Shown in pieces: positions 1 to 4,660 of a DNA stretch of 4,660 nt. Source of the DNA: a virus (taxonomy: Duplodnaviria; Heunggongvirae; Uroviricota; Caudoviricetes); the IMG/VR virus record IMGVR_UViG_2695420699_000005. The stretch is one strand, 5' to 3'. Under the pieces are notes generated by a model. That model did not search any database. It was not told the DNA's origin and worked only from the letters and a program-made list of their open reading frames with translations. Made by a program: the position numbers and the translations under genes. How positions within the stretch are numbered: the first letter of the stretch is position 1; every line of letters starts with the position of its first letter.

Positions 1-657
1 GATGGGCGTCTAAGTTACCAATTCTCGTCTGATGGCTACATACGGCGGTCAGTTTACGCTTACATGAATGGCACACAGGAGCGGGAATTATCTCTGGCTG
101 AATTATCCTGGTGGGCGGTCCGCAATCAGGTGGCGGACGCGCTACCGGAAGCTGTATTACGTCGTTCACTGGGGTTGCGTGCGGAAAAAATCCGCTCCTT
201 GTACCGCGAAAGCGACATCGTACCGGGAGAGCAGACCGCCACCAGCATACTGAAGCAGCGCACAAAAAATCTTGCGCCGTTGCTTCACACCCACCAGCCA
301 CAGAACCCAGCACAGGAAAAGGCGGTGGTCAGCATTACCGTTGATCCGGAGTCACCGGAATCATTCATGAAGCGGCCTAAACGTCGCCGCTGGGTGAATG
401 AGAAATATACGAGCTGGGTGAAGACACAGCCGTGTGCGTGTTGTGGTCAGCCAGCCGACGATCCCCATCACCTGATTGGTCACGGTCAGGGAGGGATGGG
501 AACAAAATCTCACGATATTTTCACGCTACCGCTGTGTCGGGAGCATCACAACGAGCTTCATGCGGATCCGCTGGCGTTCGAAGAAAAGCATGGTTCTCAG
601 GTTGATTTAATTTTTCGTTTTCTTGATCACGCCTTTGCAACTGGCGTGCTTGGGTAA
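1..657 (+). CDS. DUF968-like zinc-ribbon / HNH-like protein, probably 5'-truncated by the window edge (first in-window ATG at 64)
   Basis: ORF 64..657 ends in a Cys/His cluster (CACCGQPADDPHH ... LPLCREHHNELH) that I recall as the conserved C-terminus of DUF968 proteins (YdfU-like) of lambdoid prophages. The frame has no stop from position 1 to 63, so the gene likely starts upstream of the window. No convincing Shine-Dalgarno precedes the ATG at 64. Position directly upstream of rusA and Q fits the nin region. Confidence 0.6.
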   Translation, partial: DGRLSYQFSSDGYIRRSVYAYMNGTQERELSLAELSWWAVRNQVADALPEAVLRRSLGLRAEKIRSLYRESDIVPGEQTATSILKQRTKNLAPLLHTHQPQNPAQEKAVVSITVDPESPESFMKRPKRRRWVNEKYTSWVKTQPCACCGQPADDPHHLIGHGQGGMGTKSHDIFTLPLCREHHNELHADPLAFEEKHGSQVDLIFRFLDHAFATGVLG

Positions 658-669
658 AAGAGGTGACTG

Positions 670-1029
670 ATGCTCATAGATTTGGTTTTACCTTACCCGC
701 CGACGGTGAACACTTACTGGCGACGCCGTGGCAGCACATATTTTATCTCGGAGGAGGGAAAGCGTTATCGCCGGGCTGTGGCGCTTATTGTTCGCCAGCA
801 GCGGCTGAAATTAAGCCTGTCCGGAACGCTGGCGATAAAGGTGATTGCAGAGCCACCGGATAAGCGTCGTCGCGACCTGGACAACATTCTGAAAGCACCG
901 CTGGATGCGCTGACGCATGCGGGAGTGCTCATTGATGACGAGCAGTTTGATGAAATCAATATTGTACGTGGTCAGCCAGTATCTGGTGGACGGCTGGGTG
1001 TGAAGATTTACAAAATTGAGAGTGAGTGA
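670..1029 (+). CDS. rusA: Holliday junction resolvase RusA (crossover junction endodeoxyribonuclease)
   Basis: 119 aa ORF with an AAGAGG Shine-Dalgarno about 7 nt upstream of the ATG. Size and the acidic motif DKRRRDLDNILK match my recollection of E. coli RusA (about 120 aa, DRRRRDLDN catalytic region). Canonical position just upstream of Q. Confidence 0.85.
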   Translation: MLIDLVLPYPPTVNTYWRRRGSTYFISEEGKRYRRAVALIVRQQRLKLSLSGTLAIKVIAEPPDKRRRDLDNILKAPLDALTHAGVLIDDEQFDEINIVRGQPVSGGRLGVKIYKIESE

Positions 1030-1568
1030 GCGTAAATATGATATATCCGGAAATTACAGGCAAAAGCGGCGAACATTTACGCCTGAACACGCTGGAAGCA
1101 GTCTGGATCCAGGGGAAATTACGGATGTGGGGGCGGTGGTCGTATATCGGTGGGGGTAAATCCGGAAATATGTTTAACCGGTTACTGGTTTCGAAAAAGC
1201 TGACGAAAACAGCAGTTAATGAGGTTTTACGCAGAATGAAGAAATCCGGGCTGGAAAAACCGGAACTTGAGGCATTTTTTCGGGATATGACAAGAGGAAA
1301 GCAGAAGAGCTGGTTGTCACATTGTACAGACACAGAGGCGTTGATTATTGATCGCGTTATCAGTGAGGTGCTTGGGGAATATCCCGGGCTAATCAATATT
1401 CTCCGGCAAAGGTACGAAGGACGGGGAATGAGTAAGAGAAAAATGGCAGAATGTTTAAATCGTACTCACCCGGAATGGTGTTTCAGCACATGTGAGAAAC
1501 GTATTGCAGGTTGGTTAGCCGTGGCTGAACACATGCTTTATGTACCTATGCACGATTCATTTCGATAA
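1026..1568 (+). CDS. Q-like late-gene antitermination protein (alternative start ATG at 1038)
   Basis: 180 aa ORF whose GTG start at 1026 overlaps the rusA stop (GTGA), with an ATG alternative at 1038. The gene after rusA in lambdoid phages is Q, and it is followed here by a structured leader and terminator-like hairpins as expected for a Q-acting region. The sequence looks by eye like Q-family proteins but the family was not verified. Confidence 0.6.
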   Translation: MSVNMIYPEITGKSGEHLRLNTLEAVWIQGKLRMWGRWSYIGGGKSGNMFNRLLVSKKLTKTAVNEVLRRMKKSGLEKPELEAFFRDMTRGKQKSWLSHCTDTEALIIDRVISEVLGEYPGLINILRQRYEGRGMSKRKMAECLNRTHPEWCFSTCEKRIAGWLAVAEHMLYVPMHDSFR

Positions 1569-1664
1569 AAAAAGCTTGCTTTTTTACGCAGAAACAGCTT
1601 GAATTCCTGTAAGCTTCGCAAAGCTGTATCGCGAGGCGAAATGCAAGTTTTTTCGCACAAGGAA

Positions 1665-1686
1665 GCCACCGGAAGGTGGTTTTTTT
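1665..1686 (+). terminator. Candidate intrinsic terminator (possible tR'-like target of Q antitermination)
   Basis: 5-bp GC-rich stem CCACC/GGTGG (1666-1670 / 1675-1679, optionally extended by G1665) closing a GGAA tetraloop, followed directly by a run of seven T (1680-1686). Lies about 100 nt downstream of the Q stop codon. Confidence 0.4.
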
Positions 1687-1809
1687 GTGTCCGTAATATA
1701 CAGCAGCGCAATAAATTCGCTGGTGGTTATTAATACCGTTCTTTCAGGTTGCTGGCTTTTTCGACAAGAGTTATTGGTGTGTCACGTTAACCGGAAAAGG
1801 GAAAAAGAC

Positions 1810-2007
1810 ATGCTGAAACAGCAGGATATGACAGAAACCGCCAGAGTGGTGTTTAATGAATTAAGCGTTACCGACCCGGCGACAGTCGGGGAGATTGCGC
1901 AGAATACTTACCTTTCACGCGAACGCTGCCAGTTAATACTGACCCAGCTGGTTATGGCGGGTCTGGCAGACTATCAGTTTGGTTGTTACAGACGCCTTCA
2001 GTCCTGA
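1810..2007 (+). CDS. Small winged-helix / HTH DNA-binding protein (65 aa), hypothetical
   Basis: Internal ATG at 1810 of track ORF 1687..2007, with an AGGG Shine-Dalgarno 8 nt upstream. The stretch TVGEIAQNTYLSRERCQLILTQLVMAGLADY looks like a helix-turn-helix/wing segment. The part of the ORF upstream of 1810 is less protein-like and overlaps the leader hairpins. Confidence 0.5.
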   Translation: MLKQQDMTETARVVFNELSVTDPATVGEIAQNTYLSRERCQLILTQLVMAGLADYQFGCYRRLQS

Positions 2008-2020
2008 AGGCTTTTTTATT
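1994..2020 (+). terminator. Rho-independent terminator overlapping the stop codon of the small wHTH gene
   Basis: 7-bp stem GCCTTCA/TGAAGGC (1994-2000 / 2005-2011) with loop GTCC, followed by TTTTTTATTT (2012-2020). Confidence 0.55.
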
Positions 2021-2034
2021 TGTGGTAAATGGGC

Positions 2035-2065
2035 GGCTGGTGGGTGTAAGGGGCACCCACCAGCC
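2035..2065 (+). repeat. Perfect 12-bp inverted repeat GGCTGGTGGGTG-N7-CACCCACCAGCC; each arm contains a Chi octamer
   Basis: Read directly: 2035-2046 is the exact reverse complement of 2054-2065, with a 7-nt spacer TAAGGGG. GCTGGTGG lies at 2036-2043 and its complement CCACCAGC at 2057-2064. No U-tract follows, so it is not a typical terminator. Confidence 0.85.
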
Positions 2066-2157
2066 ATCTGCTCATGCGTTGGGTTCACAAGCAAACCTCA
2101 GGCCCACTGCTTTGCGCAAAAGCAGAATGAGCCTATCAGAGACAGGCTTAATGATCC

Positions 2158-3207
2158 ATGCTTAATACTGTAAAAATATCCAGTTGTGAGTTAATCAACG
2201 CCGACTGCCTGGAATTTATGCGGTCGTTACCCGAAAATTCTGTTGACCTGATAGTCACGGACCCGCCGTACTTCAAAGTGAAACCCGAGGGCTGGGATAA
2301 CCAGTGGGCGGGTGATGAAGATTACCTGAAGTGGCTGGACCAGTGTCTTGCGCAGTTCTGGCGGGTGCTGAAACCTGCCGGAAGTCTTTACCTGTTCTGT
2401 GGCCATCGTCTGGCATCTGACACCGAAATCATGATGCGTGAGCGGTTTAACGTGCTGAACCATATCATCTGGGCAAAGCCGTCCGGACGCTGGAACGGGT
2501 GCAACAAGGAAAGCCTGCGGGCGTATTTCCCCGCCACAGAGCGCATTCTGTTCGCAGAGCATTATCAGGGGCCGTATCGTCCGAAAGATGCCGGGTATGA
2601 GGCGAAGGGTAGGGCACTGAAACAGCATGTGATGGCCCCGCTGATTGCTTACTTTCGTGATGCGCGCGCTGTCCTGGGGATAACGGCAAAACAGATTGCA
2701 GATGCCACAGGAAAGAAAAACATGGTGTCGCACTGGTTCAGTGCCGGTCAGTGGCAGCTGCCGAACGAAAGCGATTATCTGAAATTACAGGCACTGTTTG
2801 CCCGGGTGGCAGAAGAGAAGCATCAGCGGGGTGAACTGGAAAAGCCCCACCACCAGCTGGTGGATACGTATGCCTCTCTGAACCGACAGTATGCGGAGCT
2901 GCAGAGTGAATATAAGCATCTGCGGCGGTATTTTGGTGTGACGGCGCAGGTGCCGTACACGGATGTGTGGACACATAAACCGGTGCAGTTCTATCCCGGG
3001 AAACATCCGTGCGAAAAACCGGCAGAAATGCTGCAGCAGATAATCAGCGCAAGCAGTCGTCCGGGTGACCTGGTTGCAGATTTTTTTATGGGCTCAGGTT
3101 CAACGGTAAAAGCGGCACTGGCGCTCGGGCGTCGTGCAATTGGCGTTGAGCTGGAGACTGAACGTTTTGAGCAGACAGTCAGGGAAGTTCAGGATTTAAT
3201 CGTTTGA
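2158..3207 (+). CDS. DNA methyltransferase, beta-class (motif IV DPPY N-terminal, motif I FxGSGS C-terminal), probably N6-adenine; orphan, with no adjacent restriction endonuclease
   Basis: 349 aa ORF with VDLIVTDPPYF near the N-terminus (2245-2274) and DFFMGSGSTVKAALALGRRAIGVE near the C-terminus. That motif order (IV then I) is the beta permutation of amino-MTases, and DPPY favours N6-adenine over N4-cytosine (often SPPY). The antisense ORFs inside it are low-complexity and treated as artefacts. Confidence 0.85.
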   Translation: MLNTVKISSCELINADCLEFMRSLPENSVDLIVTDPPYFKVKPEGWDNQWAGDEDYLKWLDQCLAQFWRVLKPAGSLYLFCGHRLASDTEIMMRERFNVLNHIIWAKPSGRWNGCNKESLRAYFPATERILFAEHYQGPYRPKDAGYEAKGRALKQHVMAPLIAYFRDARAVLGITAKQIADATGKKNMVSHWFSAGQWQLPNESDYLKLQALFARVAEEKHQRGELEKPHHQLVDTYASLNRQYAELQSEYKHLRRYFGVTAQVPYTDVWTHKPVQFYPGKHPCEKPAEMLQQIISASSRPGDLVADFFMGSGSTVKAALALGRRAIGVELETERFEQTVREVQDLIV

Positions 3208-3218
3208 AACGGATGAGA

Positions 3219-3247
3219 TTGCAGAATTAATTTCGCACCATTATTAT
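3219..3247 (+). promoter_or_regulatory. Candidate sigma70 promoter for the tRNA cluster
   Basis: TTGCAG (3219-3224), 17-nt spacer, TATTAT (3242-3247), which would start transcription a few nt before the tRNA 5' end at 3257. The -35 is weak; pattern match only. Confidence 0.3.
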
Positions 3248-3256
3248 TCTGGTCCC

Positions 3257-3332
3257 GGCCCTTTAGCTCAGTGGTGAGAGCGAGCGACTCATAATCGCCA
3301 GGTCGCTGGTTCAAATCCAGCAAGGGCCACCA
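3257..3332 (+). tRNA. ileZ: tRNA-Ile2-like (anticodon CAU, ileX/ileZ type; formally could read as tRNA-Met)
   Basis: 76 nt with acceptor stem GGCCCTT/AAGGGCC, D-arm AGCTCAGTGGTGAGAGC, anticodon loop CTCATAA, T-loop TTCAAAT, discriminator A and encoded CCA. Near-identical by recollection to E. coli ileX (tRNA-Ile LAU). A phage tRNA-Ile of this type next to a tRNA-Arg is the arrangement known from Stx-type lambdoid phages. Confidence 0.9.
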
Positions 3333-3339
3333 TCACATA

Positions 3340-3419
3340 CCGCCATTAGCTTATCAGGAAGAGCAGACGACACCATAACAGGGTTGTTGGTGCGGGGGCG
3401 GGTCCCCGATGGCGGTCCA
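3340..3419 (+). tRNA. tRNA-like element, non-canonical (possible pseudo-tRNA or argN-position remnant)
   Basis: Perfect 7-bp acceptor-type pairing CCGCCAT (3340-3346) with ATGGCGG (3409-3415), then T and CCA (3416-3419). Plausible D-arm GCTT-ATCAGGAA-GAGC and a 5-bp GC stem CGGGG/CCCCG directly abutting the 3' acceptor strand. However the T-loop is a non-consensus 6 nt (GCGGGT) and no canonical anticodon stem-loop could be drawn. Confidence 0.35.
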
Positions 3420-3432
3420 TTATCGGTATTCT

Positions 3433-3509
3433 GCGTTGTTAGCTCAGCCGGACAGAGCAATTGCCTTCTAAGCAATCGGTCACTGGTTCGACTCCACTAC
3501 AACGCGCCA
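3433..3509 (+). tRNA. argO: tRNA-Arg (anticodon UCU, reads AGA)
   Basis: 77 nt with acceptor GCGTTGT/ACAACGC, D-arm AGCTCAGCCGGACAGAGC, anticodon stem-loop ATTGC-CTTCTAA-GCAAT (anticodon TCT), T-loop TTCGACT, discriminator G and encoded CCA. One C-C mismatch in the T-stem. Resembles E. coli argU. Confidence 0.85.
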
Positions 3510-3522
3510 CACTTATTTTCCA

Positions 3523-3546
3523 GGCTCGCTTCGGCGGGCCTTTTTT
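3523..3546 (+). terminator. Rho-independent terminator downstream of the tRNA cluster
   Basis: 7-bp stem GGCTCGC/GCGGGCC (one G-U pair) with a UUCG tetraloop (3530-3533), followed by TTTTTT (3541-3546). Confidence 0.6.
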
Positions 3547-3678
3547 GTATCTGCGCCACGCCCGGTGCATATCAACCACAGAGCCTTTCGGGGGTGAGCT
3601 TACGGAGTGGTCAGTGTGACTTTCTCTGTGGGCAGATCGCTCCCGGGCGTTGGCTCACCCACCCAAAGGAACGTCACG

Positions 3679-4111
3679 ATGTTTGGTATTTTTGGTAAAA
3701 AAAGCCCGCAGAGCGGCAACGGAAATTAAAAAGTTTGAAAAACGCGATCTGGCACAGGTGGTGATTAACGCCGCATACCTGGTGGCCTGTGCAGATGGTG
3801 AATGTGAGGCTTCCTAGAAAGCGAAGATCGAACAGGTACTGCGTAATCAGCCTGCGCTGTCCGCGTTTACGTCAGAAATTAATGCGATTAGCGCAACCAT
3901 TATCGGTCAGCTGGATACGAACTTTAAAATTGGTCGTCGTGCGGCGTTACGTGAGATCGAGGATGTGAAACACGATACGCGTGAAGCGGAAGATGTGCTG
4001 GATGTGGCGGTGGCCATTGCGGAGGCAGACGGCGAAATTGAGCCGGAAGAGCGCAAGGTGCTGGAAGAGATTGCCGGTGTTCTGGGTCTTCGTCTGGAGA
4101 ATCACCTGTGA
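3679..4111 (+). pseudogene. TerB-like (tellurite-resistance TerB family) gene disrupted by a frameshift in an A7 run and an in-frame amber codon
   Basis: ATG at 3679 with an AGGA Shine-Dalgarno 8 nt upstream reads MFGIFGKK then stops after 16 codons. Shifting +1 at the A7 run (3697-3703) continues as ARRAATEIKKFEKRDLAQVVINAAYLVACADGECEAS, hits TAG at 3815-3817, then continues KAKIEQVLRNQPALSAF...VAIAEADGEIEPEERKVLEEIAGVLGLRLENHL to TGA at 4109-4111. The composition is strongly protein-like and the ADGE...EE...L pattern resembles TerB-type domains, which I recall being annotated at this position in enterobacterial prophages. Confidence 0.5.
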
Positions 4112-4275
4112 CGGTAAAACTGCGCCTGACTGTGGCTGCACTCCTGCTGTTTCTGGTGGTGATGGTGGATTTCACCAGCAGAATCATGTCGGTGCTGGCG
4201 GATGGGGTGCTGGTCTGCGGCATTGTGGTATTGCTGTGGCCGGTGATAAAAAGAAACAGCCTGCATAATGCTTGA
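4108..4275 (+). CDS. Small hydrophobic membrane protein (about 55 aa, two predicted TM helices), translationally coupled to the TerB-like frame
   Basis: GTG start at 4108 overlaps the TerB-frame stop (GTGA). Translation VTVKLRLTVAALLLFLVVMVDFTSRIMSVLADGVLVCGIVVLLWPVIKRNSLHNA has two hydrophobic segments and ends at TGA 4273-4275. Track ORF 3981..4268 is in another frame and is W/R-rich and non-protein-like. Not in the ORF track under this frame; start codon uncertain (internal ATG alternatives exist). Confidence 0.4.
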   Translation: MTVKLRLTVAALLLFLVVMVDFTSRIMSVLADGVLVCGIVVLLWPVIKRNSLHNA

Positions 4276-4476
4276 TTTTTTTGTTTGCTGTTTATTAAAA
4301 ACACTTCTGCATGGTGAATCCCCCTGTGCGGAGGGGCAATCAGCGAGTAGGTATATGGGATAATCGCGGATTCAGGTGCTGGTACTGAATTCACCGGGAG
4401 GCACCCGGCACCATGCTTTGCCACAAAAGTGTTATTTCTGTTTTTCTCAAACTATCATCGTTATCCCTTTATTTCC

Positions 4477-4503
4477 GGCTGCGCATGGCGCGGCCTTTTT
4501 TTT
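4477..4503 (+). terminator. Rho-independent terminator
   Basis: 8-bp stem GGCTGCGC/GCGCGGCC (one G-U pair) with 3-nt loop ATG, followed by eight T (4496-4503). Confidence 0.6.
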
Positions 4504-4589
4504 ACGACCAGCCACTGGCAGATGGTCATCCTGTGATTTGATTCCGGTTCCGGCTTTTTAACTCTGTTCCTGTACACGGGAGAAATTCG

Positions 4590-4660
4590 ATGTCGATTAA
4601 ACATTATGATGTTGTCAGGGCGGCGTCGCCGTCAGACCTTGCGGAAAAGCTGACACACAA
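4590..4660 (+). CDS. Hypothetical protein, 5' end only (runs off the window)
   Basis: ATG at 4590 preceded by a GGGAG Shine-Dalgarno (4578-4582). Open frame MSIKHYDVVRAASPSDLAEKLTH to the window end. Not hydrophobic, so unlikely to be a holin. Family not recognised. Confidence 0.45.
   Translation, partial: MSIKHYDVVRAASPSDLAEKLTH

Follow-up and report, generated by a model that had tools for sequence, protein, structure and literature searches.

A lambdoid E. coli prophage with clustered Chi octamers in its nin/Q/late-regulatory segment

A 4,660-nucleotide stretch of viral DNA (IMG/VR record IMGVR_UViG_2695420699_000005), hereafter the window, contains seven copies of the Chi octamer, an excess that is real and lies far above the prediction from chance or codon usage. 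The excess is local, is seen at the level of codon choice, and recurs in non-identical modules of related phages. From the sequence, we judge it probable that selection has built up these seven copies as genuine Chi sites, largely at synonymous and intergenic positions, between the replication origin and cos. The cluster is a local example of a pattern that has already been published, and the phenomenon is known down to orthologous sites in phage LLS. What the present analysis adds is a simple test at the codon level: the proportion of peptide sites compatible with Chi that are realised allows selection to be told apart from codon usage.

Results

Gene content and Chi sites of the window

The window is the DUF968–RusA–Q–methylase–tRNA (nin/Q/late-regulatory) segment of a lambdoid E. 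coli prophage, and prophages matching its DNA are present in 4866 of 5426 complete E. coli genomes; many E. coli phages match it too. Relatives run int ... cro–O–P-like ... nin–Q–lysis–terminase–head–tail, a lambdoid organisation to which the DUF968–RusA–Q–late region of the window conforms. Besides the DUF968, RusA, Q and methylase genes and a small ORF, the window holds tRNAs and a moron slot. The features that concern us are as follows.

1–63, no strand: outer end of an IS66-family element (ISEc23-like), adjoining the truncated DUF968 gene; matches DNA beside IS66 tnpA in L207
64–657, +: C-terminal part of a DUF968/HNH-like gene, its 5′ side lost to the IS end (Pfam DUF968, E = 2e-77)
239–246, −: Chi in the DUF968 ORF, codons Ala-Thr-Ser; a synonymous-compatible site (prior 0.018), realised; in 40/55 aligned relatives
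291–298, −: Chi in the DUF968 ORF, codons Thr-His-Gln-Pro (prior 0.099), realised
670–1029, +: RusA Holliday-junction resolvase gene (Pfam RusA, E = 9e-17)
1026–1568, +: Q-type late antiterminator gene (DUF1133/Phage_antitermQ)
1719–1726, +: intergenic Chi, about 30 nt 3′ of a terminator-like hairpin (1666–1679 plus T7) that follows the Q-like gene; in 65/75 relatives, and also in phiP27 and PPyecE_EH1910
1810–2007, +: small ORF with a weak TrmB-like match, then an intrinsic terminator (1994–2011 plus T run)
2029–2075, +: stem-loop in the methylase leader, inner stem 2035–2046/2054–2065, outer helix AUGGGC/GCUCAU
2036–2043, +: Chi within the left stem arm, with the published LLS Chi 39318 as its orthologue; in 76/80 relatives
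2057–2064, −: Chi within the right stem arm, a partner specific to the lineage; in only 42/80 relatives
2158–3207, +: N6/N4 DNA methyltransferase gene, homologous to LLS gp51 (70% nucleotide identity)
2850–2863, no strand: 14-nt palindrome CCACCAGCTGGTGG in the methylase ORF (HHQLVD), with Chi 2850–2857 (−) overlapping Chi 2856–2863 (+); both synonymous-compatible (priors 0.09 and 0.17) and both realised, in 77/81 and 47/81 relatives, respectively

No relative aligns left of position 64, and the IS66 end marks the left limit for statements on the cluster in the source genome. The intact DUF968 gene of the relative L001 encodes 348 aa. The source prophage looks degraded, its DUF968 gene being cut by the IS66 end and its TerB gene interrupted by a stop codon in frame, so its Chi sites may now be relics.

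Chi is far above chance, though the raw count is not overwhelming

An exact search for GCTGGTGG gave seven matches in the window, at 239−, 291−, 1719+, 2036+, 2057−, 2850− and 2856+, reproducing the coordinates and strands listed in an earlier sequence-only reading of this DNA. Three of the seven are intergenic, and no octamer is more frequent in the window. Two hundred dinucleotide-preserving shuffles contained a mean of 0.15 copies and never more than one; one-mismatch variants numbered 12 against 4.1 expected under a first-order Markov model. The background figures quoted in the earlier reading, for Chi density in E. coli and for the lack of Chi in lambda, are also right: K-12 has 1008 Chi per 4.6 Mb and lambda has none (Zheng et al. 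2025, Genome Res, PMC12315714).

When the yardstick is the actual density of Chi in host DNA and not base composition, the count by itself is not overwhelming. Host DNA of a related strain contains 29 Chi in 100 kb, with a maximum of five in one 4.66-kb window. The Poisson probability of at least seven is 9e-5 per window at K-12 density, or about 0.1 window per genome; at the 0.29/kb of the host flanks, our own arithmetic gives about 5e-4, or 0.5 per genome. Moreover, two pairs are palindromic, which reduces the seven sites to about five independent events. The decisive evidence for enrichment comes from codon-level and comparative tests.

Chi-compatible codons are realised in the cluster

Synonymous codon shuffling of the window coding sequences gave 0.92 expected Chi against four observed (p = 0.0017). 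In the 98% relative, which retains the full cluster, seven were observed against 1.09 expected, a number reached in 0 of 20,000 shuffles. These results rule out GC-rich codon usage, which the sequence-only reading had kept as an alternative explanation of the enrichment. Only five peptide sites in the window coding sequences could encode Chi, and four of them do so, against 0.57 expected. The cluster genes of the relative realise 7/9 compatible sites and its structural genes 0/13 (Fisher p = 2e-4). Similar regional contrasts occur in PPyecE_EH1910 (13/26 vs 1/25, p = 3e-4) and phiP27 (9/19 vs 4/25, p = 0.04). Much of the Chi frequency of E. coli follows from codon usage according to Subramaniam and Smith (10.1101/2021.07.08.451572); for the window region, that account is excluded by the present tests.

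The cluster lies between ori and cos in related phages

The closest relative, L001+L082, is 98% identical (best matches to the window, 98.1–98.8%). Ten of its 15 Chi fall in a 3.2-kb stretch of the window region, the remaining ~46 kb has five, and ~38 kb of head, tail and cargo DNA to the right of cos has none. Enrichment across the whole prophage, which the sequence-only reading had proposed to check, is thus not borne out. That reading had taken an unenriched remainder as evidence against its claim; the remainder is indeed unenriched in this relative, but the published pattern is itself one of Chi gathered between ori and cos. In PPyecE, 16/17 Chi lie between cro and cos, and in phiP27, 13/17. 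A concentration toward the right end, from ori to cos, is seen in the relatives along with the codon-level regional contrasts. The local density of 1.5–3 per kb is 5–14 times the 0.22–0.29 per kb of the host.

The cluster recurs in 80 IMG/VR relatives, among which an alternative upstream module carries four to five Chi of its own. With background identity at ~95%, the conservation of Chi in close relatives carries no information. The 52-nt spacing of the 239−/291− pair is kept in relatives, and the 13-nt context of the latter site (287–299) is the exact complement of 2035–2047.

Searches of L001 and PPyecE_EH1910 by Pfam, PHROGs and annotation recognised no recombinase or RecBCD inhibitor (Gam/Abc2), with several ORFs having no assigned function; all that L001 encodes of this kind is an exonuclease bearing a DnaQ-like domain, and the same holds for LLS. 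The absence of anti-RecBCD genes is read from these relatives only, the early-left region lying outside the window.

More distant homology is provided by LLS, which aligns to the window at 2027–3188 and 343–600. Its Chi 39318+ and 40138+ align to 2036+ and 2856+, where the DNA is only 79% and 70% identical; by our own arithmetic, the probability that both octamers were retained by chance is about 0.009. A block, AATGGGCGGCTGGTGGGTGT, at Chi 2036+ is invariant across the window, LLS, phiP27 and PPyecE.

The palindromic arrangements are not conserved units

Both palindromes noticed in the sequence-only reading are present as described. The inverted repeat at 2035–2065 has a perfect 12-bp stem (2035–2046/2054–2065) and a 7-nt loop, and CCACCAGCTGGTGG at 2850–2863 lies within the methylase ORF and encodes HHQLVD. 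The palindromic arrangements are, however, not conserved units. In LLS, each pair is reduced to its top-strand member, and many relatives likewise have only one partner. At the counterpart of 2057−, LLS has a 1-nt bulge, and the position in the 80 relatives reads TCACCAGC in 32 and CTGCCAGC in five. At the counterpart of 2850–2863, LLS has the + member only (CAT for His), while phiP27 and PPyecE have the − member only (GTC AGC).

The stem-loop at 2029–2075 has a predicted RNA minimum free energy of −34 kcal/mol (z = −4.7) and is conserved in four phages, down to about 72–79% identity. Changes in its right arm all keep RNA pairing, via wobble or a bulge; as these one-sided (wobble) changes are the only ones seen, the structure is without proof from covariation. 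It matches no Rfam family. The nearby terminator stem at 1994–2011 has two compensatory pairs in LLS.

Most simply, the two palindromic arrangements are by-products. In the 2036/2057 pair, Chi would sit inside a conserved stem-loop whose opposite arm must be complementary; the 2850/2856 pair would represent two independently realisable synonymous sites that happen to overlap in HHQLV(D).

Both orientations are realised

The window has three top-strand and four bottom-strand Chi, so the orientation bias that the earlier reading proposed to check does not appear here. By their orientation, four of the seven count as inactive in the published model. Whole relatives have at least eight top-strand and at most six bottom-strand Chi per genome (top/bottom: L001+L082, 11/4; PPyecE, 11/6; phiP27, 12/5), as against 3/4 for the window alone.

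In the window lineage, compatible contexts are realised in 9/13 cases on the bottom strand and 15/34 on the top (p = 0.19); top-strand, or 'active', predominance beyond coding constraints was not found in this lineage, and the difference runs the opposite way. In the cro-to-end genes of LLS, by comparison, top-strand compatible sites are realised in 7/9 cases and bottom-strand sites in 1/6 (p = 0.04). All three bottom-strand-compatible contexts of the window are realised (joint prior ~1.6e-4), and in structural genes 0/14 such contexts are, against the 9/13 distinct contexts in the ori–cos interval of the lineage.

Comparable realisation of both orientations goes beyond the published papers. 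The codon test hints that both are selected in this lineage, for which the current cos-entry model offers no explanation. We tentatively raise the possibility, less likely than not in our view, that bottom-strand Chi in the ori–cos interval of the Stx-type/O157-type lambdoid lineage are under the same synonymous-site selection as top-strand Chi. If so, RecBCD would have an entry on the ori side in addition to the one at cos, for instance through the free end of rightward-running rolling-circle tails or at broken forks, and the DUF968–Q–methylase segment would be fenced by a two-way Chi array that the cos-entry model does not predict.

Discussion

A probable role for RecBCD

RecBCD-linked selection, as suggested in the earlier reading, matches the published explanation for lambdoid phages without anti-RecBCD functions. 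According to published work, phages of this type would have neither a strand-annealing recombinase nor a RecBCD inhibitor, and host RecBCD would therefore enter the double-strand ends of replicating or cos-cut DNA. A correctly oriented Chi turns RecBCD from degradation to RecA loading, which would preserve the DNA and drive recombination into packageable concatemers. The top-strand sites (1719, 2036, 2856) would serve RecBCD entering at the right (cos) end, whereas we infer that the bottom-strand sites (239, 291, 2057, 2850) would serve rightward-moving RecBCD, for example from ori-side ends. The benefit may be protection from degradation, as the earlier reading had it, or RecBCD–RecA recombination to give packageable concatemers, as proposed by Zheng et al.

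Alternative explanations

Could ordinary sequence statistics account for the cluster? Chi is GC-rich and contains the favoured CTG codon, and seven copies might arise in ordinary E. coli-like coding sequence through chance, composition and codon usage. The five Chi per 4.66 kb reached in the 100-kb sample of real host DNA, the dependence of two of the seven copies as palindromic partners, and the share of E. coli Chi abundance credited to dicodon usage by Subramaniam and Smith would fit; yet the dinucleotide shuffles yield 0.15 copies, the synonymous shuffles 0.92 against 4 and 1.09 against 7, and Chi occupies 4/5 and 7/9 compatible sites but 0/13 in structural genes, which belong to the same prophage and do not differ in codon usage. 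With a like contrast in two further phages and three of the copies intergenic, we regard this account as most improbable. Hardly more credible to us is amelioration, in which a decaying resident prophage drifts to host statistics and gains Chi like the chromosome, a caveat on prophage-based surveys raised by Zheng et al. (PMC12315714). The source and its closest relative do seem defective, judging by IS insertions, frameshifts in int and J and a pseudogene of TerB, and the top strand of the prophage is the leading strand in the host of L001, hence top-strand Chi fit host polarity. Amelioration, though, cannot overshoot, and the local density is 5–14 times that of the host; ~38 kb of the same prophage is without Chi, and phiP27, which came from a Shiga-toxin-producing strain, carries the same sites, as do Stx2a-converting phages and the plaque-forming LLS.

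Some of the octamers might instead be unrelated to RecBCD, with 2036/2057 forming a functional RNA or DNA hairpin and others being bound or modified by a phage protein, for instance the methylase or the HNH-like product of DUF968. The stem-loop and the whole leader are closer to LLS than the methylase coding sequence is (79% vs 70%), the right-arm changes preserve RNA pairing, and other phage contigs contain further hairpins with Chi in the stem, terminators among them. Such a role would account for at most 2/7 sites, however, and the stem-loop has neither compensatory double changes nor an Rfam family. The other five sites share only the octamer, bar the one 13-nt coincidence, and this exact octamer is the E. 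coli RecBCD signal; the phenomenon, moreover, follows the absence of anti-RecBCD genes across hundreds of phages. We consider a non-RecBCD role quite unlikely. Somewhat less so, but still unlikely, is RecBCD-linked selection for a different benefit: fewer RecBCD degradation products to feed CRISPR spacer acquisition, or recombination hotspots for swapping the neighbouring moron cassette (stx versus TerB) and for nin-region mosaicism. The downstream cassette is swapped among phages, with Stx2AB replacing window ~3557–4337 in Stx2a phages between conserved flanks; Chi density may explain nin-region variability, as suggested by Bobay et al.; and with Chi pointing both ways, exchange would be stimulated to either side. 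Selection for evolvability, on the other hand, is weak next to a direct growth benefit, and LLS has a measured growth gain from RecBCD.

Relation to other Chi-bearing phages

In Zheng 2025 (Zheng, Casjens, Davidson, Amundsen and Smith; PMC12315714), RecBCD aids the growth of LLS and three other phages. LLS has 23 Chi clustered at its right end, Chi being its commonest octamer (Zheng 2025, PMC12315714). A member of the 'no Rec module – high Chi' lambdoid class, LLS shares with the window lineage a lambdoid arrangement of genes, including one that is HNH/DUF968-like, a Q gene of equal size and a homologous methylase with a homologous leader (window 2027–3188 corresponds to LLS 39309–40470 at 72%). 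[quoted passage not shown] LLS differs in being strongly polarised, with 20 top and 3 bottom Chi against 3 and 4 in the window, in having nine Chi in its structural genes where L001 has none, and in lacking both palindromic partners.

In Bobay 2013, Chi in Inh− lambdoids, those without a RecBCD inhibitor, is over-represented and concentrated between the replication genes and terminase, in the nin region, as here. The dataset described there is mostly of E. coli prophages, and its averaged densities reach about 3 times the core genome, whereas ours are local and 7–14 times the K-12 average. The word 'orientation' is absent from its main text, and the passages available to us contain no codon-level analysis.

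Phage P1 uses Chi on both strands because both of its ends must recombine; it is a headful-packaging, terminally redundant phage (Subramaniam and Smith, 10.1101/2021.07.08.451572), unlike the relatives of the window, which have lambda-like, HK97-like or annotated cos packaging. Lambda shares the octamer and the enzyme, with Chi active only when oriented for RecBCD entry from the right cos end, but the wild type lacks Chi and uses Gam to inhibit RecBCD. The chromosome differs again, its Chi averaging 1 per 4.6 kb and being polarised with replication.

Read as a product of RecBCD-linked selection, the window would be a clean, dense case of a phage borrowing the host RecBCD–Chi system instead of carrying its own recombination and anti-nuclease genes. 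Since the same module carries Shiga-toxin cassettes in related phages, Chi-driven recombination bears on the movement of toxin and moron cassettes between prophages. As to the immediate context of the sites, the 3′ flank modulates Chi activity, with A or G at nucleotides 4–7 after the octamer being favourable (Taylor et al. 2016). The flanks in the window are mixed, with 0–3 purines: TTAA, TAAG and CGTA on the top strand, and TCTG, TGAA, CCCC and GGCT on the bottom.

Chi octamers exceed chance and codon usage

A pattern search for Chi, the octamer recognised by the host RecBCD, returned exactly the seven sites that an earlier sequence-only reading had counted, with the same coordinates and strands (+ and − denote the top and bottom strands of the window).

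Chi octamers in the window (pattern search)
239, −, Chi
291, −, Chi
1719, +, Chi
2036, +, Chi
2057, −, Chi
2850, −, Chi
2856, +, Chi

The count clearly exceeds the expectation from base composition: across 200 dinucleotide-preserving shuffles, 0.15 Chi were expected and the maximum was one, versus seven observed. At the Chi density of K-12, the probability of at least seven per 4.66-kb window is 9e-5. Host DNA of a related strain (100 kb) carried 0.29 Chi per kb, with one window holding five, and by Poisson arithmetic such a density predicts about 0.5 windows per genome with at least seven. Against real E. coli Chi density the count is by itself less decisive, and the internal codon-level tests are stronger than the raw number. 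The octamers belong to no direct-repeat family in the window and are therefore not duplicates of a single segment.

Synonymous shuffling within each gene gave 0.92 expected Chi against four observed in the coding sequences of the window (p = 0.0017). For the full cluster in L001, part of a ~98% identical relative prophage (records L001 and L082), 1.09 were expected against seven observed, a number reached in none of 20,000 shuffles. We defined compatible sites as every peptide position where some synonymous spelling yields Chi on either strand. The window has only five, and four are spelled as Chi versus 0.57 expected from codon usage. Among the L001 cluster genes, seven of nine compatible sites are realised, versus none of 13 in 13.4 kb of head and tail genes (Fisher p = 2e-4). 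The corresponding fractions between cro and cos are 13 of 26 in PPyecE_EH1910, versus 1 of 25 elsewhere (p = 3e-4), and 9 of 19 in phiP27, versus 4 of 25 elsewhere (p = 0.04). Taken together, the shuffles and the contrasts in realisation exclude codon usage, the alternative that had been offered from the sequence, as the explanation of the Chi excess.

Gene content of the window

Annotated features of the window
64–657, DUF968/HNH-like gene, C-terminal part (Pfam)
670–1029, RusA (Pfam)
1026–1568, Q-type antiterminator (Pfam)
1810–2007, small ORF
2158–3207, N6/N4 DNA methyltransferase
3257–3332, tRNA-Met (CAT) by ARAGORN; homologue annotated as tRNA-Ile (ileZ) in RefSeq and phiP27
3433–3509, tRNA-Arg (TCT) (ARAGORN)
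~3679–4111, TerB-family gene with an in-frame stop; pseudogene in the RefSeq annotation of relatives
4108–4275, DUF3927
4280–4452, STnc100 sRNA family (Rfam), strong match, 101.5 bits against a gathering score of 47

The tRNA at 3257–3332 is presumably read as Ile after lysidine modification. The STnc100 match sits between DUF3927 and the next late-region gene. Bases 1–63, unmatched in any relative of the DUF968 module, are the outer end of an ISEc23-like element of the IS66 family; this sequence lies next to tnpA in another record, L207. DUF968 is thus truncated or interrupted in the source, and its native start is not the ATG at 64.

Lambdoid prophages in most complete E. coli genomes contain a match to the segment (best 98.1%), as does the Q-to-lysis region of many Stx-converting phages. 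In Stx2a-converting phages, stx2AB fills the slot at 3557–4337, the flanks of which are conserved; the window thus represents the allele of the stx moron site without the toxin. A literature search for Chi combined with Shiga-toxin prophages returned no paper.

Regional distribution and relation to phage LLS

Chi enrichment is regional, not prophage-wide. The ~49-kb relative prophage carries 15 Chi, ten of them within 3.2 kb from DUF968 to the methylase and the remaining five between int and cos; the ~38 kb encoding structural proteins, tail fibres and effectors contain none. Between cro and cos lie 16 of the 17 Chi of PPyecE_EH1910 and 13 of the 17 of phiP27. That the rest of the prophage is unenriched was an outcome the sequence-only reading had set against its own proposal; formally the objection holds, and it removes the genome-wide picture while leaving selection standing.

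The Chi cluster recurs with small variations across 80 relatives from IMG/VR, in which an alternative upstream nin module bears four to five Chi of its own. Because these loci are ~95% identical overall, conservation of the octamers among them is uninformative. Among the conservation comparisons, only that with Escherichia phage LLS (70–79%) carries weight.

The enrichment phenomenon is already known from publications. Bobay, Touchon and Rocha (2013) showed lambdoid phages and prophages without a RecBCD inhibitor to be enriched in Chi, with the sites concentrated in the nin region, between replication genes and terminase. Zheng et al. (2025; PMC12315714) isolated LLS, which is without a Rec module and grows better with RecBCD; its 23 Chi, 20 of them top-strand, form a cluster at the right end, no other octamer is as common in it, and the same pattern occurs in 62 of 68 lambdoids lacking a Rec module. 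Like the window, LLS carries, in the same order, an HNH-domain gene, an equally long Q gene and a methylase, and it aligns to window 343–600 (71%) and 2027–3188 (72%). Within these alignments, LLS Chi 39318+ pairs with window 2036+ and 40138+ with 2856+, which identifies two of the seven window Chi as orthologues of sites in the published phage. The DNA around them is only 79% and 70% identical, respectively, and the probability of retaining both by chance is ~0.009 by our own arithmetic.

No strand-annealing protein or Gam/Abc2 was recognisable in the genomes of the window's relatives. L001 encodes a large exonuclease (7912–10383; 823 aa) with a DnaQ-like 3′-5′ domain and an Rv2179c-like C-terminal domain, and LLS encodes a protein with a DnaQ-like 3′-5′ exonuclease domain (28759–29331). 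In both, the DnaQ-like exonuclease is the only recognisable nuclease in the early-left operon.

Probable selection through RecBCD and its alternatives

The probable explanation, in our view, is selection via the RecBCD–Chi interaction in a phage lineage without anti-RecBCD or recombination functions of its own. Such selection would jointly explain the exact octamer, the synonymous-site signal and the localisation between ori and cos, as well as the orthology with LLS and the recurrence across modules that differ from one another. Chance or codon usage explains less of this set of observations. So do host-like amelioration, a role as a hotspot in cassette exchange, avoidance of CRISPR adaptation, and functions of the hairpin around 2036+ and 2057− that do not involve RecBCD. 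The interpretation first proposed from the sequence is therefore supported in part: its link to RecBCD is retained, and codon usage and prophage-wide enrichment are dropped. The benefit of RecBCD-linked selection could lie in end protection or in stimulated recombination into concatemers, the sequence data being compatible with either.

Orientation of Chi

In the conventional lambda map the + strand of the window corresponds to the top strand, since in L001 terminase is encoded downstream on that strand. All three bottom-strand-compatible contexts in the window are realised, at priors of 0.018, 0.099 and 0.09, so bottom-strand Chi are not noise. With homologous sites collapsed across the window, L001, PPyecE and phiP27, Chi is present in nine of the 13 bottom-strand contexts lying between cro and cos, versus none of the 14 in PPyecE and phiP27 structural genes (p = 1.5e-4); for top-strand contexts the fraction is 15 of 34. 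The 2:1 excess of top-strand Chi in these genomes therefore equals a 2:1 excess of compatible contexts, and the surplus matches the supply of contexts, not stronger selection. LLS differs, with 7 of 9 top-strand contexts realised versus 1 of 6 bottom-strand contexts. Both orientations are apparently selected in the lineage of the window, on small numbers and sites that are not fully independent. Orientation is the one respect in which the window exceeds the published description, and is the residual novelty here.

Lambda-type origins support bidirectional replication as well as unidirectional replication in either direction, and the unidirectional mode comes before rolling-circle replication (PMC3985674). 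We infer that DNA ends would also arise on the ori side, which could provide a rationale for bottom-strand Chi. Host replication polarity was considered as a source of orientation; the L001 locus cannot separate host from phage polarity because the prophage top strand is the leading strand in that host. The same phage-relative orientation is found in phage records and in contigs of many assemblies.

Chi orientation flips near the O-type replication gene in PPyecE_EH1910 (L083, 8995–22191) and phiP27 (L084, 9692–21519). Four bottom-strand Chi lie left of this gene in PPyecE, with mostly top-strand Chi to its right, and two lie on the left in phiP27. The flip resembles Chi polarity about oriC; L001 is without it. 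In Bobay et al. (2013) and Zheng et al. (2025) we found no analysis of orientation relative to the origin.

Palindromic pairs, hairpin and leader

Two Chi pairs are palindromic, as the sequence-only reading had noted. The inverted repeat 2035–2046/2054–2065 pairs without mismatch over 12 bp, the very stable stem-loop at 2029–2075 (−34 kcal/mol, z = −4.7) is built around it, and CCACCAGCTGGTGG at 2850–2863 indeed encodes HHQLVD in the methylase ORF. Both palindromes are present, but neither is conserved as a unit, the partners being absent from LLS and many relatives. Site 2036+ is kept in 76 of 80 relatives and its partner 2057− in only 42; 2850− is kept in 77 of 81 and 2856+ in only 47 of 81. 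Of each pair, LLS has the top-strand member alone: the right hairpin arm of LLS contains a one-base bulge, and its first His codon is CAT, not CAC. In phiP27 and PPyecE, 2850− is kept, but Val-Ser is spelled GTC AGC.

In the simplest reading, the palindromes are by-products of a structured leader and of overlapping synonymous sites. The 2036/2057 pair would be a Chi within the leader, its opposite arm complementary by necessity, and the 2850/2856 pair would be two independently realisable synonymous sites in the methylase, overlapping by chance. The hairpin and its outer helix are conserved in all four phages (window, LLS, phiP27 and PPyecE), and the leader (2029–2157) is 79% identical to LLS, versus 70% for the methylase coding sequence. 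Changes in the hairpin are all one-sided, wobbles or breaks, and so give no covariation proof. The leader folds into three stem-loops (2029–2075, ~2108–2126 and 2130–2148) and is a candidate regulatory RNA or processed RNA element. In Rfam neither the hairpin nor the leader matches any family; the sole overlapping hit, P26 on the minus strand, scores 24 bits, below its threshold of 36.

An extended Chi context of 13 nt (ACACCCACCAGCC / GGCTGGTGGGTGT) is shared by DUF968 and both hairpin arms (287–299 and 2035–2047). Around the 291 site it complements the left arm exactly, over more bases than the octamer alone demands. Cleavage of the palindrome by SbcCD, giving a break flanked by two outward-active Chi, was set aside because the palindromes that SbcCD is known to cleave in vivo are much longer than the 12–19-bp stem.

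Scanning of viral contigs for Chi pairs arranged head to head (GCTGGTGG N0-30 CCACCAGC) provides individual matches and gives no enrichment estimate. Among the matches listed, Chi-stem hairpins occur in Chi-rich contigs of other phage families, some of them terminators.

Chi-stem hairpins in other Chi-rich phage contigs
L102, 2834–2856
L103, 5839–5861
L103, 11833–11854
L104, 8080–8101
L104, 14076–14098

In these contigs (~46–48% GC), the 8-bp stems consist of Chi and its complement with loops of 6–7 nt, and some precede a T run, as intrinsic terminators do. Three contigs among the matches listed carry two Chi-stem hairpins ~6 kb apart in inverted orientation.

Follow-up and report, generated by a model that had tools for sequence, protein, structure and literature searches.

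How phages keep M.EcoGII-type adenine methylases off and then switch them on has, to our knowledge, not been described. These enzymes methylate nearly every accessible adenine and are popular tools for mapping chromatin and RNA. A prophage segment in which a 65-codon open reading frame (ORF) stands directly in front of such a methylase raises the question of whether the small gene, and the sequence between the two, belong to the switch. The segment, referred to here as the window, is a 4,660-nt stretch of IMG/VR record IMGVR_UViG_2695420699_000005, and the original prediction, made from its sequence and from weak similarity, proposed that the ORF encodes a small winged-helix (wH) protein resembling PapI/FaeA and that the two genes form a regulator-plus-methylase module, perhaps analogous to the C-protein control of restriction-modification systems.

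The window comes from a lambdoid prophage of the E. coli type and covers the point at which the late region begins; its closest E. coli matches are 98% identical to it. Genes for DUF968/HNH (64-657) and RusA (670-1029) precede a plus-strand late antiterminator Q gene of the DUF1133 type (1026-1568; Pfam DUF1133 E = 6e-111, Phage_antitermQ E = 2e-8), which also matches PHROG 753, 'anti-termination protein Q-like'. Following Q is a tR'-like intrinsic terminator read from the plus strand (GCCACC GGAA GGTGG and seven Ts, 1664-1690); the terminator scan reports it solely for the minus strand, and other loci have a different terminator at the equivalent place directly before the cassette. The cassette itself comprises the wH gene (1810-2007) and the gene for the 349-aa methylase (2158-3207), both on the plus strand. 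Beyond it, also on the plus strand, lie two tRNAs called by ARAGORN (3257-3332 and 3433-3509), a TerB-family pseudogene with an in-frame TAG near 3815 (3679-4111), and, 3' of a DUF3927 gene, the sRNA STnc100 (4280-4452; full-length Rfam match, 101.5 bits, E = 4e-22). The tRNA with the CAT anticodon is assigned to Met by ARAGORN and to Ile (ileZ-type) in the RefSeq homologue, and is followed by tRNA-Arg(UCU); such a pair is usual between Q and the toxin/lysis genes of Stx-type phages. RefSeq likewise flags the TerB homologue as a pseudogene with an internal stop.

The ORF-methylase pair is also found between Q and stx2 in phiP27, 1720a-02 and many Stx2a/2c/2d phages, and in lambdoid prophages the cassette comes immediately after the Q/pR'/tR' control region, a position that places it in the Q-dependent late operon. 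As in lambda-type late control, a Q gene and a tR'-type terminator stand directly in front, so both cassette genes should need Q-modified RNA polymerase. The cassette is independent of the type of Q (DUF1133 here; others in phiP27, mEp460 and a Providencia phage), and it adds a terminator and a leader of its own. In N15-like phages it straddles a putative late promoter.

The downstream gene is an adenine-type methyltransferase, as predicted, with a match to Pfam N6_N4_Mtase at E = 3.6e-44. Its motifs are in the beta-class order, with DPPY at residues 35-38 and FMGSG near the C-terminus (309-313), and it is 95% identical over 348 aa to the enzyme of phage 1720a-02, which has been named a very similar homologue of M.EcoGII/M.EcoGI (PMC5778455). 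Motif order, a length of about 349 aa and identity to named homologues place it in that family. M.EcoGII and M.EcoGI are non-specific adenine methyltransferases from prophages of E. coli O104:H4, with which the window enzyme shares its length (349 aa), beta-class motif order and prophage location, and for which silence in lysogens is reported (PMC5778455). Their constitutive expression is deleterious (PMC5778455; see also PMC6602927), and M.EcoGII alone is active and non-specific both in vitro and in vivo (PMC5778455). Judged by its sequence, the window methylase is probably also non-specific for adenine context. No restriction endonuclease ORF is present in the window or in the annotated homologous loci.

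The 65-aa ORF runs from an ATG at 1810 to a TGA at 2005-2007. Its ribosome-binding site had been called strong; a Shine-Dalgarno-like AAGGG does lie 8 nt before the ATG (1797-1801, plus strand), and AAGG or AGG is kept at the same distance in homologous loci, but the site is better described as decent. A longer, 106-aa reading from a GTG at 1687, which some pipelines call, was rejected: homology between loci starts only near 1749, and 1-nt indels occur before the ATG. The ORF is conserved as coding in homologous prophages, with a median dN/dS of 0.077 and a maximum of 0.23 (53 pairs; 13 loci from different genera), and is under strong purifying selection. The product matches phrog_331 (E = 2e-37), which carries no functional annotation, and 333 protein clusters, most of them named 'TrmB family transcriptional regulator' at NCBI. 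A profile search of 1.84 billion representative proteins returned only 87 clusters, indicating a narrow family tied to the methylase-cassette context. Members are acidic (median pI 5.1; pI below 7 in 89% of 90 distinct members) and are best conserved at the N-terminus (MLKQxDMTE) and in helix 3 (RCQLILTQLxMAGL), where conservation peaks at the exposed positions R39, Q41, T45 and Q46. H3 is fixed across the family, in contrast to a hypervariable wing and H1-to-H2 region. The window protein has two cysteines only (C40 and C59) and a hydrophobic stretch, V48-M49-A50, at the end of H3. The ORF is a genuine gene for a small acidic winged-helix protein.

The winged helix itself is predicted with high confidence by AF2 (pLDDT 87.7; topology H1-b-H2-H3-b-hairpin), and both the element order H1-b1-H2-H3-b2-wing-b3 and the similarity to solved wH domains place the protein in the wH superfamily. 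The supposed resemblance to PapI/FaeA survives only at this level, as kinship to those proteins is weak and membership of their Pfam family is not found: FaeA (PF04703) is unmatched at E up to 1 in the window protein and 21 family members, a weak match to the PefI profile (E = 0.045) is one among many wH matches, and dozens of unrelated wH domains score equal to or above the PapI-type match, so that similarity to PapI/FaeA/PefI is no greater than to many other wH families. TrmB (PF01978) is matched by the window protein at 17.4 bits (E = 0.0042), below the gathering score of 25.6 bits, and at E up to 1 by 10 of the 21 family members; by these comparisons the NCBI label reflects generic wH similarity. 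DprA_WH (PF17782) gives 15.1 bits against a gathering score of 22.9 bits for the window protein, is matched by 14 of the 21 members (best E = 1.3e-8), and is a precomputed assignment on two database clusters of the family. The best Foldseek and profile matches include the wH dimerisation domains of SAM-dependent methyltransferases; DpnI-type wH domains are absent from the top structural matches. A PDB sequence search with the single protein gave a chance match only (YraP, E = 0.6), the NCBIfam search nothing useful, PADLOC a marginal match to SWIM_XIII only (E = 0.006), and the BFVD viral fold library only generic wH proteins of no assigned function. The fold is generic.

The methylase lies directly downstream of the wH gene, about 150 nt away, and the predicted co-occurrence was borne out: among one-genome-per-species representatives the methylase is found 151-168 nt downstream in 14 of 14, which include Escherichia albertii, Salmonella, Kluyvera, Citrobacter, Pseudocitrobacter, Klebsiella, Buttiauxella, Scandinavium and Phytobacter and which differ in Q type and flanks. 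For IMG/VR loci with a near-identical wH gene, the methylase is present in 65 of 75 evaluable cases, internally deleted in one and absent from nine. Counted from the other side, a wH-type ORF stands upstream in 205 of the 236 methylase loci with enough upstream sequence (200 found with the family HMM, five with an N15 gp51-type HMM). The pair persists at about 50% wH identity in mEp460, cdtI, Stx2c phages and a Providencia phage. Identities to the window are 94% for the wH protein and 81% for the methylase in SfV, and 48% and 87%, respectively, in Stx2c phages; on these sequence comparisons, wH types and methylase types are shuffled by recombination. In N15 and phiKO2 the 75-aa gp51 (2006-2233 in locus L099 and 2003-2230 in L100) is a weak wH homologue in the same position (hhalign E = 2.6e-4; HMM E = 1e-5 to 6e-3). 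There, an annotated late promoter and terminator separate gp51 from the leader and methylase, so gp51 would be made before late transcription. Overall the linkage spans Escherichia, Salmonella, Klebsiella, Citrobacter, Kluyvera, Buttiauxella, Phytobacter and Providencia-type phages, and extends weakly to N15-like phages.

The exceptions are of three kinds. About 10% of loci with leader and methylase have no wH gene and an unchanged leader (L104, L112, L114 and others), which indicates that the wH protein is not required in cis. In Vibrio and Aeromonas, relatives of the methylase (50-60% identity) stand without a wH gene and without the leader. Finally, the wH ORF is intact in methylase-less loci, namely the nine IMG/VR loci above and phages phiSTEC1575-Stx2k and PhiR5_1. 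These loci are deletions or replacements with junctions inside the intergenic leader, and in eight of them (L004, L019, L047, L082, L083, L086, L089 and L098) the junction falls exactly after the leader sequence Chi/CTGGTGG, 43 nt past the wH stop (compare window 2036-2046), where a DUF3927-like 3' end just before STnc100 is joined. Such identical junctions suggest recombination at the leader Chi site.

Two further elements frame the wH gene. Upstream, a conserved 5' element of the form TTGCTG-N12-AGAGTTAYNTGTRTG (1749-1785, plus strand) is present in every cassette type, whatever lies before it, and begins about 20-25 nt after the preceding terminator, whichever kind that is; a sigma-70 promoter scan called nothing at 1749-1785. 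Downstream, the expected terminator between the genes was found, a stem of seven pairs (1994-2011, four of them G-C) followed by TTTTTTATTT. This plus-strand hairpin and T-run (1994-2021) overlap the last codons and stop of the wH gene. In other genera, compensatory changes preserve the stem (GCCTTCAG/CTGAAGGC versus GCCTCC/GGGGGC or GGAGGC), and the hairpin is kept in Escherichia/Klebsiella/Salmonella-type cassettes, in which the T-run is often degenerate. Providencia-type cassettes do not have this terminator; N15 and phiKO2 have one at the equivalent position before the leader. No promoter was predicted between the wH gene and the methylase.

The intergenic region of about 150 nt is more conserved than either ORF (mean pairwise identity 84%, compared with 77% for the wH gene and 69-75% for the methylase), and repeated 1-nt indels rule against coding as the cause. 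It contains the perfect 12-bp inverted repeat noted in the original prediction, with arms at 2035-2046 and 2054-2065 that are 100% complementary around a 7-nt loop. Individual folds and a hand-curated consensus gave a six-helix leader model of about 135 nt and 45 pairs, in which the repeat is helix P1. Domain 1 (2028-2075, plus strand) consists of P1 and helix P0 (AAUGGGC/GCUCAU), which together form a long hairpin, the 5' arm of P1 holding a Chi octamer at 2036-2043. Domain 2 (2081-2160, plus strand) is formed by the nested helices P2-P5, the 3' strands of which take up the 12-30 nt ahead of the methylase start codon; in the minimum-free-energy fold of the window this ATG is paired as well. 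The window leader folds with -63.7 kcal/mol (z = -4.2). There is no Shine-Dalgarno sequence within 5-10 nt of the methylase ATG, and a conserved GATC immediately before this codon is part of helix P2. The leader is predicted by this model to fold so that the start region of the methylase is base-paired. The nearest purine-rich run, CAGG (AAGG in other lineages), lies about 14 nt before the ATG, inside a helix.

The model is supported by covariation across distant lineages. Trained on 18 Providencia-type sequences, a covariance model also finds the leaders of the E. coli, mEp460, phiKO2 and N15 types. Over 56 distinct leader sequences, 29 of the 45 pairs are changed on both sides, and 86.5% of cells are paired compared with 27-42% in slid-partner controls, with none of 500 shuffles reaching the observed values, although these pairing figures are somewhat inflated because the alignment was fitted to the model. 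Compensatory variants of P1 include GGCUGGUGGGUG/CACCCACCAGCC, GACUGUAAAAGUG/CACUCUUACAGUC, GACAGUGAGGAUG/CAUCCCCACUGUC and CUGCAGCAUG/CAUGCUGCAG. Cells with G-U outnumber those with A-C (206 versus 106) and the element always ends at the ATG, which together indicate that the mRNA strand is the structured one. Rfam gave no match for the plus strand of 2008-2157 at E up to 10; a minus-strand match to P26 scored 24.3 bits, below the gathering score of 36. An invariant long-range UGGGC/GCCCA pairing, proposed by RNAalifold from a plain MAFFT alignment of 44 diverse leaders, was discarded because it is broken in locus L179, which compensates the proximal P0 pairing instead (AUAGGC/GCCUGU).

The leader is also specific to the methylase. 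A degenerate pattern scan of IMG/VR returned 117 leader-like matches, from which six methylase-less ones were set aside as not being leaders, since the covariance model gave no hit to them; each of the 108 true leaders that could be evaluated lies 23 nt ahead of an M.EcoGII-type start, and only there. Four loci (L172, L173, L181 and L182) have an intergenic region of 85-100 nt that keeps domain 1 (P0/P1 with the Chi-like arm) and has lost most of domain 2. As the 12-bp repeat lies inside a covarying, methylase-specific fold, we take it to be a leader helix and not a symmetric DNA operator.

Given a methylase that is toxic to its host and silent in lysogens, expression would apparently be contained in three layers. 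Transcription would first depend on Q for read-through of tR'. The second terminator, after the wH gene, would then have to be passed; as the final wH codons supply its 5' arm, the hairpin would be melted by a ribosome terminating there, and translation could in this way also open the second layer. In the third layer, the leader would block initiation of methylase translation. We favor, with a probability of about 40%, a reading in which the wH protein is an accessory regulator acting through this control region of the cassette, in the manner of Mu Com-mom and by means of an unrelated protein. The regulator would set the timing and amount of methylase, and might act on the leader RNA, on the DNA that encodes it or on the conserved 5' element. 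This reading is supported by the purifying selection on the ORF, the wH fold, the conserved H3, the linkage, the methylase-specific leader, the toxic, silent enzyme and the known examples in which a small activator is encoded upstream of a toxic adenine modifier (PMC3299994, PMC6483171). It is weakened by the acidity of the family, an acidic pI being unusual for a stand-alone nucleic-acid binder, by the roughly 10% of leader-methylase loci that have no wH gene, and by the recombinational shuffling of wH and methylase types. In loci L115, L120 and L165 both P1 arms are changed and the H3 sequence is the same, so the sequence of the P1 stem is not the determinant of wH specificity.

The closest known arrangements are the com-mom operon of Mu and those Mu-like prophages in which a com-like gene precedes Hin1523, Hia5 or Nme1821, all non-specific adenine methyltransferases (PMC3299994, PMC6483171). 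There and in the present cassette alike, a tiny gene (39-62 aa in the Mu type, 65 aa in the window) immediately precedes the gene for an adenine modifier that harms the host and acts in nearly any context; expression is late, with the enzyme silent in lysogens; and the translation start of the enzyme is locked in mRNA structure, which for the present cassette is a prediction of the leader model. The components differ. Com is a basic Cys4 zinc finger, whereas the protein described here is an acidic winged helix with no zinc motif; com and mom overlap, whereas about 150 nt and a terminator separate the genes here; the present leader is much larger (about 135 nt, six helices); and the enzymes of Mu-like prophages are Mom or Dam-like alpha-class proteins, in contrast to the beta-class M.EcoGII family. 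Com binds its leader RNA and activates translation, whereas the wH protein is a candidate RNA binder only and some 10% of loci do without it.

A more specific version of the regulator reading is doubtful, namely that the cassette is a riboregulatory unit for promiscuous adenine methylases in which the leader, as a new class of structured RNA, locks the start codon and the wH protein serves as its RNA-binding or 6mA-sensing partner. The leader could in that case be protein-binding or ligand-sensing, for example for SAM/SAH. If correct, this would be a fold-independent reinvention of Mu Com and a rare case of a stand-alone bacterial wH protein controlling translation.

The regulator reading must be weighed first against a partnership at the protein level, an unlikely alternative but one with several observations in its favor. 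Here the wH protein would bind the methylase or its product without regulating expression, and could restrain or target the enzyme, read 6mA-rich DNA, or shield that DNA from 6mA-dependent (type IV) restriction. An acidic protein with the hydrophobic V48-M49-A50 at the end of H3 would suit such a role, as would the presence of methyltransferase dimerisation domains among its best Foldseek and profile matches, the hypervariable H1-to-H2 region and wing around a fixed H3, and the survival of the wH-methylase link in the four loci that lost most of domain 2. Moreover, wH domains are reported to be able to serve as 6mA sensors (PMC11037411; bioRxiv 10.1101/2023.06.07.544091). Against a partner stand the activity and non-specificity of M.EcoGII on its own (PMC5778455), the absence of DpnI-type domains from the top structural matches, and the free shuffling of wH and methylase types, which argues against a co-adapted interface.

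Somewhat less probable again is that the wH gene does something unrelated to the methylase, for example as a transcription factor directed at host or phage or as an accessory of the late operon, and is adjacent only because the block is passed on and recombined as one piece at the head of that operon. The generic fold, the intact ORF in the methylase-less loci and phages, and the existence of methylase and leader in loci with no wH gene would all be expected of such a passenger. However, the association holds across many genera despite different Q types and flanks, the methylase-less loci are recent deletions with their junction inside the leader, and the family is narrow and tied to this context, at 87 clusters in 1.84 billion proteins.

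Control in the style of C proteins, in which the wH protein would bind the 12-bp repeat (2035-2065) as a symmetric double-stranded operator and switch methylase transcription, is very unlikely, and the analogy drawn in the original prediction fails on both fold and context. C proteins are dimers with an Xre-type helix-turn-helix (HTH); they recognise C-box palindromes in front of their own gene and set the timing of restriction-enzyme expression. The likeness consists of a perfect palindromic repeat between the genes and a small HTH-class gene immediately upstream of the gene proposed to be controlled. Here, however, the fold is a winged helix and not an Xre-type HTH, there is no gene for a restriction endonuclease, and promoter prediction gave nothing between the wH gene and the methylase. 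The repeat, for its part, is located 3' of the ORF and has the properties of an RNA helix. It forms part of a larger covarying fold with its end at the start codon, its arms in other lineages pair through G-U and bulges and are asymmetric in sequence, G-U cells exceed A-C cells (206 against 106), and P1 changes without matching changes in H3. Least credible is a PapI/FaeA-like, phase-variation-type switch in which the wH protein would work with Lrp and methylation-sensitive GATC sites, since the conserved GATC immediately before the methylase ATG, which would fit it, is explained as part of helix P2, PF04703 is unmatched and dozens of unrelated wH domains match at least equally well, and the neighbors (Q, RusA, DUF968, methylase, tRNAs) mark a lytic late operon from which fimbrial genes, paired Lrp-site arrays and any Dam-switch context are absent.

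The analysis defines a natural control region for the methylase, made up of a second terminator, a covarying 135-nt leader and a dedicated small wH gene, in an arrangement shared by lambdoid Stx-type prophages, Providencia phages and N15-like phage-plasmids. The generic annotation of the ORF and the enzyme family were already known; the leader RNA is the firmest new element and adds a candidate family of cis-regulatory RNAs. Literature searches returned nothing on the small ORF, N15 gp51 or the leader, the wH-leader-methylase cassette is undescribed in the literature searched, and the leader is absent from Rfam; the M.EcoGII paper covers the enzyme only and does not describe the upstream wH gene, terminator or structured leader (PMC5778455). 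The database label 'TrmB family transcriptional regulator' is corrected to a context-specific family, and the silencing and switching-on of the methylase become directly testable. Should the wH protein bind the leader, evolution would have arrived twice, independently, at an answer to the problem for which Mu uses Com.

Chi octamers (GCTGGTGG) are abundant in the window, with seven observed in 4.66 kb compared with 0.15 expected from shuffles. They lie at 239-246, 291-298, 2057-2064 and 2850-2857 on the minus strand and at 1719-1726, 2036-2043 and 2856-2863 on the plus strand. Four of the seven form two back-to-back pairs, one made by the arms of leader helix P1 and the other, CCACCAGCTGGTGG, inside the methylase gene.

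What the first reader, a model, noticed from the sequence alone, without database searches (positions are those of the whole stretch)
2021..2157. Highly structured methyltransferase leader carrying a head-to-head Chi pair
Between the terminator at 1994-2020 and the MTase ATG lie a perfect 12-bp inverted repeat (2035-2065), a 7-bp hairpin CTGCTTT/AAAGCAG (2107-2125) and a 5-bp hairpin AGCCT/AGGCT (2128-2146). A 12-bp perfect repeat is unlikely by chance and could be an operator, an RNA processing site or an attenuator. Its arms are Chi (GCTGGTGG) and complement, so it would also present an active Chi to RecBCD from either side.
Basis: seen in the sequence. Interest (0 to 1): 0.5.

Follow-up and report, generated by a model that had tools for sequence, protein, structure and literature searches.

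The report
Conserved RNA leader of phage methyltransferase
The 12-bp inverted repeat is the main stem of a conserved, previously uncatalogued folded RNA leader in front of a toxic, non-specific phage DNA adenine methyltransferase gene, and the two Chi sites in its arms are a side effect of the stem sequence rather than a selected feature.

Summary
A perfect 12-bp inverted repeat lies at 2035-2046/2054-2065, with Chi on the + strand (2036-2043) and its complement (2057-2064). A 7-bp hairpin and a 5-bp hairpin follow; the latter is really at 2130-2148. The Chi reading does not hold: of 60 distinct homologous leaders, 44 have only the + strand Chi, 5 have both and 11 have none. The hairpin itself is always kept. 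It shows compensatory changes in 10 of 13 pairs and G·U far more often than A·C (103 v 9), so it is a + strand RNA stem. It belongs to a ~130-nt multi-helix leader directly upstream of M.EcoGII-family methyltransferase genes. These occur in lambdoid, N15-like (phiKO2, PY54) and Vibrio (VP58.5) phages, always just after a late-operon terminator. The leader is as conserved as non-synonymous codon positions (0.82 v 0.50 at third positions). Its invariant 5' strand AUGGGC has two conserved alternative partners. The gene has almost no Shine-Dalgarno sequence. No Rfam family matches. Most likely it is a cis-acting RNA that gates expression of a toxic enzyme on the Q-dependent late transcript. The exact mechanism (processing or translational switch) is inferred only.

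The parts
1810..2007 (+). Small ORF (65 aa, weak winged-helix/TrmB-like) upstream of the leader. It is usually present but not always linked to it.
   Evidence: ORF list. Pfam gives only sub-threshold wHTH hits. A homolog lies upstream of the MTase in at most 59 of 80 genome loci; the remaining loci either lack it while keeping leader and MTase or are too truncated upstream to tell.
1994..2017 (+). Intrinsic terminator ending the small-ORF transcript (stem 1994-2011, then T-run). The leader always starts just after such a terminator.
   Evidence: The upstream hairpins differ in sequence but are always present in homologs. phiKO2 authors annotated late promoter, then terminator, immediately before the motif.
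2021..2034 (+). Conserved 5' flank UGUGGUAAAUGGGC. AUGGGC (2029-2034) is strand S1, which can pair with two alternative partners.
   Evidence: AATGGGCG is invariant in 45 representatives. S1:S2 is 95.5% paired and S1:S4 99.2% paired, both with compensatory changes.
2035..2046 (+). 5' arm of the main stem (the inverted repeat). Contains + strand Chi at 2036-2043.
   Evidence: On the broad alignment, 13 pairs are 92% paired and 10 show changes on both sides.
2047..2053 (+). Loop of the main hairpin. Length (3-7 nt) and sequence vary among homologs.
2054..2065 (+). 3' arm of the main stem. Carries the - strand Chi (2057-2064) in this allele only; most relatives have a 1-nt bulge and/or G·U wobbles here.
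2066..2075 (+). 4-nt 3' bulge AUCU (2066-2069) and strand S2, GCUCAU (2070-2075). S2 pairs with S1 and extends the hairpin to about 19 bp.
   Evidence: MFE fold. The same architecture appears in nearly all 45 representatives folded singly. The Vibrio phage has GUGGGC/GCUCAC, i.e. A-U changed to G-C.
2081..2092 (+). Conserved segment GGGUUCACAAGC (S3). It can pair weakly with S2, or with UGAUC next to the start codon.
   Evidence: Support is weak or inconclusive.
2102..2106 (+). GCCCA (S4), the alternative partner of S1.
   Evidence: 100% paired in 55 sequences and 99.2% in 52, with compensatory changes in L141, L354 and L310.
2105..2129 (+). Second conserved hairpin. Its core is 2107-2113/2119-2125, with CA/UG at its base.
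   Evidence: It is 90-92% paired, and 3 of 6 upper pairs show compensatory changes on the broad alignment.
2130..2148 (+). Third hairpin AGCCU/AGGCU. It is present in this lineage and in distant clades but degenerate in most E. coli-type relatives. Its 3' arm holds the only AGG near the start codon.
   Evidence: It is 67% paired.
2152..2160 (+). UGAUCC + AUG: the start region of the methyltransferase. There is no usable Shine-Dalgarno sequence, and a conserved GATC sits just 5' of the ATG.
   Evidence: Anti-SD duplex energy is -3.3 kcal/mol here and averages -2.5 in 59 homologs, against -5.3 to -7.1 for other genes of the window.
2158..3207 (+). Beta-class N6-adenine DNA methyltransferase of the M.EcoGI/M.EcoGII family (349 aa, DPPY...FxGxG).
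   Evidence: Pfam N6_N4_Mtase, E = 3.6e-44. It is 95% identical to the phage 1720a-02 MTase, which Murray et al. (PMC5778455) describe as very similar to M.EcoGII.

Best explanation
The inverted repeat is the central stem of a conserved, roughly 130-nt structured RNA leader (window 2021-2157, + strand). The leader precedes the gene for an M.EcoGII-family non-specific adenine DNA methyltransferase. It lies directly after an intrinsic terminator in the phage late operon, so it is made only when Q-modified RNA polymerase reads through (inferred from gene order, and from the phiKO2 annotation of late promoter, terminator, motif, MTase). Shown here: the stem is under selection as RNA of the + strand, and the whole leader is under purifying selection. 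The invariant 5' strand AUGGGC has two conserved, mutually exclusive partners (GCUCAU at 2070-2075 and GCCCA at 2102-2106). The methyltransferase start lacks a Shine-Dalgarno sequence. Inferred: the leader acts in cis and post-transcriptionally to keep this toxic enzyme off except in lytic growth. One candidate mechanism is that the ~19-bp interrupted hairpin is a double-strand-RNA processing or stability site, as in the lambda late leader. The other is that the alternative pairings gate ribosome access to the weak start site. The Chi octamer in the 5' arm, and its complement in the 3' arm of this allele, are by-products of a G/U-rich arm pairing with a C/A-rich arm. Transitions in the G/U-rich arm break pairs, so it stays frozen. 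Transitions in the C/A-rich arm give G·U wobbles, so it drifts.
For: Structure: on 60 distinct Enterobacterales leaders the 13-pair stem is 97% paired, with 8 pairs changed on both sides. None of 500 shuffles reached the observed value on any of five measures, and slid controls were 33-44% paired. On a broader set of 52 distinct leaders, 10 of 13 pairs are compensatory, the covariation score is 0.285 v 0.130, and again 0/500 shuffles reach it. All 22 Xenorhabdus/Photorhabdus representatives fold into a nested hairpin at the same place with different sequences. Strand: G·U 103 v A·C 9 in the stem and 64 v 7 in the outer helix. The + strand fold is more stable than the - strand fold in 40 of 45 representatives (-28.0 v -22.6 kcal/mol). 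Selection: mean pairwise identity is 0.82 for the leader, 0.50 at MTase third codon positions, 0.85 at positions 1+2, and 0.47 further upstream. Linkage: the motif lies directly upstream of the MTase in nearly all 80 genome loci, the clear exceptions being L152 and L163. The same holds in 42 of 59 distant IMG/VR loci, Vibrio phage VP58.5, Yersinia PY54 and Klebsiella phiKO2. Alternative partners: S1:S2 is 95.5% paired and S1:S4 99.2%, both with compensatory changes, and the two conformers differ by about 3 kcal/mol. Weak SD. Rationale: M.EcoGII is silent in the lysogen and harmful when constitutively expressed (PMC5778455). Precedent: RNase III processing sites exist in the Q-dependent lambda late leader (Daniels et al. 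1988, reference 49 of PMC7547250). Chi is dispensable.
Against: There is no transcript, end-mapping or expression evidence, so the function is inferred from sequence alone. The alignments used for pair counts were fitted to the model structure, and many sequences are related, so cell counts overstate independent events. The candidate third helix (S2:S3) is only 68% paired and is not stable on its own in E. coli-type leaders. The start-occluding helix GGUCA/UGAUC shows no covariation beyond shuffles. The hairpin is shorter (11-12 bp) in three Xenorhabdus leaders, which fits an RNase III substrate poorly. The exact 20-nt box AATGGGCGGCTGGTGGGTGT is invariant across genera whose MTase third positions are about 50% identical. 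The wobble-asymmetry argument explains this qualitatively, but I have not shown it is sufficient.
Confidence: 0.7

Rival explanations
1. The Chi sites are the selected feature. The repeat would be a DNA element that presents an active Chi to RecBCD from either side, protecting phage DNA or stimulating recombination at a module junction. The RNA fold would be secondary.
For: Exact Chi lies on both strands in this allele. The + strand Chi is kept in 49 of 60 distinct Enterobacterales leaders. Related prophage loci are Chi-rich at 0.66-0.82 per kb, against about 0.22 per kb for the E. coli chromosome (my own knowledge). Mosaic breakpoints cluster at the repeat: homology ends at 2047 in the L004/L011 type and near 2081 in the L005/L012 type, and begins near 2021-2027 in cdtI-type phages. 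The deletion variant joins the 5' arm to a DUF3927 gene whose intact alleles also carry Chi next to the junction. A second + strand Chi after tR' (1719) is also conserved.
Against: The - strand Chi is present in only 5 of 60 homologs. Both Chi are lost, with the hairpin retained through compensatory changes, in most Providencia/Proteus leaders and in Rosenbergiella. Only 3 of 22 Xenorhabdus/Photorhabdus representatives carry Chi, and none is seen in phiKO2, PY54 or VP58.5. Chi positions are no better conserved than the non-Chi positions of the same arm or the flanking AAUGGGCG. The seven Chi in the window show no orientation bias (3 +, 4 -). The deletion junction lies in a 6-bp GGGTGT microhomology, not in the Chi octamer.
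Confidence: 0.1
2. The repeat is a DNA operator bound by a dimeric regulator, for example the small winged-helix protein encoded just upstream. This would resemble C-protein control of restriction-modification genes.
For: The palindrome is perfect in this allele. A small wHTH-like ORF lies immediately upstream in most loci, and the gene controlled is a methyltransferase.
Against: The half-sites are not conserved symmetrically. Substitutions are wobble-type and strand-asymmetric (G·U 103 v A·C 9). A 1-nt bulge in one arm and variable spacer length are tolerated. The stem sequence is completely different in clades that keep a related small ORF. Some loci keep hairpin and MTase without a detectable small-ORF homolog upstream.
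Confidence: 0.05
3. The hairpin is a transcription attenuator or second intrinsic terminator. It would back up the terminator at 1994-2017 and stop non-antiterminated polymerase before the MTase.
For: It lies in an untranslated leader just after a terminator. In several Xenorhabdus leaders the hairpin is followed by UUUU (for example GCCGGC-UUUUCGUG), and in phiKO2-type leaders by UUUC or UUUU.
Against: In the window and all E. coli-type leaders the stem is followed by AUCU/AUUC GCUCAU with no U-tract, and the terminator scan does not call it. The segment after the stem is itself paired with the conserved 5' strand, which is not terminator-like.
Confidence: 0.1
4. The box encodes a regulatory leader peptide (ATG GGC GGC TGG TGG GTG TAA = MGGWWV) whose tandem Trp codons sense tryptophan or ribosome stalling.
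For: An ATG at 2029 opens a 6-codon ORF with two adjacent Trp codons that overlaps the 5' arm, and the box is invariant in Enterobacteriaceae.
Against: There is no Shine-Dalgarno sequence before this ATG. ORF length varies from 6 to about 36 codons among close relatives. The peptide is not conserved where the stem covaries (Providencia MGDCKG..., Proteus MGDSED...), and the frame differs in Xenorhabdus.
Confidence: 0.02

Closest known systems
RNase III processing sites in the Q-dependent late leader RNA of phage lambda (Daniels, Subbarao, Blattner & Lozeron 1988, Virology 167:568; seen only as reference 49 of PMC7547250)
   Same: Both are structured elements in the untranslated leader of a lambdoid late transcript, downstream of the Q-controlled terminator. 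Here the interrupted hairpin (6 bp + 4-nt bulge + 12-13 bp) has about the size of an RNase III substrate.
   Different: No sequence relationship was tested and cleavage here is untested. The hairpin is only 11-12 bp in a few Xenorhabdus relatives. This element is tied to one cargo gene (the MTase) rather than to the late operon as such.
Phage Mu com-mom translational control
   Same: Both involve a potentially lethal DNA-modification gene expressed late. In both, a small gene lies immediately upstream and a leader hairpin lies near a poor translation start, so expression is gated after transcription.
   Different: The upstream protein here is winged-helix-like, not a Com zinc finger, and appears absent in several lineages that keep the leader. 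The conserved main hairpin lies about 90 nt from the start codon rather than over it.
Attenuator/riboswitch-type leaders with mutually exclusive helices
   Same: One invariant strand (AUGGGC) has two conserved alternative partners, each kept by compensatory changes. The leader has several helices and strongly conserved unpaired stretches, and it sits in a 5' UTR.
   Different: E. coli-type leaders have no terminator U-tract, there is no conserved leader peptide, and no ligand or effector is known. No Rfam family matches.
Chi (crossover hotspot instigator) sites
   Same: The exact octamer 5'-GCTGGTGG-3' is present on both strands of this allele.
   Different: The octamer is not conserved as such. 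It sits in an RNA stem that covaries, and the second copy is just the complement in the one variant with a perfect stem.
C-protein/C-box control of restriction-modification methyltransferases
   Same: Both show a small HTH gene, then a palindrome, then a methyltransferase gene.
   Different: Conservation of the palindrome is at the RNA level (wobbles, bulge). There is no cognate nuclease, and transcription comes from the phage late promoter.

Membership tests
Chi site (RecBCD hotspot) | Exact octamer 5'-GCTGGTGG-3' | tested here: met
   Present at 2036-2043 (+) and 2057-2064 (-).
Chi site (RecBCD hotspot) | If functional as a pair, both octamers should be retained in relatives that keep the locus | tested here: not met
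   Of 60 distinct leaders, 5 have both, 44 have + only and 11 have none. Only 3 of 22 Xenorhabdus/Photorhabdus representatives carry Chi, and phiKO2, PY54 and VP58.5 leaders have different stem sequences.
Chi site (RecBCD hotspot) | Stimulates RecBCD-dependent recombination or attenuates degradation in vivo or in vitro | not testable with these tools
   This needs lambda red gam crosses or RecBCD assays on linear substrates.
Intrinsic (Rho-independent) terminator | G+C-rich stem-loop | tested here: met
   The stem is a perfect 12 bp with 9 G-C pairs.
Intrinsic (Rho-independent) terminator | Run of U immediately 3' of the stem | tested here: not met
   The stem is followed by AUCUGCUCAU and is not called by the terminator scan. 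A U-run occurs only in some Xenorhabdus and phiKO2-type relatives.
Any Rfam 15 RNA family | Covariance-model match at or near the gathering score | tested here: not met
   In the window the only overlap is a - strand P26 hit of 24.3 bits against a gathering score of 36 (E = 0.068). Eleven diverse homologous loci gave no hit at E <= 0.1.
Palindromic DNA operator | Both half-sites conserved symmetrically at the DNA level with fixed spacing | tested here: not met
   The 5' arm is invariant and the 3' arm variable. A 1-nt bulge and 3-7 nt loops are tolerated, and G·U outnumbers A·C 103 to 9.
Structured cis-regulatory 5'-leader RNA (riboswitch/attenuator-like) | Secondary structure conserved through compensatory changes, on the sense strand of the downstream gene | tested here: met
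   (0/500 shuffles) and the strand tests.
Structured cis-regulatory 5'-leader RNA (riboswitch/attenuator-like) | Constant linkage to one gene family across phylogeny | tested here: met
   The motif lies directly upstream of MTase homologs from E. coli to Vibrio phage. Partial copies next to other genes look like recombination products.
Structured cis-regulatory 5'-leader RNA (riboswitch/attenuator-like) | Mutually exclusive conformations coupled to an expression platform | tested here: inconclusive
   Two conserved partners exist for AUGGGC, differing by about 3 kcal/mol. The link to the start site (GGUCA/UGAUC) has no covariation support, and P3 is weak.
Structured cis-regulatory 5'-leader RNA (riboswitch/attenuator-like) | A defined effector (ligand, protein, temperature) changes the fold | not testable with these tools
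   This needs in-line/SHAPE probing and reporter assays.
RNase III substrate | About two helical turns (~20 bp) of mostly double-stranded RNA, often with an internal loop | tested here: inconclusive
   The extended hairpin is 6 + 12-13 bp with a 4-nt bulge in nearly all 45 E. coli-type representatives, but only 11-12 bp in L191, L193 and L196. Cleavage is untested.
M.EcoGI/M.EcoGII family of non-specific adenine methyltransferases (for the downstream gene) | 349-aa beta-class enzyme (DPPY ... FxGxG) encoded on an E. coli prophage, with close sequence identity | tested here: inconclusive
   Length, motifs and Pfam N6_N4_Mtase all fit. The protein is 95% identical to the phage 1720a-02 MTase, which the M.EcoGII paper calls 'very similar'. 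The M.EcoGII sequence itself was not available for direct comparison, and non-specific activity is untested.

The most novel reading that the evidence does not exclude
The leader would be a new class of RNA switch, with one invariant strand choosing between two conserved partners. It would sense a cellular or phage signal (for example SAM/SAH, a phage protein, or the state of the antiterminated transcription complex). It would license translation or stabilisation of a genome-wide, non-specific adenine methyltransferase only during lytic growth. It would be shared by lambdoid, N15-like and Vibrio temperate phages.
Probability: 0.25. Interest if true: 0.7.

Novelty: new member of a known kind. 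Interest (0 to 1): 0.5.

Why it matters
M.EcoGII is widely used as a non-specific adenine methyltransferase reagent. It is known to be silent in lysogens and harmful when expressed constitutively (PMC5778455), but how phages control it has not been described in what I could search. A conserved multi-helix leader RNA tied to this gene family across Enterobacterales and Vibrio phages gives a concrete, testable control element. It is also a candidate new entry for RNA family catalogues. Finally, it is a caution for sequence readers: exact Chi octamers, even a head-to-head pair, can arise simply because a G/U-rich RNA stem arm happens to spell GCUGGUGG.

Tried and rejected
- **Sigma-70 promoter at TGTGGTAAAT (2021-2030), with the hairpin as a 5'-terminal stabiliser.** Rejected. 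The would-be -11 A is G in many relatives, the spacing to the box varies, and the scan finds no + strand promoter.
- **Leader peptide MGGWWV.** Rejected: no SD, not conserved.
- **Coding region.** The two + strand ORFs over the leader (1979-2173, 1983-2165) have no Pfam match, and loop or bulge indels shift their frames. The annotated 'hypothetical protein' over the leader in phage Flotzy is a translation of the hairpin.
- **Known sRNAs of this prophage region** (AgvB, AsxR, StxS, Pas sRNAs, STnc100). None maps to the leader. Rfam finds only STnc100, at 4280-4452.
- **Tyrosine-recombinase-type core site (12-7-12) or integron attC-like folded site.** Rejected. The arms are not conserved at the DNA level, no recombinase is nearby, and the element is co-oriented with and tied to an mRNA start region.
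- **REP/BIME-type repeat.** One copy per phage contig.
- **- strand RNA or terminator.** The - strand fold is less stable in 40 of 45 representatives, and the wobbles are on the + strand.
- **RNAalifold on raw MAFFT alignments.** This gave poor or no consensus because bulges and variable stems were misaligned. It was replaced by covariance-model alignment and single-sequence folds.
- **A scan of viral contigs with an MTase alignment.** It returned only close E. coli relatives. Distant relatives came from using the Vibrio phage MTase as the query.
- **Three-way-junction helix S2:S3 and start-occluding helix GGUCA/UGAUC.** These are kept only as hypotheses.

Full report
**Context.** The window is the late-regulatory region of a lambdoid prophage that matches E. 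coli O157:H7 chromosomes at 100%. The genes, in order, are:
- a DUF968/HNH gene (64-657);
- rusA (670-1029);
- a Q-type antiterminator (about 1038-1568; Pfam DUF1133/Phage_antitermQ);
- the PR'/tR' region, with a terminator-like hairpin at 1666-1679 and a T-run;
- a 65-aa winged-helix-like ORF (1810-2007), followed by an intrinsic terminator (1994-2011 plus T-run);
- the 137-nt leader in question;
- a 349-aa beta-class N6-adenine methyltransferase (2158-3207);
- two tRNA genes;
- a disrupted TerB gene;
- a DUF3927 ORF;
- an STnc100 sRNA.

These assignments rest.

**Checking the observation.** All the stated features exist. The 12-nt arms at 2035-2046 and 2054-2065 are perfectly complementary with a 7-nt spacer, and CTGCTTT/AAAGCAG lies at 2107-2113/2119-2125. 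Chi is on the + strand at 2036-2043 and on the - strand at 2057-2064. A perfect inverted repeat of 12 nt or more with a short spacer arose in 0.4% of 2000 Markov simulations. The leader folds at -63.7 kcal/mol, z = -3.8 against shuffles.

**Relatives.** The region occurs in 2082 of 5426 complete E. coli genomes and in many Stx and other lambdoid phages. In a first alignment of 12 diverse relatives, the 20-nt box AATGGGCGGCTGGTGGGTGT (5' flank plus 5' arm) was invariant. The 3' arm varied (CACCTGCCAGCC, CACTCACCAGCC, CACCCGACCAGCC and others), so the - strand Chi is usually absent.

An unbiased sample was then taken through the methyltransferase protein: 80 loci from one genome per species, with 61-96% amino-acid identity. 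Enterobacteriaceae keep the box. Providencia and Proteus have compensated stems, GACUGUAAAGGUG/CACCCUUACAGUC and GACAGUGAGGAUG/CAUCCCCGCUGUC. Xenorhabdus and Photorhabdus have a nested hairpin of different sequence at the same position.

**Formal tests.** A covariance model built on 45 representatives gave an alignment of 60 distinct leaders.
- The 13-pair stem is 97% paired, and 8 pairs changed on both sides.
- None of 500 column shuffles reached the observed value on any of five measures.
- Sliding the 3' partners by 1-3 columns drops pairing to 33-44%.

The substitutions are strand-specific. G·U outnumbers A·C by 103 to 9 in the stem and by 64 to 7 in the flanking helix. The + strand fold is more stable than the - strand fold in 40 of 45 representatives. 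This points to a single-stranded + strand molecule. Given co-orientation with the gene, that molecule is the mRNA leader.

The same asymmetry explains why the 5' arm is frozen while the 3' arm drifts. Transitions in a G/U-rich arm break pairs, whereas transitions in a C/A-rich arm make wobbles.

**Chi.** Among the 60 distinct leaders, 44 have only the + strand Chi, 5 have both and 11 have none. Only 3 of 22 Xenorhabdus/Photorhabdus representatives have Chi. Chi positions are no better conserved than their neighbours in the arm or the flanking AAUGGGCG.

The window's seven Chi look striking against shuffles (0.15 expected). However, related prophage loci carry 0.66-0.82 Chi per kb, the sites show no orientation bias, and two of the seven are complements within palindromes. 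The head-to-head pair is therefore a property of this allele's perfect stem, not a conserved device.

**The leader as a whole.** Mean pairwise identity of the 130 nt before the ATG is 0.82 in 44 genomes. The corresponding values are 0.50 at methyltransferase third codon positions, 0.85 at positions 1+2, and 0.47 further upstream. The whole leader is therefore under purifying selection, including stretches predicted to be unpaired (UCACAAGC.AACC, GGCCCAC, GUGAGCCUAUCAGAG).

The invariant AUGGGC (2029-2034) pairs with GCUCAU (2070-2075), which extends the hairpin to about 19 bp with a 4-nt bulge. Alternatively it pairs with GCCCA (2102-2106).

**Wider distribution.** The model also hits directly upstream of methyltransferase homologs in:
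- Vibrio phage VP58.5;
- 42 of 59 distant IMG/VR loci;
- Yersinia phage PY54;
- Klebsiella phiKO2-type linear-plasmid prophages.

In these clades the stem sequence is quite different (for example CUGCAGCAUG/CAUGCUACAG and CUGCCCC/GGGGCAG), while the flanks are recognisably the same.

On 52 distinct leaders spanning these clades:

| Helix | Paired | Pairs with compensatory changes |
|---|---|---|
| Main stem | 92% | 10 of 13 |
| AUGGGC:GCUCAU (S1:S2) | 95.5% | 3 |
| AUGGGC:GCCCA (S1:S4) | 99.2% | 2 |
| Second hairpin | 90% | 3 |
| Third hairpin | 67% | - |

The compensatory changes in AUGGGC:GCCCA are G-C to A-U in two lineages and C-G to G-C in one. Both partners of AUGGGC are thus maintained and are mutually exclusive, and constrained folds differ by about 3 kcal/mol. 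A further helix between GCUCAUG and CACAAGC is only 68% paired and weak on its own. A helix between GGUCA and the UGAUC next to the start codon is 92% paired but shows no covariation. No Rfam 15 family matches the window leader or 11 diverse homologs.

**Position and gene.** In every context the motif begins just after a terminator-like hairpin of variable sequence. In phiKO2 the authors annotated late promoter, then terminator, and the motif follows at once, with the methyltransferase as the first late gene. The leader should therefore be transcribed only by antiterminated polymerase; this is an inference.

The methyltransferase is 95% identical to that of phage 1720a-02. Murray et al. describe that enzyme as very similar to M.EcoGII, a 349-aa non-specific adenine methyltransferase that is silent in the lysogen and deleterious when expressed constitutively (PMC5778455). 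Its start site has almost no Shine-Dalgarno complementarity: -3.3 kcal/mol here and a mean of -2.5 in 59 homologs, against -5.3 to -7.1 for other genes in the window.

**Interpretation.** The repeat is the main stem of a conserved cis-acting leader RNA that gates expression of a toxic enzyme on the late transcript. Two mechanisms fit the anatomy.
- **Processing or stability site.** The long interrupted hairpin could be cut or protected, like the RNase III sites in the lambda late leader (Daniels et al. 1988, cited in PMC7547250).
- **Conformational switch.** The choice between the two partners of AUGGGC could control access to the weak start site.

Neither is demonstrated, and I give about 0.7 to the general statement and much less to either branch.

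**Rivals.**
- Selection for Chi (0.1) is weakened by loss of Chi with retention of the hairpin.
- A DNA operator (0.05) is weakened by wobble asymmetry, the tolerated bulge, and loci that lack the small ORF.
- A terminator or attenuator (0.1) fails the U-tract test in E. coli-type leaders, though some distant relatives have one.
- A Trp-rich leader peptide (0.02) is not conserved.

**Mosaic junctions.** Homology breaks cluster at the hairpin. One variant, seen in 10 of 132 box contexts, joins the 5' arm at GGGTGT to the 3' part of a DUF3927 gene and deletes the methyltransferase, tRNAs and TerB. Intact DUF3927 alleles read GTGCTGGTGGCGGGTGT|GGTGG at that point. Another variant keeps a wobble-rich hairpin in front of an unrelated HTH gene. 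I read these as recombination at a conserved sequence, not as its purpose.

**Verdict.** The element is best filed as a new member of a known kind, a conserved structured 5'-leader RNA. It has a specific and testable link to control of M.EcoGII-family methyltransferases.

Noticed in passing
window 4280-4452 (+): There is a strong match to Rfam STnc100 (RF02076; 101.5 bits, E = 4e-22), a prophage sRNA. It lies just after the DUF3927 ORF and before the expected lysis genes.
   Followed up: partly
window 3257-3332 and 3433-3509 (+): Two tRNA genes follow the methyltransferase. One has a CAT anticodon (annotated ileZ/tRNA-Ile in relatives) and the other is tRNA-Arg(TCT). Relatives often carry a third, argN, between them.
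   Followed up: partly
window 3679-4111 (+): The TerB-like gene looks disrupted. Its start frame ends after 16 codons next to an A8 run, and the continuing frame contains an in-frame TAG at 3815-3817. Only the C-terminal 96 aa match Pfam TerB.
   Followed up: partly
window 4108-4275 (+); L004, L011 and eight viral loci: This is a full-length DUF3927 ORF (E = 3e-17). In 10 of 132 contexts the hairpin's 5' arm is fused at a GGGTGT microhomology to the 3' end of a DUF3927 gene, deleting about 2.2 kb (MTase, tRNAs, TerB). Intact DUF3927 alleles also carry a + strand Chi beside the junction. RefSeq annotates the 24-aa remnant as a 'DUF3927 family protein'.
   Followed up: yes
window 2850-2863: A 14-bp perfect palindrome CCACCAGCTGGTGG (two overlapping Chi, head to head) lies inside the methyltransferase coding region (PHHQLVD). 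It is only partly conserved in homologs.
   Followed up: partly
window 1719-1726 (+): A + strand Chi lies about 32 nt after the tR' terminator in a TAAAY-N2-5-GCTGGTGG context resembling the leader box. It is kept in most sequence variants of that region, two of which suggest a small covarying stem around it.
   Followed up: partly
L137:1518-1629 (Trabulsiella odontotermitis): A second, degenerate copy of the motif's 5' half (terminator, CTGTGAAGATGGGCAGCG...) lies about 840 nt upstream of the real one, in front of an unrelated 130-160-aa ORF. Only the upper stem still pairs (GAGUG/CACUC).
   Followed up: partly
L357 (phiKO2) 1473-1706; L317 (Yersinia phage PY54): In N15-like linear-plasmid prophages the motif sits immediately after the annotated late promoter and its terminator. 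The methyltransferase is the first late gene and is itself followed by another terminator.
   Followed up: partly
L214 (E. coli O157:H7 strain 3-5-1) 2809-3866: RefSeq marks the methyltransferase downstream of an identical leader as a frameshifted pseudogene in this strain. The toxic gene may often be inactivated in resident prophages.
   Followed up: no
window 2153-2156: A GATC (Dam site) directly abuts the methyltransferase start codon and is nearly invariant in Enterobacterales leaders. It is part of the UGAUC that can pair with the upstream GGUCA.
   Followed up: partly
L007 (phage Flotzy) 1447-1599: The annotated hypothetical protein CDS0003 overlaps the leader and reads ...MGGWWMLEHPPAISS..., i.e. 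a translation of the hairpin. It is probably a spurious gene call.
   Followed up: partly
L076 (IMG/VR contig) 287-438 and 3272-3423 (-): Two full copies of the leader lie about 3 kb apart on one viral contig, suggesting tandem methyltransferase cassettes or an assembly of two prophages.
   Followed up: no

Follow-up and report, generated by a model that had tools for sequence, protein, structure and literature searches.

We conclude that the open reading frame at positions 2158-3207 (+ strand) of the 4,660-nucleotide viral stretch analysed here (IMGVR_UViG_2695420699_000005, hereafter the window) is an intact prophage gene encoding a beta-class DNA amino-methyltransferase. Its product belongs to the M.EcoGI/M.EcoGII clade of enzymes that methylate adenine in essentially any sequence context, and would be produced only upon induction, as part of the late operon, with progeny DNA protected as a consequence. 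Taken as a whole this interpretation, in which the terminators are predictions, is considered probable. The methyltransferase gene is preceded by a small gene for a predicted winged-helix protein and by a structured leader RNA that is strongly supported by covariation and appears to be undescribed.

The gene starts with ATG and encodes 349 amino acids. A complete beta-class methyltransferase with motif IV ahead of motif I had been recognised in the preliminary description, which also proposed a profile search as a check, and both the assignment and the check hold up. Pfam N6_N4_Mtase (PF01555) covers residues 29-340 with a score well above the cut-off (E=3.6e-44, 151.8 versus 26.7 bits). Motif IV (DPPY, residues 35-38, nucleotides 2260-2271) lies N-terminal to the FxGxG-type motif I (FFMGSG, residues 309-314, nucleotides 3082-3099), i.e. 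the beta-class order with the recognition domain in-between, and neither motif varies among about 27 aligned homologues. The PADLOC model MTase_II (PDLC03265) is matched over the full length of the protein (E=2.5e-162). None of the best matches falls in a non-DNA methyltransferase family, as all are beta-class DNA amino-methyltransferases. The nearest solved structures by sequence are M.BceJIV, M.RsrI, CcrM and M.MboIIA (E 1e-24 to 1e-15), which are also the best fold matches in the PDB. They share the motif order and, as predicted, the catalytic Rossmann domain with the window protein, but are only about 20% identical to it and are sequence-specific with unrelated recognition domains. Confidence is low for the AF2 model, which was built with 27 close homologues (mean pLDDT 64.8). 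Even so, its top 45 matches in the PDB consist entirely of beta-class or Mod methyltransferases, and helices are predicted in it at residues 145-173, 177-184, 190-194, 204-223 and 232-255.

The dN/dS ratio of the gene against its homologues is 0.05-0.14, indicating a real gene under selection rather than a chance open reading frame. This bears on the alternative of a cryptic prophage in which late transcription is never reached and the gene is carried along intact but without function, as might be suspected from the location of M.EcoGII on what Murray et al. call a 'cryptic prophage' (PMC5778455), from the pseudogene state of the downstream TerB gene, and from insertions of IS421, IS481, IS3 and IS66 in this region of close relatives. 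However, the open reading frame and its motifs are intact, as are the winged-helix gene and the leader; dN/dS remains at 0.09-0.14 against the closest homologues, and a 98%-identical E. coli prophage retains lysis, terminase, portal and head genes. We therefore regard a dead passenger as very improbable.

The closest characterised relative is M.EcoGII (Murray et al. 2018, PMC5778455), a 349-residue beta-class prophage enzyme from E. coli O104:H4 C227-11 that modifies adenines irrespective of context and reaches up to 99% methylation in vitro. The window protein is of equal length and colinear with it, with 329 of 349 positions identical in an ungapped alignment. The M.EcoGII sequence was taken from a machine-read PDF (Suppl. 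Table S1 of PMC11551740) in which three evident reading errors were corrected, and the corrected sequence has no exact copy in the protein collection and no identical phage record; we accordingly give an identity of about 94%, with an uncertainty of about 1%. The roughly 20 substitutions are distributed over the catalytic domain (9), the recognition domain (5) and the linkers (6). Those in the recognition region, a helical helix-turn-helix segment at residues 160-237, come with no insertions or deletions, and the charged linkers are kept, with K+R and D+E counts nearly unchanged. The window protein is also 95% identical (330/348) to the enzyme of phage 1720a-02, named a close relative of M.EcoGII by Murray et al. 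(PMC5778455). M.EcoGI, a paralogue identical to M.EcoGII at 333 of 349 positions, is likewise non-specific (PMC5778455). The two enzymes have in common with the window protein the beta-class motif order, a central helix-turn-helix recognition region and a charged linker, and, like the window gene, they are prophage-borne and orphan. A difference is the Q-type neighbour of the window gene, a DUF1133 antiterminator; further, the published description of M.EcoGII mentions neither a leader RNA nor an upstream winged-helix gene. Both M.EcoGI and M.EcoGII are silent in the lysogen, and their constitutive expression is deleterious (PMC5778455; review PMC12707154). The preliminary description had raised, and left unanswered, the question of kinship with low-specificity, lysogen-silent prophage methylases, and the identities to M.EcoGII and to the 1720a-02 enzyme settle it in the affirmative. 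Non-specific activity, silence in the lysogen and toxicity would thus carry over to the window enzyme from the literature on its near-identical relatives.

Family membership is by itself no proof of non-specificity, given that the site-specific M.PflMI belongs to the same wider sequence cluster (PMC11551740), and the gene could instead encode a sequence-specific orphan methyltransferase, expressed in the lysogen and regulating genes of the host or the prophage epigenetically. The presence of M.PflMI in the cluster and the five differences from M.EcoGII in the recognition region are compatible with such a role, as is the name 'site-specific DNA-methyltransferase' in RefSeq and NCBI; the exact window protein is already public on 594 contigs as 'site-specific DNA-methyltransferase [Escherichia coli]'. 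That name is a generic pipeline label, though, and a misleading one, non-specific adenine methylase being more apt. The charged linker retained in the window protein is absent from M.PflMI (PMC11551740), and non-specificity is reported both for the equally diverged M.EcoGI (PMC5778455) and for reconstructed ancestors such as SUPREM, which is about 70% identical to both M.EcoGII and the window protein (PMC11551740). Homologues of 92-94% similarity in O111 STEC are catalogued as 'nonspecific', and SMRT methylomes of homologue-carrying strains, the O111 STEC among them, contain no extra motif (PMC6602927, PMC5778455). Expression in the lysogen is in turn difficult to reconcile with the two terminator-like hairpins, and with the lack of a promoter-like site, ahead of the gene. 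Sequence-specific regulation in the lysogen is accordingly judged very improbable.

Another alternative is that RNA is the physiological substrate, i.e. that phage or host RNAs such as the neighbouring tRNAs, rRNA or the enzyme's own leader are methylated during lytic growth, tuning translation. [quoted passage not shown] With RNA in place of DNA, however, M.EcoGII is slowed about 90-fold (Suppl. Table S3 of PMC11551740). The rRNA enzyme carries DPPW and belongs to a different family, MT-A70, and it is only in Escherichia-type loci that tRNAs are found with the gene, so that we consider a physiological role on RNA to be highly improbable. The rRNA enzyme in question, M.EcoPA8orf6770P/PNB-2 studied by Koudelka, is a methyltransferase of an Stx-type prophage that is annotated as a DNA adenine methylase and works with a small partner protein (PMC10810198). 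It was also considered as a match for the window protein and rejected, since the latter carries DPPY and has only N6_N4_Mtase matches.

The gene is found between a Q-like gene and two tRNAs, as the preliminary description had placed it. The Q-like late antiterminator gene (1026-1568, + strand) encodes a 180-residue protein of DUF1133 type, as judged from Pfam (DUF1133, E=6e-111; Phage_antitermQ, 34.5 bits versus a cut-off of 26) and from PHROG 753 ('anti-termination protein Q-like', E=1.1e-74). Some 90-120 nucleotides past its stop codon, inspection of the sequence reveals an A-tract, a GC hairpin (CCACC-GGAA-GGTGG) and a run of 7 U (1655-1690, + strand), a segment that forms a single hairpin in the minimum free energy fold (z=-4.8 for region 1569-1700). 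An Stx2 phage with a different Q has a differently sequenced hairpin and T-run at the equivalent place, with homology to the window resuming from about 1717. Unrelated Q genes, differing hairpins and resumed homology form the pattern expected of exchange of a Q-PR'-tR' module, and we infer that 1655-1690 is tR'; the late promoter PR' would then lie at about 1575-1650. A second terminator-like hairpin (GCCTTCAG-TCCT-GAAGGC) with a T-run, found by a terminator scan at 1994-2017 (+ strand), overlaps the stop codon of the winged-helix gene. Its position is kept across genera while its stems differ (GCCTCC/GGAGG, GCTGCC/GGCAG and GCCCAC/GTGGGC). A scan of 1400-3800 gave no sigma-70-like promoter (1.8 expected), and neither PR' itself nor a Q-utilisation site was located.

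Downstream of the methyltransferase, a tRNA with anticodon CAT (3257-3332, + strand), called Met by ARAGORN and tRNA-Ile in the RefSeq homologue, is followed by tRNA-Arg (UCU; 3433-3509, + strand) and, directly past the latter, by a further terminator-like hairpin with a T-run (3522-3551, + strand). Beyond the tRNAs we observe a TerB homologue with an in-frame stop, a DUF3927 gene and a match to the STnc100 sRNA; the prophage may be partly decayed, considering the TerB stop and the IS insertions in close relatives. In the 98%-identical E. coli prophage, holin, lysozyme, Rz1, terminase, portal and head genes follow downstream.

The gene had been described as an orphan, which is borne out: there is no restriction endonuclease in the window or, using the 98%-identical prophage, within 12 kb on each side, where an adjacent cognate enzyme would have argued against the assignment, and the methyltransferase is the sole PADLOC match, with no other defence-system model detected. 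The one nuclease-like candidate is the 3' part of a DUF968/HNH-like gene upstream (64-657, extending past the 5' end of the window), which lies in the early nin-type region together with a RusA gene. A restriction-modification pair with this protein as the nuclease can practically be dismissed: its match to PHROG 96 'HNH endonuclease' (E=8e-96), a sub-threshold match to Pfam HNHc_6 and the occurrence of homologues upstream in many related loci are outweighed by its position beyond Q, by a distance to the methyltransferase that varies from about 1.5 to 5 kb and its absence from many methyltransferase loci, by the lack of a PADLOC defence-model match for DUF968, and by the consideration that non-specific methylation leaves no meaningful role for a cognate restriction enzyme.

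Judged from gene order, the methyltransferase is part of the conserved late-operon backbone, as the first sizeable late gene of a lambdoid prophage. In about 48 of 58 related loci, the nearest upstream open reading frame of at least 100 residues on the same strand is a Q-like gene, belonging to four different PHROG families, and the nearest downstream one is usually a holin or an endolysin; the methyltransferase is co-oriented with Q and the lysis genes. The view that the gene is cargo is hence not retained, as a module conserved behind four different Q families across Enterobacterales is better described as part of the late operon. The idea that it occupies the slot where Stx phages carry their toxin genes likewise fails, because Stx2 phages have the same gene here and carry stx2AB beyond the tRNAs. 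In the Stx2a phage Stx2_EH2201 the order is Q, a 198-bp open reading frame, the methyltransferase, three tRNAs and then stx2AB. More generally, Stx2 phages such as 1720a-02 and Stx2_EH2201 encode methyltransferases of 95-96% amino acid identity to the window protein and, as in the window, the small open reading frame, terminator, leader, methyltransferase and tRNAs come right after Q. They differ in the Q and tR' module, in a third tRNA and in stx2AB past the tRNAs, where the window has the TerB pseudogene and the DUF3927 gene. The Stx2-phage proteins also end in ...DLVSQNG (352 residues), as compared to ...DLIV (349 residues) in the window. The fixed position behind four Q families supports a role in the lytic cycle over one in lysogen epigenetics.

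We propose that expression would proceed as follows. In the lysogen, transcription from the late promoter would halt at tR', and leaky transcripts would halt at the second terminator, so that the toxic enzyme is not made. Upon induction, RNA polymerase modified by Q would pass both terminators, and the late transcript would comprise, in order, the 65-residue winged-helix gene, the structured leader and the methyltransferase. A large share of adenines in the replicating phage genome would then be methylated ahead of packaging, and the packaged genomes may resist the many restriction systems of types I, II and III that are blocked by m6A, i.e. a broad anti-restriction function. That the gene would be expressed in a Q-dependent manner, and only on induction, had already been suggested in the preliminary description. 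The suggestion is supported by the late position downstream of Q on the late strand, by the predicted terminators and the lack of a sigma-70-like promoter in-between, and by published work on lysogens, in which PR' is constitutively active but its transcription ends at tR' (PMC7547250). An anti-restriction role was also proposed by Murray et al. and in a 2025 review (PMC5778455, PMC12707154); our literature search found no paper showing any phage escaping restriction through this enzyme, nor a direct test. Hypermethylation also carries a cost, as DNA modified by M.EcoGII is a substrate for methylation-dependent nucleases (bioRxiv 10.1101/2023.06.07.544091).

The small gene upstream (1810-2007, + strand) encodes a 65-residue protein that is predicted to be a stand-alone winged helix (PHROG 331, E=1.9e-37) and is named 'TrmB family transcriptional regulator' by NCBI. 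Pfam TrmB, DprA_WH and MarR match it only below threshold. Its AF2 model (pLDDT 89) has an H-H-H-beta-beta topology, i.e. a winged helix of three helices and two strands, and the Foldseek neighbours of the model at E of about 1e-3 are winged-helix domains of MarR and IclR regulators, O-methyltransferases, SelB and Z-alpha. Of 81 genome loci, 58 have the open reading frame at 283-355 nucleotides ahead of the methyltransferase start codon, with homologues down to 38-50% identity in Rosenbergiella, Xenorhabdus and Photorhabdus; of 120 viral contigs, 109 have it upstream.

Between this gene and the methyltransferase, a conserved structured 5' leader of about 125 nucleotides (2029-2157, + strand) was defined from an alignment of 38 loci, using RNAalifold and covariation. 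P0 (UGGGC/GCCCA, 2030-2034 with 2102-2106) closes a three-way junction, enclosing P1, a 12-bp hairpin (2035-2046 with 2054-2065) in which 9 pairs show compensatory changes, and P2 (2067-2072 with 2090-2095), where one column pair is CG in 23 sequences, UA in 6, AU in 5 and UG in 3. The hairpin P3 (about 2107-2125) lies past the junction, all on the + strand. The leader ends in the start region ...UGAUCCAUG, where the start codon lacks a classical Shine-Dalgarno sequence. Across the 38 loci 93.7% of the cells are paired, as compared to 30-40% with the partners slid, and 14 pairs are changed on both sides versus 5.0±1.5 in shuffles, none of 500 shuffles reaching 14. The leader remains about 77% identical at distances at which synonymous sites are saturated, and the window sequence alone yields a fold of z=-4.8.

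The conservation acts at the RNA level. A short reading frame, ATG-GGC-GGC-TGG-TGG-GTG-TAA (MGGWWV), spans P0 and P1 and was considered as the conserved element, but was rejected, because the open frames across the leader shift between loci and the compensatory changes in the stems rewrite or extend the peptide in other genera. Two alternative pairings, AUGGGCGG/CUGCUCAU (2029-2036 with 2068-2075) and the P2 loop GUUCA with the conserved UGAUC before the AUG (2083-2087 with 2152-2156), are 96-97% pairable, yet none of their pairs is changed on both sides, and the covariation of column 65 is with its partner in P2, against these alternatives; they may represent switch states. The candidate helices P4a and P4b beside the start codon are 86-90% paired with almost no covariation.

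Rfam 15 has no match on the + strand of the leader, its best hit being P26 on the opposite strand (24.3 bits versus a gathering score of 36). A covariance model made from the leader alignment (R1) detects the element in 53 of 83 sources, with a single match in each locus that invariably adjoins the start of the methyltransferase, and has no further match in 845 kb. It also matches every viral contig tested as well as phage 1720a-02. A pattern of the motif core is found in 120 IMG/VR contigs, with the methyltransferase directly downstream in all 118 that could be assessed, the other two ending too soon. In Xenorhabdus and Photorhabdus the leader is shorter and undetected by R1. No description of the leader RNA or of the small winged-helix gene was found in the literature.

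We tentatively propose that the winged-helix gene, the intrinsic terminator, the three-way-junction leader and the methyltransferase form a conserved cassette, in which the leader represents an undescribed class of cis-regulatory RNA gating translation of the toxic methylase. Gating might be achieved through a protein-binding operator, Com/mom-like and with the winged-helix protein as partner, or through metabolite sensing, for which SAM and SAH are natural candidates. We give this proposal somewhat less than an even chance, and a regulatory role of the leader or of the winged-helix protein is to be read accordingly as conjectural. Mom of phage Mu is a toxic late function that modifies DNA against restriction and is silent in the lysogen. 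The com gene, encoding a very small protein that acts as a translational activator, lies just upstream of mom, and a structured mRNA leader precedes the start codon of the enzyme. Mom does not, however, belong to the SAM methyltransferases, and Com has a zinc finger in place of a winged helix; no sequence relationship between com-mom and the window cassette is known. The resemblance, a small protein gene and a structured leader ahead of a toxic late DNA-modifying enzyme, may serve as a lead only. Mom is also cited in the 2025 review (PMC12707154). If the proposal is true, transcription towards the toxin genes would also run through the element, since Stx2 phages have the cassette between PR' and stx2AB, with its DNA placed directly upstream of the toxin genes.

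With the exact protein already public and an enzyme about 94% identical to it already characterised, the methyltransferase gene itself is of a known, well-characterised kind. M.EcoGII is sold as a reagent, and the window gene adds little alone. The leader and the winged-helix gene, in turn, offer a testable handle on the natural control of a widely used type of enzyme. The 90%-identity cluster that holds the window protein comprises 4845 sequences. In a set of species-representative genomes relatives were confirmed at 227 places, and the 80 loci from other species that were compared extend from Escherichia albertii to Yersinia, Xenorhabdus and Ewingella.

The methyltransferase start is directly preceded by a structured 5' leader RNA (2029-2157, + strand), folding as a three-way junction followed by a hairpin, which is conserved, displays strong covariation and matched no family in Rfam. 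The leader is strictly linked to the methyltransferase family, as observed in all 118 assessable viral contigs (118/118). In the Xenorhabdus and Photorhabdus loci (L050-L081) the leader is shorter and undetected by the covariance model, its apparent likeness to the other leaders being limited to a start composed of GAAAUG plus a hairpin, and the winged-helix ORF and the methyltransferase are both retained. The former is a stand-alone gene for a 65-aa winged-helix protein (1810-2007, + strand; PHROG 331), located on the upstream side of the methyltransferase at a nearly constant spacing across Enterobacterales. Its product could be a regulator or partner of the methyltransferase.

Homology between the window prophage and Stx2 phages starts at approximately 1717, right after a hairpin and U-run (1655-1690) downstream of the late antiterminator gene Q. 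Neither Q itself nor the hairpin after it is shared between the two (5500-5600 in the Stx2 phage locus L002). From this sequence comparison, recombination appears to have its boundary here, at the edge of the Q-PR'-tR' module, i.e. Q with its inferred late promoter and putative terminator. Further upstream, a DUF968 gene (1-657, + strand), cut by the window start, carries a Cys/His HNH-like motif and is assigned to PHROG 96, 'HNH endonuclease'; it goes with RusA in a nin-type region rather than with the methyltransferase.

The methyltransferase cassette of a Rosenbergiella prophage (L048) has an 823-aa ORF (2174-4642) as its immediate upstream neighbour. This ORF has PHROG matches to both restriction endonuclease and DNA methyltransferase, stops approximately 320 nt short of the methyltransferase start, and looks like an inserted defence moron. 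The 386-aa homologue P0001 contains an internal tandem duplication of approximately 37 residues (YKHLRRYFGVT.QVPYTDVWTHKPVQ.YPGKHPC), which may be either real or an artefact of assembly.

Downstream, a tRNA with anticodon CAT (3257-3332) is assigned to Met by ARAGORN, and its homologue is annotated as tRNA-Ile in RefSeq, i.e. the AUA-decoding tRNA with lysidine. Escherichia-type loci are the only ones in which this tRNA and tRNA-Arg(UCU) are found with the methyltransferase, whose own gene uses four AUA, no AGA and two AGG codons. The TerB-family gene (3683-4111, + strand) is a pseudogene because of an in-frame stop at codon 45, and its position in the window is held by stx in Stx phages. It is followed by a DUF3927 gene (4108-4275, + strand; PHROG 1470, 'TciB-like inhibition of cell division or resistance to colicin'), which is small and of moron type, and by a match to the Rfam sRNA family STnc100 (4280-4452, + strand), which covers the full length of the family and, at 101.5 bits, exceeds the gathering score of 47.

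Follow-up and report, generated by a model that had tools for sequence, protein, structure and literature searches.

A probable argN-lineage tRNA pseudogene in the tRNA cluster of an E. coli lambdoid prophage, and its conserved chromosomal relative

An 80-nt stretch in the tRNA cluster of an E. coli lambdoid prophage raises the question of what a sequence can be that has both ends of a tRNA but no canonical anticodon arm: a tRNA, a decayed tRNA, an RNA with another task, or a remnant of integration. The whole stretch of DNA that we analysed, 4,660 nt in length and referred to here as the window, is the late-regulatory region of the prophage. The element occupies the slot between an ileZ-type and an argO-type tRNA gene; the slot region (3320-3440) is 100% identical to NZ_CP148334.1, and PGAP gives no annotation between the two tRNAs in the identical E. 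coli locus. The features of the window are as follows.

to 657: DUF968 protein, C-terminal part
670-1029: RusA
1038-1568: DUF1133 protein
between the DUF1133 protein and the DNA methyltransferase: small ORF
2158-3207: DNA methyltransferase
3257-3332, + strand: ileZ-type tRNA (CAT), first in the cluster (ARAGORN; Rfam tRNA 72.5 bits; PGAP tRNA-Ile in the identical E. coli locus)
3333-3339, + strand: 7-nt spacer between ileZ and the element (sequence; 3 of 7 columns variable among prophage haplotypes)
3340-3419, + strand: probable argN-derived tRNA-like pseudogene, 80 nt (argN homology in the same slot; uncalled by ARAGORN and Rfam; cloverleaf-like MFE)
3340-3346, + strand: acceptor stem, 5' strand, CCGCCAT (perfect pairing with 3409-3415; as in argN)
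3349-3364, + strand: D arm, GCTT / ATCAGGAA / GAGC (fold; 5' part common to argN)
3366-3392, + strand: replaced core, GACGACACCATAACAGGGTTGTTGGTG, forming a long hairpin where argN has its anticodon arm and variable loop (fold; common to phiP27)
3393-3408, + strand: T-arm remnant, CGGGG / GCGGGT / CCCCG (sequence; G run length-variable in related prophages)
3409-3415, + strand: acceptor stem, 3' strand, ATGGCGG (sequence and fold)
3416-3419, + strand: discriminator T (3416) and encoded CCA (3417-3419) (sequence; as in argN)
3433-3509, + strand: argO-type tRNA-Arg (TCT), last in the cluster (ARAGORN; Rfam tRNA 60 bits with non-pair marks)
3522-3547, + strand: intrinsic terminator-like hairpin and T run that closes the tRNA cluster (hairpin 3522-3541; 8-bp stem with 6 GC pairs, loop of 4, TTTTTTGT tail)
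4108-4275: DUF3927 ORF, after the TerB pseudogene

We read the DUF1133 protein as a Q-like antiterminator because its position adjoins RusA. The argO allele of the window differs at 3492 and 3497, with a changed T loop and, in the T stem, a C.C mismatch (3497), and it scores 60 bits as against 70-72 bits in other argO copies; 10 of 55 haplotypes carry this allele, a sign that the whole tRNA cluster may be degrading in the lineage of this prophage. A TerB-family (tellurite-resistance-like) pseudogene with internal stops (3679-4111) holds the position that stx has in Stx phages, and a strong match to the sRNA STnc100 family (101.5 bits) lies at 4280-4452. STnc100 also follows the tRNA cluster in a Stx2 phage locus (L002) and a Lelliottia prophage locus (L143). 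A candidate promoter for the cluster, TTGCAG-N17-TATTAT at 3219-3247, was picked out by eye; it has only 8 of 12 matches and is unreported by the scan, and we dropped it.

The first-pass annotation had described a perfect 7-bp acceptor stem, a discriminator, a CCA and a credible D arm, and all of these can be read directly in the sequence, the first three being present as in a canonical tRNA. The D stem (GCTT 3349-3352 / GAGC 3361-3364, from sequence and fold) has 4 bp with one U.G pair, and the 8-nt D loop contains GG with equivalents of G18, G19 and A20, giving as RNA the GCUU/GAGC stem and AUCAGGAA loop of a canonical D arm. The T stem pairs CGGGG (3393-3397) with CCCCG (3404-3408) around the 6-nt loop GCGGGT, which has no equivalents of T54, Psi55 and A58 and departs from the 7-nt consensus T loop (U54 U55 C56, A58), as had been pointed out earlier. 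The same account held that no canonical anticodon arm can be drawn and that neither a CCT nor a TCG anticodon context is present; both statements hold, in that no 5-bp stem with a 7-nt anticodon loop (U33, purine 37) can be drawn in 3366-3392 and neither triplet stands in a loop position. The minimum free energy fold of the element is nevertheless a cloverleaf (-31.3 kcal/mol, z = -1.9), although 8 of 200 shuffles fold equally well. The arm at its centre, a bulged hairpin of 9 bp, ends in an AGG triloop. Position 3374 is C in the window, a minor allele found in 10 of 55 haplotypes; the major allele, G, yields a perfect 7-bp stem (CGAUAAC/GUUGUUG) with the AGG triloop, and the window allele disrupts a G.U pair of that hairpin.

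Automated tRNA detection left the element out. ARAGORN called solely tRNA(CAT) at 3257-3332 and tRNA-Arg(TCT) at 3433-3509 in the window, and at 70% thresholds, with or without introns, it made no + strand call on the element. The earlier description of the element as a non-canonical tRNA-like sequence was right. Reverse-strand calls ('Leu aag' and 'mt-Asn gtt') came from relaxed (70%/50%), intron and metazoan-mitochondrial modes of very low stringency. We rejected them as the mirror-image artefacts that a tRNA-like palindrome gives, as with the reverse-strand Plastid-ycf2 matches on ileZ. The Rfam tRNA model (RF00005), the covariance search that had been proposed, was likewise silent on the element: there was no match to it at E<=10, whether the whole window or the 100-nt slot alone was searched. 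Since an 11.6-bit match to another family already had E = 6.8 in the 100-nt slot, the tRNA score of the element must lie well below the gathering score of 29 bits.

The first-pass annotation had taken a sub-threshold covariance score and an alignment showing no relation to tRNA-Arg as the findings that would speak against it. The first of these was borne out, the score being below threshold; the alignment, on the other hand, relates the element to a tRNA-Arg gene. Stx2 phages have argN, a 77-nt tRNA-Arg(TCG), in the slot between ileZ and argO, which bears out the earlier expectation of a second tRNA-Arg at this position (the gene names follow records AP012536 and NC_010237, where the cluster lies upstream of stx). 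The cluster of ileZ, slot and argO is 88-92% similar to that of Stx2 phages and phiP27. Alignment of the element with argN showed the relation at both ends: the acceptor stem (CCGCCAU/AUGGCGG), U73, CCA, 5' D arm and T stem are common to the two, as are the slot and the spacers, and divergence is confined to the core and the T loop. Judged from this alignment, the resemblance of the element to a tRNA is due to argN homology and not to chance. The argN gene itself scores 55.9 bits with the Rfam tRNA model and has a 5-bp anticodon stem, the loop CUUCGAA (UCG), a variable loop of 5 nt and a T loop reading UUCGAGN, whereas the element has the 27-nt hairpin core, the GCGGGU T loop, no canonical UCG loop and no Rfam score.

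The hairpin-core form is not peculiar to the window. In phiP27 (a Stx2e phage, NC_003356, in which only ileZ and argO are annotated) the slot has the same arms and a core with a single difference, G at 3374, and phiP27 and the window are 90% identical over 121 nt. Unlike the element, the phiP27 slot has a consensus 7-nt T loop (TTCGAGT), a T-stem mismatch and a GCUC D stem in place of GCUU; like the element and locus L030, it has no Rfam tRNA score. Among the 2,391 E. coli records matched by a 121-nt query (3320-3440), about 1,700 carry a copy at least 90% identical; copies in complete E. coli genomes number roughly 4,900 in all. In E. coli prophages the slot usually holds the hairpin-core form rather than canonical argN. 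Other occupants are also found. Stx2c phages (L125 1515-1580) have a 66-nt argN-type remnant from which the anticodon arm is deleted, and canonical argN is about 10 times more polymorphic than ileZ. The variation of the slot and its damaged occupants fit a dispensable, decaying gene. The middle slot of ileZ-argN-argO is a hot spot of tRNA-gene remodelling and decay: besides the canonical UCG form it can hold a 'Lys-like' UUU form in which position 33 is C, a remnant with an internal deletion, or the hairpin-core form. The Lys-like form was observed in the PPompW_EH2246 phage (L124 1515-1590), where an argN body carries the loop CCUUUAA with C33, not U33; a Buttiauxella gene with an argN body (L133 7041-7117) has the loop CAUUUAA with A33, not U33. 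ARAGORN calls both 'tRNA-Lys UUU', and neither has an Rfam tRNA match; these genes could be decayed, or could be anticodon-loop variants like those reported to evade anticodon nucleases.

The position of the element also bears on the suggestion that it is an integration-site remnant, a partial tRNA copy that stayed behind at an attachment site. tRNA genes and pseudo-tRNAs are common flanks of integrated elements, and one relative, in Salmonella arizonae, has an integrase fragment and a tRNA-Asn close by. The pseudogenes pauD, pawZ and ptwF, found at prophage attachment sites of E. coli K-12, are partial 3' duplicates of host tRNAs that were made by integration at island borders. They resemble the element in being tRNA-derived, prophage-associated and non-decoding. 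The element, unlike them, is a full-length paralogue within a phage tRNA operon: it keeps both acceptor strands, sits exactly in the argN slot of an intact cluster with the conserved 7-nt and 13-nt spacers, and is internal to the lambdoid late region, between the DNA methylase and the TerB/lysis genes, where we found no integrase, direct repeat or island boundary nearby. The alignment with argN already speaks against the suggestion; we abandoned it and regard an attachment-site origin as extremely improbable.

We compared the element among prophages using 115 IMG/VR loci (60 haplotypes), fetched by a pattern that fixed 21 core and D-arm bases and left the acceptor and T arm free; these copies come mostly from E. 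coli and Shigella genomes and are related, not independent, samples. Divergent copies were missed, since some positions are fixed in the patterns used for searching. Most haplotypes keep the acceptor stem and CCA intact. Other prophage copies have acceptor-stem changes at 3343 (C>G), 3411, 3412 and 3415 (G>A), all of them uncompensated, U8>G occurs in 9 of 55 haplotypes, and the T stem has suffered deletions of one and two bases. The T loop in related copies reads GGCGGGU or has longer G runs, the G run of the T arm (window 3394-3398) being a hypervariable homopolymer of 5 to 16 G in related prophages, and in 5 loci the element is truncated or fused to argO. Long G tracts were seen to accompany the U8>G change; the G-run site occurs in L156, L158, L175, L221 and others.

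Variable columns were more frequent in the element (17 of 59 free columns) than in ileZ and argO taken together (18 of 153; 7/76 and 11/77, respectively), with an odds ratio of 3.0 and p = 0.006. The element did not differ from the spacers (9/20) and was less variable than the non-tRNA flanks (0.8 per column). A count of cloverleaf pairs over 16 distinct alleles gave no compensatory changes and 9 broken pair-cells, and covariation was the same as in shuffles. The window-type prophage copies, variable like the spacers, do not behave as an RNA held invariant against diverging flanks; they show instead the marks of a tRNA pseudogene, namely relaxed constraint in comparison with the neighbouring tRNAs, uncompensated damage to stems, and indels.

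The argN homology and the uncompensated damage across prophage copies favor the decayed tRNA among the options put forward at the outset. We consider it likely that the element is a tRNA pseudogene of the argN lineage, co-transcribed with its neighbors and possibly still excised, but non-decoding. It retains the acceptor stem, discriminator, CCA, D arm and T stem of argN, while the 27-nt long-hairpin sequence stands in for the anticodon arm and variable loop and the T loop is cut to the 6-nt GCGGGU. With no 7-nt anticodon loop and such a T loop, the element can therefore be no ribosomal adaptor. A single precursor may run from ileZ through the element to argO and end at the terminator (3522-3547). 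RNase P and 3' exonucleases may still excise the element from it because the acceptor/T-stem helix and CCA are intact in the window copy, and excision would also release ileZ at its 3' end and argO at its 5' end. The released RNA would be expected to be unstable and functionless because it is without the T-loop/D-loop elbow.

We counted several findings against a pseudogene, namely the full length, the cloverleaf MFE, the mostly intact acceptor stem and CCA, the perfect hairpin of the major allele, the high prevalence, the lower variability than in the non-tRNA flanks and the existence of an invariant chromosomal relative. The degraded state of the surrounding prophage, with the TerB pseudogene downstream and the T-stem mismatch of argO, was counted in favor. 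A tRNA pseudogene label fits 3340-3419 better than a blank, and a pseudogene in the slot would explain why phiP27-type and many non-Stx lambdoid prophages have two, not three, tRNA genes. The core is not a product of random argN decay; it comes from a lineage of argN-like genes with aberrant anticodon arms, the closest of which is a chromosomal copy in Escherichia. A decayed argN copy is in itself ordinary, and it is the unannotated, conserved chromosomal relative that deserves attention.

This relative is an unannotated 81-nt tRNA-like sequence at 345334-345414 of NC_000913.3 (MG1655; L236 1835-1915; L151 4001-4081). It sits between yahL and yahN, upstream of the latter, and is present as a single copy in 5,169 of 5,426 complete E. 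coli genomes. It shares with the element the acceptor stem, U73, CCA, D arm and a related core (GACGAC...CAGGR TTGTTG); the chromosomal core is GACGACAACCAGGATTGTTGTATGGTA, and the 27-nt core of the window looks, by eye, like this Escherichia-type core with the 5' stem strand tandemly duplicated. Unlike the element, the 81-nt sequence is chromosomal, has a consensus T loop (UUCGAGG) and a central arm with a 7-bp stem and 6-nt loop, and is invariant across five species: none of the 58 pattern-free positions varies in E. coli, E. albertii, E. whittamii, E. ruysiae and Escherichia sp. E1V33, as against 31 of 115 columns in the upstream flank and 89 of 100 in the downstream flank. It also has a strong promoter of its own, a conserved sigma-70 sequence (TTGACA-16-CATAAT, 11/12 matches) about 80 nt upstream. 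A promoter for the 'completely uncharacterized' yahM has been confirmed experimentally (bioRxiv 10.1101/2025.05.13.653802).

Two ORFs, the recently added xtpA (b4845) and yahM (b0327), overlap the 81-nt sequence in MG1655. In E. albertii and E. whittamii codon 4 of the xtpA frame is a stop; E. ruysiae has the same stop and has lost the start as well; the yahM frame is unalignable between Escherichia species. Since the ORFs are unconserved and the 81-nt sequence is invariant, the conserved object is the RNA-like sequence and not the ORFs. Rfam has no family for the sequence and gave no tRNA match to it, and ARAGORN calls it 'tRNA-Ser(gga)'. From these comparisons the chromosomal relative is evidently under strong purifying selection, and a tRNA-shaped RNA without an anticodon loop can evidently be useful. 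E. coli K-12 345334-345414 is the more valuable by-product of this work; should it prove to be a genuine RNA gene, the best-studied bacterium would gain a new non-coding RNA. A partial literature search, which is no proof of novelty, found nothing that linked ileZ/argN/argO, yahM or xtpA to a tRNA-like sequence or pseudo-tRNA, or that described the 81-nt sequence. Two ideas about the locus were rejected. It does not appear to be a relic of a whole tRNA cluster, local alignment of its leader and trailer with ileZ and argO being no better than shuffles, and yahL is not a conserved protein partner: yahL is confined to E. coli, synteny across the genus extends to yahN only, and the contexts in other genera are unrelated.

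We scanned one genome per species with an acceptor-end pattern and recovered argN together with tRNA-like sequences that match it in the acceptor, D and T arms and have aberrant central arms. The aberrant forms occur in nine genera (Escherichia, Shigella, Salmonella, Citrobacter, Pseudocitrobacter, Buttiauxella, Lelliottia, Brenneria and Proteus), those of Salmonella being from subspecies arizonae and diarizonae, and they are found in prophage late regions, IS-rich islands and chromosomal sites. Nearly all of them give cloverleaf folds, with central stems that differ in sequence and length; this comparison across genera is of single-sequence folds, and the MAFFT alignment of the divergent cores is not structural. 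The 74-nt forms of Salmonella and Citrobacter have 6-nt loops and score 38-39 bits with the Rfam tRNA model, above threshold, whereas the other aberrant forms have no score. ARAGORN assigned the relatives the anticodons 'Ser gga', '??? gg', 'Lys ttt' and 'Glu ttc'. A purine-rich, Shine-Dalgarno-like loop motif, C-N-G-G-R (CAGGA, CGGGA, CUGGA or CAGGG), was seen in the central hairpin of the otherwise divergent L130, L149, L128, L138, L131 and the window (3379-3383), the carriers being Escherichia, Citrobacter, two Salmonella subspecies, Brenneria and the window.

A tRNA-derived regulatory RNA, another of the options put forward at the outset, has the unconstrained look of the prophage copies against it and the invariant chromosomal relative in its favor. 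The chromosomal relative and the wider set of sequences bring in a related reading, in which the element is a functional non-decoding tRNA-like RNA, excised by tRNA-processing enzymes and acting through its tRNA body and exposed hairpin loop. It could then be a decoy for a tRNA-binding enzyme or nuclease, a regulator, or a processing module for ileZ and argO, within a wider argN-derived family that includes the yahN-adjacent copy. The 81-nt relative, with its shared arms and related core, its wide occurrence and invariance, its 11/12 promoter and the lack of conservation of the overlapping ORFs, argues for such an RNA, as do the cloverleaf folds across nine genera, the recurrence of the C-N-G-G-R loop motif and the intact acceptor stem and CCA of the window copy. 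The prophage lineage shows the opposite of the chromosomal copy, with uncompensated breaks in the acceptor stem, U8>G, a T loop that is destroyed or expanded, truncations and spacer-like variability, and C3374 in the window breaks the G.U pair of the major allele. We therefore think a functional RNA in the prophage unlikely, while allowing it a real chance.

A precedent for a tRNA-shaped gene outside translation is tRNA-Other of Bacillus cereus, a pseudo-tRNA with a regulatory role and a demonstrated deletion phenotype (PMC3399842). The element resembles it in shape and in standing outside translation; the difference is that the prophage copies look unconstrained, whereas tRNA-Other has that phenotype. 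We can also only doubtfully propose that the element belongs, perhaps still as an active member, to an undescribed Enterobacterales family of argN-derived non-decoding tRNA-like RNAs, in which the acceptor/D/T body and CCA are kept and a C-N-G-G-R hairpin replaces the anticodon arm. The best-preserved member of such a family would be the promoter-equipped 81-nt gene of the Escherichia core genome that lies under the xtpA/yahM annotations. If this were true, these RNAs would be products of the tRNA-processing machinery with a task other than decoding, such as that of a decoy or regulator.

The scores and anticodon calls of the relatives also bear on whether the element might decode after all, as a tRNA with an unusual, enlarged anticodon loop such as a suppressor or frameshift tRNA. 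Its acceptor stem, CCA and D arm are intact, the relatives receive odd anticodons from ARAGORN, and the 74-nt Salmonella and Citrobacter forms reach 38-39 bits. The window type, on the other hand, has no 7-nt loop, U33 context or T-loop consensus and was uncalled at any threshold tried, it carries a triloop-capped 9-bp hairpin as its central arm, and the copies in the population are damaged. We consider a decoding tRNA very improbable, and the argN-lineage pseudogene remains our preferred reading of the element.

One further locus from the scan may preserve more than the middle gene. In Salmonella enterica subsp. diarizonae (L128), a sub-threshold tRNA match of 22.9 bits at 2684-2756 lies directly upstream of the 74-nt argN-like gene. 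The match is probably a decayed ileZ, and the locus is therefore likely a relic of the same phage tRNA cluster.

What the first reader, a model, noticed from the sequence alone, without database searches (positions are those of the whole stretch)
3679..4111. TerB-like gene inactivated by an A7 frameshift and an amber codon
The frame is clearly protein-coding in composition but is interrupted twice. The first lesion lies in a homopolymeric A7 run (3697-3703), a context prone to sequencing error, phase variation and transcriptional or translational slippage, so the gene may be a decaying cargo gene, an assembly artefact, or a slippage-dependent gene. TerB-domain proteins have been linked to stress and phage-defence contexts.
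Basis: partly seen in the sequence, partly recalled or inferred. Interest (0 to 1): 0.55.

Follow-up and report, generated by a model that had tools for sequence, protein, structure and literature searches.

The report
Broken prophage tciA (TerB-like) gene
This is a dead copy of a small TerB-like accessory gene (tciA) in an E. coli lambda-like prophage, broken by one extra A near its start and by a premature stop codon; the same broken allele sits in hundreds of E. coli assemblies, so it is real but ordinary gene decay.

Summary
Window 3679-4111 is the prophage gene tciA, a stand-alone TerB-domain protein (Pfam PF05099, E=2e-11). It lies after the Q-like antiterminator, a DNA methylase and two tRNAs, and is followed by tciB (DUF3927).

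- **Frameshift:** relatives in E. coli, Klebsiella, Salmonella, Serratia, Pantoea, Erwinia jumbo phages and P1 all start at the ATG with MFG-F-KKARRA. Intact E. coli alleles carry A6 or AAAAAGAAAA. The window's A7 is therefore a true +1-nt frameshift.
- **Amber codon:** TAG 3815-3817 is GAG in intact copies.
- **Not an artefact:** the identical sequence occurs in complete genomes, where RefSeq already marks it as a pseudogene ("internal stop"). The exact 44-aa truncated product is on 430 contigs.
- **Annotation nuance:** RefSeq does not see the frameshift. It starts A7 alleles at a chance TTG (3683) and calls A7-only copies intact (WP_001303509.1).
- **Slippage or phase variation:** not supported. 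The A7 site is not conserved, A6 and A7 sit on different sequence backgrounds, and the amber kills the gene whatever the frame.
- **Wider picture:** about 44% of roughly 100 sampled prophage copies carry some lesion.

Low interest; already known.

The parts
3666..3670 (+). Shine-Dalgarno-like AAGGA serving the ancestral ATG (8-nt spacer). It lies 12 nt from the TTG used by RefSeq.
   Evidence: Read directly from the sequence. Invariant in the aligned copies.
3679..3729 (+). Ancestral tciA start codon (ATG 3679-3681) and the 16-codon out-of-frame ORF it now opens (MFGIFGKKSPQSGNGN, stop TAA 3727-3729).
   Evidence: Translation. Family N-termini MFG(I/M/F/L)F(G/K)KKARRA in E. coli, Klebsiella, Salmonella, Serratia, Pantoea and Erwinia phages. 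phrog_632 matches the ATG-repaired protein 1-143/143.
3697..3703 (+). A7 homopolymer: lesion 1, one A more than the A6 of intact alleles (+1-nt frameshift).
   Evidence: A6 in 36 intact IMG/VR loci with this start sequence. Among 95 contigs with this allele: A7 48, A6 45, A5 2.
3683..3817 (+). The reading frame RefSeq annotates, starting at a fortuitous TTG. In this window it gives only a 44-aa N-terminal fragment (MVFLVKKARR...GECEAS) that ends at the amber codon.
   Evidence: PGAP CDS coordinates in 14EC007, O157:H7 4276 and strain 155 map to window 3683. The exact 44-aa product is on 430 contigs.
3815..3817 (+). TAG amber codon: lesion 2, a G-to-T change of GAG (Glu). It cuts the protein at residue 45-46 of 143, ahead of most of the TerB domain (Pfam match covers residues 31-138).
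   Evidence: Alignment with intact copies. RefSeq note 'internal stop' on the identical sequence. Pfam domain limits.
3818..4111 (+). The remaining two thirds of the tciA frame, still open but no longer reached by ribosomes. It includes a 48-aa GTG ORF (3965-4111) that gene callers often annotate as a small 'TerB' protein.
   Evidence: Translation. ORF list. The 48-aa ORF matches phrog_3920 and is recorded on 802 contigs.
4108..4275 (+). tciB (DUF3927), a 55-aa protein with two hydrophobic stretches. Its GTG start overlaps the tciA stop (GTGA), so the two are probably translationally coupled. The gene is intact here.
   Evidence: Pfam PF13064, E=3.3e-17. phrog_1470 'TciB-like'. The overlap and the hydrophobic stretches are read from the sequence.
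3257..3509 (+). Upstream context: two prophage tRNA genes, CAU-anticodon tRNA (3257-3332, Ile in RefSeq) and tRNA-Arg UCU (3433-3509). This is the position that precedes stx in Stx phages.
   Evidence: ARAGORN. Rfam. RefSeq annotation.
3522..3547 (+). Terminator-like hairpin plus T-run between tRNA-Arg and tciA.
   Evidence: Consensus scan only, not evidence of function.

Best explanation
Window 3679-4111 is a pseudogene allele of tciA. tciA encodes a 143-aa stand-alone TerB-domain protein and forms a two-gene accessory ('moron') cassette with tciB, a small DUF3927 membrane protein. The cassette sits in the late region of E. coli lambdoid prophages, after the Q-like antiterminator, a DNA methylase and the phage tRNAs, and before the SASA/NanS-p esterase and the lysis genes.

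Two ordinary mutations inactivate it:
1. One A was added to an A6 run at codons 7-8, as replication slippage would do. The ancestral ATG now opens a 16-codon dead-end frame.
2. A G-to-T change turned Glu codon GAG into amber TAG at residue 45/46.

Ribosomes starting at the ATG make a 16-aa peptide. Any that start at the chance TTG four bases downstream, or that slip back into frame at the A-run, stop after 44-45 residues, ahead of most of the TerB domain. No functional TciA can be made.

tciB is intact, but it has lost translational coupling to tciA and is probably expressed less (inferred).

The allele is inherited, not a sequencing error. It has spread among E. coli prophages, partly by recombination. 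It is one stage of a wider decay of this gene, which also includes A7-only alleles, a separate one-base deletion, and a 5' deletion that also carries the TAG.
For: **Identity**
- Pfam TerB above cut-off.
- phrog_632 full-length match 1-143/143, E=2e-68, and phrog_1470 for tciB.
- PDB 2JXU TerB, E=5.7e-8.
- Phage records name the pair tciA/tciB; P1 TciA is 40-51% identical over the full length.

**Frameshift**
- Relatives from six genera and from jumbo phages begin MFG.F.KKARRA at the ATG.
- Intact DNA has A6 or AAAAAGAAAA.

**Amber**
- GAG in intact copies.
- RefSeq flags the identical sequence as 'internal stop'.

**Real and widespread**
- 100% identity to a complete genome.
- 31 IMG/VR contigs carry A7+TAG.
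- The 44-aa product is on 430 contigs.
- All five prophages with the same methylase that retain tciA carry A7+TAG.

**Progressive decay**
In a roughly unbiased sample of about 100 copies:
- 56 intact
- 17 A7+TAG
- 12 with a 5' deletion plus TAG
- 8 A7 only
- 3 with an independent single-G deletion
- 2 K-allele plus TAG
- 2 others.

The TAG occurs with four different 5' ends, which indicates recombination.
Against: - No expression data exist here. Low-level initiation at TTG 3683 or +1 slippage on A7 cannot be excluded for A7-only alleles. RefSeq treats those alleles as intact.
- The order of the two mutations cannot be resolved because the alleles are mosaics.
- The biochemical function of intact TciA/TciB is not established. 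'Tellurite resistance' is a name transferred from the ter operon.
Confidence: 0.9

Rival explanations
1. Sequencing or assembly artefact: the extra A and the TAG are base-calling errors, homopolymer errors being typical of long-read or 454 data, and the gene is intact in the real genome.
For: A7 is a homopolymer, a context prone to indel errors. This is established knowledge; nothing in the data here points that way.
Against: - The same A7+TAG haplotype recurs in four complete genomes.
- It is in 31 IMG/VR contigs from many isolate genomes.
- It is in five independent assemblies that share the methylase.
- The exact truncated product is on 430 contigs.
- The TAG is linked to a synonymous GCA-to-GCT change at 3811, as expected for an inherited haplotype.
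Confidence: 0.02
2. Recoding: the A7 run is a programmed +1 ribosomal frameshift or transcriptional slippage site, or the gene is translated from TTG 3683. TciA would then be made at a tuned low level, and the amber would be read through or suppressed.
For: - A +1 slip of tRNA-Lys on AAA AAA A would restore the frame exactly (read from the sequence).
- The TTG at 3683 gives a near-full-length ORF in A7/GAG alleles, which RefSeq accepts as WP_001303509.1, seen on at least 993 contigs.
- 15 of 46 A7 alleles keep the rest of the frame open.
Against: - The shift site is not conserved. Relatives have in-frame A6, AAAAAGAAAA or AAGAAA.
- The 0-frame codon after the run is an ordinary AGC, not a stop or a rare codon. 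No prfB-like stimulator is visible (sequence).
- By established knowledge, A7 is shorter than the A/T runs of about 9 or more that give efficient transcriptional slippage.
- In this window the amber cuts the product at residue 45 whatever the frame, and the two phage tRNAs are Ile(CAU) and Arg(UCU), not suppressors.
- A7 is strongly associated with a second lesion: TAG in 31 of 46 A7 alleles against 2 of 38 A6 alleles. This fits relaxed constraint after loss of function.
Confidence: 0.05
3. Phase variation: the A-run is a contingency tract that switches tciA(B) on and off within populations.
For: - Both A6 and A7 are common: 45 against 48 contigs.
- One A6 allele differs from A7 alleles at only 2 of the 408 nt after the run, so at least one gain or loss happened recently.
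Against: - The tract takes essentially two lengths, each tied to its own SNP background. Identical backgrounds do not show mixed lengths.
- A5 is seen only twice, in copies whose downstream sequence is also disrupted. The single eight-A run arose by a G-to-A substitution, not by a length change.
- By established knowledge, A6/A7 is short for a contingency locus.
- The amber makes switching irrelevant in this allele.
Confidence: 0.03

Closest known systems
tciA-tciB of lambdoid E. coli phages and prophages (for example Escherichia phage JLK-2012, PPyecE_EH1910, phage Evi; RefSeq WP_001303509.1 'tellurite resistance TerB family protein' plus the adjacent 'DUF3927 family protein')
   Same: Same gene, same neighbours and same position after the phage tRNAs. 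The repaired protein is 96-97% identical and the DNA is 88-100% identical.
   Different: The window's copy has A7 instead of A6 and TAG instead of GAG, so it is a pseudogene. RefSeq already marks the identical sequence in strain 14EC007 as a pseudogene with an internal stop.
[quoted passage not shown]
   Same: Homologous over the full length, 40-51% identity. A small tciB-like gene lies next to it. The name derives from similarity to terB (PMC9603915).
   Different: P1 carries a third gene, tciC, and places the operon in a different genomic context. In P1-like elements the operon is also often lost: nearly half of subgroup 1 lack it (PMC9603915). Function is unproven in both.
TerB of the terZABCDE tellurite-resistance operon (Klebsiella pneumoniae TerB, PDB 2JXU)
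   Same: Same Pfam domain (PF05099) and detectable sequence similarity over residues 15-137.
   Different: This is a stand-alone TerB protein. The window has no terC, terD or terE neighbours, so tellurite resistance should not be inferred.
Homopolymer frameshift pseudogenes in cryptic prophages (generic class)
   Same: A one-base gain in a short A-run followed by further lesions. Many sister copies are at different stages of decay.
   Different: Nothing distinctive. The only peculiarity is that a chance TTG hides the frameshift from automatic annotation.

Membership tests
TerB domain family (Pfam PF05099) | Significant match to the TerB profile above Pfam's gathering score | tested here: met
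   44.6-44.9 bits against a cut-off of 24.4, E about 2e-11, residues 30-138 of the repaired protein. PDB 2JXU TerB, E=5.7e-8.
TerB domain family (Pfam PF05099) | An uninterrupted reading frame able to encode the domain | tested here: not met
   A7 frameshift and TAG at 3815-3817. The longest translatable piece that contains part of the domain is 44-48 aa. It is a pseudogene of a family member.
Phage TciA/TciB cassette (phrog_632 + phrog_1470) | Full-length match of the first gene to the phage TciA/TerB profile | tested here: met
   phrog_632, E=2.1e-68, protein 1-143 against profile 1-143/143, only with the ATG/A6 repair.
Phage TciA/TciB cassette (phrog_632 + phrog_1470) | An adjacent small TciB/DUF3927 gene immediately downstream | tested here: met
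   Window 4108-4275: PF13064, E=3.3e-17; phrog_1470, E=5.6e-30. Its start overlaps the tciA stop.
ter (terZABCDE) tellurite-resistance operon | Presence of terC and terD/terE-type genes next to terB | tested here: not met
   The neighbours are tRNAs, DUF3927, an sRNA and a SASA esterase. There are no other ter genes.
Known anti-phage defence systems (PADLOC models) | Significant match to a defence-system protein model | tested here: not met
   Only a sub-threshold hit, PDC-S48, E=0.0058 over 35 residues. tciB has no hit.
Programmed frameshift or transcriptional-slippage genes | The out-of-frame arrangement and the slippery site are conserved among homologues | tested here: not met
   Homologues are in frame with A6, AAAAAGAAAA or AAGAAA. 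A7 is confined to one E. coli sub-lineage.
Programmed frameshift or transcriptional-slippage genes | Measured frame restoration giving a full-length product | not testable with these tools
   Needs reporter assays, proteomics or ribosome profiling.
Phase-variable contingency loci | Tract-length polymorphism on otherwise identical backgrounds | tested here: inconclusive
   A6 and A7 are each tied to distinct haplotypes. The closest A6/A7 pair differs at 2 of 408 nt. No within-strain data are available.

The most novel reading that the evidence does not exclude
tciA may be lost repeatedly, and not neutrally, in E. coli strains that carry many lambdoid prophages. Five kinds of lesion were seen: A7 insertion, an independent single-G deletion, the TAG spread by recombination onto four different 5' ends, a 5' deletion, and whole-cassette loss. 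That pattern could reflect selection against TciA. It might be costly or dosage-sensitive when several copies are co-expressed, or it might interfere with co-resident phages. A7/TTG alleles, annotated as intact, would then be attenuated low-expression variants rather than nulls.
Probability: 0.1. Interest if true: 0.35.

Novelty: already known. Interest (0 to 1): 0.12.

Why it matters
It matters little for biology. The finding documents routine decay of an accessory gene in a lambdoid prophage, and RefSeq already marks the identical sequence as a pseudogene.

Two practical points are worth keeping:
- Automatic annotation hides the A7 frameshift by choosing a chance TTG start. The widely propagated 142-aa 'intact' protein WP_001303509.1 (MVFLVKK...), seen on at least 993 contigs, is probably the product of a frameshifted allele with a wrong, or at best very weak, start. 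The 44-aa and 48-aa 'TerB family proteins' in databases are pseudogene fragments.
- Anyone testing what TciA/TciB does (tellurite, colicin, cell division or phage exclusion) should use an A6/GAG or K-type allele. The O157-type A7 allele and this A7+TAG allele are unsuitable.

Tried and rejected
- **Counting alleles in the 5,426 complete E. coli genomes.** I considered short 41-nt megablast queries centred on the A-run. I dropped the idea because the low-complexity filter would probably mask A7 and no 28-nt seed would remain. Pattern scans of IMG/VR were used instead.
- **Literature search for tciA/tciB.** It returned mostly Trypanosoma 'TcIa/TcIb' papers. Only P1-plasmid papers were relevant, and none deals with this pseudogene.
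- **PADLOC.** No convincing defence-system match.
- **NCBIfam.** Only sub-cut-off hits (DjlA 29.9 bits against 162; YmfL 18.2 against 90).
- **Rfam at a permissive threshold.** Nothing overlaps the gene. The weak hits (Plastid-ycf2, asX2, P26) are below gathering scores and were treated as chance.
- **The window's exact source.** Not found. The best prophages are 97.5-98.7% identical over 64-4660, and bases 1-63 do not align.
- **dN/dS comparison of A7 against A6 lineages.** Not attempted. There are too few substitutions and clear recombination, so it would have no power.
- **Structure prediction.** Judged unnecessary, because the Pfam, PHROG and PDB sequence matches are unambiguous.
- **Order of the two mutations.** It could not be inferred because the alleles are mosaics.

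Full report
**1. What the sequence shows**

- An ATG lies at 3679-3681, 8 nt after an AAGGA Shine-Dalgarno motif (3666-3670).
- It is followed by TTT GGT ATT TTT GGT and then seven A's (3697-3703).
- In the ATG frame the reading stops after 16 codons (MFGIFGKKSPQSGNGN, TAA 3727-3729).
- The +1 frame is open from 3650. It reads ...KKARRAATEIKKFEKRDLAQVVINAAYLVACADGECEAS, meets TAG at 3815-3817, and then stays open for another 98 codons to TGA 4109-4111.

So there are two interruptions of one clearly coding frame, as described.

**2. Genomic context**

The window is the late-regulatory region of an E. coli lambdoid prophage. In order it contains:

| Feature | Window coordinates |
|---|---|
| DUF968/HNH protein | 64-657 |
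| RusA | 670-1029 |
| Q-like antiterminator (DUF1133, phrog_753) | 1026-1568 |
| 65-aa ORF | 1810-2007 |
| N6/N4 DNA methyltransferase | 2158-3207 |
| CAU-anticodon tRNA (Ile in RefSeq) | 3257-3332 |
| tRNA-Arg UCU | 3433-3509 |
| The gene in question | 3679-4111 |
| 55-aa DUF3927 gene | 4108-4275 |
| STnc100-family sRNA | 4280-4452 |
| Start of a SASA (NanS-p-like) esterase | from 4590 |

By established knowledge, the slot after Q and the phage tRNAs is the one that holds stx in Stx phages. It is transcribed from the late promoter under Q antitermination.

Phage records name the gene pair tciA/tciB (phage JLK-2012, PPyecE_EH1910). [quoted passage not shown]

**3. Identity of the gene**

- The repaired protein matches Pfam TerB above the curated threshold (44.9 bits against 24.4).
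- It matches PHROG 632 from end to end (1-143 of 143, E=2e-68).
- It matches the solved Klebsiella TerB structure 2JXU (E=5.7e-8).
- It is 40-51% identical to P1 TciA over the full length.
- No other ter genes are nearby, so it is a stand-alone TerB-domain protein. Tellurite resistance should not be assumed.
- PADLOC gives no significant defence-system match.

**4. Is A7 really a frameshift?**

This needed care, because RefSeq does not treat it as one. In O157:H7 strain 4276 and in strain 155 the same A7 sequence, with GAG instead of TAG, is annotated as an intact 142-aa protein, WP_001303509.1. That annotation starts at a TTG which maps to window 3683, four bases after the ATG and in the shifted frame.

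The wider family settles the matter.
- Homologues from E. coli, Klebsiella, Salmonella, Serratia, Pantoea, Enterobacter and Erwinia/Salmonella jumbo phages all begin MFG(I/M/F/L)F(G/K)KKARRA..(I/V)KKFEKRDLAQAV. That is the ATG frame joined to the main frame.
- The DNA of intact E. coli alleles reads ATGTTTGGTATTTTTGGT-AAAAAA-GCCCGC (A6) or ...TTCAAAAAGAAAACC.
- All 129 phage homologues align over at least 80% of the ATG-repaired protein, and nearly all of the 40 listed align from residue 1.

A7 is therefore one base too many. The TTG arises by chance from the ancestral codons TTT GGT. It lets gene callers rescue the frame with an altered N-terminus, MVFLVKK in place of MFGIFGKK.

The TTG lies 12 nt from the SD and overlaps a strong ATG. 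I infer that the A7 allele on its own is at best weakly expressed, but this is not shown.

**5. The amber codon**

Intact copies have GAG (Glu) where the window has TAG. The TAG is linked to a synonymous GCA-to-GCT change one codon upstream. RefSeq annotates the identical sequence in strain 14EC007 as a pseudogene with an 'internal stop'.

The stop falls at residue 45/46, ahead of most of the TerB domain (Pfam match from residue 31 to 138). No functional protein can result, whatever happens at the A-run.

**6. Real or artefact?**

The lesions are real.
- The 801 nt around the gene are 100% identical to one complete genome and 99.9% identical to three others.
- Among 95 IMG/VR prophage contigs with this start sequence, 48 have A7, 45 have A6 and 2 have A5.
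- TAG is present in 31 of 46 full-length A7 copies but in only 2 of 38 A6 copies.
- The exact 44-aa TTG-to-amber product is recorded on 430 contigs. The 48-aa C-terminal GTG ORF (3965-4111, which has its own PHROG, 3920) is on 802. The A7/TTG 142-aa protein is on at least 993.
- All five prophages that carry an identical methylase and retain tciA have A7+TAG.

**7. Population picture**

Haplotype tables show that A7 alleles form a sub-lineage with their own SNPs. The closest A6 allele differs from A7 alleles at 2 of the 408 nt after the run. One A6+TAG copy is a recombinant with a 5' end from the main A6 lineage.

A scan anchored on a conserved 3' segment gives a roughly unbiased sample of about 100 copies.

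| State of the copy | Copies |
|---|---|
| Intact | 56 |
| A7 + TAG | 17 |
| 5' deletion + TAG | 12 |
| A7 only | 8 |
| Independent single-G deletion (ATGTTTGTATT) | 3 |
| K-type start + TAG | 2 |
| Others | 2 |

The 5' deletion joins the region near window 1800 to about codon 18 of tciA. One related prophage lacks the whole tciAB cassette (L276).

This is a gene decaying along several routes, with lesions shuffled by recombination between prophages. The order of A7 and TAG cannot be resolved.

**8. Mechanism**

What is shown:
- Two point lesions relative to intact alleles.
- Their inheritance and spread across many assemblies.
- The truncated reading frames they leave.

What is inferred:
- The extra A arose by replication slippage in the A6 run.
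- Ribosomes mostly start at the ATG and make a 16-aa peptide.
- tciB has lost translational coupling. Its GTG overlaps the tciA stop as GTGA and is preceded by a GGAG, so it is probably expressed less.

**9. Rivals**

- **Artefact:** excluded by recurrence in many independent assemblies.
- **Programmed +1 frameshifting or transcriptional slippage:** a +1 slip on AAA AAA A would restore the frame. Against it, the site is not conserved in relatives. The next 0-frame codon (AGC) is ordinary. A7 is shorter than tracts known to slip efficiently (established knowledge). A7 is also strongly associated with a second inactivating lesion.
- **Phase variation:** not supported. The two tract lengths sit on different backgrounds. 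Within-strain data are lacking.

**10. Verdict**

The feature is an already annotated, widespread pseudogene allele of a known prophage accessory gene.

The only mildly new point concerns annotation. The A7 frameshift is masked by a chance TTG start, so the 'intact' O157-type protein is probably a frameshift product. Interest is low.

Noticed in passing
window 4280-4452 (+): Strong Rfam match to the prophage sRNA family STnc100 (RF02076; 101.5 bits against a gathering score of 47), between tciB and the SASA esterase. In this region RefSeq places a 'partial hypothetical protein' pseudogene on the opposite strand. A 2026 preprint links STnc100 to the PasD sRNAs and lists TerB genes among the conserved neighbours of PasA/PasC.
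   Followed up: partly
window 3683-4111; L002 1684-2112; L003 1688-2116: RefSeq protein WP_001303509.1 (142 aa, MVFLVKK..., TTG start) is annotated as intact in O157:H7 and other strains, and is seen on at least 993 contigs. It comes from the A7 frameshift allele. The family-wide N-terminus shows that the true start is the ATG 4 nt upstream, now out of frame.
   Followed up: yes
12 IMG/VR loci (sequences printed); junction corresponds to window ~1800 joined to ~3730: A deletion class joins the region just upstream of the 65-aa ORF (CCGGAAAA.GG) directly to tciA at about codon 18 (AAAGTTTGAGAAACG). It removes the small ORF, the methylase, both tRNAs and the tciA 5' end. All 12 copies also carry the TAG.
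   Followed up: partly
3 IMG/VR loci: An independent tciA frameshift: loss of one G in codons 2-3 (ATGTTTGTATTTTTGGTAAAAAAGCC), on the A6 background with GAG.
   Followed up: no
L001 2614-3725 (strain 14EC007); also 14EC017 (H32, L272): A frameshifted IS421 (IS4 family) transposase is inserted between the two prophage tRNA genes in otherwise near-identical prophages. The window lacks this insertion.
   Followed up: no
L276 (GCA_037622475.1), equivalent to window 3549-4290: A related prophage with the same methylase lacks the whole tciA-tciB cassette. The alignment jumps from window 3549 to 4290.
   Followed up: no
window 3257-3332: ARAGORN calls this tRNA-Met (anticodon CAT), whereas RefSeq annotates the same gene as tRNA-Ile. 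That fits a lysidine-modified CAU tRNA-Ile2 of the ileZ type found in Stx-phage-like prophages.
   Followed up: no
window 1569-1690: Just after the Q-like gene lies an A/T-rich stretch followed by the hairpin GCCACCGGAAGGTGG plus a T-run (about 1664-1687). It looks like the late promoter and tR' terminator region on which Q would act. On the + strand it was seen by eye only; the scan reported the hairpin on the minus strand.
   Followed up: no
window 1-63: The first 63 bases do not align with any of the closest prophages, whose matches all begin at 64-76. This suggests a mosaic boundary inside the DUF968/HNH gene.
   Followed up: no
window 3965-4111: The 48-aa GTG ORF left at the 3' end of broken tciA has its own PHROG family (phrog_3920, 'unknown function') and is deposited as a 'TerB family protein' on 802 contigs. 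A pseudogene fragment has become a database family.
   Followed up: yes

What the first reader, a model, noticed from the sequence alone, without database searches (positions are those of the whole stretch)
4108..4275. Translationally coupled two-TM micro-protein after the TerB-like frame
A roughly 55-aa protein with two hydrophobic helices overlaps the TerB-frame stop by GTGA. Small two-TM proteins in phage late regions can be holins, superinfection-exclusion factors or membrane toxins. If the upstream gene is dead, expression of this one may be altered. It is absent from the ORF track only because of frame and start-codon choice.
Basis: inference. Interest (0 to 1): 0.45.

Follow-up and report, generated by a model that had tools for sequence, protein, structure and literature searches.

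The report
TciB: small membrane partner of TerB-like TciA
The 55-codon frame is a real, already annotated phage gene (TciB, family DUF3927) for a tiny membrane protein that phages almost always carry directly behind a TerB-like gene; its function has never been tested, and in this prophage the TerB-like partner has a premature stop codon.

Summary
Bases 4108-4275 (+) are a GTG-started 55-codon ORF whose start overlaps the TerB-frame stop (GTGA). It has two hydrophobic segments, with basic residues at both ends.

It is a real gene and not a new one. RefSeq annotates the same coordinates as a "DUF3927 family protein". It matches Pfam PF13064 (E 3e-17) and PHROG 1470 "TciB-like" (E 6e-30). The name comes from phage P1 tciB.

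Across 142 copies from phage and genome collections, 136 sit directly behind a TerB-like gene, within -8 to +1 nt. There are 81 distinct junctions; 53 overlap by 4 nt and 22 by 1 nt. The pair occurs in lambdoid prophages, P1-like phage-plasmids and virulent N4-like phages. The sense frame is open in all 83 distinct sequences, with median dN/dS 0.23.

No function has been tested experimentally. P1 tciA, tciB and tciC are non-essential by CRISPRi. A holin role is unlikely.

My best inference is that TciB is the membrane-embedded partner of the TerB-domain protein TciA, in a dispensable accessory module.

Here tciA is a pseudogene (GAG>TAG at codon 45). That allele is in 521 of 5426 complete E. 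coli genomes. tciB remains intact and has its own GGAG ribosome-binding site.

This is an ordinary, known gene of unknown function.

The parts
4108..4275 (+). tciB coding sequence: 55 aa, GTG start, TGA stop. DUF3927 / TciB-like small membrane protein.
   Evidence: ORF. (PF13064, E 3.3e-17). (PHROG 1470, E 5.6e-30). (RefSeq CDS WP_000216653.1 at the same coordinates). (sense-frame dN/dS 0.23; frame open in 83 of 83 distinct sequences).
4126..4167 (+). Hydrophobic segment 1 (residues 7-20, LTVAALLLFLVVMV), preceded by K4 and R6.
   Evidence: hydropathy; family N-tail averages +1.85 K/R. Boundaries are inferred, not measured.
4168..4182 (+). Conserved polar turn D21-F22-T23-S24-R25, predicted to face the periplasm.
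   Evidence: D21 is invariant and F22 is at least 90% conserved in alignments that were not selected by my search pattern. The orientation is inferred from the positive-inside rule.
4183..4248 (+). Hydrophobic segment 2 (residues 26-47), holding conserved S28, D32-G33 and W44-P45. K48 and R49 follow.
4096..4099 (+). GGAG Shine-Dalgarno-like motif 8 nt upstream of the tciB GTG, inside the tciA 3' end.
   Evidence: Read from the sequence. A GGA or GGAG motif at -16 to -5 is present in 77 of 81 distinct junctions.
3679..4111 (+). tciA, the TerB-family gene, here a pseudogene. The ancestral ATG is at 3679 and the RefSeq start is the TTG at 3683. The A7 run is at 3697-3703 (A6 in alleles where the ATG is in frame). 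The premature TAG is at 3815-3817 (GAG in Sakai Sp12). The stop is TGA 4109-4111.
   Evidence: PF05099 on the C-terminal part. (PHROG 632). (RefSeq 'internal stop'). (allele comparison). (TerB structure 2jxu, E 3e-7, for the intact JLK-2012 homologue).
4280..4452 (+). STnc100-family sRNA gene starting 5 nt after the tciB stop. It is context, not part of the protein module.
   Evidence: Rfam RF02076, 101.5 bits against a gathering score of 47, E 4e-22.
4477..4503 (+). Intrinsic-terminator-like hairpin plus T-run downstream of tciB and STnc100, before the esterase gene that starts at 4590.

Best explanation
Bases 4108-4275 encode TciB, a 55-residue inner-membrane protein of the DUF3927 family.

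Shown:
- It is a real gene under purifying selection.
- It is almost always placed immediately behind a TerB-domain gene (tciA), with overlapping or abutting stop and start codons.
- This arrangement holds in lambdoid prophages, P1-like phage-plasmids and virulent N4-like phages.

Inferred:
- The two proteins are made together from one message in roughly fixed proportion and act together at the inner membrane.
- TciB is the membrane-embedded subunit: N-in/C-in, with the conserved acidic and polar cluster D21-F-T-S...S28...D32-G33 towards the periplasmic side.
- TciA is the cytoplasmic TerB-fold subunit. It has no transmembrane segment but a conserved hydrophobic-then-basic N-terminus (MFGIFGKKARR).
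- This parallels the reported TerB partnership with the integral membrane protein TerC. From background knowledge, not tested here, it also parallels the single-chain 'membrane anchor plus TerB-like domain' layout of DjlA and YebE.
- The module is a dispensable accessory ('moron') function expressed during lytic growth. It probably conditions the membrane or envelope state of the infected cell rather than causing lysis.

In this window the module is probably crippled. tciA carries a premature TAG at codon 45. tciB is intact and can still be translated from its own GGAG site.
For: Gene reality:
- Family matches and RefSeq annotation at the same coordinates.
- The sense frame is open in 83 of 83 distinct nucleotide sequences, while four of the other five frames are mostly closed.
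- Median dN/dS is 0.23 in the sense frame and at least 1 in four other frames. Column entropy peaks at codon position 3.

Pairing:
- 136 of 142 tciB copies have a TerB-like ORF ending -8 to +1 nt from the tciB start. Four of the six exceptions lie at the end of the DNA held.
- There are 81 distinct junctions, and coupling is achieved in several ways: 51 GTGA, 2 ATGA, 22 one-nt overlaps and 6 others.
- The pair is present in P1, Pollock, SP-058, Fostie and JLK-2012, and in Pantoea and other Enterobacterales prophages.

Topology: the N-tail averages +1.85 K/R, the loop is net about 0, and the C-tail averages +2.

Dependence on TciA (weak evidence): the orphan tciB of phage 434 has substitutions at two otherwise near-invariant positions (R6C, S28L). 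Its dN/dS against the window type is 0.66.

Precedent: TciA has the TerB fold and weakly matches DjlA. A TerB-TerC interaction is reported in PMC11003894, citing Turkovicova 2016.

Accessory status: P1 tciA, tciB and tciC are non-essential (PMC10695390). Nearly half of one P1 subgroup lacks the operon (PMC9603915). Here the cassette occupies the slot that stxAB occupies in Stx phages.
Against: - No physical interaction between TciA and TciB has been shown or modelled here.
- No natural TerB-TciB fusion turned up among 1.84 billion representative proteins. The two long hits are frameshift artefacts.
- TciB exposes only about 6 and 8 residues to the cytoplasm, which leaves little surface for a soluble partner.
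- Orphan tciB copies persist in phages 434 and 2B8 and in E. coli prophages.
- tciB stays intact behind the dead tciA allele found in 521 complete genomes. TciB may therefore work, or at least be harmless, alone.
- AlphaFold2 gave one continuous helix (residues 2-53, pLDDT 90) rather than a hairpin, so the two-span topology is unconfirmed.
- Distances between TciA and TciB sequences correlate only moderately (r 0.43).
- The biological role is entirely inferred.
Confidence: 0.55

Rival explanations
1. TciB is a self-sufficient small membrane effector, for example a superinfection-exclusion factor, a colicin-protection factor or a mild membrane-perturbing peptide. It would merely be co-transcribed with tciA, which would modulate or be unrelated to its activity.
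For: - Orphan tciB copies without tciA occur in phages 434 and 2B8 and in related prophages.
- tciB is intact, with its own GGAG site, behind the widespread nonsense allele of tciA.
- The conserved membrane-embedded acidic residues D21 and D32 could form an ion-binding or partner-binding site on their own.
Against: - Nearly all copies keep stop-start coupling to tciA through different junction sequences. That argues for selection on co-production.
- The orphan copies carry changes at otherwise conserved positions.
- The tciA nonsense allele is too recent to say anything about long-term retention; there are only 0-1 amino-acid differences in tciB.
- There is no match to any PADLOC defence model.
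Confidence: 0.27
2. TciB is a holin, antiholin or other lysis-timing protein of the late region.
For: It is small, with two hydrophobic segments and a predicted N-in/C-in orientation like class II holins. In lambdoid prophages it lies between Q and the lysis cassette.
Against: - The prophage has its own class II holin and lysozyme further downstream.
- In P1 the pair is in the C1-controlled ban operon. In the N4-like phages it sits among early and replication genes, away from lysis genes.
- One copy sits next to a CI-like repressor.
- It matches no holin family.
- P1 tciB knock-down does not impair plaque formation (PMC10695390).
Confidence: 0.04
3. The frame is not a gene. The conserved element would be another frame or the antisense strand, or the ORF would be a chance by-product of the tciA 3' end and the sRNA region.
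For: The antisense frame that shares wobble positions is open in 87% of sequences and has dN/dS 0.31. A 166-codon antisense ORF spans the region in the window.
Against: - That antisense signal is the expected by-product of sharing third codon positions with a constrained sense frame.
- The sense frame is open in 100% of sequences.
- It keeps its start position and coupling, a conserved hydrophobic and charge pattern, and curated family models, across phages whose synonymous divergence is saturated.
Confidence: 0.02

Closest known systems
Phage P1 TciB (P1_gp075; Pfam PF13064 DUF3927; PHROG 1470)
   Same: - About 54 aa, with the same conserved core (VDFTS..LSVL.DG.LV...WP).
- The same position directly after the TerB-like tciA, with overlapping stop and start.
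- tRNA genes nearby.
   Different: - About 50% identical.
- In P1 the pair lies in the C1-controlled ban operon and is followed by a 35-aa single-span TciC.
- Here it lies between the Q-like gene and the lysis genes, presumably in the late transcript. It has no tciC and is followed by the STnc100 sRNA.
[quoted passage not shown] No function has been tested.
E. coli O157:H7 Sakai prophage Sp12 ECs_2265 / ECs_5733 (TciA/TerB-like protein plus hypothetical protein)
   Same: The TciB protein is identical, the junction is the same, and the flanks are the same: tRNAs upstream, esterase and holin downstream. The region is 99.3% identical over 801 nt.
   Different: Sp12 tciA has GAG at codon 45 and is annotated as intact. 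The window has TAG.
TerB-TerC pair of the terZABCDE tellurite/phage/colicin resistance cluster
   Same: A TerB-fold protein works with an integral membrane partner. TerB is reported as a TerC interactor (PMC11003894). TciA matches TerB structure 2jxu at E 3e-7.
   Different: TciB is a 55-aa protein with at most two spans and has no detected similarity to the multi-span TerC. No terC, terD, terE or terZ genes are nearby. This is a functional analogy only.
Class II holins (for example S21-type, 2 TMD, N-in/C-in)
   Same: Small size, two hydrophobic segments, both ends predicted cytoplasmic, and a location in a lambdoid late region.
   Different: There is no sequence-family match. It is not adjacent to an endolysin. 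It is conserved next to TerB-like genes in early regions of other phages, and it is non-essential in P1.

Membership tests
DUF3927 / TciB (Pfam PF13064, PHROG 1470) | Scores above the curated Pfam gathering threshold | tested here: met
   62.6 bits against a cut-off of 25, E 3.3e-17, covering residues 3-51 of 55.
DUF3927 / TciB (Pfam PF13064, PHROG 1470) | Full-length match to the phage TciB-like family profile | tested here: met
   PHROG 1470, E 5.6e-30, residues 1-54 against profile positions 1-54 of 54.
DUF3927 / TciB (Pfam PF13064, PHROG 1470) | About 50-55 aa with conserved R6, D21-F22, S28, D32(-G33) and (W44-)P45 | tested here: met
   All are present in the window protein. These columns are at least 90% conserved in alignments A1 and A3, which were built from HMM-retrieved representatives.
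DUF3927 / TciB (Pfam PF13064, PHROG 1470) | Encoded immediately downstream of a TerB-family gene with overlapping or abutting stop and start | tested here: met
   GTGA overlap at 4108-4111. The same arrangement is found in 136 of 142 copies and in 81 distinct junctions.
Class II holin | Two transmembrane domains, N-in/C-in | tested here: inconclusive
   Hydropathy and charge distribution fit. The hydrophobic cores are only about 14-15 and 22 residues long, and AlphaFold2 gives one continuous helix.
Class II holin | Part of a lysis cassette, adjacent to an endolysin or spanin genes | tested here: not met
   It is separated from the resident class II holin and lysozyme by the sRNA and a 1.85-kb esterase gene. 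In P1 and the N4-like phages it lies in early regions.
Class II holin | Sequence membership in a holin family | tested here: not met
   Only DUF3927 and TciB-like models match.
Class II holin | Required for timed lysis | not testable with these tools
   The only indirect evidence is that P1 tciB is scored non-essential by CRISPRi (PMC10695390).
ter (terZABCDE) tellurite/phage/colicin resistance cluster | TerB-domain protein present | tested here: met
   The upstream frame matches PF05099 at E 1.3e-7. The intact homologue matches TerB 2jxu at E 3e-7.
ter (terZABCDE) tellurite/phage/colicin resistance cluster | Accompanied by terC and terD/E/Z genes | tested here: not met
   None are annotated within 5 kb on either side in the matching genomes.
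Known anti-phage defence systems (PADLOC) | Match to a defence-system protein model | tested here: not met
   TciB has no match. TciA has only a weak partial match to PDC-S48, E 0.005.
Type I toxin-like or other small membrane toxin; superinfection-exclusion protein | Toxicity on expression, or exclusion of incoming phage | not testable with these tools
   No experimental data were found in the literature searches.

The most novel reading that the evidence does not exclude
TciA and TciB together form a minimal two-protein, phage-borne membrane module: a TerB-fold sensor or effector plus a dedicated 55-aa membrane subunit carrying a conserved acidic site. Temperate and virulent enterobacterial phages alike would use it to reset the host inner membrane during infection, for example its ion or metal balance or its envelope-stress signalling. 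The effect could be protection against colicins, superinfection or abortive-infection triggers. That would be a host-takeover or exclusion mechanism not yet described experimentally.
Probability: 0.2. Interest if true: 0.55.

Novelty: already known. Interest (0 to 1): 0.22.

Why it matters
The gene itself is not a discovery. It is annotated in RefSeq, has Pfam and PHROG families, and was named in the P1 genome in 2004.

What remains open is its function. The literature I searched reports no experiment on TciB. The name of its partner rests on homology alone.

The pair is carried by very different phages: lambdoid, P1-like and virulent N4-like. In EHEC-type prophages it sits in the slot that Shiga toxin genes occupy in Stx phages, so it is a widespread accessory cargo. 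If the pair proved to be a membrane-conditioning or exclusion device, that would explain a common unexplained cassette in pathogenic E. coli prophages.

For this window the practical message is simple: annotate the gene as tciB (DUF3927), note that tciA is a pseudogene, and do not call it a holin.

Tried and rejected
- The search for related loci with TciB alignments failed three times because no stretch was conserved enough. I replaced it with a degenerate DNA pattern. The first version had a miscounted gap and found nothing. The corrected versions worked. About 9 of the 22 genome hits were chance matches, as expected, and were removed with an HMM.
- I looked for a Rosetta-stone TerB-TciB fusion. 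There is none among the 60 representative clusters. P0131 (176 aa) and P0169 (119 aa) are frameshift or chimera artefacts.
- PADLOC, NCBIfam and PDB sequence searches gave nothing informative for TciB.
- AlphaFold2 of TciB gave a single confident helix, which does not resolve the topology. A TciA plus TciB complex could not be modelled with the tools allowed.
- The P1 genome paper (PMC523184) is not held. A search for Sakai and EDL933 locus tags found nothing relevant.
- A conserved third gene (tciC) is rejected as a general feature. The downstream ORF is lineage-specific: a 35-aa single-span peptide in P1-like elements, a ~110-aa soluble protein in N4-like phages, and nothing consistent elsewhere. 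The 31-codon ORF at 4268-4363 here lies inside the STnc100 sRNA.
- An STnc100 promoter inside the tciB 3' end is not supported. Homology with Stx phages begins only near position 4300, and the promoter scan found no + strand site.
- Comparing tciB variants behind dead and intact tciA alleles showed too few differences to detect relaxed selection.
- The GAG-allele count is not a clean comparison with the TAG-allele count, because other SNPs fall within the 61-mer.

Full report
**Setting**

The window is the Q-to-lysis segment of a lambdoid E. coli prophage. No complete genome in the collection matches it exactly over its whole length; the best is 98.1%, strain 14EC007. Over 3600-4400 it is 100% identical to that strain and 99.3% identical to prophage Sp12 of O157:H7 Sakai.

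The gene order is:
- DUF968 protein, RusA, DUF1133 protein, a small hypothetical protein, a DNA methyltransferase;
- two tRNAs (3257-3332, anticodon CAT; 3433-3509, Arg-TCT);
- a TerB-family gene;
- the ORF in question;
- a SASA-family esterase starting at 4590.

In the matching genomes a class II holin and a lysozyme follow.

**Observation**

Bases 4108-4275 (+) are a GTG-started ORF of 55 codons. Its start overlaps the TerB-frame stop as GTGA. The protein has two hydrophobic cores, residues 7-20 and 26-47, joined by D21-F-T-S-R25. K4 and R6 lie at the N-terminus and K48 and R49 after the second core. The description is correct.

An ORF of this length is not significant by itself, since the window has 58 ORFs of 30 aa or more. 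Everything below rests on homology and conservation.

**Identity**

- The protein matches Pfam PF13064 (DUF3927) at 62.6 bits against a cut-off of 25.
- It matches PHROG 1470, 'TciB-like', over its full length at E 5.6e-30.
- RefSeq annotates exactly this CDS as 'DUF3927 family protein' WP_000216653.1, and Sakai has it as ECs_5733.
- Phage records call it TciB, after phage P1 tciB.

The family is small. It has 60 clusters at 50% identity among 1.84 billion representatives, nearly all 50-60 aa, and 225 clusters at 90% identity. Genome hits are Enterobacterales prophages, apart from one contig labelled Pseudomonas and one short MAG contig.

Conserved positions in alignments not biased by my search pattern are R6, D21, F22, S28, D32 and P45; G33 and W44 are common.

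**Is it a real gene, and in this frame?**

I retrieved 120 IMG/VR loci and 22 GTDB loci with a degenerate pattern placed inside tciB. I filtered them with HMMs for TciB and TciA.

- Among 83 distinct nucleotide sequences the sense frame is always open. Four of the other five frames are mostly closed.
- Median pairwise dN/dS is 0.23 in the sense frame and at least 1 in four other frames. Column entropy is highest at codon position 3.
- The one antisense frame with low dN/dS (0.31; open in 87%) shares wobble positions with the sense frame. That is the expected artefact, not evidence for an antisense gene.

Caveat: the pattern demands D21, F22, D32, G33, W44 and P45, so conservation of those residues in this particular set is circular. 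The frame, dN/dS and neighbourhood results are not.

**The gene pair**

Of 142 tciB copies, 136 have a TerB-like ORF ending between -8 and +1 nt from the tciB start. Four of the six exceptions lie at the end of the DNA held. The other two are phage 434 and a 434-like contig.

After removing duplicates there are 81 distinct junctions: 51 GTGA, 2 ATGA, 22 one-nt overlaps (TGATG type) and 6 others. Tight coupling is thus kept through different sequences.

The pair occurs in:
- lambdoid phages and prophages (JLK-2012, Fostie, Sakai Sp12, Pantoea stewartii), between Q and the lysis genes;
- phage P1, inside the C1-controlled ban operon;
- virulent N4-like phages (Pollock, FSL SP-058), among early and replication genes;
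- one prophage where it sits next to a CI-like repressor.

A third gene is lineage-specific and absent here.

**State of the upstream gene**

The window's tciA has two differences from intact alleles.

1. The run after GGT is A7 (3697-3703). Alleles such as JLK-2012-like loci have A6 there, which keeps the ancestral ATG (3679) in frame. RefSeq rescues the A7 form, also found in Sakai Sp12, by starting at the TTG at 3683. That start still gives a hydrophobic-then-basic N-terminus.
2. Codon 45 is TAG (3815-3817) where Sakai has GAG. RefSeq marks the gene as a pseudogene with an internal stop.

This is not a private error. The TAG allele is in 17 of 46 E. coli-type IMG/VR loci. Its exact 61-mer is in 521 of 5426 complete E. 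coli genomes.

tciB behind it is unchanged or differs by one residue. It has a GGAG 8 nt before its GTG (4096-4099). I infer from gene order that the region is read by Q-modified polymerase; I did not locate the late promoter. I therefore expect translation to be reduced rather than abolished. That expectation is inference.

**What it does**

No experiment addresses TciB. [quoted passage not shown] CRISPRi scores P1 tciA, tciB and tciC as non-essential (PMC10695390). Nearly half of one P1 subgroup lacks the operon (PMC9603915). The authors of phage Pollock state that the role in a lytic phage is unknown (PMC4319500).

My best-supported reading is that TciB is the membrane-embedded partner of TciA.
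- TciA has the TerB fold (2jxu, E 3e-7), has no transmembrane segment, and has a conserved MFGIFGKK-type N-terminus.
- TerB is reported to partner the integral membrane protein TerC (PMC11003894).
- TciA weakly matches the TerB-like part of DjlA. That DjlA carries its own membrane anchor is background knowledge, not something tested here.
- The charge distribution of the family (N-tail +1.85, loop net about 0, C-tail about +2) predicts N-in/C-in. That places the invariant D21 and the conserved S28 and D32 near the periplasmic side.
- The orphan tciB of phage 434 carries R6C and S28L and shows dN/dS 0.66 against the window type. This is weak support for dependence on TciA.

Against this reading:
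- no fusion proteins exist;
- the cytoplasmic tails of TciB are tiny;
- orphans persist;
- AlphaFold2 gives a single continuous helix, so even the hairpin is unproven.

A variant in which the first segment is a cleaved signal peptide cannot be excluded, but V or I at the -1 position makes cleavage unlikely. That judgement rests on the (-3,-1) rule.

**Rivals**

- A self-sufficient membrane effector, for exclusion or toxicity, remains possible (about 0.27).
- A holin or antiholin role is unlikely. The location is variable, there is no family match, the prophage has a resident holin, and the P1 gene is non-essential.
- 'Not a gene' is effectively excluded.

**Context noticed**

- The cassette occupies the slot that stxA-stxB fill in Stx phages: Q, then cargo, then an STnc100-like region, then the esterase, then the holin.
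- An STnc100-family sRNA (Rfam RF02076, 101.5 bits) starts 5 nt after the tciB stop. A terminator follows at 4477-4495.

**Verdict**

The object is a known, annotated gene family of unknown function. Novelty is 'already known' and interest is low to moderate.

Noticed in passing
window 4280-4452 (+): A strong match to the prophage sRNA family STnc100 (Rfam RF02076, 101.5 bits against a gathering score of 47) begins 5 nt after the tciB stop. The 31-codon ORF at 4268-4363, and the 62-aa 'membrane protein' annotated at the equivalent place in phage 434, lie within this RNA region and are probably not genes. Homology with Stx phages starts only near 4300.
   Followed up: partly
window 3815-3817: The tciA nonsense codon (TAG, against GAG in Sakai Sp12) is not a private mutation. 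The exact 61-mer around it occurs in 521 of 5426 complete E. coli genomes, which have a median of 3 copies of this region each. The allele is in 17 of 46 E. coli-type IMG/VR loci.
   Followed up: partly
window 3679-3704: A homopolymer of 7 A (3697-3703) puts the conserved ATG start (MFGIFGKK...) out of frame. Other alleles have A6 (in frame) or A8. RefSeq uses a TTG at 3683 instead, which still yields a hydrophobic-basic N-terminus (LVFLVKKARR). This could be simple decay or a slippage-prone tract.
   Followed up: partly
window 3257-4590, compared with L151 (Shigella phage 75/02 Stx): tciA-tciB occupy the cargo slot held by stxA-stxB in Stx phages: Q, then tRNAs or cargo, then an STnc100-like region, then the SASA esterase, then the holin.
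   Followed up: partly
L005 (phage P1) 1131-2791 and L001 (JLK-2012) 3678-4672: In P1 and in JLK-2012, tciA-tciB travel with tRNA-Asn and tRNA-Thr genes, and P1 also has tRNA-Ile(CAT). The window has tRNA(CAT) and tRNA-Arg upstream. This suggests a tRNA-plus-tciAB cassette exchanged between P1-like and lambdoid phages.
   Followed up: no
L002 (phage 434) 2138-3125: Phage 434 and 2B8 carry an orphan tciB with a TTG start, 85 nt after an unrelated 247-aa multi-span membrane protein. It has substitutions at otherwise near-invariant positions (R6C, S28L). Mosaic forms between the 434-type and window-type tciB also exist.
   Followed up: partly
L003 3514-4625, compared with window 3333-3432: The closest complete genome (14EC007) has an IS421-family insertion between the two tRNA genes. 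The window lacks it.
   Followed up: no
window 3522-3541 (+): There is a terminator-like hairpin plus T-run just after tRNA-Arg and about 140 nt before tciA. Expression of tciA-tciB may therefore depend on read-through by antiterminated polymerase.
   Followed up: no
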